Positions 1 to 64,000 of a DNA stretch of 64,000 nucleotides are shown piece by piece. This DNA is from Escherichia phage fp01. The DNA lies in sequence record NC_048731.1. One strand, written 5' to 3'. The notes under the pieces were generated by a model that saw only the letters and a list, made by a program, of their open reading frames with translations, did no database searches and was not told where the DNA came from. How positions within the stretch are numbered: the first letter of the stretch is position 1; every line of letters starts with the position of its first letter. The translations under genes were made by a program, and so were the position numbers.

Positions 1-226
1 TCCAAAGAACCCTACAATACGCATGTAGAACAAGCATTCTTTGGCTGTCATATTATTTACTGCTTTTTTCTGCTTTTCATCTTTAAACTTCTGTTCTTGA
101 TCATCAATACGTAGATACTTAATAAACCATTCAGCAGAGTATTCGTCCAAATGTCTAATAATAGCTATCGCATACCCAGCACCAATTAAAAACCAAGTTG
201 TAACAAGAATTAGTAATGTAGTCATA
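1..226 (-). CDS. partial CDS (start at 226, C-terminus beyond window edge); small hydrophobic/membrane protein
   Basis: ATG at 224-226 preceded by GGAGATAAT SD-like sequence; open frame to position 1; translation MTTLLILVTTWFLIGAGYAIAII... is hydrophobic. Confidence 0.35.
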
Positions 227-335
227 TTATCTCCAGTTATGGCTAGCAGCCACCTCACCACTTACCGCACTAAGGGGCACGACTCCCTTATCCGTAACAG
301 TTGCAGGTGACGCAACTCGGTCCTACGCGAGTTCT

Positions 336-620
336 TTAAGTATTCTGCATTTCAGCTTTAAATTTTTTCATATTACGAGTCTTTCTATAAAAGAAAAACA
401 CAGATGTTGGGCCTAGAAGAATATCCACAATAAATATCATAGATCTAGCACATCTGAGTAATGTTTTATCATCAAGAGGTGGCAGATCTAACGGTCGAGT
501 TTTATGTATAACGTATAATAGTACATCTTTATTCTTAGAAATATACAGATCATCAACCAAGCTGTAAATAGCAACCACAGACCCAATGACGAACCAAAGA
601 GCAAATGGGGAGATAATCAT
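336..620 (-). CDS. hypothetical small membrane protein
   Basis: ORF track 94 aa; hydrophobic N-terminus; part of a tightly packed minus-strand gene string. Confidence 0.5.
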   Translation of the reverse strand: MIISPFALWFVIGSVVAIYSLVDDLYISKNKDVLLYVIHKTRPLDLPPLDDKTLLRCARSMIFIVDILLGPTSVFFFYRKTRNMKKFKAEMQNT

Positions 621-913
621 TTCAGATCCTTTTCATTAATTAGAATATTAGTAAACAGTGGGGTAAATCCCAGGCTCATAGTAGGTCCAAACGTATTCAT
701 GGCTACCCATAATTGCATAGTGATCATCCCATCTTTAATCTCTGGATCTTTATATTCTTCTATACGTTTTTTAGCAAAGGCAACTACATCTGGAGTACTA
801 CCGTTCTTTACAACATGATCATGCCAAAACTGAGCGTTTTCACTCCGTAAGAATGTTAAAACATCCTTAGTTGCTGGAATCTGCACTGTGCTATTGATGT
901 TTAGTCTTTTCAC
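617..913 (-). CDS. hypothetical protein
   Basis: ORF track 98 aa; 4-nt overlap with neighbour, typical operon packing. Confidence 0.5.
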   Translation of the reverse strand: MKRLNINSTVQIPATKDVLTFLRSENAQFWHDHVVKNGSTPDVVAFAKKRIEEYKDPEIKDGMITMQLWVAMNTFGPTMSLGFTPLFTNILINEKDLK

Positions 914-1310
914 GTTCTTCTCTCCGACGTTTGCGTTCTTTCATCATATGAGCTGCTACAACTTCATGGTAGTAGTCATTAATGTTATCTTCTGGCAAGA
1001 AGTGCTTAATAGTCTCTAGCTGACAAATAACTCGATGAAGATGGTTATTTGGTAGACATAATTTTATACCTGCAACAAATCCAGAGAAGCCTGGAACACT
1101 GAACATGGGTTGAGCTTCTACTCTACCTTCAGAGTTGATATTAAGCTCAATTGAGATACCCATTTTCATGCTATAAAGCTGGCAATATTCTCCATTACCA
1201 GACCTTGACCAAACAGTAAAATCCTCATCAATTTGATCTTGAATTTCTGTAATAGCAAATTTAATTCTAGGGTCTAAATTATTCATCTTCACCTTCAAAG
1301 TCGCAATCAT
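891..1310 (-). CDS. hypothetical protein
   Basis: ORF track 139 aa. Confidence 0.5.
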   Translation of the reverse strand: MIATLKVKMNNLDPRIKFAITEIQDQIDEDFTVWSRSGNGEYCQLYSMKMGISIELNINSEGRVEAQPMFSVPGFSGFVAGIKLCLPNNHLHRVICQLETIKHFLPEDNINDYYHEVVAAHMMKERKRRREEREKTKHQ

Positions 1311-1584
1311 AACGACAAGTAAAAGAACTGGAGCTATTAGTACGTTGAGTGGTTATTTCACCGCGTTTGCTAATAGTAACGGCTGGAGTAGAGAAGTTTT
1401 TATTAGTATAGATTTCTACTTTACCATTACGTTCTTTAACATCACGAACTTTACCATACTCGGTAATAATGCCGTTCTGTTGGACTTTAACATTACCATT
1501 TTTCATAGAAACTTTGGTAGATGCCAGAGAACCGAAACTAACTGCGGAGATCATCAATGTAATAATAAACTTATTCATCTTCAT
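1279..1584 (-). CDS. small secreted/lipoprotein-like protein (signal peptide), Cys-rich acidic C-terminus
   Basis: Start moved to ATG 1582-1584, which has a GGGGAGG SD immediately upstream; N-terminus MKMNKFIITLMISAVSFGSLA looks like a signal peptide; C-terminus ...CRYDCDFEGEDE. Confidence 0.5.
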   Translation of the reverse strand: MKMNKFIITLMISAVSFGSLASTKVSMKNGNVKVQQNGIITEYGKVRDVKERNGKVEIYTNKNFSTPAVTISKRGEITTQRTNSSSSFTCRYDCDFEGEDE

Positions 1585-1852
1585 CCTCCCCACTACAATC
1601 ACGACATACATCATAATCGTTGAAAGAACGTTCGTGAGCTTCACACCACCAAGAACAAGAATCGCAGAGAAACATTTCGGTTTTCTCTAGTGCTTGACCT
1701 AAAAGATCATCAGCTTCCTCAGCAGTAATCTTCAATCCGCACACATCTGCCACACGTTCTTTAATTAAACGACCTGCTTCGTGGTAAGACATACAGGTTC
1801 CCGCAACATCATGTTCAAGAACATGAACAGCACAGTCTAGACGAGTTTTCAT
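1571..1852 (-). CDS. hypothetical Cys-rich protein with acidic C-terminal tail
   Basis: ORF track 93 aa; C-terminus CDSCSWWC...CRDCSGEDEDE resembles the tail of the adjacent gene. Confidence 0.5.
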   Translation of the reverse strand: MKTRLDCAVHVLEHDVAGTCMSYHEAGRLIKERVADVCGLKITAEEADDLLGQALEKTEMFLCDSCSWWCEAHERSFNDYDVCRDCSGEDEDE

Positions 1853-1882
1853 TTCAAACCTCTCTCATCAATTTATAAACAT

Positions 1883-1911
1883 ATTATAGCAAGAAAAGAG
1901 AGGTTTAGCAA
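1883..1911 (-). promoter_or_regulatory. T5-type early promoter (-10 TATAAT / -35 TTGCTA, 17-bp spacer), minus strand
   Basis: plus-strand attata 1883-1888 and tagcaa 1906-1911; conserved flanking aatttataaa block. Confidence 0.55.
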
Positions 1912-1928
1912 ATGAATTATTTCAGAAT

Positions 1929-2276
1929 TTAGTCATAGCACCACCATAACCCACGTTTACGCATGTCATGATCGCGATTATAATCATAATTTTCTGGATC
2001 TTTCATCACGCGGTGGAGTTCTTGACGATTCCCCTGACGAACCATTTTATTAGAATGCCACTTAACATTCTTACTAATGGAATTCCAGTTATAACCATCC
2101 TTTTTCTCATTACGAATAGTTGCTTCCTTCATTTCTTTTTTGATGTCATCCCAGGATTTGGCATAAATAACACGAATCCAGTAGCCATTTTCTTTGAGGA
2201 AAGAATATTCTTGAGAGAATTGTTCTTTAGACTTCCACCACTGATCACCAGATTGTTTACGATAAGTACGGCTCAT
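1929..2276 (-). CDS. hypothetical protein (Trp/Tyr-rich)
   Basis: ORF track 115 aa. Confidence 0.5.
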   Translation of the reverse strand: MSRTYRKQSGDQWWKSKEQFSQEYSFLKENGYWIRVIYAKSWDDIKKEMKEATIRNEKKDGYNWNSISKNVKWHSNKMVRQGNRQELHRVMKDPENYDYNRDHDMRKRGLWWCYD

Positions 2277-2353
2277 ATTACCTCCATTAAGTCTTTTAAA
2301 TTAACCTAATGTGGATGAATTTTATTACACATATATTATGTACCTTTATACAG

Positions 2354-2386
2354 AAAAACCCCAGACTACTTATTCAATAGCTGGGG
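2354..2386 (-). terminator. rho-independent terminator (minus strand)
   Basis: hairpin CCCCAG...CTGGGG (2359-2386) with A-run 2354-2358 on plus = U-run after the hairpin on the minus transcript. Confidence 0.5.
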
Positions 2387-2397
2387 TTTGTTATTAA

Positions 2398-2703
2398 TTA
2401 CAGATCGGGGTGTTCATCTTCGAACGCTACGAAGCCATCAAATTCATCATTTGAAATACCACCAGTATAGGTGATGTCCGCAATCATCGCTTCCATTTTC
2501 CTGATCTCCGAGGTTTTCATACCTGCTTTACTATTCTTATAATATTTGCGAGGGTTCCCACACATCCAACAAGAACAGATGCAAGGAGTAGTAGTGATAA
2601 TACCTAACCGCTTAGGGCTTTCTTCATGTGGGAAGACTGTCCAGTACTTCTTGCGGTTGTTCTTCACACGTTGCCGGTGATGGCGTCTTAATGCTCGATC
2701 CAC
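2398..2703 (-). CDS. hypothetical Cys-containing protein
   Basis: ORF track 101 aa. Confidence 0.45.
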   Translation of the reverse strand: MDRALRRHHRQRVKNNRKKYWTVFPHEESPKRLGIITTTPCICSCWMCGNPRKYYKNSKAGMKTSEIRKMEAMIADITYTGGISNDEFDGFVAFEDEHPDL

Positions 2704-2784
2704 ACATTCCTCCTAAAACTTGGGAGATAAACGGAGTTTGCTCGACTACCTTGCGTAGCTGGGAGAAATCGTATCCAAACCCCA

Positions 2785-3153
2785 TTACATCGCCTGAGTA
2801 AATGTACGACTAATAACGTCGTTCTGTTGTTCACGAGTCAGTGCATTAAATCGAACAGCGTAGCCAGAGACACGGATGGTCAACTGAGGATATTTTTCAG
2901 GATGTTTCTGCGCATCCAAAAGCTGATCACGGCTTAACACATTGACATTTAGGTGCTGACCACCTTCGATTTGAGGGGCGACTTCCACCTTAACTTCACG
3001 GAAGGCTTCAGGATCGAATTGTGGTGTGATACCTTCTAGATCTTCAACTAGAACTTTCTGTTTAAGTTCACCATTGTCGGAGTATAGCTGAATAATCTGA
3101 TTTTCATGAACAAGGTTAATTACGCCAGATTTAAGATTTTGATATGCTTTCAT
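2785..3153 (-). CDS. autonomous glycyl-radical cofactor (GrcA/YfiD-like spare-part protein)
   Basis: 122 aa; C-terminus ...[35 protein letters not shown] carries the RVSGYAV glycyl-radical motif and GQHLNVNV block typical of GrcA and PFL C-termini. Confidence 0.8.
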
Positions 3154-3195
3154 TAGATCTCCCCGATATTAGAATTTGGCTCAGCTATTTATTCT

Positions 3196-3390
3196 TTATA
3201 CTTTTCCATAGTATACGGAAACTGTCTTACCAGTTTGGTTCATGACATATGCTACTTCATCTTCTTTTAAAAAGATGGCTTGATCTACTCCAACTATAGC
3301 CAATCTTTTATTTCTAGGATTAAAGCTTACACTTTTGCCTGTATGAATCTGTTCCCCATTCTTGGCTGACATTATTTTAATTGTTAACAT
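3196..3390 (-). CDS. hypothetical protein
   Basis: ORF track 64 aa. Confidence 0.4.
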   Translation of the reverse strand: MLTIKIMSAKNGEQIHTGKSVSFNPRNKRLAIVGVDQAIFLKEDEVAYVMNQTGKTVSVYYGKV

Positions 3391-3427
3391 AGCTGCTCCT
3401 AAATTTGGCTATCTCTAGCCCTTTTAA

Positions 3428-3503
3428 TGGTAGTTAGTAGTGGATTTGAACCACTGTAGTCGCTCCGTATGAAGGAGGTGCATAACCACTCTGCCAACTA
3501 ACT
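3428..3503 (-). tRNA. tRNA, anticodon CAT (Met/Ile2 family)
   Basis: cloverleaf read by eye: acceptor AGTTAGT/ACTAACT, T-arm AGTGG-TTCAAAT-CCACT, anticodon loop TTCATAC, encoded CCA. Confidence 0.7.
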
Positions 3504-3599
3504 ATTATGTTTTACTAGACTAAGTAAGTATTCTTTATACTCTTTAGACCAATTAGCTTTTTTAAACTTTCCTGGACGCATAGTCTTAATTCCTAAATT

Positions 3600-3676
3600 T
3601 GGTACTCCGGGAGGGATTTAAACCCCCGATCTCTCGGTTATCAGCCGAGTGCTTTAGATCGCTAAGCTACCGAAGC
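3600..3676 (-). tRNA. tRNA-Ile (anticodon GAT)
   Basis: acceptor GCTTCGG/CCGGAGT (wobbles), D-stem GCTT/AAGC, anticodon stem CTCGG/CCGAG with loop CTGATAA, CCA encoded. Confidence 0.7.
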
Positions 3677-3677
3677 A

Positions 3678-3905
3678 TTAACATTTTACAGCAGAACGTT
3701 TGCCATTTCTGGGTGCACCTGGAAGTCGTGCACGTTCTGACATTCTTCGCTTAATCTTTGAGATATTTTCTAGTGTTTGTTCTTCAGGCTTAATACCTGA
3801 AACACTACACCACTGATTACCATCCCATGCGGTAATGATCATAACACCATTACTCATGATCTTTTCTGTAAAAGTAATCCTCATTATAGCAACTCGTCTA
3901 AGCAA
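3678..3905 (-). CDS. hypothetical protein
   Basis: ORF track 75 aa. Confidence 0.4.
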   Translation of the reverse strand: MLRRVAIMRITFTEKIMSNGVMIITAWDGNQWCSVSGIKPEEQTLENISKIKRRMSERARLPGAPRNGKRSAVKC

Positions 3906-4177
3906 GAGGTATATTTAAGTTTACCATCTTTATCTACTTTGATTTCGACTTCCACTCGTGGTACTTGACGAACTACACCATGAATCATCTTATAGTTAAT
4001 AGACTTAGATGGTTCATAATCTTTTGGAAAGACTTGCTTAACCGTTACTACCTTGTACCCATCACGCGGTGTTAGTACAACTACTTGATCACCTTCTTTG
4101 ATTTTCCAAGAGCCAGGAAATTCATAAGTATAGCGTTGACCACCAGTTTGGAACACAACAGAAAGATAACGTTTCAT
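3884..4177 (-). CDS. hypothetical protein
   Basis: ORF track 97 aa; lies directly downstream of promoter 4208-4236. Confidence 0.5.
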   Translation of the reverse strand: MKRYLSVVFQTGGQRYTYEFPGSWKIKEGDQVVVLTPRDGYKVVTVKQVFPKDYEPSKSINYKMIHGVVRQVPRVEVEIKVDKDGKLKYTSCLDELL

Positions 4178-4207
4178 TTGGCTTCCCTCTCATTAATTTA
4201 TATAAAT

Positions 4208-4236
4208 ATTATAGCAATAAATAAGAGAGAAAGCAA
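4208..4236 (-). promoter_or_regulatory. T5-type early promoter (minus strand)
   Basis: plus attata 4208-4213, aagcaa 4231-4236, 17-bp spacer; flanking aatttatataaat block. Confidence 0.55.
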
Positions 4237-4244
4237 ATGAATTT

Positions 4245-4412
4245 TTAATAAAGTTTAGTCACTTCATAAACTATACTACGAGATTCTTTATTACGTTCTA
4301 TTAAATTAGCATATGCTTTTTCAGCTTCATTTTTAGTATTAAAGTCTATAACGTGGGAGGTATTCGCTCTATTTGATTGACTATACCAGATAACTACTAA
4401 CAGTTTAAACAT
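4245..4412 (-). CDS. hypothetical small protein
   Basis: ORF track 4245..4439; start trimmed to an internal Met because the upstream part overlaps the tRNA at 4427-4513. Confidence 0.3.
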   Translation of the reverse strand: MFKLLVVIWYSQSNRANTSHVIDFNTKNEAEKAYANLIERNKESRSIVYEVTKLY

Positions 4413-4426
4413 ACTAGTCCTTAAGT

Positions 4427-4513
4427 TGGTGCTGGGCACAGGATTCGAACCTGCAATGGGATTACTCCTCCTGATTACAAATCAGGTGCATTCAACCATT
4501 CTGCCAACCCAGC
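4427..4513 (-). tRNA. type II tRNA (long variable arm), anticodon loop TTTGTAA; identity uncertain
   Basis: acceptor GCTGGGT/GCCCAGC, T-arm GCAGG-TTCGAAT-CCTGT, variable arm GGA-GTAA-TCC, CCA encoded; loop position 34-36 reads TGT, which is atypical for a type II body. Confidence 0.55.
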
Positions 4514-4521
4514 AGAACCCG

Positions 4522-4686
4522 TTATTTCAACGGGATTTCTTTTTCAATAACAGGAGACTTATCAGTCATGACTGTCATTGCCATTTGTTGTAGAAATTCA
4601 AAGGTGAAGGCTACACGTTCTTCACCAATCTCTACTTCTACACGTTTCTTTTGTTTGTCGATCTTAACTTTTAGGTTATCAGCCAT
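4522..4686 (-). CDS. hypothetical small protein (54 aa)
   Basis: manual translation MADNLKVKIDKQKKRVEVEIGEERVAFTFEFLQQMAMTVMTDKSPVIEKEIPLK; below the ORF-track size cutoff. Confidence 0.3.
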   Translation of the reverse strand: MADNLKVKIDKQKKRVEVEIGEERVAFTFEFLQQMAMTVMTDKSPVIEKEIPLK

Positions 4687-4930
4687 TAGAGATTACAGTA
4701 CTGGTAGTTGGCAGTATTACAGATGAAGCAACAGTGTTTAAATGCTTTCTCCAGTCTAGGTTAAATTGTTTTCGAAAATCTTCATAAGGTTCTTCCGGAT
4801 AAAAGCTAAAACCTCCTTTTTCATCATTCAGGATAACAGAGCCGTCAGTTTGTTCGTATGCTCGGTATGTTTCTCCAATAATAATAACTCGTTTATCGGT
4901 ACTTTTATTACGAAATTCAAAAACGTGCAT
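4679..4930 (-). CDS. hypothetical protein
   Basis: ORF track 83 aa. Confidence 0.4.
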   Translation of the reverse strand: MHVFEFRNKSTDKRVIIIGETYRAYEQTDGSVILNDEKGGFSFYPEEPYEDFRKQFNLDWRKHLNTVASSVILPTTSTVISNG

Positions 4931-4946
4931 AACGTTTCCTTAAAGT

Positions 4947-5022
4947 TGGAGCGGCTAGAGGGAATCGAACCCTACTCAGCGAGGCTTGGAAGGCCTGCGA
5001 CACAACCCGTGTGCTTAACCGC
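4947..5022 (-). tRNA. tRNA-Gly (anticodon TCC)
   Basis: acceptor GCGGTTA/TAGCCGC, anticodon loop CTTCCAA, T-loop TTCGATT, CCA encoded. Confidence 0.65.
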
Positions 5023-5030
5023 TTATTGTT

Positions 5031-5108
5031 TGGCAGGGGATATTGGATTTGAACCAATGATCTCGACTTCAAAGGCCGAAGCTTTAGGCCAGGCTAAGCT
5101 AATCCCCA
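5031..5108 (-). tRNA. tRNA-Gln (anticodon TTG)
   Basis: anticodon stem TCGGC/GTCGA with loop CTTTGAA; T-arm ATTGG-TTCAAAT-CCAAT; position 1-72 unpaired; CCA encoded. Confidence 0.65.
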
Positions 5109-5114
5109 ACTGTT

Positions 5115-5190
5115 TGGCAGAAGGTAGTGGGTTCGAACCACTGATCGGGGTTTCAGAGACCCCAGCCTTAACCGACTTGGCTAACCTTCT
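5115..5190 (-). tRNA. tRNA-Gln (anticodon CTG)
   Basis: acceptor AGAAGGT/ACCTTCT, anticodon stem GGGGT/ACCCC with loop CTCTGAA, T-arm AGTGG-TTCGAAC-CCACT, CCA encoded. Confidence 0.65.
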
Positions 5191-5749
5191 TCTTAATACT
5201 TTTTGGATCTTTACCTGTTAAGGATTTATAACGTTTACGTAGTCCGTTATCAGATAACCCTAACTCTTTTGATGCTTTAACCCATGAATAGTTTATTACC
5301 CAATATTCTATTTGCTCTGCTGTAATATCAGGGCTACTCTTAGGTTTACAGTCAAAACAAGTTTTAGAGGAAGAATTTATTTGTTTATTACAGTAAGGGC
5401 ATTTATTACCACCTATTGTATGCCCCCTTTCAACTGTAGTTTTTATTCTATGCTCTTCCTTGGTCATGACCACCAGATTATCTAAGGAAAAGTTCAATTT
5501 ATTCCTATCTTTGTGATCCACTTCTAGTTCAGATTCTAGTGAAGGTAAATCTTTAAATACTCTAGCTAATAATCTATGCAATACAATAGAGACATTCTTA
5601 CCCTGCTCATAGAACGTTACAAACGGATACCCTGCACTACCTAAGTGATGTGTTAGTAATTTATTACTCTTAGTAGAGTAAACCTCCCCATATGGGGAGA
5701 TTAAGTATTTGGGATACTCCGGAATTACTTTGAAATTCTCTAATTTCAT
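5168..5749 (-). CDS. HNH homing endonuclease
   Basis: 193 aa; HNH motif VDHKDRNKLNFSLDNLVVMTKEEHRIK; Cys pairs CPYC/CFDC; 3' end overlaps the tRNA-Gln(CTG) gene by about 23 nt. Confidence 0.7.
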   Translation of the reverse strand: MKLENFKVIPEYPKYLISPYGEVYSTKSNKLLTHHLGSAGYPFVTFYEQGKNVSIVLHRLLARVFKDLPSLESELEVDHKDRNKLNFSLDNLVVMTKEEHRIKTTVERGHTIGGNKCPYCNKQINSSSKTCFDCKPKSSPDITAEQIEYWVINYSWVKASKELGLSDNGLRKRYKSLTGKDPKSIKKKVSQVG

Positions 5750-5750
5750 C

Positions 5751-5951
5751 TTACTCTACAGGAACCGTGGCGATTGGTTCTGGATCTTCTAAACGTTTGC
5801 CTTCATGATCTACTCGAATAACTCCGCATCCCTCGCAAATCACAACAGCACCGTAGCCTTCTTTAACTTCAGCTTCTGTAATCAAACCAGAAAGATCACC
5901 AGTATCTCTGCCCCACATATCAATGGAGCATTGTTTGCAGAAATCAGCCAT
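5751..5951 (-). CDS. hypothetical Cys-rich small protein
   Basis: ORF track 66 aa; CKQC ... CEGCG motifs. Confidence 0.45.
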   Translation of the reverse strand: MADFCKQCSIDMWGRDTGDLSGLITEAEVKEGYGAVVICEGCGVIRVDHEGKRLEDPEPIATVPVE

Positions 5952-5976
5952 ATTTTATTTCCTATTTAAGTTAATT

Positions 5977-6053
5977 TGGGGTGGCTAGTGGAATTCGAAT
6001 CCACATAGGCCTGATTCACAATCAGGATCATTAACCAATTATGATATAGCCAC
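5977..6053 (-). tRNA. tRNA-His (anticodon GTG)
   Basis: acceptor GTGGCTA/TAGCCAC, discriminator C, D-stem TCAT/ATGA, anticodon stem CCTGA/TCAGG with loop TTGTGAA, CCA encoded. Confidence 0.75.
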
Positions 6054-6422
6054 AATTGAAAACTCGCAGGGTTAGCGAAACCTTCCTCAATTAGCATGTT
6101 CTAGAATACTAATCAAGTTATCTCCTATTGCACGCAGCTCAAGACGAGTACGAATTTTCAATTGTGGCGGCTCTCCGAAACTCTTCTACTCTAGCCTTAG
6201 CAGCTTACTCCCGAACGCATGTCGGGAAAGTCTTACTAAGAGCATCAAATAGCACCGTTACACTTTGAGCCATAGATATATCAAGAAGCAGAAGGACTTG
6301 AACCTTCACGAGATAGACCATTTATCTCAGCCGCTTTATGAGGTATGTTGCAGGGAGTGGATGTTCCCTATAAACCTTTTAGGCAGCCCCGTCTACCGAT
6401 TCCGGCATACTTCAAGAATTTT

Positions 6423-6596
6423 TTATAAACCAGCAGAAGCCTCATTTAAAGCATCAACAATAGCTTCACGTTGGGTCATTCCGTACCCGGTGGAATCTAG
6501 GTGTGGCAAATAAGCCATCCATCCCTTATCTGTTTCATGAAGACATGCTTTAAATTTTTTACCATCCTTCATTGTTACAGTAACTGTTTTGCTCAT
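6423..6596 (-). CDS. small HicB-like (antitoxin-fold) protein, 57 aa
   Basis: manual translation MSKTVTVTMKDGKKFKACLHETDKGWMAYLPHLDSTGYGMTQREAIVDALNEASAGL; the Y-x-P-x-L-x-G-x-G-x-T-x-x-EA-x-x-A-x-x-EA pattern resembles HicB/UPF0150 N-domains. Confidence 0.4.
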   Translation of the reverse strand: MSKTVTVTMKDGKKFKACLHETDKGWMAYLPHLDSTGYGMTQREAIVDALNEASAGL

Positions 6597-6616
6597 AAGA
6601 CTTCCTTATAGTTAAT

Positions 6617-6706
6617 TGGCAGAAGATAATGGAGTCGAACCATCACCGTATCGCTACAGCGGGCTGGTTTTCAAGACCAGTTACGTACCACTACGTCCTA
6701 TCTTCT
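6617..6706 (-). tRNA. tRNA-Ser (anticodon TGA), type II
   Basis: acceptor AGAAGAT/ATCTTCT, anticodon stem CTGGT/ACCAG with loop CTTGAAA, long variable arm, CCA encoded. Confidence 0.7.
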
Positions 6707-6712
6707 ATTGTT

Positions 6713-6803
6713 TGGCGGAAGAGGAGAGATTTGAACTCTCAAGCCGTTTTACCAGTCAGCCGCTTTCCAAGCGGTTTTCGTCGCCAATTCGATTTGCTCT
6801 TCC
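6713..6803 (-). tRNA. tRNA-Ser (anticodon GGA), type II
   Basis: acceptor GGAAGAG/CTCTTCC, T-arm GAGAG-TTCAAAT-CTCTC, anticodon loop TTGGAAA, long variable arm, CCA encoded. Confidence 0.7.
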
Positions 6804-6915
6804 AATAATAAGATGATGCCTCTATCACACCAGGCAGTTACGCCTCGCTGGGATTCGAACCCATTAAAACAGCTCAACCGAGATAGTAGGTTTAATTTAC
6901 TCTGACCATCAAATT

Positions 6916-7000
6916 TGGTGGGGCTAGGGAGACTCGAACTCCCACGCATTTAAGCTACGGAATCTAAGGCCGTATTGTCTACCAGTTCCAGCATAGCCCC
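6916..7000 (-). tRNA. tRNA-Leu (anticodon TAG), type II
   Basis: acceptor GGGGCTA/TAGCCCC, anticodon stem TACGG/CCGTA with loop CTTAGAT, T-arm GGGAG-TTCGAGT-CTCCC, CCA encoded. Confidence 0.65.
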
Positions 7001-7005
7001 GAATT

Positions 7006-7079
7006 TGGTGGAGAAAGAGGGAGTTGAACCCTCGTCTTCTGCGTGCAAAGCAGATGTTCTACCATTAAACTATATCCCC
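7006..7079 (-). tRNA. tRNA-Ala (anticodon TGC)
   Basis: anticodon stem TCTGC/GCAGA with loop TTTGCAC, T-arm GAGGG-TTCAACT-CCCTC, CCA encoded. Confidence 0.65.
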
Positions 7080-7411
7080 AAATTCTTTAGTTTACTAAGG
7101 CTATTAGCTCGGCGTAACTACAGCACCTTCGCTTCGAGCGGAAGGAACTGCGTCATCTCGCAAACCCAATACACTATTCAGTTGCCACTGAATCTAGTGG
7201 ACTAATCTAGAACTTCTCCCGAATCGTAGGGATCGTGCTTTTTGGCAGCCAGTCCTAGGTCGAGCTAATACCTTAGTGAACTAAATTGATGGATACCAGA
7301 CTAATTTTGCTACGACGTTTATCCTGAGGATCTCTTTTTCGGTAGCTCTGCTAGTGTAGACGTCATACACCTGATATCTAGGCAGCTATTTTCGCATCAA
7401 TTTATATAAAT

Positions 7412-7440
7412 ATTATAACAAGAAATTAAGCATCAAGCAA
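7412..7440 (-). promoter_or_regulatory. T5-type early promoter (minus strand) firing into the ORF-free region 7080-7405
   Basis: plus attata 7412-7417, aagcaa 7435-7440, 17-bp spacer; flanking caatttatataaatatt block. Confidence 0.55.
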
Positions 7441-7458
7441 CTGCGTTTTTCTTGAAAT

Positions 7459-7537
7459 TGGTAGATCGCCTGGGACTCGAACCCAGAACCTTCCGATTAA
7501 AAGTCGGATGCTACTAAACCTATTGAGCTAGCGATCT
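7459..7537 (-). tRNA. tRNA-Lys (anticodon TTT)
   Basis: acceptor AGATCGC/GCGATCT, anticodon stem TCCGA/TCGGA with loop CTTTTAA, T-arm CTGGG-TTCGAGT-CCCAG, CCA encoded. Confidence 0.75.
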
Positions 7538-7538
7538 A

Positions 7539-7706
7539 TTAGTAACCATTATATACTTCTTTAATAGAGTGAACTTTCAAGTAAGGGTGATTAGTATTAA
7601 ATTCTACCATTACTTCATCCCAATTTTTACCATAATGAGCAAGTAAGGATTTTGATGTATTCTTACCTAATCGTTTGTCACTTACTACTAATCGAAATAC
7701 TTTCAT
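7539..7706 (-). CDS. hypothetical small protein (55 aa)
   Basis: manual translation MKVFRLVVSDKRLGKNTSKSLLAHYGKNWDEVMVEFNTNHPYLKVHSIKEVYNGY; below ORF-track cutoff. Confidence 0.3.
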   Translation of the reverse strand: MKVFRLVVSDKRLGKNTSKSLLAHYGKNWDEVMVEFNTNHPYLKVHSIKEVYNGY

Positions 7707-7726
7707 TTCGAAATCCTCTATTAAAA

Positions 7727-7804
7727 TGGAAGCGGGTGCAGGGATCGAACCTACCTCTTTCTAGCTTATGAGACTAGCGATCTCTACCAGAGATCTAACC
7801 CGCA
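7727..7804 (-). tRNA. tRNA, anticodon CAT (Met/Ile2 family)
   Basis: D-stem GATC/GATC, anticodon stem CTAGT/GCTAG with loop CTCATAA, T-arm GTAGG-TTCGATC-CCTGC, position 1-72 unpaired, CCA encoded. Confidence 0.65.
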
Positions 7805-7810
7805 ATTGTT

Positions 7811-7886
7811 TGGTCAGTGCGGCAGGACTCGAACCTGCGACCCGAAGCATCCAAGGCTCCCACGCTACCAACTGCGCTACGCACTG
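7811..7886 (-). tRNA. tRNA-Pro (anticodon TGG)
   Basis: acceptor CAGTGCG/CGCACTG, D-arm GCGC-AGTTGGTA-GCGT, anticodon loop CTTGGAT, T-arm GCAGG-TTCGAGT-CCTGC, CCA encoded. Confidence 0.75.
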
Positions 7887-7917
7887 TTAATTTTTGTTAA
7901 CTCACTTTATAAAATAC

Positions 7918-7946
7918 ATTATACAGATAATTAAGCAGAATAGCAA
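7918..7946 (-). promoter_or_regulatory. T5-type early promoter (minus strand) upstream of tRNA-Pro/tRNA-Met
   Basis: plus attata 7918-7923, tagcaa 7941-7946, 17-bp spacer. Confidence 0.5.
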
Positions 7947-8083
7947 ATGAATTTTTAATAAATTTACTTATTGTGTAGGCCACCTGGAGGCTACCAACCC
8001 CACGGCTGACAAAGAAGTTTGCGAGACCTCTCTTAAATGCCAGAATAGACCCGCCAATCTATCGGAACCTACATAATAAGTAA

Positions 8084-8207
8084 ACTTTATAGTGTCATTC
8101 TAGACAGGACTCGAACCTGCTATCACTTGTGCGGACTTACGAGAACCATTCTTTCACTCGAGTCGAACGAGCTTCTGCCCTAGCCAAGCTGGTTTCCCCA
8201 TCAACCA
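8084..8207 (-). ncRNA. elongated tRNA-like gene (about 124 nt): perfect acceptor stem, D-arm and T-arm plus a ~49-nt insertion
   Basis: minus-strand 5' ATTCTAG (plus 8201-8207) pairs perfectly with 3' CTAGAAT (plus 8088-8094); D-arm TGGT-TGATGGGGAA-ACCA; T-arm GCAGG-TTCGAGT-CCTGT; an extra internal hairpin CTCG-TTCGACT-CGAG; no canonical anticodon arm. Confidence 0.35.
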
Positions 8208-8338
8208 CGCTAGAATGTTTGATTGTTTTCAGTGCAAGAGTCCGAGTCTTGGACACGACCGCTTCGCAAGTACATAGGCAGCTTATCATGAGTCAGCACT
8301 TCCGAATTGCTAGCTCCGTGTTCTGCACTGAAATTTTG

Positions 8339-8686
8339 TTAATTTAATAGTAAAGTATTATCTACTTCACCATTAATTGTTCGGCATTCTTCTGGGATTG
8401 CTGGGGTGGCCTTGTATTCCCACCACTCAGAACCATCATATTCACCACGTTCTAACCAAGTTCCATCAGTAAACCATACGTTACCGTAAAGCAATTGTCC
8501 ACCGAAACCAGAATCATATTTAAAGTCTAGATTATTTAGAAAATCTTCAATATCTTTTTCTGTATAACCTACTGGTAATACCCAAACTTCTTTGTCCCCA
8601 TAATAACCGAATTCTATCTTAATACACTTAACTTCAGAATTAGTATTCTTTAGGGCAAGTAACAACTCTTCTTTAGCATTAATCAT
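8339..8686 (-). CDS. hypothetical protein
   Basis: ORF track 115 aa. Confidence 0.5.
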   Translation of the reverse strand: MINAKEELLLALKNTNSEVKCIKIEFGYYGDKEVWVLPVGYTEKDIEDFLNNLDFKYDSGFGGQLLYGNVWFTDGTWLERGEYDGSEWWEYKATPAIPEECRTINGEVDNTLLLN

Positions 8687-8712
8687 AGCGTATTTCTCGT
8701 ACTAGTTTAGTT

Positions 8713-8788
8713 TGGTACACCCACTAGGACTTGAACCTAGAACCCTCCGCTTAAGAGGCGGTAGCTCTAACCATTGAGCTATGGATGT
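8713..8788 (-). tRNA. tRNA-Lys (anticodon CTT)
   Basis: acceptor ACATCCA/TGGGTGT, D-arm GCTC-AATGGTTA-GAGC, anticodon loop CTCTTAA, T-arm CTAGG-TTCAAGT-CCTAG, CCA encoded. Confidence 0.7.
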
Positions 8789-8969
8789 ATATTTGAAGAA
8801 TCTCTCGTAAGAATTTCTTCAAATACCCTCTCCTGTGAAAAAGGGATTTGCTTAATTATTGTGGCTAGGGCGCGGTAAAGCAGCTTTCTAGTCGGAAGCC
8901 CCAGAGCATATCCGTCTAAAGACCATATGTGACCTCCCCTATCTTTACCTACTCTGTACCCTAATTGTT

Positions 8970-9046
8970 TGGCGCGACCGATGGGATTCGAACCCACATT
9001 CTCTCCCGTGACAGGGGAGTACCATTACCAAGCCAGCCCCGGTCGC
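8970..9046 (-). tRNA. tRNA-Asp (anticodon GTC)
   Basis: acceptor GCGACCG/CGGTCGC, anticodon stem CTCCC/GGGAG with loop CTGTCAC, T-arm GTGGG-TTCGAAT-CCCAT, CCA encoded. Confidence 0.75.
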
Positions 9047-9055
9047 ATAATTCAT

Positions 9056-9241
9056 TTACTCAGCTTTGAGTTTTTCAATAGCTGCATTAAGTTCCTTAAG
9101 AAACTCTTTTCGTACATTAAGACGATTAAGACTTACTAGTATATCATGTTTAAGTTCTTCGATGTATTTCTTCTCCACTTCAATATTGTTGATAGTGCTA
9201 TCACGATGAACTTCTAGCTGCGCAATTACATTCTTGGACAT
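9056..9241 (-). CDS. hypothetical small coiled-coil protein
   Basis: ORF track 61 aa. Confidence 0.4.
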   Translation of the reverse strand: MSKNVIAQLEVHRDSTINNIEVEKKYIEELKHDILVSLNRLNVRKEFLKELNAAIEKLKAE

Positions 9242-9343
9242 GCTTGTTTCCTCAGTTATTAATGAAAATGGTATCTGTGGCTGAATTCGATATCAGCAAT
9301 GATAGCTGGTTGGCTACCGGTTTACTTAACTCTACACAGAATT

Positions 9344-9426
9344 TGGCGGGCCGTGTAGGATTCGAACCTACGTTGTCTTTCGACATGGATTAACAGTCCA
9401 CCGCCAAACCGCTTGGCTAACGACCC
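9344..9426 (-). tRNA. tRNA with anticodon GTT (Asn by loop position) but an extended variable arm
   Basis: acceptor GGGTCGT/ACGGCCC, anticodon stem GTGGA/TCCAT with loop CTGTTAA, variable GTC-GAAA-GAC, T-arm GTAGG-TTCGAAT-CCTAC, CCA encoded. Confidence 0.55.
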
Positions 9427-9578
9427 TAAATTTATATTGCTGACTAGGATTTTCACCTAGACGGAGTTAGCACCGTAGCGTGTAGCGGCATACCTCTCCA
9501 AACCGTGCCTCATCTTTCAATTACGGAGACAGTGTTCCTACGCGTGCCTGAATTGATTTAACAATTCTTTCAGCAAAT

Positions 9579-9654
9579 TGGACGACCGCATGAGATTTAA
9601 ACTCACATAAAAAGGATTTGCAATCCTTCGCCTAAGCCATTCAGCCAACGGTCG
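9579..9654 (-). tRNA. tRNA-Cys (anticodon GCA)
   Basis: acceptor CGACCGT/GCGGTCG, anticodon stem AAGGA/TCCTT with loop TTGCAAA, T-arm GTGAG-TTTAAAT-CTCAT, CCA encoded. Confidence 0.7.
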
Positions 9655-9703
9655 ATTTATCTTGTTCTGTCATGTTGCTCCCCACAGTTCAATTTATGTA
9701 ATT

Positions 9704-9732
9704 ATTATACAGAACTTTTGGAAACTAAGCAA
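9704..9732 (-). promoter_or_regulatory. T5-type early promoter (minus strand)
   Basis: plus attata 9704-9709, aagcaa 9727-9732, 17-bp spacer; overlaps the 3' end of ORF 9725-10012. Confidence 0.45.
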
Positions 9733-10012
9733 CTACATTTTTTAAGAATTTGATGCCTTTCTTTTTCTTCTTATATTTCCACGTTAATGGATTCTGTCGA
9801 TTGTGAACGCTTGAGATCTTCGTCTCGTCAAAGTTCTTCAATATCATGTAATCACAAGATAATTGTTCTAGTGGAATGTGATCACCATCAAAAGCATATA
9901 CATAAGGCTGTTGACTAGCACGATAATGATAGACTTTGTTAATTCTACGTTTCAGCGACTTATCCGCGCAGTAAATAAAGAAGTTTTCAGGATGCATCAG
10001 CAGCTCCTTCAA
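9725..10012 (-). CDS. hypothetical protein
   Basis: ORF track 95 aa. Confidence 0.45.
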   Translation of the reverse strand: MKELLMHPENFFIYCADKSLKRRINKVYHYRASQQPYVYAFDGDHIPLEQLSCDYMILKNFDETKISSVHNRQNPLTWKYKKKKKGIKFLKNVVA

Positions 10013-10014
10013 TT

Positions 10015-10089
10015 TGGTGCACCCTGTTCGTATCGAACGAACCTCTCAAGCTCTTCAGGCAAGCGCTAATCCATCTCAGCTAAAGGTGC
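10015..10089 (-). tRNA. tRNA-like gene with atypical anticodon arm (identity unresolved; possible pseudo-tRNA)
   Basis: acceptor GCACCTT/AGGGTGC, T-arm GTTCG-TTCGATA-CGAAC and CCA are good; no clean 5-bp anticodon stem with a 7-nt loop could be drawn. Confidence 0.4.
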
Positions 10090-10095
10090 AAATTT

Positions 10096-10178
10096 TGGCA
10101 AACCTACTAGGACTCGAACCTAGACCGTACGGTTTTGGAGACCGACATGCTGTCCAGTAACACTCTAGGAATGCAGGA
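10096..10178 (-). tRNA. tRNA-like gene, candidate anticodon CCA (Trp), weak acceptor stem
   Basis: T-arm CTAGG-TTCGAGT-CCTAG, anticodon stem CGGT/ACCG with loop CTCCAAA, CCA encoded; acceptor stem has two T-T mismatches. Confidence 0.4.
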
Positions 10179-10180
10179 AT

Positions 10181-10257
10181 TGGCGTCCTGTGCGGGGATC
10201 GAACCCGCAAATCCTACCTTGAAAGGGTAGTGACTTTACCAGTTTGTCTAACAGGAC
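10181..10257 (-). tRNA. tRNA-Glu (anticodon TTC)
   Basis: acceptor GTCCTGT/ACAGGAC, anticodon stem CTACC/GGTAG with loop CTTTCAA, T-arm GCGGG-TTCGATC-CCCGC, CCA encoded. Confidence 0.75.
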
Positions 10258-10263
10258 TTAAAT

Positions 10264-10350
10264 TGGTGGGGAAAGATGGAGTCGAACCACCCGAGTCGCA
10301 ATGACAACTGATTTACAGTCAGCTCTGCTACCACTTACAGAATATTCCCC
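10264..10350 (-). tRNA. tRNA-Tyr (anticodon GTA), type II
   Basis: anticodon stem GCTGA/TCAGT with loop CTGTAAA, long variable arm, T-arm GGTGG-TTCGACT-CCATC, CCA encoded. Confidence 0.7.
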
Positions 10351-10482
10351 CATATTTAGAAGTATTCAAAAAATTCTAATTTAAACACTTTTAAATATGT
10401 TTCCAAATTAGATAACTATTATACCAAGTTTTAAGGCACTGAGCAAGTCAAATTTTAAAGAACTTGCTCAGTGCTGTATTAG

Positions 10483-10758
10483 TTAGTCGAACTTAGGAGT
10501 GACAGTTAAGGAGAATGGAAGTTCGAAAACTTCTTCACCCTCATCACTAACAGTAATTACACGACCTTTAAGTTCAGACATTGAAATATCAATATCAGCT
10601 TTTGCATCCGGAGCCATGCCAGCTTCAACACATTTAGCTTTAATTTCCGGCAGAAGTTCTACATCGTAGAAATAAAGCCATTCAATCTCACCTTCCCAGC
10701 CTTCCCAGGATTTACAGATTGCACTTTCAATACCAGCTGCTATAACACGATTTTGCAT
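10483..10758 (-). CDS. hypothetical protein
   Basis: ORF track 91 aa. Confidence 0.5.
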   Translation of the reverse strand: MQNRVIAAGIESAICKSWEGWEGEIEWLYFYDVELLPEIKAKCVEAGMAPDAKADIDISMSELKGRVITVSDEGEEVFELPFSLTVTPKFD

Positions 10759-10848
10759 TCGTTAACTCCTTCATCAATTTATATAACTATTATATCAGAA
10801 ATTTAAAGCAAAAGGCAAGTACATTTTTAAAAATTCTATTTGGAGGAG

Positions 10849-11055
10849 CTAAACTCCAGATTCTTCAGCCAAGTCTAGACTAATAAGAGATATAGCCATA
10901 ATTGCCGCTCCATGCTCTTTTTCTCCAGTCTCTTTAGCTAGAGTTATAATGTCAAGAAATTGCTTATGAAAATCTGCAACCTCTTGAGTTATACCTGCCT
11001 CAGCAATCATGCCTTTAAGCATGAAACGTTGTGCTGTAATTTCAGGATTAGCCAT
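10849..11055 (-). CDS. hypothetical protein
   Basis: ORF track 68 aa; ATG overlaps the stop of the upstream small ORF (TAATG-style coupling). Confidence 0.45.
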   Translation of the reverse strand: MANPEITAQRFMLKGMIAEAGITQEVADFHKQFLDIITLAKETGEKEHGAAIMAISLISLDLAEESGV

Positions 11056-11215
11056 GTTGTTTCTCCAGTTTCATCTTTAATAGTCTACAAATAAAATCAA
11101 TGTCTTCATCCGTGCCTAGATCTCTGTCTTCAAGAGTTGCCTTGAAGTTTTTAGTCAATTCCATGAGGATAACTTCCCTAGAACGACGTGTTGGCGGAGG
11201 TGGATGTCTATACAT
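11048..11215 (-). CDS. hypothetical small protein (55 aa), Pro-rich N-terminus
   Basis: manual translation MYRHPPPPTRRSREVILMELTKNFKATLEDRDLGTDEDIDFICRLLKMKLEKQHG; below ORF-track cutoff. Confidence 0.3.
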   Translation of the reverse strand: MYRHPPPPTRRSREVILMELTKNFKATLEDRDLGTDEDIDFICRLLKMKLEKQHG

Positions 11216-11230
11216 CTTATTTCCTTAATT

Positions 11231-11307
11231 TGGTAGGGGTGGTGGGATTCGAACCCACAAAACCTGAATTTTAAGTCCAGTACCTATGCCAATTCGATTA
11301 CACCCCC
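11231..11307 (-). tRNA. tRNA with anticodon TAA (Leu by loop position) on a short-variable-loop (type I) body
   Basis: acceptor GGGGGTG/CACCCCT, anticodon stem CTGGA/TTCAG with loop CTTAAAA, 5-nt variable loop, T-arm GTGGG-TTCGAAT-CCCAC, CCA encoded. Confidence 0.55.
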
Positions 11308-11408
11308 GTGTAATCAGTTTATTAGTTGATACATATTATAGCCTAGTGAAAACCCTACTACTAGTCCCACAAACCAACCAATATAATAATCTTTTAGTTT
11401 CACAGGTA

Positions 11409-11594
11409 TTATCCTCTTTCAATATCTAGAGAAATACCACAGTTAGGATTAATACCTGTACCCTTGCAATTTGGGCAAACCCATATATTGCAAAAAGTAT
11501 CTCCTGCTTCTGCATCAGAACTTTCACCAATTCCCCTACACTCAGGGCAGGCACACTTTTCTAGCTCTTGCTTGAGTTCTTGAAACTTGGACAT
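11409..11594 (-). CDS. small zinc-ribbon protein
   Basis: ORF track 61 aa; CACPEC...CPNC Cys pairs. Confidence 0.45.
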   Translation of the reverse strand: MSKFQELKQELEKCACPECRGIGESSDAEAGDTFCNIWVCPNCKGTGINPNCGISLDIERG

Positions 11595-11603
11595 ATAGTC
11601 TCC

Positions 11604-11792
11604 TTAGTCAATTACTTTTGAGGCTTCAAGGTAGTCGATATAGTGTACGTTTTCTACCGTAATCATATAATCTGCCACTTTATCCATAGCTTGGGCTTCA
11701 GAGGTAGCTCTGGCTAGCCTATATCCTTTTTTATATTCATCCGGGTATTCTCTATCTTGAATAAACACAACATAAACTATATACAGATCCAT
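11604..11792 (-). CDS. hypothetical protein
   Basis: ORF track 62 aa. Confidence 0.45.
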   Translation of the reverse strand: MDLYIVYVVFIQDREYPDEYKKGYRLARATSEAQAMDKVADYMITVENVHYIDYLEASKVID

Positions 11793-11810
11793 TTGTGACC
11801 TCTATTTAAT

Positions 11811-11888
11811 TGGTGGCTCCCCGAGGATTCGAACCTACGTACCTTCCGGTTATGAGCCGGGTGCTCATACCATATGAGCTTGAGAACC
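11811..11888 (-). tRNA. tRNA, anticodon CAT (Met family)
   Basis: acceptor GGTTCTC/GGGAGCC, anticodon stem CCGG/CCGG with loop CTCATAA, T-loop TTCGAAT, CCA encoded; third CAT tRNA in the array. Confidence 0.6.
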
Positions 11889-11894
11889 AAAATC

Positions 11895-11983
11895 TGGCGG
11901 AAGAAGTGGGAATCGAACCCACAAGGCTATATTTCAAACCGACAGATTAGCAATCTGCTGCAATACCGTTATGCTATTCTTCC
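11895..11983 (-). tRNA. tRNA-Ser (anticodon GCT), type II
   Basis: acceptor GGAAGAA/TTCTTCC, anticodon stem GCAGA/TCTGT with loop TTGCTAA, long variable arm, T-arm GTGGG-TTCGATT-CCCAC, CCA encoded. Confidence 0.7.
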
Positions 11984-12004
11984 GAGTTTATAAGATATAT
12001 TATA

Positions 12005-12574
12005 TTAGAAATTTAGCTTCATAGCAAGAAAATTTTTCAAGTTTTCGGTAGACATCTCATCCACATCTACGGGAGAAACAAAGCCGTTTAATTTTCTAGC
12101 AAATTTTTCACCCGCAGGATCATTATCCCCGACAGCTACCAATTTAAAGGGTAGTAATTTCAGTTGCTTTAATAACGCTTTTCCTGGAGAAGAACCCAAC
12201 ATTGCTAGGGCTGGATAACCAGCATTATGTAATGCAACTGCCTTAAATACAGATTCAGCAATCAATACTACTTTTTCATCTCCATTGAGAGTTTCTAGTC
12301 CCCATACACACTGTGTAGTGGAGTAGGTAAAATATTTAGCCTCAAAAGGGCACTTACCATGCCCTTTTGGAGCAGAAGGATTATACGTCTGATAGCCCCG
12401 CAACATCCCAGAGAAGTCATACAATGGGACTGTTAGCCATCCTTCCGGACTTAACCAGCAATGATATTTATCTGTATCAAATCCTCTAGATAAGAGGTGC
12501 TGTGTTAGCTCATCAACATTCATATCTGGTTCCTCTCTCAAATTTATAGATATATTATACAGAGAATTTAGCAT
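12005..12574 (-). CDS. hypothetical protein with Toprim-like acidic motif (LVAVGDNDPAGEKFA)
   Basis: ORF track 189 aa; DxD-containing motif resembles Toprim domains; promoter 12554-12582 immediately upstream. Confidence 0.5.
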   Translation of the reverse strand: MLNSLYNISINLREEPDMNVDELTQHLLSRGFDTDKYHCWLSPEGWLTVPLYDFSGMLRGYQTYNPSAPKGHGKCPFEAKYFTYSTTQCVWGLETLNGDEKVVLIAESVFKAVALHNAGYPALAMLGSSPGKALLKQLKLLPFKLVAVGDNDPAGEKFARKLNGFVSPVDVDEMSTENLKNFLAMKLNF

Positions 12575-12582
12575 TCAAGCAA
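12554..12582 (-). promoter_or_regulatory. T5-type early promoter (minus strand)
   Basis: plus attata 12554-12559, aagcaa 12577-12582, 17-bp spacer. Confidence 0.5.
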
Positions 12583-12698
12583 TCAAATTTTTTAACTTTT
12601 TATAGGAAAATCATAGGGCACTTAAGGGTAGCAGATAAGTGGTGAGGACCAAAATTTGTGCCCCCACTAAAAATCCGGGGGCAATTTTTAAAGACCCC

Positions 12699-12727
12699 TT
12701 GACATTTTCGCTGGGGTAGTGTAAAGT
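12699..12727 (+). promoter_or_regulatory. sigma70-like promoter (TTGACA-17-TAAAGT) for the plus-strand low-complexity cassette
   Basis: TTGACA 12699-12704, TAAAGT 12722-12727; diverges from promoter 12554-12582. Confidence 0.5.
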
Positions 12728-12789
12728 ATATGTTATGGATGAGTGATCAAAGAGACACACATTTTCTATATACTAGGAGGTGTCAAAAA

Positions 12790-13773
12790 ATGACAGAAGA
12801 AGTAGCTAAGAGTCCTGAGACCGTCGCTAGCGTTGCAGCAGAACTGCACCGTCACGAGGAATCAGATAAGAAAAAGTGGGAGAAGGTCAGAGCCTACGAA
12901 GAAAAACATCGTGAACACGATGATGAAGAAGATGATGATGAACATTGTCATAAATATGGAAAACATAAAATGCAAGAACCAGTAAACGTATTCACTAGTG
13001 GCTTCCCTGGCCTACTGGGTGGTTACCCAGCAAACGCAAGTGCTTTCGGTGGTGAAGGTATGGGACTATTCGGAGCTATCCTAATCGGTGCTCTATTAAC
13101 AGGCGGATTCGGTGGTTTCGGTGGATTCGGTGGACGTGGTGTAGTTGGTGAAGGTACCGCAGTTGATGCAGTACTTCAGAACCAAGATACCGCTAGTATT
13201 CTAGCAGCTATTAACACTACTCGTACAGAAGCTAACCAGGGTACTGGGGCTGTTTTAAGCGCAGTTAACAATGGTTTTAGCCAGACATCCCAAAACCAGA
13301 GCCGTGATACTCAGTCTGTACTAACTACGATCTATGGTACAGGTGCTAATCTGTCTAATCAGATCTGCCAGGAAACTCGCAACGTTATTCAGGGTCAGTT
13401 CGATCTTTCTCGCCAGATTGATCAATCTTTCGCAGCTAACCAGATAGCTCGTGCACAAGATAAGTTTGATTCTGCACAGATCGCTTTCCAGCAGACTTTA
13501 CAAACTAATAACCAGTTTGCCGCTGTTCAGGCTCAGATGTGTGCTAACCAGAACTCTCTGGAACGTCAGATCGCTGAATGTTGCTGTGAACTTCAGACTG
13601 CGATCGCTGGTGTAACTACTGCACGTATCCAGGATGAGTTAGACGCATGTCGCCTACGTGAAGCAATCGCTGCGGGTAGTGGTGCTAACGGTCAGGTAAT
13701 TAATCAAATCGCTTTAAGTCTTGGTGCTATCACTCAGACTCTGGCTGGTCTGCAGGCTAAACTGCCGGCTTAA
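12790..13773 (+). CDS. low-complexity protein: acidic His-rich N-terminus, Gly-zipper hydrophobic segment, Q/N/A-rich C-terminal half
   Basis: ORF track 12730..13773; start placed at ATG 12790 with AGGAGG SD upstream; GLFGAILIGALLTGGFGGFGGFGGRG segment; CCC in ...IAECCCELQ. Confidence 0.6.
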   Translation: MTEEVAKSPETVASVAAELHRHEESDKKKWEKVRAYEEKHREHDDEEDDDEHCHKYGKHKMQEPVNVFTSGFPGLLGGYPANASAFGGEGMGLFGAILIGALLTGGFGGFGGFGGRGVVGEGTAVDAVLQNQDTASILAAINTTRTEANQGTGAVLSAVNNGFSQTSQNQSRDTQSVLTTIYGTGANLSNQICQETRNVIQGQFDLSRQIDQSFAANQIARAQDKFDSAQIAFQQTLQTNNQFAAVQAQMCANQNSLERQIAECCCELQTAIAGVTTARIQDELDACRLREAIAAGSGANGQVINQIALSLGAITQTLAGLQAKLPA

Positions 13774-13794
13774 TATTAAGGGGAGGAGCCCATT

Positions 13795-14211
13795 ATGAGT
13801 AAATATGGTTTTGTAAATAACGGACTTAATCAAAGTATGGGCTCCCAGCAGCCCATTCCGGGTCTGGATAATCCCTACTTACAACAGTTGCAACAGCGTT
13901 TAGCAGAAGCGCAACAGATGCAGCAACAACTCCAGCAAAATCCTGGAAGTGTGAGTCCTATGCAAATGATGCAGCAAATGAGCGGGCAGTCGCAAATGCC
14001 TCAACAAATGCAGCAACAGATGCCACAGCAGCAAGTTCAGCAACAAACCCAACAACCGCAGGTTTCTGCGGAAGGACAGGCAGTACTAGCCCTTTTCGAA
14101 GACTTCGCAAAGACAGAGGATGGGAAGCAGCTTGTATCACTTATGGGTAAGTTTAATAGCTTCTGCCAAAGCCAAATTGCAAAAGCTCAAAATAGTGGTA
14201 ATAACTCCTAA
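13795..14211 (+). CDS. Gln-rich low-complexity protein
   Basis: ORF track 138 aa; SD GGGGAGGAG upstream; QQLQQRLAEAQQMQQQLQQ... repeats. Confidence 0.6.
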   Translation: MSKYGFVNNGLNQSMGSQQPIPGLDNPYLQQLQQRLAEAQQMQQQLQQNPGSVSPMQMMQQMSGQSQMPQQMQQQMPQQQVQQQTQQPQVSAEGQAVLALFEDFAKTEDGKQLVSLMGKFNSFCQSQIAKAQNSGNNS

Positions 14212-14220
14212 GGAGGAATT

Positions 14221-14415
14221 ATGTGTTGCAGAAAATCTGTTTCGTGCTGCCCAATGCCTGTAGCACGTTGTTGCTCTCCAGCAATGTTTACGCAAATACC
14301 GGCGTTCAATCCGTTTGCCTTTAAGCCTACTCTTATCCTGCCCCCTAGAGTAGATTTTCAGTCAAGATTGGCCTCCCGTATGGGTGGTTGCTGTAACAAG
14401 AGTATATGGTTCTAA
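14221..14415 (+). CDS. small Cys-rich protein (CC pairs)
   Basis: ORF track 64 aa; SD AAGGAGGA upstream; MCCRKSVSCCP...RCCSP...GGCCNKS. Confidence 0.5.
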   Translation: MCCRKSVSCCPMPVARCCSPAMFTQIPAFNPFAFKPTLILPPRVDFQSRLASRMGGCCNKSIWF

Positions 14416-14430
14416 AGAACCAAACAATAA

Positions 14431-14466
14431 AGCCCCTAGTCGAAAGACTTAGGGGCTTTTTCTTTT
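14431..14466 (+). terminator. rho-independent terminator (plus strand)
   Basis: hairpin AGCCCCTAGTC-GAAA-GACTTAGGGGCT followed by TTTTTCTTTTT. Confidence 0.6.
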
Positions 14467-14479
14467 TCCTTAAATACAG

Positions 14480-14510
14480 AAAAGCCCGCGCTCTCGGAGG
14501 AAACGCGGGC
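14480..14510 (-). terminator. rho-independent terminator (minus strand) after the SPFH gene
   Basis: hairpin GCCCGCGCTCTCGGAGGAAACGCGGGC with A-run 14480-14483 on plus = U-run on the minus transcript. Confidence 0.55.
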
Positions 14511-14535
14511 TTGGTTCGAAGATTACGTGTAACTA

Positions 14536-15483
14536 TTACTTGTTACGCATATCCATAATCATTTGACCATCATAGCCAGTGCCAACTACAGTCTGAGGTA
14601 CACCACCTTGATATTTCTGAGCACGAATCATCTCAACTTCCAGTTGTTTCCAACGAATCATCTCAGGAGTAATGGTACGTTGCAGTGCGGCGTTAGCTTC
14701 AGCTTCTTTCTTAGCTGCGTACAGTTTAGCATCTGCGTCACGTTCATTAGCGATAGCTTGGTTGTTGCGAGCTTCACGATCAGCTTCTGCTTGTTTAACT
14801 TTCTGCTGAGCTTCTTGTTCAACACGAGCAAGCTCAGCTTTCGCAGCATTAACTTGCTCTTCACGAACTTTGGTATTCTGTACCTGTTCCATGATTACCG
14901 GTGGCAAAGTAATATCCTGAAGGAACACCTGCTTAACTGTGTAACCATATGGGCGCGCATACTCTTCAACTTCCTGTTGAATTGCGGTTTGCAATTGAGC
15001 CTGAATTTTAGCATCAAATAAATCTTGTGCTTTAGGTACAGACTTACCAAACTCACGAATAGTAGACAGTAATTTTTCAGTTACATATTTGTCTAATGCT
15101 TGATCCTGAGTACCTGCATTAATACGGTTAATCGGTGCCTTAGAACCATCAAACTGCAACATAACAGTCAGGTCAACAGTGGATTTAAACTTATCCTGAC
15201 TAGGGACCTGAAGTTTATCTAATTTTAGAGCAATATCTTTAGTACTAAAAGTATCGAAAGAAGCAAAAGGATTTACAATATGAAAGCCGGGTAATACTGG
15301 GCTAGGGTCAACTTTACCCAGGAAAGTCTGGGTTTTAACAGTACCGTCTTGAACAACAGTGTAAGAGTTAAGAGCCAGAACTAAACCTACCAAACCAACT
15401 GCAGCCCCAATACCCCAACGTTTGATATTACGCATTAATTTTTGCTCATAAGTCAGTTCTTTAGTGTTTTTAGTAGCAAACAT
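14536..15483 (-). CDS. SPFH/band-7 (stomatin/prohibitin/HflK-C-like) membrane protein
   Basis: 315 aa; N-terminal TM helix (WGIGAAVGLVGLVLAL), SPFH-like core and C-terminal Ala/Glu/Gln-rich coiled coil (VREEQVNAAKAELARVEQEAQQKVKQAEADREARNNQAIANERDADAKLYAAKKEAEANAALQR). Confidence 0.8.
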   Translation of the reverse strand: MFATKNTKELTYEQKLMRNIKRWGIGAAVGLVGLVLALNSYTVVQDGTVKTQTFLGKVDPSPVLPGFHIVNPFASFDTFSTKDIALKLDKLQVPSQDKFKSTVDLTVMLQFDGSKAPINRINAGTQDQALDKYVTEKLLSTIREFGKSVPKAQDLFDAKIQAQLQTAIQQEVEEYARPYGYTVKQVFLQDITLPPVIMEQVQNTKVREEQVNAAKAELARVEQEAQQKVKQAEADREARNNQAIANERDADAKLYAAKKEAEANAALQRTITPEMIRWKQLEVEMIRAQKYQGGVPQTVVGTGYDGQMIMDMRNK

Positions 15484-15517
15484 ATATTTCCTTTGTTTTA
15501 GTTACAGTTAATAAAAT

Positions 15518-15592
15518 TGGCCGAGGTGACAGGATTCGAACCTGCATAAAGGAATTTAGAAGACTCCTGCCTCTCCCTTAGACTACACCCCG
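15518..15592 (-). tRNA. tRNA-Arg (anticodon TCT)
   Basis: acceptor CGGGGTG/CACCTCG, anticodon stem GGAGT/ATTCC with loop CTTCTAA, T-arm GCAGG-TTCGAAT-CCTGT, CCA encoded. Confidence 0.65.
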
Positions 15593-16094
15593 TTTAAGTA
15601 TTTTTAAGAACTCTCGTAAAAACTCTTAAAAATACAGACGATACCGGGAGAGTCATAAGTCTCACTCATTAAGTATTTCAAGACAAAATACGGTAACGTC
15701 TATTATTTTCCAGTTTAAGTCAGGGTGACTTAGTGGTTATGTCCTGCGGTATATTGAGGACTCGGTTAGGCTTGGGGTCATGACTTCCCGCCTTTTGCTG
15801 CTACTCAACAGGAATTATCGCGAATTACCTGTGCTATTGTGCACCATTAGTGACATCTCTCATGTCAGCATTTCCCACTTTGTGGATAGCTTGAAAAACT
15901 ACTCCGATATGGAGAAAGAACTTCACTATCCTAGAATACCTTCTAAAGTTCTTCTTTAGTCTGGACATAGTTAAATCGTAATAAAACTATTCAGCAGACT
16001 GGTTGGTTAGTCTGGAACCAACTACCGCGTGGTTTAGGCAGTGCGCAACTAACCTCGGAAGCTTTTACATTAAAAGCACCAGTTATCCAGTTCT

Positions 16095-16175
16095 TACCGA
16101 CCGTAGGATTCGAACCTACATCTTCCACCAGTTACGGCTTGATAATACCAATTATACTAGGACGGCAGTGTTACT
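16095..16175 (-). ncRNA. degenerate tRNA-like element (pseudo-tRNA)
   Basis: T-arm GTAGG-TTCGAAT-CCTAC and acceptor GCCGTCC/GGTCGGT are present, but the D-arm is aberrant and no anticodon stem can be drawn. Confidence 0.35.
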
Positions 16176-16389
16176 ACATAAGTGATTTCCACACCCCACT
16201 ATTTATAAATTAGAGAAGAGTTTAGGGGAGAGGTTTCAGACGCCTCATTTTACACGTTCTAGCCACTAACCGGGATTGCCGCCCCCTGTGTACTAGTTTT
16301 ACAACTAACCCACCGACTCTATTCAATGCGCTCCGGTTGGGATTCTGCACTCAGCGTAATCGGCTCGCTGTTCCCTAATTTATGAATAT

Positions 16390-16418
16390 AGTATACAGAA
16401 TTTAAAGGCATTTAGCAA
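16390..16418 (-). promoter_or_regulatory. T5-type promoter (minus strand, -10 TATACT) firing into the ORF-free region 15593-16389
   Basis: plus agtata 16390-16395, tagcaa 16413-16418, 17-bp spacer. Confidence 0.45.
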
Positions 16419-16426
16419 ATAAATTT

Positions 16427-16870
16427 TTAATTAAATTCGCCAGCAATCTGAGCAGCAGTACCACCATCATAACGCCCAGGAAATTCTTCCTTAATCGCTT
16501 TCATCAGCATACCTTTTGTAATTCCAGGGTTTAGCTTAACTAATTCTGCAAAGTATTTACGAATCTCAGTATCAGATAACTGAGGGGGCAGATACTCCTG
16601 CAACCACTTATTTAGAATGTATTCATACTGAGCAGACTGCAAGCTATAACTATCAAGATCTTGACCATGAAGTTTAGCTTTCATCTGGTTAATGCTTTTT
16701 AGTTGAGCTTTGAGATAAGACACAAACTGTTCAGAAGTGATGAAATCTTTATCAATACGCTGAAGATCCCCGATTATGGTCTGATAGCTTTTAGCGATTT
16801 CTTTATCAGAACCATTAAACTTAGAATCCTGCAAAGCTCTGCGCAAAACATCTAAAATATTTTCTTCCAT
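16427..16870 (-). CDS. GatB/YqeY-domain protein
   Basis: 147 aa; C-terminal ...GMLMKAIKEEFPGRYDGGTAAQIAGEFN resembles YqeY/GatB C-domains. Confidence 0.65.
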   Translation of the reverse strand: MEENILDVLRRALQDSKFNGSDKEIAKSYQTIIGDLQRIDKDFITSEQFVSYLKAQLKSINQMKAKLHGQDLDSYSLQSAQYEYILNKWLQEYLPPQLSDTEIRKYFAELVKLNPGITKGMLMKAIKEEFPGRYDGGTAAQIAGEFN

Positions 16871-17040
16871 TATTTCATTCCTAACGCCTGGTTAAAAGAT
16901 TGTTCTGTCATAACTGCTGAGACTTTGGCGAAATCAAACTTTTTAGGGTTTGTAGTGATTTCAGCAACGTTAGAAGTTTTAACAGTTTTCGTAGTACGAA
17001 TACCGCGGGTGTTAACACCAATAATTACAACTGATTTCAT
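16870..17040 (-). CDS. hypothetical small protein (56 aa)
   Basis: manual translation MKSVVIIGVNTRGIRTTKTVKTSNVAEITTNPKKFDFAKVSAVMTEQSFNQALGMK; stop overlaps the downstream ATG (TAATGG). Confidence 0.35.
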   Translation of the reverse strand: MKSVVIIGVNTRGIRTTKTVKTSNVAEITTNPKKFDFAKVSAVMTEQSFNQALGMK

Positions 17041-17071
17041 ATTTTGCTTCCTCTCATTAATTTATGGAAGT

Positions 17072-17100
17072 ATTATACGGAAATTTAAGTATTTAAGCAA
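17072..17100 (-). promoter_or_regulatory. T5-type early promoter (minus strand)
   Basis: plus attata 17072-17077, aagcaa 17095-17100, 17-bp spacer. Confidence 0.5.
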
Positions 17101-17108
17101 GTAAATTT

Positions 17109-17576
17109 TTAAGTTTTAGTGACAACAGGTTTATAGAATGTATGTCCCTTAATCTTAGTTGTTTTCTTAAATTTCTTTGTCCAGTAAGGTTTATCTTTAC
17201 CACTATGGAAGTATAGTGCTCCATATGTAGGATCTTGTGGTAAATCAACGTAGTATATCACTCTAGCTAAATTCTTAGCGGTTTGCCAAGCCTCATCAGT
17301 TTTATCAACTTTTGGTCTCTTAGATACCCAAGAGAACTGGTTAGACTGATATACTACTTTACAGTAGGAATCTGGGAATTTACCGGAGTTTACACGGTTT
17401 TTAGTAACATGTGCAATCGCCGTCATTCCCTTTATGCCCTCACCACGACTCTCGAAATAGATATTTTTAGCAATGCAATCTATTTCTTTTGCATCATGCG
17501 ATGCCTGACTACTAAAGCTGAAGGTAAGGGCAGCTACTAAAAGCAAAGCTGCCTTCATTCTTTTTACTCCTGCCAA
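17109..17576 (-). CDS. cell-wall hydrolase, SleB-like (Hydrolase_2 family), with signal peptide
   Basis: 155 aa; N-terminal signal peptide MKAALLLVAALTFSFSSQA; CIAKNIYFESRGEG...AIAHVTKNRV...YCKVVYQSNQFSW conserved blocks. Confidence 0.7.
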   Translation of the reverse strand: MAGVKRMKAALLLVAALTFSFSSQASHDAKEIDCIAKNIYFESRGEGIKGMTAIAHVTKNRVNSGKFPDSYCKVVYQSNQFSWVSKRPKVDKTDEAWQTAKNLARVIYYVDLPQDPTYGALYFHSGKDKPYWTKKFKKTTKIKGHTFYKPVVTKT

Positions 17577-17881
17577 TCATATTCAACACGATTGGGATTT
17601 TCTTTATACCCTAAGTCAAGCAAATCATTACGCATATTTTGCTTAGCTACTGGGTTCGAGGTTACTAGTACCACTTTCTTTGGTCTCTGCCCAAATTCTA
17701 AGAGTAAACGAAGAATTTGATAACCTTCCATACCATCTACAGCCAAGTCATTATCCATATAAACGAAATGGCCTGTGGTATCAGTTTTATTCAGAAACTC
17801 TACAGCGGCTTCTGGGGTTCGAATGATAATGTCCATTCCGTGAAGATTACGCACATCATCAATCAAAATATGAAAAGTCAT
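17564..17881 (-). CDS. hypothetical protein (receiver-like fold possible)
   Basis: ORF track 105 aa. Confidence 0.5.
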   Translation of the reverse strand: MTFHILIDDVRNLHGMDIIIRTPEAAVEFLNKTDTTGHFVYMDNDLAVDGMEGYQILRLLLEFGQRPKKVVLVTSNPVAKQNMRNDLLDLGYKENPNRVEYDWQE

Positions 17882-17911
17882 AATAGCCTCGTTTCATCAA
17901 TTTAAAAATAT

Positions 17912-17940
17912 ATTATACATATAATTTAGTAGATTAGCAA
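17912..17940 (-). promoter_or_regulatory. T5-type early promoter (minus strand)
   Basis: plus attata 17912-17917, tagcaa 17935-17940, 17-bp spacer. Confidence 0.5.
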
Positions 17941-18323
17941 ATACATTTTTAAATTGTGAAACTAGTAAACCGATAAACAGCCTAGAGGCGCCACAGGCCA
18001 TATCTTATGAGCCATGTACCTTTGATCTAGGGTTTGAATCATCAACGAATACTTTGCATCTTTTAGCTTTAGAAGTTTAGAAGTTTGAGTTCTTTAAACT
18101 TTTCAGCTTTCATACTTAAATGTTGATCTTTGAAGTTGTGTCGGTAATATCAACGACGCTTTGTTCTTACGTGTCAGCTTAAAAGGCTGGTGTAATAAAC
18201 ATAATCTCCAATAGATTATACTTTATAGTATGGTCAGCGGTCTTATTTAACCTCGTATTTCAACCGCTACTGCGAGGTAAGATGCTTGGGCTTTCGTCTA
18301 CCGATTTACTAGCTTTTAAATTA

Positions 18324-18962
18324 TTACTCTACTTCAATGAAGGTAGAGGCGTTAGACTCGGACAGAACAAAGTCAACATTTGTTGCAAAGTCCTGGTATT
18401 CCTCGTCATGCTGCTTAATCAGCTTCTCCAGTTCCAGCGGATCAATCAAGAATGGAGTATTCTTGAGTTCCAGCAGGTTGAGCTGCATTTTAACTTCATC
18501 TTCGGAAGTTTTCTTATCGCGGGTAGCCATGCTATCCTGCAAACGCTCATATTTAGCATCAAACTGTGCTTTCTGCGTATTAAACTTAACCGTAGCGGCA
18601 TGGAACTGCTTACGCATATTAGCCAGCAGTTGGGCTTTAAGTTCCATAGAACGCTTAGCTTCAATTGCTTCCGCAACAGTCATTTTACGAGAACCGATCT
18701 CAACTACTGTTTCCGCATTGCTCTTAATCAGAGCAGCTTTGATACGATCACGCTGGGACATCATATCCAGGAGAGATTGGAAATCTGCCTTAATACGAGC
18801 AGACAGATCGTCTACTTCGATTGCAGCGCCAACTACAACCTTATTTTTATCTTTACCTTCACCAACAGCGATCAGGAGTTGTTGTTCAGTAGCTTTACGG
18901 ATTTTAGCTTCCAGAGATTTGATAGTTGCCAGAGCGCGAGTTTTAGAGATACGAGTAGTCAT
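18324..18962 (-). CDS. hypothetical coiled-coil protein
   Basis: ORF track 212 aa; chosen over overlapping plus-strand ORFs because it fits the minus-strand gene string. Confidence 0.55.
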   Translation of the reverse strand: MTTRISKTRALATIKSLEAKIRKATEQQLLIAVGEGKDKNKVVVGAAIEVDDLSARIKADFQSLLDMMSQRDRIKAALIKSNAETVVEIGSRKMTVAEAIEAKRSMELKAQLLANMRKQFHAATVKFNTQKAQFDAKYERLQDSMATRDKKTSEDEVKMQLNLLELKNTPFLIDPLELEKLIKQHDEEYQDFATNVDFVLSESNASTFIEVE

Positions 18963-19015
18963 TATTTGCTTCCTTATATGAAGTTTGAGATTTGAATTTA
19001 TTTAAATTTGGTCTA

Positions 19016-19198
19016 TTACAGACCAATTGCCAGCAGAGTGCGCAGAACAGTATCATTACTGTTATCAATTTTAGGATTAGCACGATTTAGCAGATCAAAG
19101 ATTTTCTGGATACCTGATTGACGTTCAGCCATACGACGGATACCCAGATTACGAGTAGCTTTCTTACCATTTTTACGAACATTTTTAGATACTGGCAT
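19016..19198 (-). CDS. hypothetical small basic protein
   Basis: ORF track 60 aa. Confidence 0.4.
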   Translation of the reverse strand: MPVSKNVRKNGKKATRNLGIRRMAERQSGIQKIFDLLNRANPKIDNSNDTVLRTLLAIGL

Positions 19199-19238
19199 AT
19201 TTGTTTTCCTTTTATTGTTTTCTCAAATTTATGAATAT

Positions 19239-19267
19239 ATTATACAGAATTTTGGAGCCGGAAGCAA
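19239..19267 (-). promoter_or_regulatory. T5-type early promoter (minus strand)
   Basis: plus attata 19239-19244, aagcaa 19262-19267, 17-bp spacer. Confidence 0.5.
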
Positions 19268-19268
19268 A

Positions 19269-19970
19269 TCAAATTTTCATTTTTTCGATCATAGCTGCAA
19301 CACAATAGCTCTCAACTAAGGCATCAAATGCTGGGTCGTGCTTAACCGGGTAGATCCCATAACGAATAGTGTCCATCTTCTCCATTTTAGCTATTGCCCA
19401 GCTAATACCTTCGGTCTCTAGAGCCTTATAACTGTATCCAGCTTGCATCCAGAGATTACGAAGAGATCGAACATTACCCAAATTCCAGAATTTCCACGGA
19501 ACTACCTCTTCATTGGTTCCAGCATGGAATGTGTTTGCAGAGTAGATAGTCATATCAAACTCTGGGCCATTACCATAATACAAAGCATTTTCGCCTAGAG
19601 CCAACTCCATAATATTTTGAGCCATAGAGTAGGCAGCATAGTTTGAGCCTAATTTATTAGTGCAATGATGTTTACCATTTTGGAAGGCAATCAGTTTTGG
19701 ATTACGTTCCTTCATAGCTTCCATAATGTGAATAGCAGATGGGCTATGTTTAGCTTGATCCATCCAGAATGCTAGAGTAGATGCTGTAACTTTGGCACCA
19801 GAATTAAGCTGATCCTGCACATCCAAAGTAACAAATACTAGATCAGGGTCTTTATCAATTCCATGCATAGCCACAAAAGCGAATGAAGGCATTGCGATAT
19901 GAGTAGTACCACAATCTCCTGGAGTTCCCAGAGATTCGATATCTAGCATACCAAATGGTTTTACTTTCAT
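19269..19970 (-). CDS. DEDDh-type 3'-5' exonuclease (DnaQ/RNase T-like)
   Basis: 233 aa; MLDIESLGT (Exo I D-x-E) near N-terminus and HDPAFDA (Exo III) near C-terminus. Confidence 0.6.
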   Translation of the reverse strand: MKVKPFGMLDIESLGTPGDCGTTHIAMPSFAFVAMHGIDKDPDLVFVTLDVQDQLNSGAKVTASTLAFWMDQAKHSPSAIHIMEAMKERNPKLIAFQNGKHHCTNKLGSNYAAYSMAQNIMELALGENALYYGNGPEFDMTIYSANTFHAGTNEEVVPWKFWNLGNVRSLRNLWMQAGYSYKALETEGISWAIAKMEKMDTIRYGIYPVKHDPAFDALVESYCVAAMIEKMKI

Positions 19971-19998
19971 AACTTATCCTTTATTGTGTAGAAAACTA

Positions 19999-20220
19999 TT
20001 AAAGAGCTGTCTCTTTAATAGACTCCCACTTCTTGGGGTCTTTAAAACCAGGAAGCATATCCTCACTGACATCCCAGTTCTCTTCCATATAGAGGTCATC
20101 TAAGTCTAACTCATCCACTGCTAGATCCATTACCTCATGACTAGAAAGTCGTGTATAATCCCTAGCGGACTTATGAGTGCTAGCACGGTTAAAATCGTTC
20201 TTTGCTACAAAATTATGCAT
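19999..20220 (-). CDS. hypothetical protein
   Basis: ORF track 73 aa. Confidence 0.4.
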   Translation of the reverse strand: MHNFVAKNDFNRASTHKSARDYTRLSSHEVMDLAVDELDLDDLYMEENWDVSEDMLPGFKDPKKWESIKETAL

Positions 20221-20261
20221 AGTTTCTCCAAATAAGAGGGGCTTTCGCCCCCTGATTTAAA

Positions 20262-20477
20262 TCACTTGCCCAGCAGTTTAAGGATATTTTCCATAATAGT
20301 TTGGGCAGATTTTTCACTCTTGTTGGTTTCAGCCAACTTTAAAGCGAGTTCTTCCTGCTGTTTCTGAATATCAGCTGCGATTTTTTGATCAGCCTCAATA
20401 CGAGCTTGAAGCTCATCAGTGATAGTGGTAAAGGAAGCAACGATTTCAGTAACAGAACGTGGTTTCTTAGAGAACAT
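20262..20477 (-). CDS. hypothetical protein
   Basis: ORF track 71 aa. Confidence 0.4.
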   Translation of the reverse strand: MFSKKPRSVTEIVASFTTITDELQARIEADQKIAADIQKQQEELALKLAETNKSEKSAQTIMENILKLLGK

Positions 20478-20541
20478 AAAAAATATCCTTGATTAGTTAG
20501 AGAATTAGTAGATTGTAGGGGCTTCTGCCCCTATTTATCTA

Positions 20542-21057
20542 TTACTTCGCTTTACGCTTGCGAGCTGGTTTAGCAGATTTACGAGCAGAATCACCCGTGA
20601 ACTTAATGCCTACACCGTAACACAGAGCACGAACATTATCTTTAATATACTCTACGCCAAAGATATTTGGCTTAACAGAACCAAACTGTCCACGAGTATC
20701 ACGCAGTACATCTGCTGTTGGTTTACGCTTCTGGTTAACTGCCTTCTCATAGTCTTTCATAGACATACCATTACGAGGGAACAGTTCAGCCCCAGCGTTG
20801 AAGCTCAGGGAAACTGGGACAGATTTGTGGCCGTAATTTTCTACATACATAACCATTTTGTAGGATTTACGGGTGGCATTTTTAGCTTTAGGCTTCTGAC
20901 GAATCGGAGCCGGACTATTCAGTGCTTGCGCAGCCTGAGCATCGGTAGGATGCTTACGCAGGTGGCGTTCCAGACGAGCTTTGCGATTAGCCTCGGTCTG
21001 TGGGAAAGTTTTAACTGCCGGAGCTGCTTGAGTTTTTGCGTTTTTCTGCTTAGCCAT
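20542..21057 (-). CDS. hypothetical basic (Lys/Arg-rich) protein
   Basis: ORF track 171 aa; basic termini. Confidence 0.5.
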   Translation of the reverse strand: MAKQKNAKTQAAPAVKTFPQTEANRKARLERHLRKHPTDAQAAQALNSPAPIRQKPKAKNATRKSYKMVMYVENYGHKSVPVSLSFNAGAELFPRNGMSMKDYEKAVNQKRKPTADVLRDTRGQFGSVKPNIFGVEYIKDNVRALCYGVGIKFTGDSARKSAKPARKRKAK

Positions 21058-21095
21058 TATTTATTTTCCTTTTTGTTTATCAATTTATGAAGTAT

Positions 21096-21124
21096 ATTAT
21101 ACGAGAATTTGAAGCGTTTAGCAA
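21096..21124 (-). promoter_or_regulatory. T5-type early promoter (minus strand)
   Basis: plus attata 21096-21101, tagcaa 21119-21124, 17-bp spacer. Confidence 0.5.
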
Positions 21125-21140
21125 ATGAATTTTTTAAAAA

Positions 21141-21419
21141 TTATCTACCAACCATCTTAGCTTGTTCGGCATCTGAGACATATTGATACGCTCCTTTATT
21201 ATACGCCGGAGCAGTACACATTTTCTTACGCTCAATCTCTTCTTGAGCTTTTCTTTCGCGTTCAGCTAATTCTTCGTCCAGATAAACTAAACGTTGTTCT
21301 GGAGGAGGTGGAAGACGTGTTTCTGGCTCACCAATATTAGCCTCTCTTATTTGACGAGGTGATTGTGCACGTTTTCTCAATGGTTTAAATCCTAATGAAT
21401 TTGAGTTATAAATCCGCAT
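21141..21419 (-). CDS. hypothetical protein
   Basis: ORF track 92 aa. Confidence 0.45.
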   Translation of the reverse strand: MRIYNSNSLGFKPLRKRAQSPRQIREANIGEPETRLPPPPEQRLVYLDEELAERERKAQEEIERKKMCTAPAYNKGAYQYVSDAEQAKMVGR

Positions 21420-21446
21420 AAAGCCCTCCTCACTTTCAATACGAAT

Positions 21447-21475
21447 ATTATACTAAATTAGAGGGCTTTAAGCAA
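21447..21475 (-). promoter_or_regulatory. T5-type early promoter (minus strand)
   Basis: plus attata 21447-21452, aagcaa 21470-21475, 17-bp spacer. Confidence 0.5.
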
Positions 21476-21496
21476 GAAAATTTTTTAATTTATTTA

Positions 21497-21973
21497 TCAC
21501 ATCTCAGCCATTTCAGCTTCAGTAATAACTGTGTTACACAATGCATCTACGGCTTCATTACCACTAATACCAGAATGTCCTTTAACCTTAATAAAGGTGG
21601 GGTTAGTATTATGAAAGTTAATATACTGCTGTGTTAACTTAAATGCTTCTTGCCAAAGTTCTAGATTAAGAGGAACTTCACCATCTGCTTTCTTCCAGCC
21701 TTTCCTTTGCCAAGAAAACATCCAACTTTCCATGCCATTTTTGCAATAAGCAGAGTCAGTATAGATAGCAATTGGTCTATTATCTTTTTTAACAGACCAA
21801 CGTAGAGCTTCTACAATAGCTGTGAGTTCCATCTCATTATTTGTAGTTTTAGGATTATAACCAGATTTAGAACCTAAACGATCGTCGTTATCATCATAGA
21901 CAATAAAACCCCAAGAACCTGGACCTGGGTTAGACTTACAAGCACCATCTGTGTAAATGTGGAAAACGCTCAC
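21497..21973 (-). CDS. rnhA: ribonuclease HI
   Basis: 158 aa; IYTDGACKSNPGPGSWG N-terminal motif, internal NNEMEL (catalytic Glu) and TDS blocks, C-terminal HSGISGNEAVDAL. Confidence 0.85.
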   Translation of the reverse strand: MSVFHIYTDGACKSNPGPGSWGFIVYDDNDDRLGSKSGYNPKTTNNEMELTAIVEALRWSVKKDNRPIAIYTDSAYCKNGMESWMFSWQRKGWKKADGEVPLNLELWQEAFKLTQQYINFHNTNPTFIKVKGHSGISGNEAVDALCNTVITEAEMAEM

Positions 21974-22518
21974 TTATTAAGTTCCTCTACTGGTGGGTAA
22001 TAGTTGGTATAGAAATCTTCTATAACTGCTTCGCTACCATGAAGTGTTTTTCTTAGTTCATTAGCCTTTATGACCGCACTTTCTAGGTCTAAGTAGTCAA
22101 AAACACCCCCGTAAATATTTTTACCATTATTATCAATCACCTGTACTTGCCATTTCTGTAGTTGTTTGTTCCAGTGTACACCTAGATATCCAGATTTACT
22201 CGATGCGGTACAATTTCTATTATTAGACTGGCTTGTAGCTTCTCTTAGATTTATCCACCTATTATCTGACCTAATTCTATTTTTGTGGTCTATTAAATCA
22301 GGTATTGATCCTGTCATGTATAGAAAGGCTAACCTATGTGCTAAATAATCTATTTTATCTATCTTAATAGTTATATAGCCATCTTTTCTTAGGTATCCAG
22401 CGGGCGAACCTGCTTTTCCTCCCCTACCACGACTCACCTTATTAGTAAATATACCAGTATCTGGATCATAGATTAGTATTTCTTTTAATCTTTCTTGGCT
22501 AGGTAACTTTTTACTCAT
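21970..22518 (-). CDS. HNH endonuclease (homing-endonuclease-like)
   Basis: 182 aa; IDHKNRIRSDNRWINLREATSQSNNRN HNH motif. Confidence 0.75.
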   Translation of the reverse strand: MSKKLPSQERLKEILIYDPDTGIFTNKVSRGRGGKAGSPAGYLRKDGYITIKIDKIDYLAHRLAFLYMTGSIPDLIDHKNRIRSDNRWINLREATSQSNNRNCTASSKSGYLGVHWNKQLQKWQVQVIDNNGKNIYGGVFDYLDLESAVIKANELRKTLHGSEAVIEDFYTNYYPPVEELNK

Positions 22519-22894
22519 CTAACCATCCTATGTCTATACTAAGTAATGCTTTTATTCCTGTAATACCTGTACCATAAGTGTTATATCGAATAGCACTTCT
22601 GCTCTTTACTTCAAGTATATTTTCATACTCTGTATTTTCTAGAATTTCTGTAGATATACCTAAATATCCTAATTGATCTTCCTCGTCCCAACCCATATCT
22701 TCTAGAAGATTTAGACGTAACTCTACCTTCTCATCTCCATTTCCTACAGAGTAGTAGTCTTCTAAAGTCCTGAATTTAGAAGTGATAGAGTCTAGTATTA
22801 ATAATACCTGTTCCTTAGTAATAGTTTCTTTATCACCCTGCAAGTAATTGGAGTAATTCAGAAGGGCTTGTTCTAATTCAATTTCTTTACTCAT
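22511..22894 (-). CDS. hypothetical acidic protein
   Basis: ORF track 127 aa. Confidence 0.5.
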   Translation of the reverse strand: MSKEIELEQALLNYSNYLQGDKETITKEQVLLILDSITSKFRTLEDYYSVGNGDEKVELRLNLLEDMGWDEEDQLGYLGISTEILENTEYENILEVKSRSAIRYNTYGTGITGIKALLSIDIGWLDE

Positions 22895-22993
22895 TTTATT
22901 ATCCTTTTGTACTTATTGAGTATATTATATTTGAAATTGTACTCAATAAGCAAGTACAATTTCAAATATAATAGCCCCGAAGGGCTACTTAAG

Positions 22994-23833
22994 TTAAGAG
23001 GACATCTTAGCTTTAAGAGCTGGATGTGGATCATATCCTTCCAGCTTGAAAGACCAGGCCGCAGTATTATTCTCTAATAAATCATAAAGATCTACAAATT
23101 CTGGCATTACTAGAGTTGGCAAAGGACGTGGTTTACGTTTCAATTGCTCCTCTACTTGCTCTATATGATCACTATAAATATGTGTATCTCCACCACTAAA
23201 AATGAGATAACGAGGTTTTAATCCAGTCAGTTTTGCTAGGATATGTGTTAGTAAAGCATAACTAGCAATATTGAAAGGTAGACCTAGAAAACAGTCTACA
23301 GAACGTTGTGTCCATTTAAGATCTAAGTATCCATCATTACTTACGTAACATTGGAAACCATAGTGACATGGTGGTAATGCCATCTTATCCAGTTCAGCTA
23401 CGTTCCATGCAGATACTAGGTGTCTACGACCATGTGGATTATTCTTGAGACCCTCAATGAGTTCTAGGATCTGATCTCGTCCACCAAAGTTGCGCCATTG
23501 TTTACCATATACTGGCCCCAGATTACCTCTGTCATAACCCATGCTTATGGCTTGGTCTTCATAATTTGGAGTCCAGATAGTCCACTGTCCTTCGTCACGC
23601 CCAAATGTGAATACTCGTAGATCATGGAGATTTGTAGATCCAGATAAAAACCATAGGAGTTCTCCAACTACCGATTTCCAAGCTAGACGTTTAGTGGTTA
23701 CAGCTGGAAATCCTTCACGTAGGTCGAACTTAGCATAGGAATCGAAAATCGAAACTGTGCCTGTCCCCGTACGATCGTTACGTGGTTCACCTAGTAAAAT
23801 TACATCTGTTAGAATTTTTAAATATTGTTGCAT
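22994..23833 (-). CDS. thyA: thymidylate synthase
   Basis: 279 aa; ...RTGTGT..., LPPCH active-site Cys context, DLKWTQRSVDCFLGLPFNIASYALLTHILA conserved blocks. Confidence 0.95.
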   Translation of the reverse strand: MQQYLKILTDVILLGEPRNDRTGTGTVSIFDSYAKFDLREGFPAVTTKRLAWKSVVGELLWFLSGSTNLHDLRVFTFGRDEGQWTIWTPNYEDQAISMGYDRGNLGPVYGKQWRNFGGRDQILELIEGLKNNPHGRRHLVSAWNVAELDKMALPPCHYGFQCYVSNDGYLDLKWTQRSVDCFLGLPFNIASYALLTHILAKLTGLKPRYLIFSGGDTHIYSDHIEQVEEQLKRKPRPLPTLVMPEFVDLYDLLENNTAAWSFKLEGYDPHPALKAKMSS

Positions 23834-24366
23834 TAATAAGTAACCAATTCCTGTACAAATCGCAGGCTGTTATCACTGTTTGCGCCAGTTGCGTAAACTA
23901 AACGAGTAGATTCATAGTTGTAATCTAGAATCGTATTATCCAGATGTACATCTGCCTCTAGTTTTTGAGTACTAAAGATCGTGGATACAAAAGCACTTTC
24001 AATATGTCCATGAATATACATTTCGTACAGTAATGTTGCACCACCTAAAACCACTGTCTGTTGATCTTTTAAGAATGTAGGTAATGTATCCCCAATCTTT
24101 GAAATTGGGGTATAGATACCCTGTTTAATCTCATCAGGCAGAGGACGATCCGCACGAATAAAGAGGTCGGATTCTCCAATCATACGTTGCCGAACAACTT
24201 CTGGAAGTGCTAAATAAGTACCCGCACCAATGATGATGTTATCTGGGTTCAACACGTCCAGTTGAGAATAGAAAGCATCTAGTTCTTCTTTGAAGGAACC
24301 CCATGGAAGTTTACCTCGGAGGCCGAACTCCCCATTCGGCCCAACTGCATACATTGCTGTAATCAT
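23833..24366 (-). CDS. dihydrofolate reductase
   Basis: 177 aa; start overlaps thyA stop; DHFR-like N-terminus MITAMYAVGPNGEFGLRGKLPW. Confidence 0.8.
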   Translation of the reverse strand: MITAMYAVGPNGEFGLRGKLPWGSFKEELDAFYSQLDVLNPDNIIIGAGTYLALPEVVRQRMIGESDLFIRADRPLPDEIKQGIYTPISKIGDTLPTFLKDQQTVVLGGATLLYEMYIHGHIESAFVSTIFSTQKLEADVHLDNTILDYNYESTRLVYATGANSDNSLRFVQELVTY

Positions 24367-25508
24367 AAGAAATCTCCAAATTCATTACCCAGATCTTTCA
24401 GAGTATCAGTAGAGGTTTCGGTGACTTGACCTACACGATATGCTGCACCAATCTGGATTTCTTGTGGAGCAGGCTGTAAAGAAGTGGTATCCAACCAGTT
24501 CATGATCCACGGAATAGGGTTTTTGGTGATTACTGGTAAATGACTAGGCCATTCTACACCGATGTGCATAAATGCATTACGTCCCACAAAATACAGATAT
24601 TCTTCTAGAAGTTCTGCATTTAAACCAATCAGACTACGACCTTTGAAAATGAAATGACCCCACTCAATTTCAGTTTTCAGAGTTTTCAGAAGCTGTGCGG
24701 GTGCTTTAGCCAATGCTTCATCCACCAGATCTTTGTCAAACTGCTGGAACATAATCTGGATGATTGCTTTAGACATCTGAGTGTGTAGAGCTTCATCTTT
24801 AGCGATTAGTTGTAGGTTTTTAGCAATACCTTGCAGAATATCGTTCTCTGCTAATGCAAAGGTACATGCAAAGGATGCGTAAAACTGCATTGCTTCCAGA
24901 CCGTAGATTGCAAAGTAAGCATCTAATAGCTTAGCCTGAGTTTCACGTTTAACTTCAGGAAACTCGGTTTCTGGGTAAGTATTATCGCCACGATGATCAC
25001 GTACTGCTAGGAAATACTGACCTAACTGATATAGCTCATCAAATAGCTCAACAGAATCAGCGATGCGTGCGAATGCTTCCTGGTTTTTGGTTACAGAATC
25101 AATAAATTCTGCTGGATCAGTCAGCACATTACGAATAATATTACTATATGCACGGCTATGCAGATCTTCGAAGTAGCTCCACTGCTTGAGCATACCTTCC
25201 AATTCTGGACGACTTACAAGTGGCATAATAGCTGCTTCAGGAGCACGACTGATAAAGGAGTCAGTTTGGGTTTGCCATGCTAAGTTCAGGAGTGTAATTT
25301 CCTGAATTTCACGTGGGAGATTGGGCCATTGTTTCTTATCTGCTTCCAGACTGATTTCAGTTTCAGTCCAAAATTGAGAGCGTTGCAGAAGTGCCAGACG
25401 TTCTAGTTCTGGATGTGCTACACGTACATAATCTGCGATACCGAGAGAATCTCCCAGGAAAAGGTCAGCGTTAGTATGGTCCCAATTCAGGTTTAGTAAA
25501 GTAGTCAT
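24363..25508 (-). CDS. nrdB: ribonucleotide reductase class Ia small subunit
   Basis: 381 aa; di-iron ligand blocks (...EALH..., ...FKGRSLIGLNAELLEEYLYF...) and conserved C-terminal tail. Confidence 0.95.
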   Translation of the reverse strand: MTTLLNLNWDHTNADLFLGDSLGIADYVRVAHPELERLALLQRSQFWTETEISLEADKKQWPNLPREIQEITLLNLAWQTQTDSFISRAPEAAIMPLVSRPELEGMLKQWSYFEDLHSRAYSNIIRNVLTDPAEFIDSVTKNQEAFARIADSVELFDELYQLGQYFLAVRDHRGDNTYPETEFPEVKRETQAKLLDAYFAIYGLEAMQFYASFACTFALAENDILQGIAKNLQLIAKDEALHTQMSKAIIQIMFQQFDKDLVDEALAKAPAQLLKTLKTEIEWGHFIFKGRSLIGLNAELLEEYLYFVGRNAFMHIGVEWPSHLPVITKNPIPWIMNWLDTTSLQPAPQEIQIGAAYRVGQVTETSTDTLKDLGNEFGDFL

Positions 25509-25539
25509 TGATTTTCCTCTTTCTCACTATTTCAGGAAT

Positions 25540-25568
25540 ATTATAGCAAATCTGGTAGCGATTAGCAA
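25540..25568 (-). promoter_or_regulatory. T5-type promoter (minus strand) for nrdB
   Basis: plus attata 25540-25545, tagcaa 25563-25568, 17-bp spacer. Confidence 0.5.
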
Positions 25569-25580
25569 GTAAAATTTCAA

Positions 25581-25606
25581 AGAAAAAGGAGACCCGAAGA
25601 TCTCCT
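25581..25606 (-). terminator. hairpin plus U-run between nrdA and nrdB (minus strand)
   Basis: AGGAGACCCGAAGATCTCCT hairpin with flanking A-run on plus (U-run on minus transcript); sits upstream of the nrdB promoter. Confidence 0.45.
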
Positions 25607-25614
25607 TGTTTTTA

Positions 25615-27945
25615 TTAAATAGTACAACCACCGGATGCACAACCTGCTGCTTCTTCTCCAGCACCCCCACCATTTGCGGTATTGAAGTTAGCATAATACC
25701 AAGTTTTCCACCCATACTTAACAGCAGTCATGAAATCACGAACTACTACTGGGCCAGGAATAATTTCATTCTCAAACTTGGTGTAGTCATAGTACATATT
25801 CGTACTGATAGACTGACTGAAGAATTTCTGCATAGTTGCTACCCATTTGATCCACTCGATACGATCTACATCATAAGCCAATTTATAGCTCATTAACGTT
25901 TCCCAATCGGTTGCACCTGGAGCAATTGCAATTACTTTATTTACTGCACTACCTTTAATAGATACAATCTTACGAGGCGGTTCGATAGAGTTAGTAACTC
26001 CTAGCAGAACAGAAGAACTTTCTCCGGGCATCTGAGCAGTCAGAACAGAGTTACGCATACCATATTTCAGAATATCTGCACGCAGAGACTCCCAATCCAT
26101 TTCTAGACCTACGGATACCAGTTCATCAACAGTTTTCTTGTACGTGTCGATTACCAGGATTCCTTTAGATGGTTTAGTACGATCAAACCACTCACATGCA
26201 CCCTGTTCCTTAGCCAGGCGTACAGAGGCTTTATGCAGGAAGTAAGACAGTTTTTCAGCCTCACGGTGGATCCAGTTACGAGCTTCAATACCTTCGTAAG
26301 CCAGACCTTCTGCTGCCATTGCACCTGCTGCGTTCATTAGGCCAATACCAACATTACGACGTTTCTTAGCCGTATACTCCATAGTTGGGAACGGATAATC
26401 CTGAATTTCAATAATTGTATCAACGAATTTCAGAAGGATGTAGCAAGTTTTTTCCCACTCAGCTAGAGATTCCATGCGTCCAAGTACAACACCACCTAAG
26501 TTACACAGAGATACTTCACCAATATCCTCCGGCTTCATTTGATCAAGCTGCTCTTTTGTCTTATACAGCTCTGTGATATGATGGAACGGGCGTGTAGGCT
26601 GAGTAATTTCAACACAAAGGTTTGTCATGCGGATCGGATCAAGGAAGTTACCGTGACGATTAGATTCCCCGATGTGATGAGCATACATACGTCCTGTTTC
26701 CATTCGGATACGTAGCCAAGTATCTAGGATTTCTTTTGCAGAGACTTTAGGAGCTGCAGGAACTGTTTTTCCTTCGTGGTCGATCTTTGTAAGAGATGCC
26801 ACACGTTTCTCCGCTGCCACGTAGATTTCTTCAAATTTAGCCTCGTCATCACTATAAAACGCTTCATGAACTTCTGGAGCATAGAAGTATGAAATTAGCG
26901 TAATATCTTCGTTTTTAAGATAACGTTTTAACAAAAGATTGTTAAAGCTCAGAGAATAGTCCATCTTATCGATTTTATTCTCATCTGTAGCACGTTGTTG
27001 CTTAACCTGCATCAATTGAATGATTTCAGGGTCGAAGTATGGATAAGACACTGTAGCAGAACCACCACGAGTTTGCTGAGTATTGGCCTTTACTGAGCGG
27101 TCAATGTGTCGATAATATGGCAGTTTTCCGGAATGCGGGAATGCCCCATTTCGCACCGGATCAGCAATTGATCGGCTTTCAAGATGATACCCGATTCCCG
27201 CTCTGGCTGCGACCATTTTGAAGACGATGTGCTCGGCGGTGTCGATTGAATCCAACGTGTCAGTGGAATCCACGAGGCAGCAACTAGCAAATCCACGGTC
27301 ACTAGAGCGCAGACCAACCAGTGGCGGCGTAGGAACGTTAATTTTGTGGAGCGACATTGCGTTGTAGAGATCGATTGCATCTAGAATTGTCCAGTTAGGT
27401 TGAGATAGCATCGCCATTGCCATACCCATGTAGGCAAACTGCGGAGTTTCATAAATTTCACCAGTGGCTATGTTACGGCGGGAATACTTATCAAAGAACT
27501 GCTTCAGCCCACCACTAGTAAAAAGACGGTCACGATCATGGTCGATAACCTGATTCAGAGCTTCAAATTGCTCATCGGTAATCCATGCACTCATGTCTTC
27601 CCATGCACCTACGCTAACCATATGGTCATGGAAGAAGCGTAGAGAAGGTGGTTCGAAAGAATCATAAAGGCGTTTACGCATTTGCGCAAGACGTAATTCC
27701 TTTGCTGGCACATCATATGCTGGATTATCTTTAATAAGACTTTCAGCAGCTTTAATTAATGCATCCATCAGAGTGTCGGAATCTACAACCCCTTTAGGCA
27801 GAGTTTTTTGAGCAGCCATAGTAATGGCTGACCAACTTACATCAACTGTTTTGCAACCATACTCTGCCCAACCATTGATTTTTTCAGGAGCAAAGTCTTC
27901 TACAGTACCGTCACGTTTAATTACTTTTTCAATGCGATGGCTCAT
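25615..27945 (-). CDS. nrdA: ribonucleotide reductase class Ia large subunit
   Basis: ORF track 25615..28050; start moved to ATG 27943-27945 (MSHRIEKVIKRDGT..., AAGGAAAG SD upstream), giving about 776 aa; ATP-cone N-terminus and Cys-containing C-terminal tail. Confidence 0.95.
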   Translation of the reverse strand: MSHRIEKVIKRDGTVEDFAPEKINGWAEYGCKTVDVSWSAITMAAQKTLPKGVVDSDTLMDALIKAAESLIKDNPAYDVPAKELRLAQMRKRLYDSFEPPSLRFFHDHMVSVGAWEDMSAWITDEQFEALNQVIDHDRDRLFTSGGLKQFFDKYSRRNIATGEIYETPQFAYMGMAMAMLSQPNWTILDAIDLYNAMSLHKINVPTPPLVGLRSSDRGFASCCLVDSTDTLDSIDTAEHIVFKMVAARAGIGYHLESRSIADPVRNGAFPHSGKLPYYRHIDRSVKANTQQTRGGSATVSYPYFDPEIIQLMQVKQQRATDENKIDKMDYSLSFNNLLLKRYLKNEDITLISYFYAPEVHEAFYSDDEAKFEEIYVAAEKRVASLTKIDHEGKTVPAAPKVSAKEILDTWLRIRMETGRMYAHHIGESNRHGNFLDPIRMTNLCVEITQPTRPFHHITELYKTKEQLDQMKPEDIGEVSLCNLGGVVLGRMESLAEWEKTCYILLKFVDTIIEIQDYPFPTMEYTAKKRRNVGIGLMNAAGAMAAEGLAYEGIEARNWIHREAEKLSYFLHKASVRLAKEQGACEWFDRTKPSKGILVIDTYKKTVDELVSVGLEMDWESLRADILKYGMRNSVLTAQMPGESSSVLLGVTNSIEPPRKIVSIKGSAVNKVIAIAPGATDWETLMSYKLAYDVDRIEWIKWVATMQKFFSQSISTNMYYDYTKFENEIIPGPVVVRDFMTAVKYGWKTWYYANFNTANGGGAGEEAAGCASGGCTI

Positions 27946-28087
27946 TTGGCTTTCCTTTTTATAGTTATCAGGATTTAAGGAATATTCTACATTATTATTG
28001 GTCATTAGGCAAATAAAATTTTCTGATAGAAAAGGCCCGAGTATTTTCATACCCAGGCCCTGTATATTACCAGTCTAGCTTTTTAGC

Positions 28088-28308
28088 TTATTCAATTACT
28101 TTAGCTCTAGCTACTTCTTTTAATAGAATATCTATGGAGGTGCTCAGCTCGTTATAATTGAATGGTTTATTTGGATTTGAGGTTACAATTTTCCACGCTA
28201 GGGTTGTCTTAGGACTTTCTTCTCCTTCCTTACGTGTAATAATATTAGCAGCACTCAGTGAAGTACGATGTATTTTAGTTTTACGGCTCAGATGAACGAC
28301 GTTTCCCA
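28088..28308 (-). CDS. hypothetical protein
   Basis: ORF track 28088..28378 trimmed to ATG 28306-28308 (MGNVVHLS...) just after the phoH stop. Confidence 0.4.
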
Positions 28309-28310
28309 TA

Positions 28311-29063
28311 TTACACCTTCCCCATGTCTTTAAAAATATCATAGAATGCTTTAGACTCGACAGAACGAACGTTATCAATCAATTCGATCATTGAGAATGG
28401 GGCATTTTCGTATTTCTCATAGACTTCCATAAGGAGTGCTAGACCTGAGTCACCTTTAATGTCTTTCTGAGCTATATCTCCGCAGATAATTAAACGGCAG
28501 TCTTGTCCTACACGAGTTAGGAGACAAATCATTGCCTCAACGGAAATATTCTGAGCTTCATCGACAATTACATAGGAGTTGTTGAAAGTTCTGCCACGAG
28601 CATGTTCTACAGCCAAAAATTTAATTTTCTGACGTTCGACATATCCTTTATATGCATGATCGCCGATGGCCCATTTCATACCATCAGCTATTGGCTCCAA
28701 CCAAGGCTCTAGCTTTTCCGCTAGATCACCAGGAAGCATACCAAGAGACTTACCCAGAGGTTCATTAGGACGTACGAGGATCACTTGCTCAATATCTGAG
28801 TGAAGGTCTACGAGTTCCTGAGCTGCAAGAACGGACGGAATAAAGGTTTTACCAGTACCTGGCTCACCGATACCCACAGTCACTGTGTTGTTCTTGATCA
28901 TATTGATATATGATTTTTGCTCGCGGTTTTTACCTACTAGGGATTTAGCAACTGGATTAGCGTAATCATTAGAAAAATCAGCCTGAATTACGTTATTCTC
29001 ATACTTGTTGCCACGCTTTCTTGAACCATTGCGGTTCTCTCTTTTTTGACGTGCTTTTCCCAT
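28311..29063 (-). CDS. phoH: PhoH-like ATPase
   Basis: Walker A GEPGTGKTF, Walker B VIVDEAQN; start set at ATG 29061-29063 with AGGAG SD 8 nt upstream. Confidence 0.9.
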   Translation of the reverse strand: MGKARQKRENRNGSRKRGNKYENNVIQADFSNDYANPVAKSLVGKNREQKSYINMIKNNTVTVGIGEPGTGKTFIPSVLAAQELVDLHSDIEQVILVRPNEPLGKSLGMLPGDLAEKLEPWLEPIADGMKWAIGDHAYKGYVERQKIKFLAVEHARGRTFNNSYVIVDEAQNISVEAMICLLTRVGQDCRLIICGDIAQKDIKGDSGLALLMEVYEKYENAPFSMIELIDNVRSVESKAFYDIFKDMGKV

Positions 29064-29136
29064 AAATAACACTCCTATAGTGTACTTCGCTAACAGAGGA
29101 TCAACAAAAAGATCTTGTTTATCAACTTACAAATAT

Positions 29137-29165
29137 ATTATACCAATATATACAGTAAAAAGCAA
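29137..29165 (-). promoter_or_regulatory. T5-type promoter (minus strand) for phoH
   Basis: plus attata 29137-29142, aagcaa 29160-29165, 17-bp spacer. Confidence 0.5.
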
Positions 29166-29357
29166 CTACAATTTTAAATAAGCCTATGATATTGCATTTA
29201 AATAAAAAATTTGCTTGCTTTTAACGTGAGATGTGTGATACTAGATAATCATTTTATATCGCGTACACGAGTGCGTGATTATACAATTTTTAATAGAGAT
29301 TGGCAAATAAAATTTTTTGACTCAGATCATGTTACAGAACTTTATAGTAAAATATTG

Positions 29358-29386
29358 TTGACATCCGCCCTCGAATGAGTTATAAT
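29358..29386 (+). promoter_or_regulatory. consensus sigma70 promoter (TTGACA-17-TATAAT) for nrdD
   Basis: TTGACA 29358-29363, TATAAT 29381-29386; GAAGGAGAG SD before ATG 29416. Confidence 0.6.
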
Positions 29387-29415
29387 AGTAGTCTTAGTTA
29401 GAGAAGGAGAGTATA

Positions 29416-31290
29416 ATGAATCGCAATGAAGAACTAAAATATAAAGAAATGCAGGCGTTAATTAGAAACTGCAAAGAGATTATCGAAGGGTCAGCAGACG
29501 AAGAGCTGCTGTTTAATAATGCCAATAAACCCTCAGAACGTTTTCCTACACAAAGGGATATGCTTGCAGGTGAGTTGAGTAAGTATCTGATTCTAGAAGA
29601 AATGCCAATTCAGATTCGAAATGCTCATATGATTGGGGATATTCATTTCCATGATGCTGATTATGCTGCATTAGGCATGACTAACTGTTGCCTGGTAGCT
29701 CTGGAAGATATGTTAAAGAATGGTATGAAGGTTGGTAATGCTGAAATTAGCACTCCAAACTCTATCACTACTGCGGCGGCTATCACTGCTCAGATTATCA
29801 CTCAAGTTAGCTCCCATCAGTATGGTGGTACTTCTGTAGATCGCCTTGATGAAGTATTAGCCCCTTATGTTCGTAAATCATATGATAAAAATCATGCGTT
29901 TGCAAAACGTTGGACTAAGGATGAAGCCAAAGCATCCGTAATGGCTACGGAGATGACTGAAAAAGAAGTCTATGACGCTTGTCAGGGTTTAGAATATGAA
30001 ATCAATACCATGTTCAACTCTAATGGTCAGAGTCCATTTATTACCTTTGGTTTTGGTCTAGGAACTTCTTGGGAAGCACGTCTAGTACAGAAAGCAATAC
30101 TGAAAGTACGCATGGATGGTTTAGGTATCAATAAACGTACAGCTATCTTCCCGAAACTGGTATTTGTACTTCGTGATGGCGTAAATATGAAACCAGGAGA
30201 TGTTAATTATGACATCAAGAAGTTAGCTATGAAATGTACTGCTGAACGTATGTATCCAGATTATATCAGCTATGACAAGGTTGTAGAAGTTACTGGAGAC
30301 TACAAAGTTTCTATGGGCTGCCGTTCATTCCTAGCTGCTACAGAAGATGGTGAAACTGCCGGCCGTAATAACTTAGGTGTTGTTTCTGTAAACTTGCCTA
30401 GAATTGCTATCGAAGCTGAGGGAAATATTGACCTATTCTTTGATTTGCTTGAGCTACGTGTGGATACAGCGTTAAAAGCATTGGAGTGGAGAGTTGATCG
30501 CTTAAAATACATTCAAGCTAAAGCTGCACCTATCCTCTATATGTCAGGAGCCTTTGGGTTACGCTTGGAGCCTGATGAGTATGTATTCGATCATTTCTAT
30601 AACCGTGCTTCTGTATCTCTAGGGTATATTGGTTGCCATGAAATGCTACAGTTTATGTTTGGCAAAGATGTAGACACAATGTCCGAGACCTGCATCAAGT
30701 TTGTTCAGCGTGTATTGCAGTACATGCGGGATAGAGTCGATCAGAAGAAGGAAGAAACTAAGTTAGGTTATAGCCTGTATGCTACACCATCAGAATCCCT
30801 ATGTGACCGTTTTTGTCGTCTAGACCGTGAATATTTCCCAGAGCATGAAGATATTCTGTCCAAAGGATACTACACTAACTCGCACCACCTTGATGTAGAA
30901 CGTAAAGTTGCTCCCAATGTGAAATTTGATTATGAATCTAACTTTACTCCGATTGCTTCTGGTGGGTGCATTTCCTATGTAGAACTACCGGATATGAAAC
31001 GATTCCCAGATGCACTGGAATGGGTTATTAATTATGCTGCTAGTAAGGTTCATTACTTCGGTATTAATACCCCAGTGGATTCTTGTGGTAAATGTGGATT
31101 CTTAGGTGAAACAATAGCATCCGAAGATGGATTTAAGTGCCCTATCTGTGGTAATCATGACCCCGAAACTCTTGAAGTAACTCGTCGAGTTTGTGGGTAT
31201 CTTGGAAATCCGGGTGCTCGTCCATTTAACCCCGGCAAACAGCACGAGGTTATGGGCAGAGTGAAACATCAGGATATTCGAGCTAAATAA
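29416..31290 (+). CDS. nrdD: anaerobic ribonucleoside-triphosphate reductase (class III)
   Basis: 624 aa; C-terminal Zn-ribbon CGKCGF...CPICG followed by glycyl-radical motif TRRVCGYLG. Confidence 0.95.
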   Translation: MNRNEELKYKEMQALIRNCKEIIEGSADEELLFNNANKPSERFPTQRDMLAGELSKYLILEEMPIQIRNAHMIGDIHFHDADYAALGMTNCCLVALEDMLKNGMKVGNAEISTPNSITTAAAITAQIITQVSSHQYGGTSVDRLDEVLAPYVRKSYDKNHAFAKRWTKDEAKASVMATEMTEKEVYDACQGLEYEINTMFNSNGQSPFITFGFGLGTSWEARLVQKAILKVRMDGLGINKRTAIFPKLVFVLRDGVNMKPGDVNYDIKKLAMKCTAERMYPDYISYDKVVEVTGDYKVSMGCRSFLAATEDGETAGRNNLGVVSVNLPRIAIEAEGNIDLFFDLLELRVDTALKALEWRVDRLKYIQAKAAPILYMSGAFGLRLEPDEYVFDHFYNRASVSLGYIGCHEMLQFMFGKDVDTMSETCIKFVQRVLQYMRDRVDQKKEETKLGYSLYATPSESLCDRFCRLDREYFPEHEDILSKGYYTNSHHLDVERKVAPNVKFDYESNFTPIASGGCISYVELPDMKRFPDALEWVINYAASKVHYFGINTPVDSCGKCGFLGETIASEDGFKCPICGNHDPETLEVTRRVCGYLGNPGARPFNPGKQHEVMGRVKHQDIRAK

Positions 31291-31295
31291 GCTAA

Positions 31296-31330
31296 TCAGC
31301 CGGGTTGCTAGTCGACCTGGCTTTTATTTT
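31296..31330 (+). terminator. terminator-like hairpin plus T-run after nrdD
   Basis: AGCCGGGTTGCTAGTCGACCTGGCT hairpin followed by TTTTATTTTATTT. Confidence 0.45.
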
Positions 31331-31332
31331 AT

Positions 31333-31361
31333 TTGCTTTCAGCCAAAAATTTATATATAAT
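31333..31361 (+). promoter_or_regulatory. T5-type early promoter (plus strand)
   Basis: TTGCTT 31333-31338, TATAAT 31356-31361, 17-bp spacer; downstream AGATTTATAAATTTGAGAGGAG block. Confidence 0.55.
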
Positions 31362-31389
31362 AGATTTATAAATTTGAGAGGAGAAAGAT

Positions 31390-31770
31390 ATGGAATTAAA
31401 ACCCTATATAGTTGAATCTACATGTGGTAGTTTCCATCTGGGTGTGGATGATATTGCTGAGGCTGTCTTTGCTGCCACAGGTGATTACTCGCATATAGAG
31501 GGTGTTGCATACCCTACCATTATTGGCGATTGGGTGGGAACAAATCTAGATGTATCGCCTTATAACCCATATTGCTTGTTTGATGAAGATAGAGATGAAG
31601 TAAAATGTAATCTTGAATTTGTGTATAATAGAGTGTTAAAAGTATACCAACGTAGCCCCAATGGGTACGAAGATATTACTTGGAGTATTAAACAGTATCT
31701 TAAAGATATATACTCTAGTTTTTCTGACGAAGACCTAGAAACAGTTGCAGTGGAGTTTAATAATGACTAA
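31390..31770 (+). CDS. hypothetical protein
   Basis: ORF track 126 aa; no radical-SAM CxxxCxxC motif, so not an NrdG-type activase. Confidence 0.5.
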   Translation: MELKPYIVESTCGSFHLGVDDIAEAVFAATGDYSHIEGVAYPTIIGDWVGTNLDVSPYNPYCLFDEDRDEVKCNLEFVYNRVLKVYQRSPNGYEDITWSIKQYLKDIYSSFSDEDLETVAVEFNND

Positions 31771-31969
31771 GAATGTGAAACATCTTAAATATCGCTTAAT
31801 TTACAATGGACGTATGGAAACAGAAGATCTGGCCCAATTAGCTATTAATTCTAATGAGGTTACAGTGCGTGCGCTGGCAATTGAAAAGTTGCGTGCCTCT
31901 TATGAAAATCGTGTTATGGAACTAGAGGAGAAACTTTATGGCATTCTCGAAGCCGATGCTACCAGATAA
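31745..31969 (+). CDS. hypothetical protein
   Basis: ORF track 74 aa. Confidence 0.4.
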   Translation: MQWSLIMTKNVKHLKYRLIYNGRMETEDLAQLAINSNEVTVRALAIEKLRASYENRVMELEEKLYGILEADATR

Positions 31970-32159
31970 GGGTTTAAACGCTGCTTTGGAAAACGCATTA
32001 ATGCAGCACTGGGAAACTGGCTATAAGGATGGTGTTGAATCCTGTGCTACTATGCTAGAAGTTATTGCTAATACCTTAATGGAGAAAGGCAATAAAGAAT
32101 TAGCTGAGCTATTAGACAGTATTGGGCAAAATTTCAGAGAACAGGTGAAAAATGCGTAG
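31938..32159 (+). CDS. hypothetical protein
   Basis: ORF track 73 aa. Confidence 0.4.
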   Translation: MAFSKPMLPDKGLNAALENALMQHWETGYKDGVESCATMLEVIANTLMEKGNKELAELLDSIGQNFREQVKNA

Positions 32160-32988
32160 ATTAATTATTATTAGCGGTGCGGGTTTGAGTGTTGAAAGTG
32201 GTGTACGAGCTTTTCGTACTGATACTGCTAGTGGTAAAGCATTGTGGGATGATTATGATCTAGAAGAAGTATGTAATATTCATGCCTTTCGTGGTAACTT
32301 CTATCATAAAACCCATATGTTTTACAACAAGCGTCGTGAAGAGCTAAAAACTGTTGAACCCAATCTTGCGCATTTGCGTATTGGTGAATGGTATAAACAA
32401 TATCCAGGTCAGGTAGTAAACTTGACTACCAACGTTGATGACCTTATTGAGCGTGCTGGCGTTCCAAATAGTGACATTCTGCACATTCACGGATATTTAA
32501 AAGAGGTTGTTGTAGCTGATAGCTACAATAGTAGCAATAAACGGATTATTGATGTAGGATACAATTCTATTGATCCAGATGATTATAAATGGGTTAAACC
32601 TAATGTAATCTTCTTTGGGGAGCATGCTCCAGCGTATGCAGAAATGTACAATGTTTTTGATGGTATTACCAGTCAAGATATGATCATTGTGGTTGGTTGC
32701 TCTAACCAAGTAATTAACTTCTACTGGGAATTATTTCCTGTTCTTAATTTGAATGCTGCCAAACTAATGGTAGTTAACTACTATGATAGTGCCCTCGCAG
32801 CGGAACCGGGCTATCAAGGTATGACTCGTAGTGAGATGTACCAACTGGAAGAACGTGGTATCCCTTACTGGAGTAAAGGTGCGGTAGATGCTTTTAGTGA
32901 CCCTGATTTTATTGCTCGTGTAGAAGCTCATTTAGAGGGTAGACCTTATGTGTCGAGAAGCAAGGGAAACAGATATGTCCATAGTTAA
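32152..32988 (+). CDS. Sir2-family (sirtuin-like) NAD-binding protein
   Basis: 278 aa; GAGLSVESGVRAFR N-terminal motif, TTNVDDL block and HIHGYL (catalytic His); no CxxC...CxxC zinc-binding cluster. Confidence 0.7.
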   Translation: MRRLIIISGAGLSVESGVRAFRTDTASGKALWDDYDLEEVCNIHAFRGNFYHKTHMFYNKRREELKTVEPNLAHLRIGEWYKQYPGQVVNLTTNVDDLIERAGVPNSDILHIHGYLKEVVVADSYNSSNKRIIDVGYNSIDPDDYKWVKPNVIFFGEHAPAYAEMYNVFDGITSQDMIIVVGCSNQVINFYWELFPVLNLNAAKLMVVNYYDSALAAEPGYQGMTRSEMYQLEERGIPYWSKGAVDAFSDPDFIARVEAHLEGRPYVSRSKGNRYVHS

Positions 32989-33157
32989 ACCTGTGTATAC
33001 ACATCCTGATGATATATTTGTATGGGCGGACGGTAGTTGGTGCTATCGCTGTGAGCTGTGGGAAATGGATTATAAATCCGATGACTATGGTGTTATATAT
33101 GTTGATACGGTTGAGTATGATACGTTCTTAGAAAGGAACAAAAATGGAAATAAGTAA
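32948..33157 (+). CDS. hypothetical protein
   Basis: ORF track 69 aa. Confidence 0.35.
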   Translation: MCREARETDMSIVKPVYTHPDDIFVWADGSWCYRCELWEMDYKSDDYGVIYVDTVEYDTFLERNKNGNK

Positions 33158-33650
33158 TACTCCAATTATTTTTCTAGACATTGATGGGGTGCTCAATTCG
33201 AGCATCTCCCACCATCATGCACCTGATAATGAAAAGATTTTCTTTGGAAGTGACTGGGTTTTCAAACCCCTTCTCAAGGCTTTTCAGGATTTTATTCGTC
33301 CTTCTCCGATAATGATTGTTGGAGTATCCTCATGGTTCTCTGTCAGGAATGAGATGGAGAACGTTCAGATTATGACCGGATTAGGTCTTATCGATCGTTT
33401 TCTTGGTACAACGGATTTTACTGGGGGTGGATTATCTAGAGGTAATTCTGTTCTTCGTTTCGTTGAAAAGCATAAGCTCAAACATTGGTGTGTGCTTGAT
33501 GATGCTGGTGCTATGATGTATCAGTATCCAACGGTTATAGTCAACGGTAGGACTGGGATAAATCTTCAAGATTTAAAAGCTGTTAGCTATATGCTAGAAT
33601 TTAGCCCAGATCTTGAAATGTGTAAATCCTTACAACAATTTAAGGTGTAA
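33144..33650 (+). CDS. HAD-superfamily phosphatase-like protein
   Basis: 168 aa; HAD motif I IFLDIDGVLN near N-terminus, later VLDDAG acidic motif. Confidence 0.6.
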   Translation: MEISNTPIIFLDIDGVLNSSISHHHAPDNEKIFFGSDWVFKPLLKAFQDFIRPSPIMIVGVSSWFSVRNEMENVQIMTGLGLIDRFLGTTDFTGGGLSRGNSVLRFVEKHKLKHWCVLDDAGAMMYQYPTVIVNGRTGINLQDLKAVSYMLEFSPDLEMCKSLQQFKV

Positions 33651-33652
33651 AT

Positions 33653-34081
33653 ATGTTCAATAATGTATTCTCTAAAGAAGCTAACCCAATTTTGGTTAAC
33701 TTTTGGCGTACCCTCCCGGCTAGCCTGTATAATGAGGCTATTAACTCTTTGAAAATATGGTGTGAGAATAACGAAATCTCCTTTGCTTTTAAAGATGATA
33801 TTGATGAGGCCCCTTGTATTGGTTTAATTGTTCAGGTAGAGGAGGGTCTTGAAGAGATTGTCGGCTGGAAAGAGTTAGATGAAATGGGCTTAGTTTTTGC
33901 ATTAAACTATAAGCTGTTTATGCCTGCTAAGCATCGCCTCGTTGTTAACTATAAAACTAGTGAATCTCCTGGTTTTCAGGTTAATGAACGTTATGGTTGG
34001 TCTTACTCACCGGAAGAAGTAAATGAGGGGATTCAGAAACTTCGACGTTTCGGGTATATGATCCCAGGTTTAACTGCTTAA
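33653..34081 (+). CDS. hypothetical protein (paralog A)
   Basis: 142 aa; shares PCIG...W.EL..MGL..ALN..LF.P...PG motifs with the next gene. Confidence 0.5.
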   Translation: MFNNVFSKEANPILVNFWRTLPASLYNEAINSLKIWCENNEISFAFKDDIDEAPCIGLIVQVEEGLEEIVGWKELDEMGLVFALNYKLFMPAKHRLVVNYKTSESPGFQVNERYGWSYSPEEVNEGIQKLRRFGYMIPGLTA

Positions 34082-34090
34082 GGAGGCAAA

Positions 34091-34483
34091 ATGGAACAAG
34101 TATATTGGCGTCAGATTGACCCTAGTTTGGTAAAGCGTGCGGAAAAGCTGCTACAACGTTGGTTGGGAGTAAGACAAGCCTCCTTCACTTTTCCGGAGCA
34201 GCAAACGGATGATCCCTGCATTGGCGTTTTCCTGTCTGGGTATGCCGGGGAATGGGAGATGGACTGGAATGAATTGTCCGCTATGGGTTTAATTGTTGCC
34301 CTAAATTTCTCTTTGTTCCATCCACGTGGTTTTGCCATATGTCGTGTGCCGGATGATGGCTGTTCGCCACATCTTTTACAGGTGGAAGACGATATTTGGG
34401 AGTACACTCCAGGTATTCTCAAAGAAGCTAAAGAACAGTTAAACAGTGTTGGGATCTATGTTCCGGGATTAAATGATGAATAA
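34091..34483 (+). CDS. hypothetical protein (paralog B)
   Basis: 130 aa; tandem paralog of 33653-34081; GGAGG SD upstream. Confidence 0.5.
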   Translation: MEQVYWRQIDPSLVKRAEKLLQRWLGVRQASFTFPEQQTDDPCIGVFLSGYAGEWEMDWNELSAMGLIVALNFSLFHPRGFAICRVPDDGCSPHLLQVEDDIWEYTPGILKEAKEQLNSVGIYVPGLNDE

Positions 34484-34667
34484 AGAATATTGGGTATGTT
34501 ATGGTAAAATTAAAAAGTGGAATAAGGGTCAACTTTCAGCTAAGCAAGTAAAATTTATGGCAAGATATTTGACTGATCCCACTTTCGATATTAAAAAGTT
34601 AAGTAGCTCAAACCGCGCTATTATACTTAAATTTGCTAGTACTATTCGTGGTCTTTTTTATGATTAA
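34473..34667 (+). CDS. hypothetical protein
   Basis: ORF track 64 aa. Confidence 0.4.
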   Translation: MMNKEYWVCYGKIKKWNKGQLSAKQVKFMARYLTDPTFDIKKLSSSNRAIILKFASTIRGLFYD

Positions 34668-34743
34668 TCCGTATAACCGAGTCATTTTGACTCGGTTTTC
34701 TCTATGCTCAAAGACACTGATAGCACCTTTGGGAAAAATTTAC

Positions 34744-34772
34744 TTGCATGATGCCCAAAATCTTGATATAAT
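34744..34772 (+). promoter_or_regulatory. T5-type early promoter (plus strand)
   Basis: TTGCAT 34744-34749, TATAAT 34767-34772 with TG extension; downstream ATTTATATTGAATTGAGAG block. Confidence 0.55.
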
Positions 34773-35073
34773 ATTTATATTGAATTGAGAGACATTAGTA
34801 AAAATTGATTTTGCTAATTTTTCTTGTTTACAATCCGCGATACGGAACAGTTAGGCTGCCCCATTAAGGGTTGTTTTAACTGTTACGTGTTAGTTTTTAA
34901 ACAAATAGTTAATAGAATACTTAGCGATCTGCGTCCCATAGGAACCCTGGTAAGGCCTCGAAGCAACCTAGTATGAGGTGGTTGTGAAGTGAGATGGGAG
35001 GAGTGAAAAACTACCGAGACGTGATTCTGTAAGTTATATTGCATCTAGTATGAGCTAGTACATGAAGCATTAG

Positions 35074-38061
35074 GTGAGCAAATCTGGCTTAGCGGCCATC
35101 CTCAAGGATTTGTGCGGTATAATGAGGCAGCAGCGCAGCGTGAAAGTGGAAGTTGCCACCCCACTTCAGTATTTGCGATTAATTGTTGAGAAATTGACAG
35201 TAACAGTTGTTCTATTCTTTCTGAATAGTCCTAAAGAAAACTTATTTCATTTCCAACACAGGAGTATTGTTGTGTTCTCAATCCTACAAGGTCATGCAGG
35301 ATTTCATCGCGATTTAGCCACTGGCATTTGGCGAGAAGTTAAAGCAGAAGACTATCTTTTTGCTAAAAGATTTTCCTCAAAGCATCCTGAAGGTAAACCA
35401 GCTTCAATGCCCTTCAAGTTTGATGTAATTGATGAAATTGATCCTCAAACCCTAGTAGAAATGCTCCCCCTTATGAGACGTTTAACGTCTGACCCTCATA
35501 TCGTTGCGGTACGAGGACGATGTCTTGCACCCAAAAATAATGTGCGACGTAAGAAGGGCAACTTTAATGTATCTAACCCAAGTCATATAATTGCAATGGA
35601 CGTGGATGGTATTGTAGATACAGGTGGTTGTAACAAGTTTGATCTTGTTGGCATGGCTCGACATATTATTAGGATGTTAAATAGTATTAGTGAGGATATG
35701 TTTCCTCTTGATGCAGGGTTTATTGCTCATGCATCGTCTTCGGCTGGGCTAAAACCAGGTATCCGAATGCACTTAATACTAGAATCTAATGTTAAAGTAA
35801 CTCAGGGTCAAATCAAATTCTTATTTACATCTATCAACGAAAGTAGTAGACAAAAGTATGGCTTTGATATTGCCGACTTAGCTTATTACTCTTCCGTACA
35901 GCTCCATTATTTTGCAGATCCGTTGTTTACCGATGGTATAGTAGATCCGTTTAAAGCGGAGGGTGCTTCACGTCTGGTATTTGTTAAGGGTTCTAAAGTA
36001 AATTTACCCAATAATCTGGTTGACTATGAAACAACTAGAGGTGAGTTTAAAGAAGAGTTCTACTCTTTACTCGACCAAATTAAGGGTAAAAAAGCTGCCT
36101 CTGATAAAGTAGAAGAAACTATCAGCGAACTAGAAGAAGCTGAGGATGGAGTGTATCTACGTATTATTCCTAAACTCTATCACAGGGCTTTGGAGGATGG
36201 TGTTGATTTTGCATGGTTAGAAAAAGAAATCCGTCCAGCCTTATCAGAATATATTGCAACTAAAGATAATAGTCGTAATATTCAAGACTACTTTAATAAT
36301 GGTCGTAAACAGGCTCTAAAAGCGTTTGTTAATAATTCTAAACGTGATATACCGGATGTTTTAAAAGGTATTCCACTTAAAAAGCTAGAAACTAACTCTT
36401 TAGAGACTGATAACTTCTTGAAATTAAATACTGTACCACCAGAAGGTTATATGACTTTTGTAAAAGCAAGTTTAGGTACAGGTAAAACTACAGCGGTTGT
36501 GCGTTGGTTAGATTCAGGAGTTATTAAAGGTAATTTCTTAGCAATTACCAATACTCGAGCACTGGTATCTTCAAATGCTAAGAAATTTAGTGCAGGACAA
36601 TATGATAAGTCTGTAGATATGCTTAATTTTAAGCGTGGTGCTATTGACCGTATGTCCACAACTATTCACTCTTTGCATAAGTTCAAGAGTTTTATTGGTC
36701 AAATCGATGCAATCTTTATCGATGAATGTGATGCTGTAATGAATGACCTATTGTTCGCCCCTGTTGTTAAACAACGTCGTGAATGTATTCAGGTTCTTCG
36801 GGATATTCTTGCAACTGCAAAAATCATTATATTATCTGATGGTGATATTAGTGCAGAAACAATTGAAGCATATGGTTCTTTGATTGAGTTTGATAAACCG
36901 GTTGCATTTTATAATCATCACCGTAAAATGCTGTCAAAAGCTCATGCTTACGAGTTCCCTGACGAATCCAGTATTTGGGTTGCACTTCAGACTTCTCTAG
37001 AGATGGGTGAGAAATCTATTCTGGTATCTGACTGTGGGCCGGATGAACTGAATGAGAAGGGCATGGCGTTGCGTCGTAATACGGGTGCATTAGTTAAGGA
37101 AATCCACTCAAACTCTACGTCTGATGTAGATATTAGACGTATTCTGGATTACACAACTAATGAGCTAATTGACCAACAAATTGATTGCTTATTATGTAGT
37201 CCATCCGTAACGAGTGGTGTTGACTTTAACTATTTTGATAACGTATTCGTTATCACTAGAACTAGTAACCAAGCGCCAAACATGCGTTTCCAAGCAATCA
37301 GGCGCGACCGTGGTGCTCAGAACATTTATTATTTTATTGATAAATCTACGAGTGGATTCTCCGCAGGTTCTGAGCAATATAACATTGATGAAGGTTGGCT
37401 GGAGTTAGCACAGCAATTATACGCACGTCGAAGAGAGCTGGAATCTAGGAACTATACTAGTACTTTACGTTATTATTTGCTTGATCAAGGTGCAACTATT
37501 GATATTTTCAGTGAAAGCTGGGGAACTATCGAAGGTGCAGGAAAAGAGTATACGGAAGAGCGAATCAAAGCTATATTGTATTCAACTCCTGATTATTGTG
37601 CTCCACGTCATGCAGATGCGTATGAAGCTAAACTACTTCTTGTTCGCTATTATCATCTTGAATCTATTAAAGATGTAACAGTTGAGCATGTTGAACAATA
37701 TATCAAGGATAAACCGAATGATCGAGCAGCATTCTTCCATAAAATGCACGAGATGTTCTGGGAAGATATTAAGAAGTGTTCAAATGTCACTATCAAACCA
37801 TTCATAGAAGCTCTGAAAGGTAAGAAGAAAGATTTCTTCCTTAAAACAGGTCAGAGTGCTAACCCAAAATATGCCAGAATGTATCTTGGTATGATGGGTA
37901 TTGGTAAGGATATGAACACGGAGAATATTGTAGACTGGTACAGAACTTATTGTAAAATCGAGTGTATGCCAATCCCGTATAAGTTTATGACTGATGAGGA
38001 GAAACATATGCATGATGAAGCAATGGCAGAGCTAGGTGCTAGAAATGACAGTGAAGAATAA
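35074..38061 (+). CDS. large P-loop NTPase (helicase/origin-binding-like replication protein)
   Basis: 995 aa; Walker A ASLGTGKTTAV and Walker B IFIDECDAV; ORF-track start is GTG and the true start is uncertain. Confidence 0.65.
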   Translation: MSKSGLAAILKDLCGIMRQQRSVKVEVATPLQYLRLIVEKLTVTVVLFFLNSPKENLFHFQHRSIVVFSILQGHAGFHRDLATGIWREVKAEDYLFAKRFSSKHPEGKPASMPFKFDVIDEIDPQTLVEMLPLMRRLTSDPHIVAVRGRCLAPKNNVRRKKGNFNVSNPSHIIAMDVDGIVDTGGCNKFDLVGMARHIIRMLNSISEDMFPLDAGFIAHASSSAGLKPGIRMHLILESNVKVTQGQIKFLFTSINESSRQKYGFDIADLAYYSSVQLHYFADPLFTDGIVDPFKAEGASRLVFVKGSKVNLPNNLVDYETTRGEFKEEFYSLLDQIKGKKAASDKVEETISELEEAEDGVYLRIIPKLYHRALEDGVDFAWLEKEIRPALSEYIATKDNSRNIQDYFNNGRKQALKAFVNNSKRDIPDVLKGIPLKKLETNSLETDNFLKLNTVPPEGYMTFVKASLGTGKTTAVVRWLDSGVIKGNFLAITNTRALVSSNAKKFSAGQYDKSVDMLNFKRGAIDRMSTTIHSLHKFKSFIGQIDAIFIDECDAVMNDLLFAPVVKQRRECIQVLRDILATAKIIILSDGDISAETIEAYGSLIEFDKPVAFYNHHRKMLSKAHAYEFPDESSIWVALQTSLEMGEKSILVSDCGPDELNEKGMALRRNTGALVKEIHSNSTSDVDIRRILDYTTNELIDQQIDCLLCSPSVTSGVDFNYFDNVFVITRTSNQAPNMRFQAIRRDRGAQNIYYFIDKSTSGFSAGSEQYNIDEGWLELAQQLYARRRELESRNYTSTLRYYLLDQGATIDIFSESWGTIEGAGKEYTEERIKAILYSTPDYCAPRHADAYEAKLLLVRYYHLESIKDVTVEHVEQYIKDKPNDRAAFFHKMHEMFWEDIKKCSNVTIKPFIEALKGKKKDFFLKTGQSANPKYARMYLGMMGIGKDMNTENIVDWYRTYCKIECMPIPYKFMTDEEKHMHDEAMAELGARNDSEE

Positions 38062-38278
38062 AAAATGGGAAACAAGGAAGTTCCCAGTAAAAGAACGTAA
38101 AGTTCCTGTTTACGACACTTCGGAAAAGCTATGTAGGGTGGTACCACATAGATTAGCTGGCATCCCTAACATATCCGAGTGGTTACTTAAACAACGGAAA
38201 ACAAACGTGTCTCTTCGCATCGGCTTTGAGTTAGATAAAGTCTATGCTGAACTTGCTTCTTTGCTCAAGGAATCGTAA
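38036..38278 (+). CDS. hypothetical protein
   Basis: ORF track 80 aa. Confidence 0.35.
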   Translation: MLEMTVKNKKWETRKFPVKERKVPVYDTSEKLCRVVPHRLAGIPNISEWLLKQRKTNVSLRIGFELDKVYAELASLLKES

Positions 38279-38286
38279 AAATTTAT

Positions 38287-38315
38287 TTGCATAGTGCAAA
38301 AAATTTCTGTATAAT
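38287..38315 (+). promoter_or_regulatory. T5-type early promoter (plus strand)
   Basis: TTGCAT 38287-38292, TATAAT 38310-38315; downstream AGATTCATAAATTTGAGAGAGGAG block. Confidence 0.55.
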
Positions 38316-38346
38316 AGATTCATAAATTTGAGAGAGGAGTTTAAAT

Positions 38347-39051
38347 ATGGCTGGTTCTCGTAGAAAGAAACATATCCATGAAATCCCTGATGAAGTCTTT
38401 AAAAAGGTTATAGAGCATCTGGGGAACGGTGGTACTAAGAAAGCAGCATGTGAAATGCTCGGCGTATCATCTAATCCAACTATGGAAAGGATGATTGAAG
38501 AATGGCAAGACCGCCAGATTCAAGTTGCCGAAATGAAGAAAAAGAAACGTGGCACACTTATTGAAGGCATCGAGCTAGCTAACGTTATTGAGCAGTATTT
38601 GTCTGGTGATTCTTTTGAAGAGATTGCCGATCGTAATTATCGCTCTGTAGCAATGGTTAAATCTGTTCTGGAACGATATGGTGCTCTACTTCGTTTGAAC
38701 GATATTGTAGATCCATTGAATCCTCCGATTATTCCTGATGATGCTGTAGCAGAAGAATTTGCAGTTGGTGAGCTTGTTTGGGTTCCTGGATACCAGTGTA
38801 TCGGTGAAATCAAAAAAGCAATGGATAATCCTGTTGGTTGCTACCGTGTATGGCTTCTATCAGAAGGCAAACAACAGAACGTCCATTATATGAATTACGA
38901 GCTGGCCTCTGTTAAACATCTGGAAAAGCTAGGGGTTGACGTAAAGTCTCTGGGATATAAATGGACTCGTGAAGAAATTATTACGTTGATTAACGAAGCT
39001 GTTAAGGCTGCCCTGAAACTTGATAAAGAAAAAGGAAAACGCCGTGAGTAA
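38347..39051 (+). CDS. putative DNA-binding protein with N-terminal HTH
   Basis: 234 aa; TKKAACEMLGVSSNPTMERMIEEW helix-turn-helix-like segment. Confidence 0.5.
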   Translation: MAGSRRKKHIHEIPDEVFKKVIEHLGNGGTKKAACEMLGVSSNPTMERMIEEWQDRQIQVAEMKKKKRGTLIEGIELANVIEQYLSGDSFEEIADRNYRSVAMVKSVLERYGALLRLNDIVDPLNPPIIPDDAVAEEFAVGELVWVPGYQCIGEIKKAMDNPVGCYRVWLLSEGKQQNVHYMNYELASVKHLEKLGVDVKSLGYKWTREEIITLINEAVKAALKLDKEKGKRRE

Positions 39052-39295
39052 GCTAACTGATTTGCTTAAAGATGGGGAAGTAAAAACTCTGTACCGTAGA
39101 AGCTGGGATAATGATAATAATGGCTTAGTATTACTAACTCTAGATGCTGATTTGGATGTAGTTACCCAACATACCTGGGTAGCTGGTAACTATCCGTATA
39201 GCGAGGTTGTAGCATTAACAGTATGCGAAGCTATTGCGGACGATTGGGAGGTTTCCAGCATCGATGATATGCTCGCTGTTGGCCTAGTGGAGTAA
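39020..39295 (+). CDS. hypothetical protein
   Basis: ORF track 91 aa. Confidence 0.4.
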   Translation: MIKKKENAVSKLTDLLKDGEVKTLYRRSWDNDNNGLVLLTLDADLDVVTQHTWVAGNYPYSEVVALTVCEAIADDWEVSSIDDMLAVGLVE

Positions 39296-39312
39296 CTACT
39301 GAAAAATTTCAG

Positions 39313-39341
39313 TTGCTTAATCCTATAATTCTTGATATAAT
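39313..39341 (+). promoter_or_regulatory. T5-type early promoter (plus strand)
   Basis: TTGCTT 39313-39318, TATAAT 39336-39341, 17-bp spacer. Confidence 0.5.
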
Positions 39342-39398
39342 ATTCTCATAGTTTGAAAGAACTATTCTGTTTAATTCTTAATTAAGGAAATATAAAAT

Positions 39399-39809
39399 AT
39401 GACTACTCCAACTCAGTGGACTGATGAACTGTTCGAAAAAATGTCTTCCGAATACGTTGCTCGTATGGAGCAATTCCCAGAGGATGAACGTCCGGGTGTT
39501 AGCATGGAAATTGTTAGCGAAATTGCCCAAGAAAATGGTGTAACTCCGAACGGTTTTCGTATGAAGCTGACTAAAGCAGGTTTGTATATCAAGAAAGCTG
39601 CTGGCTCTGCTTCTAAATCTAGCGCATCTACAGGAGAAAAAGCTTCTGGTGGTTCTCGTACTTCCAAAGCCCAAGCTCATGCCGACCTTCGTTCAGCATT
39701 CTCTGATGCTGGCCTAGCACCAGATTTTCTGGATGATGCAATTATCGACAAACTGACCGGTAAAGCGGCTGCTCATCTGGCAGAAGCAATCCGAGCTATC
39801 ACTAAGTAA
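39399..39809 (+). CDS. hypothetical protein
   Basis: ORF track 136 aa; AAGGAAATATAAAAT ATG context. Confidence 0.5.
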   Translation: MTTPTQWTDELFEKMSSEYVARMEQFPEDERPGVSMEIVSEIAQENGVTPNGFRMKLTKAGLYIKKAAGSASKSSASTGEKASGGSRTSKAQAHADLRSAFSDAGLAPDFLDDAIIDKLTGKAAAHLAEAIRAITK

Positions 39810-39823
39810 TAAGGAGATTATAC

Positions 39824-40114
39824 ATGAACAAGCAAGAAATTATCTCCGCATGTGAAGCTCATAACGAGTTCTATCTTCATTACGAGAAATTACGCCAAAA
39901 AGGTACTACGTACCTTCAAGGTACTATGGATTTTTCTGATAAGTACCTTAGTAAACGATTTGCCCAGGAGCGTATTCGTCAACCAAAAGACGACGAGATT
40001 CTAGTATTTAGTCGTACTAATGATAGCTTCCGTTTTATTCCTGTAAATAAGGTGAAACGTATTACTTCATTGTCTAGTGAACTCGATAGAGCTACGCCAG
40101 TAGGCAAAAAATAA
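39824..40114 (+). CDS. hypothetical protein
   Basis: ORF track 96 aa; AAGGAG SD upstream. Confidence 0.45.
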   Translation: MNKQEIISACEAHNEFYLHYEKLRQKGTTYLQGTMDFSDKYLSKRFAQERIRQPKDDEILVFSRTNDSFRFIPVNKVKRITSLSSELDRATPVGKK

Positions 40115-40161
40115 TAAAGAAAAGGAGAGCTTCGGCTCTCCTTTGTTGTATATGGGTTATA

Positions 40162-40827
40162 GTGAAAAAGTTAACAGCAAAGCAAATAAATAAAGAATTA
40201 GAGCCGCGAGGTTTTAGTATAGTAAGTGAGTGGATTAATATAAGGACACCCGCCATATTTAAGTGCTCAAAAGGTCACCAATGGAGGGCATACCTAAACA
40301 ACATAAGAAAAGGTAGTGGTTGTCCACACTGTAGTAATAAAGCTAAGCTTACTATAGAGCAAATAAATCAACAATTAGCCAATAGAGGTATAAAACTTGT
40401 ATCCACGTATATCAATGCCCATAGTCAAGCAGTATTCGAGTGCGAAGAAGGACATAGGTGGACTAGTAGCGTGGATAAGATTAAAAATGCAGGAAGATCT
40501 TGTCCTATCTGTATAGCTACAAGCTATTTGTATATATTTTATAGCCAGCAGCTTGGAACAAAAATAGGAACATCTAAAAGTCCAGAGAGAAGACTTTTAG
40601 AGATCAAAAAAGATTCTAATCTAGAGGACTTGAGTGCATATGGAGTATACTCTTGTGAGGGGTCAGCATATAATCTAGAAAATAAAGCACATAGATTCTT
40701 TAGTGCTACACAGATATTTACAGAATCAATATTTGACGGTTCTACTGAGTTTTTCAATATTCAACCAGAGGAGGCAGAGGAATATCTCCTAAGTCAGGGA
40801 GCAATAAAATGTCAGGAGATAATGTAA
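40162..40827 (+). CDS. putative endonuclease with tandem zinc-ribbon repeats and GIY-YIG-like segment (homing-endonuclease-like)
   Basis: 221 aa; duplicated CSKGHQW...CPHC / CEEGHRW...CPIC modules, then YLYIFYSQQLGTKIGTSKSPERRLLEI; GTG start in ORF track. Confidence 0.45.
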   Translation: MKKLTAKQINKELEPRGFSIVSEWINIRTPAIFKCSKGHQWRAYLNNIRKGSGCPHCSNKAKLTIEQINQQLANRGIKLVSTYINAHSQAVFECEEGHRWTSSVDKIKNAGRSCPICIATSYLYIFYSQQLGTKIGTSKSPERRLLEIKKDSNLEDLSAYGVYSCEGSAYNLENKAHRFFSATQIFTESIFDGSTEFFNIQPEEAEEYLLSQGAIKCQEIM

Positions 40828-41120
40828 ATCAGGATTATGTTGGACATGTAGATGATCAGTCCATAGTTATCTGGGAAAGAGAAGATGGCCAACAGGTTAG
40901 GCTAACTGTATCTGAGTTTAGGGGGAATCTATACTTAGGAATTAGGTACTGGCTCCAAGATATAGAAGGTGAATGGTTTCCAACAAAAAGTGGATTCAGT
41001 ATGCCCTACACTCTAGAAACAACATCTCATTTATTTAAGGCATTTACTAAAATATTATCTAATAGTGAGGTTTTATTAGAAGTAGAAAAAGAAGCTAAAC
41101 GCCTGGCGGAAAAAGAATAA
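40809..41120 (+). CDS. PC4/Sub1-like ssDNA-binding domain protein
   Basis: 103 aa; QVRLTVSEFRGNLYLGIRYW...WFPTKSGFSMP resembles PC4-family domains. Confidence 0.45.
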   Translation: MSGDNVNQDYVGHVDDQSIVIWEREDGQQVRLTVSEFRGNLYLGIRYWLQDIEGEWFPTKSGFSMPYTLETTSHLFKAFTKILSNSEVLLEVEKEAKRLAEKE

Positions 41121-41126
41121 ATGTAT

Positions 41127-41155
41127 TTGCTTTCAACTCAGTTTTGTTATATAAT
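41127..41155 (+). promoter_or_regulatory. T5-type early promoter (plus strand) for ligase A
   Basis: TTGCTT 41127-41132, TATAAT 41150-41155; downstream ATTTATATAAATTGATGAGAG block. Confidence 0.55.
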
Positions 41156-41186
41156 ATTTATATAAATTGATGAGAGATACAAATAA

Positions 41187-42158
41187 ATGACTAATGTAAA
41201 AGACTTTATTAAACGTTGTCAAGAAGCATATTACCAGGGAATGTCTTTAATCTCTGACGAAGAATATGATCGTCTGATTAAAAGATTTCCGTTAGAAGAA
41301 GAGATCGGGCCTAAGGGTGATATTCCACATCTGTATCGTATGTATTCTTTACAGAAAGTTTATTATAATCGTGGAGATAAACCCCCATTTAACCCGTTAG
41401 GTCAGGTAGAAACTGATAAGTTAGATGGTTGTGCGATTTCTCTGTTATATATTAATGGCGAATTTGTTCAAGCACTAACTCGTGGCAATGGTATTCTAGG
41501 GAATGATGTCACAAGCAACGTAAGATTGCTGAACATCCCCAAAAAGATTTCCCAAAAAGTACCTACTCAAATCACTGGTGAAGTTCTAATTACAAAAGAA
41601 GTAGAAAATAAACGTAACTTTGCCTCTGGTGCTATTAACCTCAAAGATAGCGATGATTTCGTACAACGTATCGGAGAAGGTGGTTTAATCTTCGTTGCAT
41701 ATGGTATCCAGTGTTCTGCTGAATCTGTAGGTATTACAGAAACGTATTTAAAAGATATGCTTTGGCTAGAGAATGAGAACTTCTTAACAGTTGTTAATGT
41801 GCGTTCCTTCTTTAAATGGATTCCGACGGATGGTAAAGTTGTTCGTATTAATGACAACAACAAATTCTTCCGAGAAGGCTGGACTAATAAATTCCCTCGT
41901 GGAGCATTCGCTATTAAAGAGGATGAAGAAGGCGAGATTACAACTCTTACTAAAGTTGAATGGCAGGTAGGGGCTTCTGGTAAAGTAACTCCAGTTGGTT
42001 ATTTCGAACCGGTAATTATTGATGATGCTACAATTGTTAAGGCGACTCTTAATAACGTTGATTATATTAACTCTCTTGATCTAGAGATCGGTTGCCAGAT
42101 TCGAGTGATTCGTGCCGGTGGTGTAATCCCGTGCATAGTAGAGCGAGTATACGATTAA
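41187..42158 (+). CDS. NAD-dependent DNA ligase, adenylation/OB-fold subunit (ligase part A)
   Basis: 323 aa; adenylation motif KLDGCAI with TRGNG block. Confidence 0.8.
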   Translation: MTNVKDFIKRCQEAYYQGMSLISDEEYDRLIKRFPLEEEIGPKGDIPHLYRMYSLQKVYYNRGDKPPFNPLGQVETDKLDGCAISLLYINGEFVQALTRGNGILGNDVTSNVRLLNIPKKISQKVPTQITGEVLITKEVENKRNFASGAINLKDSDDFVQRIGEGGLIFVAYGIQCSAESVGITETYLKDMLWLENENFLTVVNVRSFFKWIPTDGKVVRINDNNKFFREGWTNKFPRGAFAIKEDEEGEITTLTKVEWQVGASGKVTPVGYFEPVIIDDATIVKATLNNVDYINSLDLEIGCQIRVIRAGGVIPCIVERVYD

Positions 42159-42301
42159 TACATAACCCTTTGCTACCCATCCACCATATCGGAATTATAA
42201 AGTGGTTATTGACATTTTCGCCGCTTAGGTATATACTATTATCATTCAGTTGAGGGATAGAAAGTTATGGCGAGGGTAAGCAAAGTTAGTTAAAATTGTA
42301 G

Positions 42302-42330
42302 TTGCTAAATGCTTAAATACTTGCTATAAT
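42302..42330 (+). promoter_or_regulatory. T5-type early promoter (plus strand) in the ligase A/B spacer
   Basis: TTGCTA 42302-42307, TATAAT 42325-42330; downstream ATTTATATAAATTGATAAGGAAG block. Confidence 0.55.
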
Positions 42331-42357
42331 ATTTATATAAATTGATAAGGAAGAAAT

Positions 42358-43140
42358 TTGATGAAAATCGAAATTCCAACACAATGTCCCTCTTGTGGTT
42401 CTAAGCTAGATCTTGTCAACGGACAATTATTCTGTCGGAATAAGTCCAACTGTCCAGCGCAATCAAGTAAGTTAATTGAGAACTTCTGTACAAAAATGAA
42501 GTTAAAGGGCTTTGGCCCAAAAACTATTGAGAAGCTGGAGCTGACGAAGATTTCAGAACTATTTTACCTAACCGAAGAAGATTTGGTTAGAGCCGTGGGT
42601 AGCAAGGTTGCCGCTAAGTTAATTAGCGAATTAAATACTAAAGTTCGCGGAGACATTGACTTTGGTTCAGTTCTCGGTTCTTTAGGAATCCCTCTAATAG
42701 GAGAGGTTGCAGCAAAGAAATTATCCCAAAATTGCACTAGCTTCCACGATGTGAAGGCTGACGGCAAGGCTGGAGAAAATTATAAAGCCTGGCTAAATTC
42801 CCCACAAGGCAGGGATGTTATCGAACTACCGTGGAAATTTTCAACCGGTATTAAGGGCACTAAAGCTAATATCATCATTACAGATGAATTAGTTGCCCAG
42901 CCAAATGGAATCGCGGTATGTATTACCGGATCTTTGCAAGATTTTGCAAATAGAACGGATGCAACAAACTATTTAGAAGGTCTAGGATATACGGTTAAGA
43001 AATCCGTTACCAAAGACGTCAAATACCTGATCTGTGAGGATGAATCAAAACGTTCTTCCTCATCTTATAAGAAAGCCGAAACGAATGGGATAGAAATCCT
43101 GTCGATTAAAGAACTATTGGAGAAAAATAATAATGTCTAA
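42358..43140 (+). CDS. NAD-dependent DNA ligase, Zn-finger/HhH/BRCT subunit (ligase part B)
   Basis: 260 aa; CPSCGSKLDLVNGQLFCRNKSNCPAQ zinc finger; C-terminal BRCT-like region. Confidence 0.8.
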   Translation: MMKIEIPTQCPSCGSKLDLVNGQLFCRNKSNCPAQSSKLIENFCTKMKLKGFGPKTIEKLELTKISELFYLTEEDLVRAVGSKVAAKLISELNTKVRGDIDFGSVLGSLGIPLIGEVAAKKLSQNCTSFHDVKADGKAGENYKAWLNSPQGRDVIELPWKFSTGIKGTKANIIITDELVAQPNGIAVCITGSLQDFANRTDATNYLEGLGYTVKKSVTKDVKYLICEDESKRSSSSYKKAETNGIEILSIKELLEKNNNV

Positions 43141-43900
43141 ACTGAACTGGAACGTAGAAGGTGTAACCGAGTCTCTGAAAGCAAAAGCCACTGCTCTGGG
43201 TGTTTCTGTAATCTCTCAAGAACAAGTAGCTGCTATCGCTGCTGAACTGGCTGCTGAAACTGGCAAAGATGTTACTGCCCGCTCTGTTGGCTCTAAACTG
43301 CGTAAAGAAGGTTTTGAAGTACAGAAAGCTAACGAAGTACAGAAATCCCCGTGGACTCCTGAGCAGGAAGCTGAACTGGTTGATTTCCTGAACGCTCATG
43401 CTGGTCAGTATACCTATGCTGAAATCGCTGCTGCTGTAGCTGGTGGCCAGTTCGGTGCTAAACAGGTACAGGGTAAGATTCTGAGCCTGGAAATGACCGC
43501 TTCTGTTAAGCCAACCGAAAAAGCTGCTGCTGTTCGTTCCTTCACTCCGGATGAAGAAACTGATTTTGTTAATCAGGTTGTTGCTGGTGCTACTATTGAA
43601 GCTATCGCTGCTCACTTCGGTCGTAATATCAAGCAGATCCGTGGTAAAGCTCTGAGCCTGCTTCGTGAAGGTCGTATCGCGGCTATGCCGGTACAGGAAA
43701 CTTCAAGTGCTAAAACTCGTGAAGATCTGTTAGAAGGTCTGGATCTGGTTAACATGACTGTTGCTGAGATCGCTGAGAAAACTGGTAAATCTGAGCGCGG
43801 TGTTAAATCTATGCTGTCTCGTCGTGGTCTGGTTGCTAAGGACTATGATGGTGCCGCTAAGCGTGCTAAACTGGATGCAAAAGCTGCGGCTGTTGAATAA
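43133..43900 (+). CDS. abundant-type repeat protein (four ~55-aa HTH-like repeats), E. coli-optimal codon usage
   Basis: 255 aa; repeated ...EIA...G......K.LSL... modules; strong CTG/GCT/CGT/GGT codon preference unlike neighbouring genes. Confidence 0.6.
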   Translation: MSKLNWNVEGVTESLKAKATALGVSVISQEQVAAIAAELAAETGKDVTARSVGSKLRKEGFEVQKANEVQKSPWTPEQEAELVDFLNAHAGQYTYAEIAAAVAGGQFGAKQVQGKILSLEMTASVKPTEKAAAVRSFTPDEETDFVNQVVAGATIEAIAAHFGRNIKQIRGKALSLLREGRIAAMPVQETSSAKTREDLLEGLDLVNMTVAEIAEKTGKSERGVKSMLSRRGLVAKDYDGAAKRAKLDAKAAAVE

Positions 43901-43917
43901 TCTGGTAAATTAAACCT

Positions 43918-43950
43918 AAGGGGAGGGGGCTATGCTCCTTCCCCTTTTTG
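43918..43950 (+). terminator. terminator-like hairpin plus T-run after the repeat protein gene
   Basis: AAGGGGAGGGGG...CTCCTTCCCC hairpin followed by TTTTTG. Confidence 0.45.
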
Positions 43951-43982
43951 CATTTAGAAGGCACGAAAGCGTGCAAAGGAGA

Positions 43983-45455
43983 ATGACCTTGTTTAACGTG
44001 CAAGCTGTAGTGTTGAAGATGCTTCTAGCTTCCGAACAGAAGCAAATAGCATTGGAAACATTCTCAAAACTGCATAAAGATCATTTTAATGACGCTTTCT
44101 CCTCAATTTACCAAGCCGTCCAGAATTATTATAAAAAATATAACACAATGCCGTCCATTGACGCACTTATGCTTGAAGCTAATAGGAACGCCCGCCTTTC
44201 TCAAGCTCTAGTCGTCTTAGCTAACACTCAAATTCCAGAAGTGAGCATGGAACAGGCACTTGAAGTCCTAGAAGCCGAGTATACGCAGGATTTATTCTTG
44301 AAGCTTCTAGAAACAGACGTGCTTCAAGATTTAACAATGCTGGATCAGGGAGAAATTCTCAACCGAGTTGCCTCCCTTCACTTAAAATTAGAAGAGAAAG
44401 TAACGAATACTGGAAAAGTATTCAACGCAGATAACATGCGTATTTTCCAGAGAGAAGAAGATACCAAACTGAACTTAATCGCTCTTGGTATTTGTAATGA
44501 GTTCGACGCTCAAATTGGTTTAGCTCGCACAGAAACGTTACTGCTTGGTGGTTGGCGTGGTACTGGTAAATCCATTATCTGTTCAAACATACAGGTTCAG
44601 CAATATTTGAATGGAGATATTGCTCCATACTTCTCAATTGAGATGAAAGAACATGAAGTATTTAGACGTAATCTAGCCATGTTAGCTGGTGTATCAGCAC
44701 TAGCAATGCGTAATAATACTCTAGAAGGTGCAGCTCTGTTGAGATTAGCCAGAACTAGAGCTAGAATGTTTAATGGTGGTGAAGAGCTTTTCGATAACTT
44801 CGTTAAACAGTATACAATGGCTAAGATGAGTGATTTCTACGATATGGAGAGTAAGCTAATAGAAGGGTATGAACTACATACTCCTATGATTATTGTTTAT
44901 GATCCTGAACTGTCCATTACAACAGTTGACGTAGAATTAAATAAGTTAGTTGCTAGATATGGTGATAAAGTTACAGTAGCTTTACTTGATTATATTAACC
45001 AAACCCGACTTCCAGACTCTAAAACCATTGATATGTATGACTGGAAAGAACAGATGGTTGTTAGCTCGTCTTTCAAATCTATCTGTCAGAAACATAACGT
45101 GGCTGGCGTAGCTCCTTACCAGATCGATCAAGATGGTAGAACACGTATGTCAAAGGGGATTCTTGATTCCGCAGACATGGCTGCTAATCTTAATGCTGCA
45201 AAAGCTGATAATGGTCAAGGTGCTATTATGTTTGACTTCGTTAAGACTCGTTCTTCTGATAGCGTGAAGTTTATGCCTAAAATGAACTGGGAAACCCTGC
45301 GGATGGATAACACTACCAATCTAGCAATGGAAGATATATCTCAAATGGAAGCTGAGTTCGTTATCCCTATTGAGAAGGATAAGCCGGCTCAACCTAAACG
45401 TGCTAAGAAAGACAAAACTGAAAATTCAACAGGTGAACAGGCCAGCGATATATGA
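43983..45455 (+). CDS. DnaB-like replicative helicase
   Basis: ORF track 43932..45455; start moved to ATG 43983 (MTLFNVQ...) after AAGGAGA SD and downstream of the hairpin; Walker A GGWRGTGKS. Confidence 0.75.
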   Translation: MTLFNVQAVVLKMLLASEQKQIALETFSKLHKDHFNDAFSSIYQAVQNYYKKYNTMPSIDALMLEANRNARLSQALVVLANTQIPEVSMEQALEVLEAEYTQDLFLKLLETDVLQDLTMLDQGEILNRVASLHLKLEEKVTNTGKVFNADNMRIFQREEDTKLNLIALGICNEFDAQIGLARTETLLLGGWRGTGKSIICSNIQVQQYLNGDIAPYFSIEMKEHEVFRRNLAMLAGVSALAMRNNTLEGAALLRLARTRARMFNGGEELFDNFVKQYTMAKMSDFYDMESKLIEGYELHTPMIIVYDPELSITTVDVELNKLVARYGDKVTVALLDYINQTRLPDSKTIDMYDWKEQMVVSSSFKSICQKHNVAGVAPYQIDQDGRTRMSKGILDSADMAANLNAAKADNGQGAIMFDFVKTRSSDSVKFMPKMNWETLRMDNTTNLAMEDISQMEAEFVIPIEKDKPAQPKRAKKDKTENSTGEQASDI

Positions 45456-46342
45456 GTAGAATAACAGAACTACTTGATCTGAAAGGCATTGAATATAAAG
45501 ACACAGGTGGGGACATCCTCATCTGTTGTCTCAATCCAGATCATGACGATAAACACCCAAGTTTGCGTATTGATCCTGAAACAGGTATTATGCACTGCTT
45601 GAGTTGTGGCTTCGGTAAAGGTATACCGAGCATTTACCATTATTTTAATGAGACTCAGTACCGACAGTCTCCAAGACTATCGCAGGTACGTAAAAAGATT
45701 TCAGAGATTAGGAATGGATCTACGAATCTTGCAATTCCTGAATCTGCTTACCTTTTCGAAGGTGATTTCCGAGGTATAAGTTCTAAGACCTTGAAGAAAT
45801 ATTTTGCTTTCCAACACCAAGCAGACTGGGAAGGCAGAATTGTATTCCCAATCACAGATGCTGTTGGACGCAATATCCTATTTTTGGGTCGTTCTATAAA
45901 CAGTTCTGCCCCTCCTAAATACTTAGTAAAACCAAAACAAGTTTCACCACCGATTTTCCCTGTACGATATAATACTCCAGTTCTTATTCTAGTTGAAGGT
46001 ATCTTTGATATGCTGAACCTAGAGGATAATGGTATAGACTATGCTTCTTGCTGCTTTGGCACACATCAGTTCACCTCAGATAACATTGCAGATAAGTTCA
46101 GTCCTTATATTATTGCTGGTGTTAAAGTTGTTGTTATCTTACTAGATAATGATGCTTCTGGTAATAAGGCTGCACAAGCATTGGCCAAATTAATTCGTAC
46201 AAAAACGCGTTTAACACCTGTAGTTGCTAACTTTCTTCTACCAGAAGGCAAAGATCCAGGTGACTTAAACAAAGATGAAATTGATATGTTAGCAAAACGT
46301 ATTGAAATTTTAGTTGCTGAATCGCTTAAAGATTTGGTATAA
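45452..46342 (+). CDS. DNA primase (DnaG-like: CHC2 zinc finger plus Toprim)
   Basis: 296 aa; CCLNPDHDDKHPSLRI...HCLSCG zinc finger; Toprim EGIFDMLNL...LLDNDASGNKAA. Confidence 0.85.
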   Translation: MSRITELLDLKGIEYKDTGGDILICCLNPDHDDKHPSLRIDPETGIMHCLSCGFGKGIPSIYHYFNETQYRQSPRLSQVRKKISEIRNGSTNLAIPESAYLFEGDFRGISSKTLKKYFAFQHQADWEGRIVFPITDAVGRNILFLGRSINSSAPPKYLVKPKQVSPPIFPVRYNTPVLILVEGIFDMLNLEDNGIDYASCCFGTHQFTSDNIADKFSPYIIAGVKVVVILLDNDASGNKAAQALAKLIRTKTRLTPVVANFLLPEGKDPGDLNKDEIDMLAKRIEILVAESLKDLV

Positions 46343-46404
46343 TATATTGGTAAGTTAGAGAAGAAACACTGAAGTTATACTTACTTACCAAGAGGAGATT
46401 AAAT

Positions 46405-48972
46405 TTGAAAATCGCAGTAGTTGATAAAGCTCTAAATAACACTCGTTACGATAAACATTTCCAGCTATACGGCGAGGAAGTTGATGTATTCCATATGTGT
46501 AACGAGAAGTTATCTGGTCGTTTGCTTAAAAAGCACATTACTATTGGAACACCAGAAAACCCATTTGATCCGAATGATTATGATTTTGTTATACTAGTAG
46601 GTGCTGAACCTTTCCTGTATTTCGCAGGTAAGAAAGGCATTGGTGACTATACTGGTAAACGTGTAGAGTATAATGGATATGCTAACTGGATTGCGAGTAT
46701 CAGCCCAGCCCAGTTACACTTTAAGCCTGAAATGAAACCAGTTTTCGATGCAACAGTAGAAAATATCCACGATATTATCAATGGTCGTGAGAAGATTGCA
46801 AAAGCTGGTGATTACCGTCCTATTACTGACCCTGATGAGGCGGAAGAATATATCAAGATGGTGTATAATATGGTTATCGGACCTGTCGCATTCGACTCCG
46901 AAACCTCAGCACTATACTGTCGAGATGGTTATCTGCTAGGTGTTTCTATATCTCACCAAGAGTATCAGGGTGTATATATCGATTCTGATTGTCTCACAGA
47001 GGTTGCAGTATATTATCTCCAGAAAATTCTGGATAGTGAAAACCACACTATTGTTTTTCACAACTTGAAGTTTGATATGCACTTTTATAAGTACCATCTG
47101 GGACTTACTTTTGATAAAGCACATAAAGAACGCAGGCTCCATGATACTATGTTGCAGCATTATGTTCTAGATGAGCGTCGTGGTACTCATGGCTTGAAAT
47201 CTCTAGCAATGAAGTATACCGATATGGGTGACTATGACTTTGAACTAGATAAGTTCAAGGAGGATTACTGCAAAGCACATAAAATCAAGAAAGAAGATTT
47301 CACCTATGATTTAATTCCGTTTGATATTATGTGGCCTTACGCTGCGAAAGATACTGATGCCACCCTACGTTTGCACAACTTCTTCTTACCAAAAATTGAG
47401 AAGAATGAAAAACTTTGCAGCCTGTATTATGATGTCCTAATGCCTGGTTGTGTATTTCTCCAGCGTGTTGAGGATCGTGGTGTACCTATTTCTATTGATC
47501 GTTTAAAAGAAGCACAGTACCAGTTAACCCATAATCTGAATAAAGCTCGTGAGAAGCTGTATACTTATCCAGAAGTAGTTCAGCTAGAGAAAGATCAGAA
47601 TGAAGCGTTTAACCCAAACTCTGTTAAACAACTCCGTGTTCTTCTGTTTGACTATGTTGGCTTAACTCCAACAGGTAAATTGACGGATACTGGAGCAGAC
47701 TCTACAGATGCAGAAGCTCTGAACGAATTGTCTACGCAGCATCCAATTGCTAAGACTCTACTAGAGATTCGTAAGCTGACTAAGCTGATCTCTACTTACG
47801 TTGAGAAAATTCTTCTGAGTATTGATGCAGATGGTTGCATTCGTACTGGCTTCCACGAACACATGACTACTTCTGGTCGCCTGAGTTCTTCTGGTAAACT
47901 GAACCTGCAACAGTTACCTCGTGATGAATCTATTATCAAGGGCTGTGTAGTAGCTCCTCCCGGGTATCGTGTAATCGCATGGGACTTAACAACTGCGGAA
48001 GTTTATTATGCTGCTGTTCTATCTGGCGATAGAAATATGCAACAAGTATTTATCAACATGAGAAATGAACCAGATAAATACCCGGACTTCCACTCTAACA
48101 TCGCACACATGGTATTTAAGCTCCAATGCGAACCTCGTGATGTTAAAAAGTTATTCCCAGCTCTGCGTCAAGCAGCTAAAGCAATCACCTTTGGTATTCT
48201 ATATGGTTCTGGCCCAGCTAAAGTAGCTCATTCTGTTAACGAAGCTCTTCTGGAGCAGGCTGCTAAGACAGGCGAACCGTTTGTAGAATGTACGGTTGCA
48301 GATGCTAAAGAGTATATCGAAACTTACTTCGGTCAGTTCCCGCAGCTTAAGCGTTGGATTGATAAGTGCCACGATCAGATCAAGAATCATGGATTTATCT
48401 ATAGTCACTTTGGTCGTAAGCGTCGTCTGCACAATATCCACTCCGAAGACCGTGGTGTTCAGGGTGAGGAAATCCGTTCTGGATTTAACGCAATCATTCA
48501 GTCTGCTTCTTCTGATAGTCTCCTTTTAGGTGCTGTAGATGCAGATAATGAGATCATTTCTCTTGGCCTAGAACAAGAGATGAAGATTGTTATGCTGGTT
48601 CATGACTCCGTAGTTGCTATTGTTCGTGAGGATTTGATCGACCAATACAATGAAATCCTGATTCGTAATATTCAGAAAGACCGTGGTATCAGTATTCCTG
48701 GCTGTCCGATTGGTATTGATTCAGATTCTGAAGCTGGAGGTTCTCGTGACTACTCTTGTGGTAAGATGAAGAAGCAGCATCCATCAATCGCTTGTATTGA
48801 TGATGATGAATATACCCGCTATGTCAAAAGTGTGTTACTTGATGCAGATTTCGAGTATAAGAAACTAGCTGCAATGGATAAAGAGCATCCAGATCACAGC
48901 AAATACAAGGATGATAAGTTTATTGCTGTATGTAAAGATTTGGATAACGTGAGAAGGATTCTCGGTGCTTGA
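46405..48972 (+). CDS. family-A DNA polymerase with 3'-5' exonuclease domain (T5-type Pol)
   Basis: 855 aa; FDSETSAL exo motif, KAITFGILYGSG motif B, LVHDSVV motif C; TTG start after GAGGAG SD. Confidence 0.95.
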   Translation: MKIAVVDKALNNTRYDKHFQLYGEEVDVFHMCNEKLSGRLLKKHITIGTPENPFDPNDYDFVILVGAEPFLYFAGKKGIGDYTGKRVEYNGYANWIASISPAQLHFKPEMKPVFDATVENIHDIINGREKIAKAGDYRPITDPDEAEEYIKMVYNMVIGPVAFDSETSALYCRDGYLLGVSISHQEYQGVYIDSDCLTEVAVYYLQKILDSENHTIVFHNLKFDMHFYKYHLGLTFDKAHKERRLHDTMLQHYVLDERRGTHGLKSLAMKYTDMGDYDFELDKFKEDYCKAHKIKKEDFTYDLIPFDIMWPYAAKDTDATLRLHNFFLPKIEKNEKLCSLYYDVLMPGCVFLQRVEDRGVPISIDRLKEAQYQLTHNLNKAREKLYTYPEVVQLEKDQNEAFNPNSVKQLRVLLFDYVGLTPTGKLTDTGADSTDAEALNELSTQHPIAKTLLEIRKLTKLISTYVEKILLSIDADGCIRTGFHEHMTTSGRLSSSGKLNLQQLPRDESIIKGCVVAPPGYRVIAWDLTTAEVYYAAVLSGDRNMQQVFINMRNEPDKYPDFHSNIAHMVFKLQCEPRDVKKLFPALRQAAKAITFGILYGSGPAKVAHSVNEALLEQAAKTGEPFVECTVADAKEYIETYFGQFPQLKRWIDKCHDQIKNHGFIYSHFGRKRRLHNIHSEDRGVQGEEIRSGFNAIIQSASSDSLLLGAVDADNEIISLGLEQEMKIVMLVHDSVVAIVREDLIDQYNEILIRNIQKDRGISIPGCPIGIDSDSEAGGSRDYSCGKMKKQHPSIACIDDDEYTRYVKSVLLDADFEYKKLAAMDKEHPDHSKYKDDKFIAVCKDLDNVRRILGA

Positions 48973-49462
48973 TTTCAAATTGCCCGTATATGCTTTACGG
49001 GCGTTTGTATCAATTGAGCAAGAGGGTGATTATTCCGTAATTACAACAAGGTATAATAAATATGTGCTAGATAACAGGAAGTTGCCTGGCACGTTTTCTC
49101 AACGTAGGCTTATTCTATTTGAGAAACGGAAAGAATTACCCTACAAGCTCTACCCTATTAGAGGTAGAATATCAATGTTGTCTCAATTAGTTGGGTCAAA
49201 GCGTAGCCAATTTATAGATTCTGATGGAAATCTTATTAACTGGAAGAAAACTACATTCTATGATGTTGTCACCTCTAAAGTTTTGCATTCAGCTAGAATT
49301 TATAATGGAAAATACCAATGCTATGTAGCTAAAGTTCCATACCCATTTGTATTATCCTATGTTCCAGCTTATATAAGCTATATTCTGGTAAATAATAGCC
49401 CTGTTATTTACCAAGTCCATCAAGAGGAGCCTGAAATTCCTAGACTTAGAATAAAATTATGA
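48965..49462 (+). CDS. hypothetical protein
   Basis: ORF track 165 aa. Confidence 0.45.
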   Translation: MLDFKLPVYALRAFVSIEQEGDYSVITTRYNKYVLDNRKLPGTFSQRRLILFEKRKELPYKLYPIRGRISMLSQLVGSKRSQFIDSDGNLINWKKTTFYDVVTSKVLHSARIYNGKYQCYVAKVPYPFVLSYVPAYISYILVNNSPVIYQVHQEEPEIPRLRIKL

Positions 49463-50811
49463 AAGTTGTTATATCTAATAAAGCCTATTTCAAGCCCGAT
49501 GATGAACTTTGGGATTATTGTAGTAAGCAAACCACTTATCACATAGAGACAATGACTAGTAAATACCCTATTATGTATAAGAATAGTGGTGTTGTTGCCA
49601 AAGAGATTAAGTGGATTCCTATCACTCGTCTAGATTTATTAGATGCTAAAGGAGTAAAATACGAATTAGTCGATAAACGCACATTAGCTCCGGCAGATAT
49701 ACCAAAACCTAAGTTCAAGCTGCGTGAAGAAGATCAGCTTCCAATATACGAAGAATGCGATGATACCTGTATTATTAATGGTAAGCCTGGATTTGGTAAA
49801 ACTATCCTAGCCCTTGCACTTGCGTATAAATTTGGCCAAAAAACTCTGGTAATATGTACGAATACATCCATTCGTGAGATGTGGGCAGCAGAAGTTCGTA
49901 AATGGTTTGGGTTTGAACCGGGTATCATAGGTTCTGGGAAATACAATATTGATCCACCAATTGTAGTCAGTAATATTCAAACAGTGAATAAACATGCGAA
50001 TAATCTTTCTAAAGTATTCGGTACTGTTATAGTTGATGAAGTTCACCATTGTGTGGCTACAACTTTCACTAACTTCCTAGAAATATCATGTGCTCGCTAT
50101 AAGATTGGACTATCCGGTACATTAAAAAGAAAAGATGGTCTACAAGTTATGTTCAAAGATTTCTTTGGATATAAGATTTTTAGCCCACCGGTTAATAATA
50201 CTGTTGCACCTACAATCCATAGGTACTCTGTACCTGTTGAGTTATCAGGAAATCAGAATGTGCCATGGGCATTACGTGCTAATGATGTGTACAATCATCC
50301 TGAGTATCGAGAAACTATTATAAACCTAGCACATTTATATGTGAATATGGGGCATAAAGTACTCATTGTAAGCGATAGAACAGAGTTAATCCAAACAGTA
50401 CTAGAAGCTCTTGCACAGCGTGGTGTTACAACTTATGAAATTATAGGGGCAACCCACTTAGATGACCGATTAAAAATCCAGGAAGATATAGCAAAAGGTG
50501 GACCTTGTGTACTTGCAGCAGCTCAGAGTATCTTCTCTGAAGGTATTTCCCTTAATGAGCTATCTTGTTTAATAATGGGAAGTCTTATTAATAATGAATC
50601 TCTCATTGAACAGCTTGCAGGACGTGTTCAACGTATTGTCGATGGTAAACTCGACCCTATTGTTGTAGATCTAATCATGAAAGGTGGTACTGGGCTAAGA
50701 CAGGCTTCTGGACGTATGGCAGTATATCGTAACAACGGGTGGAAAACTATTACCACGACTCCGGAGAAAGCAGTTCAATTAGCTAAAATTGCATTTGGCA
50801 ACAGCTCATAA
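49459..50811 (+). CDS. SF2 DNA helicase (DExH-box)
   Basis: 450 aa; Walker A GKPGFGKT, DExH VIVDEVHH. Confidence 0.85.
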   Translation: MKVVISNKAYFKPDDELWDYCSKQTTYHIETMTSKYPIMYKNSGVVAKEIKWIPITRLDLLDAKGVKYELVDKRTLAPADIPKPKFKLREEDQLPIYEECDDTCIINGKPGFGKTILALALAYKFGQKTLVICTNTSIREMWAAEVRKWFGFEPGIIGSGKYNIDPPIVVSNIQTVNKHANNLSKVFGTVIVDEVHHCVATTFTNFLEISCARYKIGLSGTLKRKDGLQVMFKDFFGYKIFSPPVNNTVAPTIHRYSVPVELSGNQNVPWALRANDVYNHPEYRETIINLAHLYVNMGHKVLIVSDRTELIQTVLEALAQRGVTTYEIIGATHLDDRLKIQEDIAKGGPCVLAAAQSIFSEGISLNELSCLIMGSLINNESLIEQLAGRVQRIVDGKLDPIVVDLIMKGGTGLRQASGRMAVYRNNGWKTITTTPEKAVQLAKIAFGNSS

Positions 50812-50823
50812 ATGATGTATAAT
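50795..50823 (+). promoter_or_regulatory. T5-type promoter (TTGGCA-17-TATAAT) overlapping the helicase stop
   Basis: TTGGCA 50795-50800, TATAAT 50818-50823; downstream ATATATACATAAATTTGAGAGAG block. Confidence 0.5.
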
Positions 50824-50894
50824 ATATACATAAATTTGAGAGAGAAAGTTTCGGATTGATAAGAAAGTCCGAAGCAGAAAAATAAAAATTTTAG

Positions 50895-50924
50895 TTGCTA
50901 AATTCTCTCGAAATCTAGTATAAT
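50895..50924 (+). promoter_or_regulatory. T5-type promoter (TTGCTA-18-TATAAT), second of a tandem pair
   Basis: TTGCTA 50895-50900, TATAAT 50919-50924; downstream ATATACATAAATTCGAGGAG block. Confidence 0.5.
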
Positions 50925-51031
50925 ATATACATAAATTCGAGGAGAAAACAAAAATTAAATTCTTCGATTATGAAAAGCTATACTTACTAGCTAGAGGAAA
51001 TTCCGACCTAATTATTAAGCTATTCAAAAGA

Positions 51032-51316
51032 ATGCTTACAGAGCCTGATGCTCACCAACTATTGGTCGGTTCCTCATTCATTTTGAATGAATCAACTATT
51101 GTTGATAATCCAAATAAATTGTCTAATAGACAACTGGCAGAATATCTAGGAATTTTAAGTCTACGAAATTATGCCGAATACAAGTTTACAAACGATCCTA
51201 GTTTGGACATGCAATATGTTCCAGTATGGATACCACGTTTAGTAATCGACACTAACCCACTAATCGCAATTAACAAATCGAAATTAATCTTTAAAGAGGA
51301 AATAAAATATGGCTAA
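51032..51316 (+). CDS. hypothetical protein
   Basis: ORF track 94 aa. Confidence 0.4.
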   Translation: MLTEPDAHQLLVGSSFILNESTIVDNPNKLSNRQLAEYLGILSLRNYAEYKFTNDPSLDMQYVPVWIPRLVIDTNPLIAINKSKLIFKEEIKYG

Positions 51317-52082
51317 GTCTTGGGGCGAAACTACTGGCGGTTCTAACGATAAAATCGAATTCCTGAAGTTCAACAACGGTATCACTCGTGTTCGTATCGT
51401 TTCTGGTGTTCTTCCACGTTATGTCTATTGGCTGACTAATAAAGAGGGTAACGTAGCTCCTTTTGAATGTCTCCGTTTTAACCGTGACAAAGAGAGCTTT
51501 GTTCGTGGTAAAGCTGATCCAGTTCATGAGATGGGCTTCTTCGAGAAAGAGCTGGATAAAGATGGTAATCGTGTTCCGCTGAAACCGAAGAAAAACTATA
51601 TCGCTTTTGTTATTGACCGTTCTGATAACAAACTGAAAGTAATGGAAGTCAAGGCTACTATTCTGAAAGGCATCCAGTCTATCATGAAGCAGCTGAGCCT
51701 GGCAACTCCGTTTGATATTGATATTTCTATCGAGAAAAAAGGTAAAGGTTTCGATACTGAGTATGATGTACAGCAGATTGCTGCTATGCAGTTCCAGATT
51801 AAGCTGCAAGATCCTAACAGTGCGGAATCTAAGCAATATGCTGCGGATGTCGATCTGATCGGTGAAGCTATGTGTGATGAAGATGGCGACATCATTAAGT
51901 TCGAAAAAGTTCCTTCTCTGGAACAAACCTATCCGGTTCCTACCTATGAAGAGCAGAAAGAAGCAATTCAAGCCTTCATGGAGGGTCGTGAGAATAAAGA
52001 TGATGATGCCAAATCTGGTAATAGCAATGCAGGCTCCCAGAAAGGTATTGACTCAGAAGCTGCAAGCGATCTGGACGACTAA
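51309..52082 (+). CDS. putative ssDNA-binding protein with acidic C-terminal tail
   Basis: 257 aa; C-terminus ...AASDLDD; optimal codon usage; sits among replication genes. Confidence 0.5.
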   Translation: MAKSWGETTGGSNDKIEFLKFNNGITRVRIVSGVLPRYVYWLTNKEGNVAPFECLRFNRDKESFVRGKADPVHEMGFFEKELDKDGNRVPLKPKKNYIAFVIDRSDNKLKVMEVKATILKGIQSIMKQLSLATPFDIDISIEKKGKGFDTEYDVQQIAAMQFQIKLQDPNSAESKQYAADVDLIGEAMCDEDGDIIKFEKVPSLEQTYPVPTYEEQKEAIQAFMEGRENKDDDAKSGNSNAGSQKGIDSEAASDLDD

Positions 52083-52087
52083 TAAAT

Positions 52088-52113
52088 AGAGGGGCTTCGG
52101 CCCCTTTCTTTTT
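52088..52113 (+). terminator. rho-independent terminator (plus strand)
   Basis: AGGGGCTTCGGCCCCT hairpin followed by TTCTTTTT. Confidence 0.6.
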
Positions 52114-52118
52114 AACCA

Positions 52119-53096
52119 ATGAGAATATTATTTAGTGCTGATCATCATATCAAACTAGGACAAGATAAAGTTCCAAAGGAATGGCAGAAGCGTCGCTTCC
52201 TGATGCTAGGAGAACGGTTAAATGATATATTCCATAATCATAACTGTGATCTTCATATTGCTGGTGGTGATATACTTGATGTTGCCGACCCGTCGTCAGA
52301 AGAAATAGAACTGCTTGAACAGTTCATGTCAAGACTTGACCATCCAGGCAAAATCTTTACTGGAAATCATGAAATGTTAACTAAAACCATTTCATGTCTA
52401 TATCATTATGCAGGAGTTATTAATAAAGTAACGAGCGGGAAGTGGGAAGTAATTACCAAACCATATCGTTCCCCTGAATTTGATATTGTTCCATATGACG
52501 AAATCCATAAATCTAAGTGGAAACCATCTGAATCAAAACTATGTTTCACGCATGTTCGTGGTGAAATCCCTCCACATGTAAAACCAGAAATTGATCTAAC
52601 TAAGTATAACTGTTATGATACTGTAATTGCTGGCGATTTACATTCTTATACTAATAGCCAGACTATCGGATCTACTAGACTTCTCTACCCAGGGTCTCCA
52701 TTAACTACATCGTTCCATAGAGAACGCACAAAAGGTACAAATGGTTGTTTTATCGTTGATACCGACACATTAAAAGTAGAATGGATTGAACTCGGTGATT
52801 TACCACAACTGATTCGTAAAACAATCGGAGCCGGTGAAGAGATGGAACCTAGTGATTATGATCGTGTAGTATATGAAGTTACTGGTGACGTTGTTCAATT
52901 AAAGTCAATCAAAGACTCTGATTTATTAGATAAGAAGATTAACCATCGAGTTACTAAAGACGCTAAGTTAAATCTTGTCGATCTTGATATGTTAGGTGAA
53001 CTTGAACTTTACTTCCGTGAAGTCGAGAAGCTATCTCAAGGCGACATTGATAGAATCTTGGCTAGAGCTGCGAAATATGTCAAAGATTACAATTAA
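52119..53096 (+). CDS. SbcD/Mre11-family nuclease
   Basis: 325 aa; calcineurin-like phosphoesterase motifs DHH, GGD, GNHE. Confidence 0.9.
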   Translation: MRILFSADHHIKLGQDKVPKEWQKRRFLMLGERLNDIFHNHNCDLHIAGGDILDVADPSSEEIELLEQFMSRLDHPGKIFTGNHEMLTKTISCLYHYAGVINKVTSGKWEVITKPYRSPEFDIVPYDEIHKSKWKPSESKLCFTHVRGEIPPHVKPEIDLTKYNCYDTVIAGDLHSYTNSQTIGSTRLLYPGSPLTTSFHRERTKGTNGCFIVDTDTLKVEWIELGDLPQLIRKTIGAGEEMEPSDYDRVVYEVTGDVVQLKSIKDSDLLDKKINHRVTKDAKLNLVDLDMLGELELYFREVEKLSQGDIDRILARAAKYVKDYN

Positions 53097-54915
53097 GACA
53101 CTAAAATTTAGTAACGTTATGTCTTACGGTAAGGACATCGTAATTCATTTCGATAAGAATCCAGTTACTCAACTAATTGGTGGCAATGGGCTAGGGAAAT
53201 CCACTATTGCTACTGTTATTGAAGAATTGTTTTATAACAAGAACTCACGGGGTATTAAGAAGGACGCCCTGTTCTCTTGGTCTACTCCGAAAAAAGAGTA
53301 TGATATGCACGCTTACTTCTCGAAAGATGAAGATGAGTATGAATTGCATAAAGTAGTTAAATCAACTGCTAAAGTAACTCTTATTAAGAATGGAGAAGAT
53401 ATTAGTGGCCACACGGCAACTCAAACATACAAGATGATTGAAGAGATTATGGGTGGTGACTTCCAAACATTCACCAAACTAATTTATCAATCAGTGGGTT
53501 CCAATCTAGACTTTCTAAAAGCAACAGATGCAACACGTAAGGCTTTTCTTGTCAACTTGTTCAATCAAGAACAGTATAAAGAAATGTCAGAAACTATTAA
53601 GGCTGACCGTAAAGAAATAGCAAATACCTTAAATAATTTGCAGGGCCAAATGGCTGTAATTACGAAGATCCTTAATGGAAAGAATAATCTGGGAACTTTG
53701 CAGGAACCTGTAGAAGTACCGGAGTTTGATGAAGAGCCATTAGCACAAGAACTTACTGAATCGAAAATTAAGGCGGCATTAGCCAAGTCTCAAGAGGCTA
53801 ATATTACTAAATTGCGTAATTTGGACAAAGCTGTACAAGTTGCCGAACAATCTTTCGAACCTTTCAAAAATTTGCCCGCGCCTACTGACCAAAACGAAGA
53901 GATCTCAAGTGTTACGCGTGACCTAACGATTGTGACCTCACGTGCGGGAGAAGTTAAGAAACGTTATCAGAAGTTCAAGCAAGAGGCTTCAAATACTGAA
54001 TGTCCTACTTGTGGTACTCATCTGGATACAACTGCTGCTCAAAAAGCAATGGATATGGCTAGAATAGAATATGACCCTCTGTTCAAAGAGAAGCAATCTC
54101 TTGAAGCTAAGCTAGAACAGTTGAAGAAAGAACAACTTGAGTACGTTGCGTATACTAGAGCAAAGGATGCTTTGGATAAAGCAGTGGCAGCTAGAGACGA
54201 GTTCAAAAATTCAATGAGTGACGCCTCTTTTGAAGAACTCAATGTGCAAAACCTACAGGTGCAAATCCGACAACTAGAACAGGAAATAGCTGATGGCCGT
54301 TCTAAGGTTGCAATTGCCAAAGAGCATAATGCAAATGTCGAATTAGCCAATGCAAAATATAAAGCGAAACTAGAACAGATTGAGAAAGCTGAGGCAGAAA
54401 TGTCTGAGATTACTTCCAAACTGGATGAAGTATCAGAAGCTGTTTCTGATCTAGATATTCTGATTGCTGCATTGAAAAATCTGGTAGGGTATAAACTAGA
54501 ACATAGCGTGAAAGTATTTGAAGAGCTTATCAATAAATACCTTTCCATTATGACTGGCGGTAAGTTCGCACTTGGATTTGAACTTGATGAAACAAAATTA
54601 CAAGTAGTAATCTTCAATGATGGAAACCGTACTAGTATGGAGAATTGCTCTACTGGTCAGCAAAGTCGAATCAACCTAGCAACTCTGTTAGCTATTCGAA
54701 TGCTACTAACATCTATTAGTAAAGTTAATATTAATCTTCTATTCCTTGATGAAGTAATTAGCTTTATTGATACGAAAGGACTTGACACCCTTGTTGAATT
54801 ATTAAATGAGGAAGAAAGTCTAAATTCTATCATTGTTTCTCATGGGCATACGCATCCATTGGCCCATAAGATTACTGTCAAAAAAGATGCAGAAGGATTT
54901 TCCTACTTAGAATAA
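53077..54915 (+). CDS. SbcC/Rad50-family ATPase
   Basis: ORF track 52996..54915; start placed at ATG 53077 (MSKITIKTLKF...); Walker A GGNGLGKST, zinc-hook CPTCG, Walker B LFLDEVISFID; 20-nt overlap with the SbcD-like gene. Confidence 0.9.
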   Translation: MSKITIKTLKFSNVMSYGKDIVIHFDKNPVTQLIGGNGLGKSTIATVIEELFYNKNSRGIKKDALFSWSTPKKEYDMHAYFSKDEDEYELHKVVKSTAKVTLIKNGEDISGHTATQTYKMIEEIMGGDFQTFTKLIYQSVGSNLDFLKATDATRKAFLVNLFNQEQYKEMSETIKADRKEIANTLNNLQGQMAVITKILNGKNNLGTLQEPVEVPEFDEEPLAQELTESKIKAALAKSQEANITKLRNLDKAVQVAEQSFEPFKNLPAPTDQNEEISSVTRDLTIVTSRAGEVKKRYQKFKQEASNTECPTCGTHLDTTAAQKAMDMARIEYDPLFKEKQSLEAKLEQLKKEQLEYVAYTRAKDALDKAVAARDEFKNSMSDASFEELNVQNLQVQIRQLEQEIADGRSKVAIAKEHNANVELANAKYKAKLEQIEKAEAEMSEITSKLDEVSEAVSDLDILIAALKNLVGYKLEHSVKVFEELINKYLSIMTGGKFALGFELDETKLQVVIFNDGNRTSMENCSTGQQSRINLATLLAIRMLLTSISKVNINLLFLDEVISFIDTKGLDTLVELLNEEESLNSIIVSHGHTHPLAHKITVKKDAEGFSYLE

Positions 54916-54918
54916 AAC

Positions 54919-55401
54919 ATGGCTGTAGATAGTAGAGAGAAAGGTAAACGTGGTGAATATCAGGTAAGAGATATTCTACGTGAGCGTACAGGTCTTGAGT
55001 GGGAACGTGTTCCTGGCTCTGGTGCTTTTGGCCAGAGCCACGGACTAAAAGGTGACATCTACCTTCCACCACAAAGCGGACACATTAGTAGATACTGCTT
55101 CGAAGTTAAGTGGTATAAAGATGATAATATATCAAGTAATTTATTTAATGTTGGTGAATCCACTCTAGAGAAGTGGTGGCAGCAGTGCTCACGTGAAGGT
55201 GAGCAAATGAACTCCAAACCTGCATTAATATTCAAAAAAGACAGAGGACAGTGGTTAATAGCTTTGGATAGCTCAGACCCGATGGTTGACAACTTAATGA
55301 GTCGTACCCATATGGTGTTAAATAAGAAAGACATGGAAATCGTAATTGGTTTATTTGAGCCGTGGCTACATCATGCATCTGTTGAGGACTTAATTAAATA
55401 A
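54919..55401 (+). CDS. Holliday-junction resolvase-like PD-(D/E)xK nuclease (Hjc-like)
   Basis: 160 aa; KGKRGEYQVRDIL...RVPGSG...DIY...EVK pattern. Confidence 0.55.
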   Translation: MAVDSREKGKRGEYQVRDILRERTGLEWERVPGSGAFGQSHGLKGDIYLPPQSGHISRYCFEVKWYKDDNISSNLFNVGESTLEKWWQQCSREGEQMNSKPALIFKKDRGQWLIALDSSDPMVDNLMSRTHMVLNKKDMEIVIGLFEPWLHHASVEDLIK

Positions 55402-56276
55402 TGAGTAAATCCTGGGGAAAATTTATTGAAGAAGAGGAAGCTGAAATGGCTTCCCGTCGTAACCTAATGATTGTCGATGGAACTAACTTAGGCTTTCGCT
55501 TCAAGCATAACAATAGTAAAAAACCATTTGCCTCAAGTTATGTTTCCACTATTCAGTCTCTTGCAAAATCTTATTCTGCTAGAACTACAATAGTTTTAGG
55601 AGATAAGGGGAAGTCTGCATTCCGCTTAGAGCATTTACCTGAGTATAAGGGTAATCGAGATGAGAAATACTCTCAGCGTACGGAAGAGGAGAAAGCGTTA
55701 GATGAGCAGTTCTTCGAGTATTTGAAAGATGCTTTCGAATTATGTGAAACTACGTTCCCAACTTTCACTATTCGTGGTGTAGAAGCAGACGACATGGCAG
55801 CTTATATTGTTAAGCTCATCGGGCATCTATATGATCATATTTGGCTAATTTCTACCGATGGTGACTGGGATACTTTATTAACTGATAAAGTATCTCGCTT
55901 CTCTTTCACAACACGTCGTGAATATCATCTTCGTGATATGTATGAGCATCATAATGTTGACGATGTAGAGCAGTTTATCTCCCTGAAAGCAATTATGGGT
56001 GATTTAGGGGATAATATCCGAGGTGTTGAAGGTATTGGGGCAAAGCGTGGGTATAATATTATTCGTGAATTTGGTAACGTTCTGGATATTATTGATCAGC
56101 TTCCACTGCCTGGAAAACAGAAATATATACAGAATTTAAATGCTTCGGAAGAATTGCTTTATCGAAACCTAATTCTGGTTGATTTACCTACCTACTGTGT
56201 GGATGCTATTGCTGCTGTAGGTCAAGATGTATTAGATAAATTTACAAAAGATATTTTGGAGATTGCAGAACAATGA
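55401..56276 (+). CDS. 5'-3' exonuclease / flap endonuclease
   Basis: 291 aa; MIVDGTNLGFRF N-terminal motif, EADDMAAY, helix-hairpin-helix region. Confidence 0.9.
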   Translation: MSKSWGKFIEEEEAEMASRRNLMIVDGTNLGFRFKHNNSKKPFASSYVSTIQSLAKSYSARTTIVLGDKGKSAFRLEHLPEYKGNRDEKYSQRTEEEKALDEQFFEYLKDAFELCETTFPTFTIRGVEADDMAAYIVKLIGHLYDHIWLISTDGDWDTLLTDKVSRFSFTTRREYHLRDMYEHHNVDDVEQFISLKAIMGDLGDNIRGVEGIGAKRGYNIIREFGNVLDIIDQLPLPGKQKYIQNLNASEELLYRNLILVDLPTYCVDAIAAVGQDVLDKFTKDILEIAEQ

Positions 56277-56719
56277 TTAAAATTAAATTAACTCATCCAG
56301 ATTGTATGCCTAAGATTGGTTCCGAAGATGCTGCAGGTATGGATCTGCGAGCATTCTTTGGTACTAACCCTGCTGCAGATTTACGTGCTATTGCACCAGG
56401 CAAATCCCTAATGATTGACACCGGTGTCGCGGTGGAAATTCCGCGAGGTTGGTTCGGTTTGGTAGTTCCTCGTAGCTCTTTAGGTAAGCGTCATTTGATG
56501 ATTGCAAATACCGCGGGAGTGATTGACTCAGACTATCGTGGAACTATTAAGATGAACCTGTTCAACTACGGTTCTGAAATTCAAACTCTGGAAAATTTTG
56601 AAAGACTTTGTCAGCTGGTAGTAGTACCACACTACTCAACTCATAATTTTGAAATTGTTGACGAACTAGGGGAGACTGATCGTGGAGAGGGTGGCTTTGG
56701 AAGTTCGGGAAGTAAATAA
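56273..56719 (+). CDS. dut: dUTP pyrophosphatase
   Basis: 148 aa; AAGMDLRA, PRSSLGK, GVIDSDYRG, C-terminal RGEGGFGSSG motifs. Confidence 0.95.
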   Translation: MIKIKLTHPDCMPKIGSEDAAGMDLRAFFGTNPAADLRAIAPGKSLMIDTGVAVEIPRGWFGLVVPRSSLGKRHLMIANTAGVIDSDYRGTIKMNLFNYGSEIQTLENFERLCQLVVVPHYSTHNFEIVDELGETDRGEGGFGSSGSK

Positions 56720-56740
56720 TCTACATATCAAATAAATAAT

Positions 56741-56776
56741 AAACCCCAGAGGGATATCCCTCTGGGGTTTTCTTTT
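56741..56776. terminator. bidirectional rho-independent terminator between convergent dut and tail-fibre genes
   Basis: perfect hairpin CCCCAGAGGG-ATAT-CCCTCTGGGG flanked by A-run and T-run. Confidence 0.7.
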
Positions 56777-58904
56777 ATTGAGGTACTATCTGTACCTTTA
56801 ATTGCTTGAGTTCTTCTTCTAAGTCTTCAATCCTTTTAATAAGATCTTGAACAACATGCATAGTATCAAGAAGCATTGGAGTTGTATCAAGTTCTTTTTG
56901 TTCCTGTTCTGCCCCATTGTTATCATAGAATTTTCTAGTTTTAACATAAAGCGGTTCTATAACTTCTGTTTCCTGAGCGATAACACCTCGTCTTATACGT
57001 TGAAGATTATCGTTATTATATATGAATGTCACAAAGTTTAGATTTTTGATGTTTTCTAAAGCTTTTTCAACAGTTGTATTTTCTATAGAATGTTTAAGGC
57101 GCCTATCTGAAGTTGCATTCTTTTGTAAAGTGTATGTTTCTTCTGATCCTGGTTGCCATTTGTGGAAAAAAATATCGGAATTTAATGGTTGAATACCGAC
57201 ACGAACTCCATAAGCGTTATTAGCATCGCCAGCAATATGCCATACGGATTGTGCAAAAGATGTTCCGTTGTGATGAATCATCCCCCAGTGACACGAAGTC
57301 TTATAACCACCTTGACTAGATTGGGCACCACTAAGAAGACTATTAAAAGCGTAATTTGCTCCAATAGCCTGGTCTTCCGCGCTAAATGTACCTTTAGTAA
57401 AACCTGTTTCACTCCAAGCCATCATAGTCCCATATCTTGCTCTATATCGATCGCTACTCAGCGTACCTGTGTCATCAAAGGCAAGGTCTTTTGTCACCCC
57501 TTTTGTCTTGTTGTATACAGACAGAATCGCATAATAAAGGCCATCCATGTATGCATCGCATCGCAATCCTGCATCCGCTTCAACAACGGTGCCGATTTTG
57601 TATTGGGCCTTTACCTGTCCTGACAATGCCTTTACGCCAGAGCCTGGGCGGACAGCATCAGCATTCATTACACTCCAAGACGTATTCGCGGCAACAAAGC
57701 CACCAGAGGCACGAATCACCCAAACGCCGACAAAGTTGCGCGGAACGATTTCTGCTGCTGAACGACCATAAACAGGACTGCAGCGAGAAGCGTCAAAGTT
57801 GGTTTGTATGTACCTTGAACCAGAGCCAACCGCAGCAGGAGCGTCCCCCGAAGTTATCGACTGAAAAGCACCGTTAGTTGCCACTTGGCTTGCTAAAGAA
57901 GCCAATGTCACCATTGTGTGCGGCGCTGCGTAAGTTATATTTGGAGCGCCTGATTCAGACACAACCCCGTTGGACGATGAATTCCCGCCGTCACCCCTGC
58001 CAAATAAGGCCTGTATGGAACCAGTTTGAACACCGTTCCTGTCAGGCACTCGAAACGTTGTTGTTCCGTTACCCAAAGAATATTTACCACGCTTTGATGC
58101 GTCAGCAAGCCATTCCGCATCTGAAATCGGCGTAAGCATTTGCGCATATGCCCAAAGCTCAGGCCAGTCAGCCCTGTTAAGAAGCTGCCCATCAGAAACC
58201 ACCTCATACGGTTGAATATACGCACGGCTATCTCGAAGATGGAAATCACCGACACCGTAGTTCATCACGCCATTCATTGTGGGTCCTACTGTGCCAGTAT
58301 TAATTTTGTTCTCCACCCAACGCTTAGTTACAGCATCATAATCATTAACGGGGTCTCCCGCAAGGGGGGTAGATCCAATAGGACGAACATTTAACCACGC
58401 AGCTGCGCGATCTGCTAAATCTGATAAATTATTTTCAGTCAATAGGCTTTCGTCTTTTGTTGGCACATTATAACTTTGTCTAAAAGCTTCTTTTGATACT
58501 ACTCCAGTACCCCCTTGTTCTATAGAAAGTGCAGTGGTTAAACCTGTTAAAGATTTAATAGTTGAGTTGGCACCATCCATGTCTATACTAGCAAATCTTG
58601 ACCATGCAGTCCATGAACTGTAAAAAGATCTACTATATATCTCATTACTATTATAAGGTAAGTAAATTTGAGTACAAGAAGTTGCTAAATTGCTTGCATT
58701 ATTTTTTAAAACTAGTAATGTACCTGCAGCCGCAACAGGATAGTTAAGAGAAGTAGGAGAGTTAGCATTTTCAGATTGCCAATACTTTCCATACACACTC
58801 CCATCAAGTGTATTTAAATTTGTTCCTGTAGTAATTAAACCATATACAGGTAAAGCGGCTACATCAGTAGCCTTTAAGTTAATTTTATCAATTCTAAGAG
58901 CCAT
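56775..58904 (-). CDS. tail-fibre protein with C-terminal intramolecular chaperone (peptidase S74-like) domain
   Basis: 709 aa; C-terminal ...SDRRLKHSIENTTVEKALENIKNLNFVTFIY...QDLIKRIEDLEEELKQLK typical of auto-cleaving chaperone domains of phage fibres. Confidence 0.75.
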   Translation of the reverse strand: MALRIDKINLKATDVAALPVYGLITTGTNLNTLDGSVYGKYWQSENANSPTSLNYPVAAAGTLLVLKNNASNLATSCTQIYLPYNSNEIYSRSFYSSWTAWSRFASIDMDGANSTIKSLTGLTTALSIEQGGTGVVSKEAFRQSYNVPTKDESLLTENNLSDLADRAAAWLNVRPIGSTPLAGDPVNDYDAVTKRWVENKINTGTVGPTMNGVMNYGVGDFHLRDSRAYIQPYEVVSDGQLLNRADWPELWAYAQMLTPISDAEWLADASKRGKYSLGNGTTTFRVPDRNGVQTGSIQALFGRGDGGNSSSNGVVSESGAPNITYAAPHTMVTLASLASQVATNGAFQSITSGDAPAAVGSGSRYIQTNFDASRCSPVYGRSAAEIVPRNFVGVWVIRASGGFVAANTSWSVMNADAVRPGSGVKALSGQVKAQYKIGTVVEADAGLRCDAYMDGLYYAILSVYNKTKGVTKDLAFDDTGTLSSDRYRARYGTMMAWSETGFTKGTFSAEDQAIGANYAFNSLLSGAQSSQGGYKTSCHWGMIHHNGTSFAQSVWHIAGDANNAYGVRVGIQPLNSDIFFHKWQPGSEETYTLQKNATSDRRLKHSIENTTVEKALENIKNLNFVTFIYNNDNLQRIRRGVIAQETEVIEPLYVKTRKFYDNNGAEQEQKELDTTPMLLDTMHVVQDLIKRIEDLEEELKQLKVQIVPQ

Positions 58905-58913
58905 TTTAACTCC

Positions 58914-59219
58914 TTATGCCCACATGCGAACAGGTGTTTCTGGGTTTACTATAAATTTATCTAGTATAGAGAGATCAAAATCATCAATATTCATAATACG
59001 CAGATTAACGTGATATCCTTCTTGCACTACATACTCAATATCTTCTATATTTTGATACTCTGTTAAGGGTTTTGCAGGCTGACTGATAATACCGATAAAA
59101 TCAATACTGACATTTTCACAATATAAACTACCTGTTTCTTCATCTAAACTAAAGCCAAATTTTATCAAATTAATTTTCATTTCATCAGCATTAGTAAATT
59201 TTAGATATAAATCTTTCAT
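58914..59219 (-). CDS. hypothetical protein
   Basis: ORF track 101 aa. Confidence 0.45.
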   Translation of the reverse strand: MKDLYLKFTNADEMKINLIKFGFSLDEETGSLYCENVSIDFIGIISQPAKPLTEYQNIEDIEYVVQEGYHVNLRIMNIDDFDLSILDKFIVNPETPVRMWA

Positions 59220-59265
59220 TATAGAATCCTTAATTTTATGGGAACATTATATAATATTCCTGTAC

Positions 59266-61169
59266 TTACCGTAAGCCATTAATTTGATCATTATTTAAAG
59301 CCCTATACCATACTCGGAAATTCTTAATATGATATACAAATTTAGAAGGGGTAGGAGATGGTGATGCACCTAACCTAGACGGAATACCTGTCAAACTCAC
59401 GGGAGTACTAGTAGATTTAGCAGTTTTACCATTAAAGAAATTACTAATCTCATTCCCTGTTATTTTTTGAGCATAGGTCATAGGAGGTAGACTTTCTATA
59501 TCTGGAATAGCTAAGGTTGGCCCTGTACTAGATCTATATGTTCTTATAGTGGCATTATCAGCGCTATCACAGCGGCAGATAATGTCATACTTAGAACCTC
59601 TTACTTGCATAACTTCTACATAACTAGTATAAGGTCGTACTTTACAATTAAATTCAAAAGATACTGTGCGCTCAAAGTAGTCCGCCAGGGTTCTATAGCC
59701 GGCATTATCTGGTATACACCACCATTCATCTGCTGTTCTAGTAGTGGTGGTATCAGTGCTATTACGGATGTAAGAAGTTGGAGCTATGCCTTCCTCAACC
59801 TGTATACCCCAAATGTAGAAACCAGAAACACCATCCCCCTGGTAGACAGTAGTATTGGTATTTTTAGCCATCTGGAGTCTAAATATAGTGCTTCGACTTT
59901 CAGTGGCTGCAAAAGAAACCCAAATTCTATATATACCTCCAGTTAATCTCTCATACCCCCCTCTAATATTACTAGCAGAACCACTTGTAGCAACAGTTTC
60001 ATTTTTAATATCAAAAAACATACCAACAGTTGTACCGGAAGCTACACGTAGATATACTAAACGGTTAGCGGTATCATCTTTAACATAAGCAGAATAGCAA
60101 TAAAAAGTATCAGCAGTCAAAGATATCCATTTATCGTTGCAGTAATGCTCGCCGTCATTGGTATTCTCGGTAAACTTAGTCATCAACATTTCGCCAGTCG
60201 GGCACGCCGAAGCATTAGGAGTTGTAATAACTAGACTACCTCCAGTAATTGCTTCTGAATTAGTATATAAATTAGTGCACTGAGACTCCATTAATAAACC
60301 TTGCTTTTCAAATCTAGGTTCATTAATATCTGCAAAACACATTTTACCACTTTTATCTATATAACTGGCGGTAGTTGAGCGAGTAAAATTTGCAGATTTT
60401 GTTGGCAATTCCAGAGTTACATCATTAATTGTTGCTAAATCGTAGGGGGCCATACCAGATAATAATCTCATATCATCAGTTAAAGGTACCCAAACATCCG
60501 GATAAGGGACAGGTTCATACATAATAATACTAGCAGCAGAAGCAGCGGCGGCAGCTTCAGAAGCTTTAGCATTAATTTCAGAAGCTTTAGCGTTAGTCTC
60601 TGAAGCTTTAGCATTAGTCTCAGAAGNNNNNNNNNNNNNNNNNNNNNNNNNNNNNNNNNNNNNNNNNTTTTACTTGCTAATGCATTAGTTTCGCTAGTAG
60701 CAGCATTAGTTTCCGAGGTTTTAGCTTTGGTTTCACTAGATTTTGCATTAGTTTCTGATGCTTTTGCATTAGTCTCGGATGTTTTAGCCTTAGTTTCACT
60801 AGCTTTCGCATTAGTCTCAGATACTTTAGCTGCTGCGGCTGATGCTGCAGATCTATCCGCTGATGCAGCAGATTGAGTAGCAGATGTAGCGGACTGAGTG
60901 GCAGAGGCTTCAGAAGCTCCAGCAGAAATAGCAGCTTCCTGTTCAGAATCCTTAGCATTAAGTTCTGAAGTCTTAGCAGCTATCTCAGAAGCTTTTGCAG
61001 CTGCAGCAGATTTAGCCGTAGCCTCAATAGAGGATACTAATTCACTTGCAGTAATAGAGCTAATAGAATTACCTAGAGTTACAGTATATCTAGGAAATTT
61101 ACTAGCAGTAGCTTTAGTATCATCAATATTTAATATCTGTTGTACAATAATCTTAGTAGTTACTGCCAT
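59266..61169 (-). CDS. tail-fibre protein with N-terminal S-E-T-N-A-K-A heptad repeats, interrupted by an assembly gap
   Basis: ORF track splits it (59266..60522 and 60480..61169); the frame of the downstream ORF stays open upstream through SETNAKASETNAKASEINAKASEAAAAAS to the N run, matching the repeat in the upstream ORF. Confidence 0.55.
60627..60667. other. assembly gap (41 N) inside a repetitive coding region
   Basis: run of n characters flanked by near-identical 21-nt repeats (aagctttagcattagtctcag...). Confidence 0.95.
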
Positions 61170-61591
61170 TATTTAGTTACCCCATCACTGATAAATACTT
61201 TACCCTCCATTATGCGAAAGGAGCTAATTGCAGATCCTACAACATCTCTAGTCATGATTATATCATAGTATCCTGCTAATCGCTGACGGGGGTTATACTT
61301 ATCTCTATCTTTAGATGCTTTAGCTCCTAGATTTTCCACGGATTCTACTGGCAAACTTATAGCCACAGCCCCCTGGGCAGCATCAATAATATTAGTAGTA
61401 AAGGATGCTAGGGTTTCTGCGTTCTCTTCTAGACTACTTTTTATAACACCTCTTAGAGAATACCCCGTTAAATTAACAGGGGTATTTGTAGGTGGGTAAG
61501 TACTATCATCAACATCTAAGAACTGCATCATTAAACCATATGGTACTTTCTCATCTATTACTAAGTCTATAACTCTATTTTCAGTACTCAT
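61169..61591 (-). CDS. hypothetical tail-associated protein
   Basis: ORF track 140 aa; start overlaps neighbour stop. Confidence 0.45.
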
Positions 61592-61594
61592 TAT

Positions 61595-63652
61595 TTACCT
61601 TATATGGATGTACCCGTTTTGCAGGTCTATCTTCATTCTGTAATAGGCTTCCGGGTTGGAGGATAGTGCTGCTGCACGATCATATATAATATTTACACCG
61701 ATTTGGGATAGGAAAGCATTACCAGCAACTATTTTACTAGCAGTTACAGTACCATTAACTATCATATCACCGTGTAAGACCATAGCAGGGCTAACCCATG
61801 CCGAGCCATTCCATTGTCTAGTAAATGCTGTTTGCGGAGCATTACTATTAAACTCAGTTAATACATCGTATTTAACAGGCGGGGAACCAAAATTACTTTG
61901 GAAGAAGGAGTTAGCACGACTATCGTCCCATCCTCCTAATCCGGCCACTCCAAGAGAATACATGCCCGGACCTCTCTGGCCATCCGCACCAATAGTACCT
62001 TCAGTACCACTCCACTGAACAACATCCGCCCAACTAGTACCTTCCAATAATTTATTTGTAACAGGGTCTAGAGTACCAGTTGTAGCATAAATATTCTGAG
62101 TCATATCAGTACGGTTAGGTGGTGTTTTAGACCATCCAGGAGGCGGATAATCTTGCTCCAATGGTTTTGCTGGCAAACTTTTACCAAGTTTATAAACAAA
62201 TACTGTTTGTTTACCCTGCATCCCAGTACCAATATCTACGTCTCCATTAGGAGTACCAATAACAACTCCACTAGAAATACGAAGAGTATCGCCATCATAG
62301 CGTATCCACTGAGTAGCATTACCTATATCTAACTTTGGCTTAGCAGAAGTGTTATCCATTCCCATCCAGATACCAGATTTTGTATCTCCCCAAGTTTTAC
62401 CTTGAGTATAGATTGCCGGGTTATCTTGGCCAGTTAGATTAGTCATTACAAAGTTAGCAGCATTGATAGTTTTAGTTATAATACTACCATCAACGTTAAC
62501 TATCTTTTTAATAGGGTCGAAAGATATTGGTGCTTTTCCTTCTGCATCTAGGAGGCCTATATTAATAGCACCAGTAGCAGCATCGATTAAAAATGTTTGC
62601 TTCCACGTGGAGCCATCTTTGATCTTACCTTTAATATACGCATAGTTTACTTCTATACCAGTTTCATTAACAAAGCTATTATCAAGATGGGTGTCCTCAT
62701 TTAGTATAAAAGTCTGTACTGCAGAATCTGTAACATCTTGAGCATTTGGCCCCCACGCTATAGAGGAGACCTTAAATTTATGCTCAATTTTCCACGGAAA
62801 CGATATAATAGTTGCCGCTTGTGCAGCACCTACGTTAATTTTTTGGGCCTTAGTCCATCCAGTTCTTGCAAATTCTGTGGAATCTATATAAGAAACGACA
62901 AATTCCCGAACATTGGCTCCAGATCCCCTATTCCACTCCCACTGTACACGAAGGTCATATCTCTCTTTACCATCTGCAATTCTTGCAGCCTTGAAGGTAA
63001 TATTGCTAGGAGCAGTGGGCGGTACAAAGTTATACTCTACAGTAAGAACTTTAGAAAATTCAAAGTATCCAGAGGAGTCTACCGTTACACCATCAGGCAT
63101 AGTAACTTGCCCTGATATGCGTACTTTATAATCACCAATAGGGACACCACCAAATCTAATAGTGGGGGATAACGGACCTACATAATATTTTACCCACGTA
63201 CTATTTGAAGGTTGAGTACTTTTTAACTCAATAGTACAGTAGCTTGCTTCACCAGTTGTTTCTACGACAACTATCGGTGCACCTACCCCAACATCCACAG
63301 GTTCTGATTCAGATCTTGCTGCAACAATTGTTGGCTTCTCTTTTGTCCTAAAGTTAGTCTCATTAGAGAGATTGATACCAATCTTAGCCTCTAACAGTTC
63401 AGAATCAATAATAGAGTCGTAAAAAGCCCCTTGAATCTCATAAGAGGTTGAAGGGGTCAGATTATTAATCATTACGAAGAAAGTATCTATACCAGTATAA
63501 TCACGTCTATCTATACTTTCTCCTGTCTTTAACCAAAAAGATCTGCCAATAACGTCATAGTCAGTATATATAGAATGCTGGACATATGCCATTGTATATC
63601 CAGTCATTATACTATTTAAGACCATTTTGGCTGGTGCATTATTCGAAATCAT
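61595..63652 (-). CDS. tail/baseplate structural protein (beta-rich, fibre-like)
   Basis: ORF track 61595..63667; likely start is ATG 63650-63652 (MISNN...) overlapping the upstream stop as TAATG; Gly/Thr/Ser-rich with no enzymatic motifs. Confidence 0.55.
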   Translation of the reverse strand: MISNNAPAKMVLNSIMTGYTMAYVQHSIYTDYDVIGRSFWLKTGESIDRRDYTGIDTFFVMINNLTPSTSYEIQGAFYDSIIDSELLEAKIGINLSNETNFRTKEKPTIVAARSESEPVDVGVGAPIVVVETTGEASYCTIELKSTQPSNSTWVKYYVGPLSPTIRFGGVPIGDYKVRISGQVTMPDGVTVDSSGYFEFSKVLTVEYNFVPPTAPSNITFKAARIADGKERYDLRVQWEWNRGSGANVREFVVSYIDSTEFARTGWTKAQKINVGAAQAATIISFPWKIEHKFKVSSIAWGPNAQDVTDSAVQTFILNEDTHLDNSFVNETGIEVNYAYIKGKIKDGSTWKQTFLIDAATGAINIGLLDAEGKAPISFDPIKKIVNVDGSIITKTINAANFVMTNLTGQDNPAIYTQGKTWGDTKSGIWMGMDNTSAKPKLDIGNATQWIRYDGDTLRISSGVVIGTPNGDVDIGTGMQGKQTVFVYKLGKSLPAKPLEQDYPPPGWSKTPPNRTDMTQNIYATTGTLDPVTNKLLEGTSWADVVQWSGTEGTIGADGQRGPGMYSLGVAGLGGWDDSRANSFFQSNFGSPPVKYDVLTEFNSNAPQTAFTRQWNGSAWVSPAMVLHGDMIVNGTVTASKIVAGNAFLSQIGVNIIYDRAAALSSNPEAYYRMKIDLQNGYIHIR

Positions 63653-64000
63653 TAAATGGATGCCCACTCCACAGACTGTTCTCCATCATCTCCTTCCGCT
63701 CTAATACGAAAATATAGTTTTCTATTGATTCCTAGAGCATCACTATTATGAAGAGCAAAATCTGCCTTATTATACATTAATAAATAGTCATAAGTATACT
63801 GATTTTCAATACGTACACTTCTTAGCATTCTATTCTGGGAATCATAGATTTCCAGAGTATAGAATATACTTTCTATTATATCTTCTTCTGGTATCCTATC
63901 CCAAGCTAGTTTTACATCTGGGCCTACAAATTCAGTTACATCCCCAGAAGCCGTATTAGTTACCCTAAAATTAGATACTACGCTTAGGTTTTTAGCAGAG
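63652..64000 (-). CDS. partial CDS (C-terminal part; N-terminus beyond window end), probable tail structural protein
   Basis: open minus-strand frame from the window edge to stop at 63652-63654 (...EWASI*). Confidence 0.4.
   Translation of the reverse strand, partial: SAKNLSVVSNFRVTNTASGDVTEFVGPDVKLAWDRIPEEDIIESIFYTLEIYDSQNRMLRSVRIENQYTYDYLLMYNKADFALHNSDALGINRKLYFRIRAEGDDGEQSVEWASI

Follow-up and report, generated by a model that had tools for sequence, protein, structure and literature searches.

The lateral tail fibres of T5-like phages have been studied in some detail in phages DT57C and T5. In DT57C the proximal fibre protein LtfA (8HQZ chain d; Golomidova 2016, Ayala 2023) was resolved by cryo-EM, where its N-terminal part augments the beta-sheets of LtfC, a helix begins at T40, and the stalk part forms a three-helix coiled coil (PMC10713586). 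LtfA residues 223-471, which resemble phiEco32 gp14, carry the second fibre LtfB via the gp15-like N-terminus of the latter (PMC4728585), and LtfA and LtfB both end in a Peptidase_S74 chaperone. In T5 the single long fibre is formed by pb1 (Ltf; phrog_24369, 1396 aa), which attaches through LtfC/p132, carries an S74 chaperone and binds polymannose with its tip. A third relevant protein is Rcc01080, the head fibre of the gene transfer agent RcGTA, a single chain set on a pentameric head-spike base via an N-terminal Leu/Gly peptide. RcGTA head fibres mediate attachment to capsule polysaccharide (PMC7296036); structure 6TB9 resolves only residues 2-10 of this fibre, and the part homologous to the protein considered below is absent from it.

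Here we describe the corresponding locus of Escherichia phage fp01 (NC_048731.1), of which a stretch of 64,000 nucleotides, referred to as the window, was analysed. The fp01 fibre is an ordinary lateral tail-fibre gene of a T5-like phage (Tequintavirus), of an already-known type. It occupies the same locus as DT57C ltfA, flanked by ltfC and a second fibre gene, and the first ~219 residues of its product are 53% identical to LtfA in a pairwise BLASTP comparison, in which only residues 1-219 align; the heptad stretch that follows the anchor is homologous in sequence to the coiled coil of LtfA. The next fibre is of the LtfB type in both phages: from residue 111 on, and so over most of the chain, the fp01 copy is 43% identical to DT57C LtfB, whereas its N-terminal 110 residues are unrelated to the N-terminus of the DT57C protein. 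In contrast to LtfA, the fp01 protein has neither the gp14-like LtfB-docking region nor the S74 chaperone, its head consists of a GTA-spike-fibre and a LamG-like domain, and a gene of about 100 codons, absent from DT57C, separates the two fibre genes. With T5 pb1 the fp01 protein shares the N-terminal anchor, the Ser/Ala heptad stalk and the type of attachment; however, it is short, bears another head and has a second fibre gene alongside. No Pfam match to Peptidase_S74 was found in either half of the gene in the window or in its intact homologue from phage IME178. Because of this absence the fp01 gene is filed as a variant, S74 being a trait of LtfA and pb1 and not of the N-terminal family.

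Results

The fibre locus and the run of N

The features of the locus that concern the continuity of the gene are as follows.

59266-60522, minus strand: open reading frame of 418 aa, from the ORF list
60480-61169, minus strand: open reading frame of 229 aa including X's, from the ORF list
60627-60667: 41-N placeholder inside the heptad array, the sole N run of the window
59266-61169, minus strand: very probable single ltfA-type lateral tail-fibre gene, 631 codons or longer, with the N run inside it; delineated from the single ORFs of relatives and colinear DNA

The two overlapping minus-strand ORFs noticed in the original prediction are indeed present, and the frame of the 418-aa ORF is open 5' of its ATG up to the N run, where it reads SETNAKASETNAKASEINAKASEAAAAASAASIIM-YEPVPYP. 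Heptads flank the N run on both sides, which places it within the repeat array as proposed. The gene has 502 nt 5' of the N run (1 spare base) and 1361 nt 3' of it (2 spare), and a continuous frame therefore requires a gap divisible by three, while 41 leaves a remainder of 2. Thus the N run introduces an artificial frameshift, which gives the 229-aa ORF its nonsense tail LLRLMLKLQRL... The 418-aa ORF is 100% identical to the 'hypothetical protein [Escherichia phage fp01]' and this annotated protein begins at an internal ATG, so the break is present in the deposited record. We infer that the 41 N are a placeholder of arbitrary length in the deposited assembly; judged by the sequences of relatives, they would replace at least 33 nt of repeat, possibly about 180 or 327 nt.

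In all likelihood the region 59266-61169 is one proximal lateral tail-fibre gene, split in appearance only. An intact single ORF of 519-729 aa is present in at least 11 close relatives (87-97% identity), whose stalks differ by whole heptads alone, and both fp01 halves are colinear with these ORFs; the DNA flanking the gap is colinear with that of relatives at 93-95.5% identity. In L006, the nearest full-length relative, 33 nt encoding NAAAASQTAAKT stand opposite the N run, which gives a protein of 631 aa, whereas IME178 has 327 nt at this place, which gives 729 aa. The IME178 record annotates the gene as one tail-fibre CDS of 729 aa; its identity to fp01 is 94% in DNA over the whole gene (89.7-95.1% in a further comparison) and 95% in protein over the head. 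Moreover, the match to phrog_1419 (793 positions) covers both halves, and both halves match PHROG tail-fibre families. The complete fp01 protein is thus most likely, by comparison with relatives, of 631 aa (33 nt missing), or else of 680 or 729 aa. The earlier caution that repeat number and gene length were uncertain was justified, although the relatives set bounds to them. Its identification of the gene as a tail fibre, in turn, is upheld by the DT57C LtfA match, by the PHROG tail-fibre families and by the position in the T5 tail module.

N-terminal anchor and heptad stalk

The proximal part of the fibre and its attachment partner comprise four features.

61169-61591, minus strand: LtfC (p132) collar protein; Pfam LtfC, E 3.5e-13, above the cutoff
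61053-61169, minus strand: N-terminal anchor, residues 1-39, near-identical to residues 1-39 of DT57C LtfA
60668-61052, minus strand: first part of the stalk, residues 40-167, defined by lag-7 periodicity, tandem repeats and LtfA homology
60520-60626, minus strand: remainder of the stalk beyond the gap, SETNAKA SETNAKA SEINAKA SEAAAAA SAASIIM, including the spurious ATG at 60520-60522

The fibre gene lies directly downstream of ltfC, its start ATG at 61169 overlapping the ltfC stop (TAATG), and the gene order is the same in DT57C, IME178 and two further related loci (L006 and L007). The ltfC product also matches phrog_34807, 'collar tail protein for L-shaped tail fibre attachment'. Residues 1-219 of the fibre match DT57C LtfA (PDB 8HQZ, 8hqz_d) with E 7.8e-38, and the matches to phrog_5481 and phrog_24369 both begin at position 1, the latter extending over ~165-200 residues with E values between 3e-45 and 3e-66; Pfam gave no match for anchor or stalk. 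By homology with LtfA, the segment 1-39 is the anchor that enters the dodecameric LtfC collar as beta-strands. T40 is conserved, and the heptad register that starts there is homologous to the helix resolved in LtfA.

Before the gap the stalk keeps an unbroken S-x-x-x-A-x-x register over residues 40-166, that is, 18 heptads, the last 7 of the SETNAKA type. The strict form SE[TLI][NK]A... is found in 8 of these 18 heptads and in 3 of the 5 after the gap. Accordingly, the count of more than 14 imperfect heptads put forward originally holds under the loose definition (18 before the gap) but fails under the strict one (8). At lag 7 the fraction of identical residues is 0.54, as against 0.167 +/- 0.031 in shuffled sequences, and none of 10,000 shuffles reached 0.54; Tandem Repeats Finder reports periods of 21, 42 and 63 nt on both sides of the gap. 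The stalk is predicted to be a coiled coil with a Ser/Ala core, in which core residues are spaced 4 and 3 apart.

The comparison of repeat copy number suggested earlier shows that it varies among relatives, by whole heptads each time: the N-terminus plus stalk measures 102, 214, 249, 263 or 312 aa, the differences being multiples of 7. However, these length steps are ambiguous, since some relatives are short-read metagenome assemblies in which 21-nt repeats may collapse in register, and such collapse yields the same pattern as biology. The steps were therefore rejected as a sign of selection on coiled-coil register, unequal recombination or assembly collapse explaining them equally well. Long exact repeats were not found in the arrays, except for a 147-nt super-repeat in IME178, which is insufficient alone to explain assembly failure.

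The C-terminal head

The part distal to the stalk is divided into a neck and two domains.

60391-60519, minus strand: neck or linker (YEPVPYPDVWVPLTDDMRLLSGMAPYD...), pLDDT 53-78 over residues 1-40 of the model
59731-60390, minus strand: head domain 1, beta-sandwich of the RcGTA head-spike-fibre family, the most divergent part between alleles
59269-59730, minus strand, with the stop at 59266-59268: head domain 2, LamG/concanavalin-A-like, ending in ...FRVWYRALNNDQINGLR; Pfam below threshold, Foldseek

The C-terminal half had been described as Thr/Ser/Gly-rich and beta-rich. Both its composition (T 12%, S 8.6%, G 6.5%) and the structure prediction that had been recommended agree with this: the AlphaFold2 model is confident (pLDDT 89.7, pTM 0.87), almost all beta-strand, and consists of two beta-sandwiches. 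Domain 1 scores 112.1 bits (cutoff 36) against NCBIfam NF048003 (GTA_spike_fiber), the match spanning positions 1-182 of the 182-position profile and residues 111-298 of the 452-aa fragment, and it matches Rcc01080 (the 6TB9 sequence) with E 4.8e-20. Domain 2 has a match to Pfam Laminin_G_3 (PF13385) with E 3.6e-4 and 21.1 bits, below the gathering score of 27.6 and with an alignment that takes in the last 60 residues only; several homologues carry PF13385. In Foldseek, laminin LG4-5 tandems were matched with probability 1.0, and the predicted fold is a jelly-roll beta-sandwich of the LamG type. The fold neighbours are mostly carbohydrate-binding modules, plus lectin and LamG folds; the best fold match, however, is not a lectin but Pa193 gp46, a baseplate wedge protein that holds a trimeric fibre via a loop.

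Alleles agree in the neck and the last strands, and the neck is conserved even in homologues of 33-50% identity (the A1 consensus, L009 and L004), whereas the middle of domain 1 is divergent, which is the pattern expected of a specificity determinant. Homology to the RcGTA fibre and the lectin-like predicted fold thus lend support to the suggested receptor-recognition domain, and by analogy with RcGTA the head would bind polysaccharide. The arrangement differs from that of Rcc01080, as in fp01 the spike-fibre domain caps the coiled coil of a tail fibre and precedes the LamG-like domain.

The same head architecture was found, with 26% identity, in orf137 of AKFV33 (AKFV33/SP15-type phages), which is followed by an 88-aa homologue of the fp01 small protein and a second fibre. 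Side tail fibres of lambdoid prophages in Leclercia share the stalk motif, a head ~50% identical to that of fp01 and a 100-aa partner, but have another N-terminal anchor and are located after gpJ. LtfA-type proteins are mosaic. Targeted literature searches found no experimental studies of the fibres of IME178, HMD-P3, AKFV33 orf137 or Leclercia.

The partner gene and the second fibre

Two genes follow the fibre gene.

58914-59219, minus strand: partner gene of 101 aa, with homologues at the same place in related loci
56775-58904, minus strand: LtfB-like second lateral fibre of 709 aa; C-terminal Pfam Peptidase_S74, E 3.6e-12

The 101-aa protein is 44% identical to the product of the gene after the Leclercia prophage homologue and 34% identical to AKFV33 orf136. 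Members of its family lie directly downstream in 77 of the 80 related loci that were collected with the head alignment. Its AlphaFold2 model is confident (pLDDT 90), and a fold search gave no informative match. It probably serves the fibre head as an adaptor or in assembly. The trio of a fibre, a gene of ~100 codons and a fibre starting with MA[NL]RxDxI is a recurrent arrangement, seen in T5-like phages as well as in Leclercia prophages.

The recurrence of this trio bears on a different role for the head, namely that the two-domain module mainly docks the second fibre, perhaps via the 101-aa protein, so that the fibre is branched through a junction unlike that of DT57C and the second fibre is the main receptor binder. 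DT57C offers a precedent, its LtfA carrying LtfB through the gp14-like region and the gp15-like N-terminus (PMC4728585); since fp01 has no gp14-like region and the N-terminus of its second fibre is unrelated, another attachment site is needed, and Pa193 gp46, the best fold match, is itself a fibre holder. Nevertheless, we consider a mainly docking role rather unlikely. Domain 1 belongs to a head-spike-fibre family tied to capsule binding, the predominance of carbohydrate-binding modules among fold neighbours points the same way, and the module is the most divergent one among alleles, as is typical of receptor-binding domains. In a subgroup of the related loci the fibre and small gene are followed by a gene that starts MDDNVTLRVNGREWGGW, without MA[NL]RxDxI, and the AKFV33 second fibre likewise has no such start. 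Finally, the two roles are compatible, as DT57C LtfA has both.

Integrity of the gene in fp01

Returning to the reading of 59266-61169 as one gene, we considered whether it might be truly broken in fp01 by a hidden stop or frameshift, leaving an anchor-stalk stub and at most a separate head translated from the ATG at 60522. The 41 N could still conceal such a lesion in fp01 itself; NCBI annotates the 418-aa ORF as a protein; and rough laboratory hosts can be infected without lateral fibres (PMC10713586), which makes their loss during propagation conceivable. Yet a genuine break seems very improbable. All 11 relatives are intact through the region, the gap flanks fit the in-frame 33-nt segment exactly, and both halves are well conserved and have no further defects. 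The ATG at 60522 was rejected as a real start: although one relative, P0009, shares it in frame, the codon is Ile or Thr in the other 10 of 11, and no Shine-Dalgarno-like motif was found in the 18 nt upstream. Besides, a head devoid of anchor and stalk could not join the virion. The only relative that appears split, HMD-P3, with two overlapping CDSs at the same position, owes this gene boundary to a sequencing artefact, its array containing a TruSeq (Illumina) adapter, the reverse complement of P5, and NN.

That the N run conceals non-heptad content, such as an inserted element or a DT57C-like LtfB-docking region, can be dismissed as scarcely credible, for although the hidden length is formally undefined and proteins of this type are mosaic, the segment between the flanks consists of heptads only in 11 of 11 relatives, including the closely similar IME178, and the flanks on both sides are heptads of the same register class.

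Discussion

The product of the fp01 gene very probably corresponds to DT57C LtfA and to the N-terminal portion of T5 pb1. Its residues 1-39 thread into the LtfC collar encoded just upstream, and three chains would join into a rod whose length may be set by the number of heptads. This rod would present three lectin-like heads, which may attach reversibly to a surface polysaccharide, either O-antigen or capsule, and accelerate adsorption, as the lateral fibres of T5 and DT57C do. Whereas pb1 and LtfA rely on an autocleaving S74 chaperone, the fp01 head presumably folds with none, and the 101-aa protein may assist it.

A bolder proposal is a branched lateral fibre of distinct architecture, somewhat collectin-like, in which a coiled-coil rod of tunable heptad number bears three independently folded lectin-like heads without trimeric beta-structure or S74, while the ~100-aa partner and the MA[LN]RxDxI peptide of the next fibre make up a new type of junction by which second fibres could be exchanged on the head, as a cassette common to virulent T5-like phages and temperate Leclercia prophages. 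We put this forward as speculation that is more probably wrong than right by a wide measure.

The heptad array has repeatedly defeated short-read assembly, as seen from the N's in fp01 and the adapter in HMD-P3, and caution is advisable with any stalk length found in a database. The conserved ~100-aa partner represents an uncharacterised family, and the locus is a further example of fibre-head modules exchanged between virulent and temperate phages. For fp01 itself, the reference record holds a 418-aa 'hypothetical protein' where a lateral tail-fibre gene of 631-729 aa belongs. In the genome paper of this phage the words 'fiber', 'fibre' and 'pb1' have 0 occurrences each, and gp108 is credited for the polyvalent Escherichia/Salmonella host range (PMC9961651). 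Lateral fibres of T5-like phages govern infection of O-antigen-bearing hosts (PMC4728585; PMC10713586), and therefore the complete ltfA gene matters for interpretation or engineering of the fp01 host range.

Reading Frame across the Gap

On the sequence evidence assembled here, 59266-61169 is one gene, not two; it is of a known kind, coding for a lateral tail fibre of the LtfA type, and an assembly placeholder interrupts it. The two minus-strand ORFs and the run of 41 Ns described in the original prediction were recovered as follows.

60480-61169, minus strand: upstream half, from ORF calling
59266-60522, minus strand: downstream half, from ORF calling, starting MYEPVPYPDVW...
60627-60667: N run of 41 bases, the sole one within the window

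The gap is preceded by 502 nt of the first ORF (167 codons and one base) and, since its length of 41 is not a multiple of 3, that ORF ends in a nonsense tail, LLRLMLKLQRL.... As had been claimed, the second ORF can be read in frame upstream of its ATG, back to the N run, so that two spare bases and 452 codons lie downstream of the gap in all. The part before the ATG encodes heptads: the segment between the gap and YEPVPYP reads SETNAKA SETNAKA SEINAKA SEAAAAA SAASIIM. Where fp01 has Met at 60522, 10 of 11 relatives have Ile or Thr, and the bases before this ATG (TCTGCTGCTAGTATTATT) contain no Shine-Dalgarno motif; the real start at 61169 shares bases with the stop codon of the gene before it (TAATG). 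In a protein search the 418-aa ORF was 100% identical to the annotated 'hypothetical protein [Escherichia phage fp01]'. The public annotation begins at the internal ATG, and thus the break is present in the deposited record. The genome of fp01 (109,515 bp, Tequintavirus) was sequenced by MinION and MiSeq, and the genome paper does not mention tail fibres (PMC9961651).

Intact Relatives and a Second Broken Assembly

The proposal of one gene split by an assembly gap is supported by eleven relatives, 87-97% identical over the C-terminal part (protein search), in each of which the ORF is single (519, 520, 630, 631, 666, 680 or 729 aa). Phage IME178 (MZ398246) matches the whole region at 94% identity (megablast), and its record gives the gene as a single tail-fibre CDS of 729 aa. 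Both halves are colinear with the relatives' intact genes. Against the nearest full-length relative (L006, a 111.9-kb Logan contig with a fibre ORF of 630 aa), the upstream 502 nt correspond to positions 1-502 and the downstream 1361 nt to 536-1893, so that exactly 33 nt, encoding NAAAASQTAAKT, are left opposite the N run; in IME178 this segment is 327 nt. In addition, the tail-protein family phrog_1419 (793 positions) spans both halves.

A true gene boundary could be read from phage HMD-P3, whose record annotates two overlapping CDSs at the homologous position, their ends at the split reading ...SEERRVGKECFLRCRSRWSPYH and MVAVSLXX.... This reading was rejected because adapter sequence and NN lie within the array. 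The DNA there holds AGATCGGAAGAGCGTCGTGTAGGGAAAGAGTGT, an exact match to the TruSeq adapter with none expected by chance, and after it GTGTAGATCTCGGTGGTCGCCGTATCATT, the Illumina P5 adapter in reverse complement.

L002:6679-6754 (HMD-P3, PQ462667): TruSeq adapter, 8 further bases, P5 reverse complement and NN, inside the heptad array

Together with the N run in fp01, this indicates that the same array broke two independent assemblies.

Anchor, Stalk, and Length

Residues 1-219 match DT57C LtfA (PDB 8HQZ chain d; E 7.8e-38; 53% identity) and the gene of the collar protein LtfC adjoins upstream, in agreement with the earlier tail-fibre identification.

61169-61591: LtfC gene, upstream neighbour (Pfam PF23926, E 3.5e-13)

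In the cryo-EM structure of DT57C, nine LtfA chains insert their N-terminal strands into the dodecameric LtfC collar, and a long helix from T40 builds a three-helix coiled coil directed away from the tail (PMC10713586). Like DT57C LtfA, the fp01 protein keeps T40 and the anchor. Its residues 40-166 form 18 unbroken heptads, each led by Ser and carrying Ala as its fifth residue, and 8 of these 18 heptads upstream of the gap are of the strict SE[TLI][NK]A.. type. The heptad array described earlier is borne out by lag-7 residue identity (0.54 versus 0.167 +/- 0.031 in shuffled sequences, with 0 of 10,000 shuffles as high) and by Tandem Repeats Finder, which reports 21-, 42- and 63-nt periods on each side. 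Three such chains would form a rod, the length of which would be set by the number of heptads.

A comparison of repeat copy number, suggested earlier, shows differences of whole heptads: YEPVPYP is preceded by 102, 214, 249, 263 or 312 residues in the relatives, several of which are short-read assemblies, where 21-nt repeats can collapse in register. One relative with a T5-type N-terminus has 213 residues instead of 214. Either such collapse or unequal recombination would also produce this pattern, and so the whole-heptad rule counts as no evidence of selection. In the IME178 array (L001:6442-6987) a super-repeat recurs every 147 nt, or seven heptads (49 aa), with copy spacings of 105 + 42; this is in keeping with protein length classes of 631, 680 and 729 aa, which lie 49 aa apart. 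In fp01, 202 known residues precede YEPVPYP, so that in-register fills would be 12, 19, 26 ... codons, that is, 33, 54, 75 ... 327 missing nt. We estimate 631 aa as the minimum and likeliest length, favoured because it is the length in the nearest relatives, P0002 and P0009; a protein of 680 or 729 aa is possible.

Head Structure and Candidate Specificity

The C-terminal half, earlier described as beta-rich and proposed for structure prediction, yielded a confident AlphaFold2 model (418 residues, 104-sequence alignment; pLDDT 89.7, pTM 0.87) with two beta-sandwich domains and a less confident neck (residues 1-40). Domain 1 matches the full NCBIfam profile NF048003 'GTA_spike_fiber' (112 bits versus a cutoff of 36) and also, at the sequence level, Rcc01080, the head spike fibre of RcGTA (E 4.8e-20). 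Domain 2 has a C-terminal LamG-type motif, FRVWYRALNNDQINGL, and scores under the threshold for Pfam Laminin_G_3; the model matches laminin LG4-5 tandems with probability 1.0 (Foldseek). In contrast to T5 pb1 and to LtfA and LtfB of DT57C, all of which have Peptidase_S74, this domain was not found in the fp01 LtfA-type protein in a Pfam search.

RcGTA head fibres bind capsule (PMC7296036), and the lateral fibres of T5 and DT57C bind O-antigens (PMC4728585); by analogy, the fp01 heads would bind surface polysaccharide reversibly. Comparison with a 33% identical homologue shows conservation of the neck and the final strands, but not of the middle of domain 1, and this divergence pattern fits a putative specificity determinant. 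Among 50,697 deposited phages the allele is present only in IME178 and HMD-P3; AKFV33/SP15-type phages have the same architecture at 26% identity.

Partner Gene, Second Fibre, and Tail Module

Two further genes follow the fibre gene.

58914-59219, minus strand: 101-aa ORF, directly after the fibre gene
56775-58904, minus strand: 709-aa fibre with S74 chaperone
58875-58904, minus strand: MA[NL]RxDxI(N/S/T)L start, in the first 10 codons of that fibre gene
L009:5310, L004:7978 (more distant homologous loci) and many of L012-L089: the same start elsewhere

Homologues of the 101-aa protein are encoded after the matching fibre gene in a Leclercia lambdoid prophage (44% identity), in AKFV33 (34% identity) and on another T5-like contig. 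A member of this small family directly follows the head-encoding gene, mostly with overlapping stop and start, in 77 of 80 IMG/VR loci, many of the 77 being closely related to one another and hence not independent observations. The model of the 101-aa protein is confident (pLDDT 90), and a structure search gave no informative fold neighbour.

From residue 111 on, the 709-aa protein shares 43% identity with DT57C LtfB, one identical stretch included; its first 110 residues are unrelated. It is a mosaic: residues ~177-254 are nearly identical to both DT57C LtfB and AKFV33 orf135, and no more than divergent or unrelated sequence makes up those 110 residues and much of the distal part. The phiEco32 gp14-like region of DT57C LtfA was proposed to hold LtfB (PMC4728585). 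The fp01 LtfA-type protein lacks this region, and therefore the junction must differ, if the fibre is branched.

In many of the head-encoding loci the third gene starts MA[NL]RxDxI, a start seen also in the fp01 709-aa protein (as MALRIDKINL) and in L009 (as MALRQDTINI), but not in DT57C LtfB or AKFV33 orf135. The proteins otherwise differ (243-719 aa). Their common start could serve as the docking peptide of a modular, branched junction. In L042-L049, L052, L059, L060, L081, L086, L087 and L090, a subgroup of the related loci, the genes for the fibre and its partner of 94-95 aa precede a 356-aa gene that starts MDDNVTLRVNGREWGGW and lacks the MA[NL]RxDxI seen in the other fibre genes downstream. 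Since it follows the same pair, the core cassette seems to be the fibre and the small gene.

Homologues of flap endonuclease (D15), dUTPase and the pb4 straight fibre lie at 55401-56719 (plus strand) and 61595-63667 (minus strand), in an order shared with T5 and DT57C; this confirms the context of a Tequintavirus tail module. In fp01, DT57C and HMD-P3, pb3 and pb4 are each encoded by one ORF, whereas the IME178 record annotates these genes as five successive 'tail fiber protein' CDSs, some overlapping (L001:748-5655, MZ398246), suggesting frameshift errors in that record.

Overall, all checkable claims of the original prediction were upheld. The head combination is annotated only generically and is unstudied so far. 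Here we correct the annotation of fp01, urge caution with this heptad array in short-read assemblies, and single out the conserved ~100-aa partner as a useful pointer.
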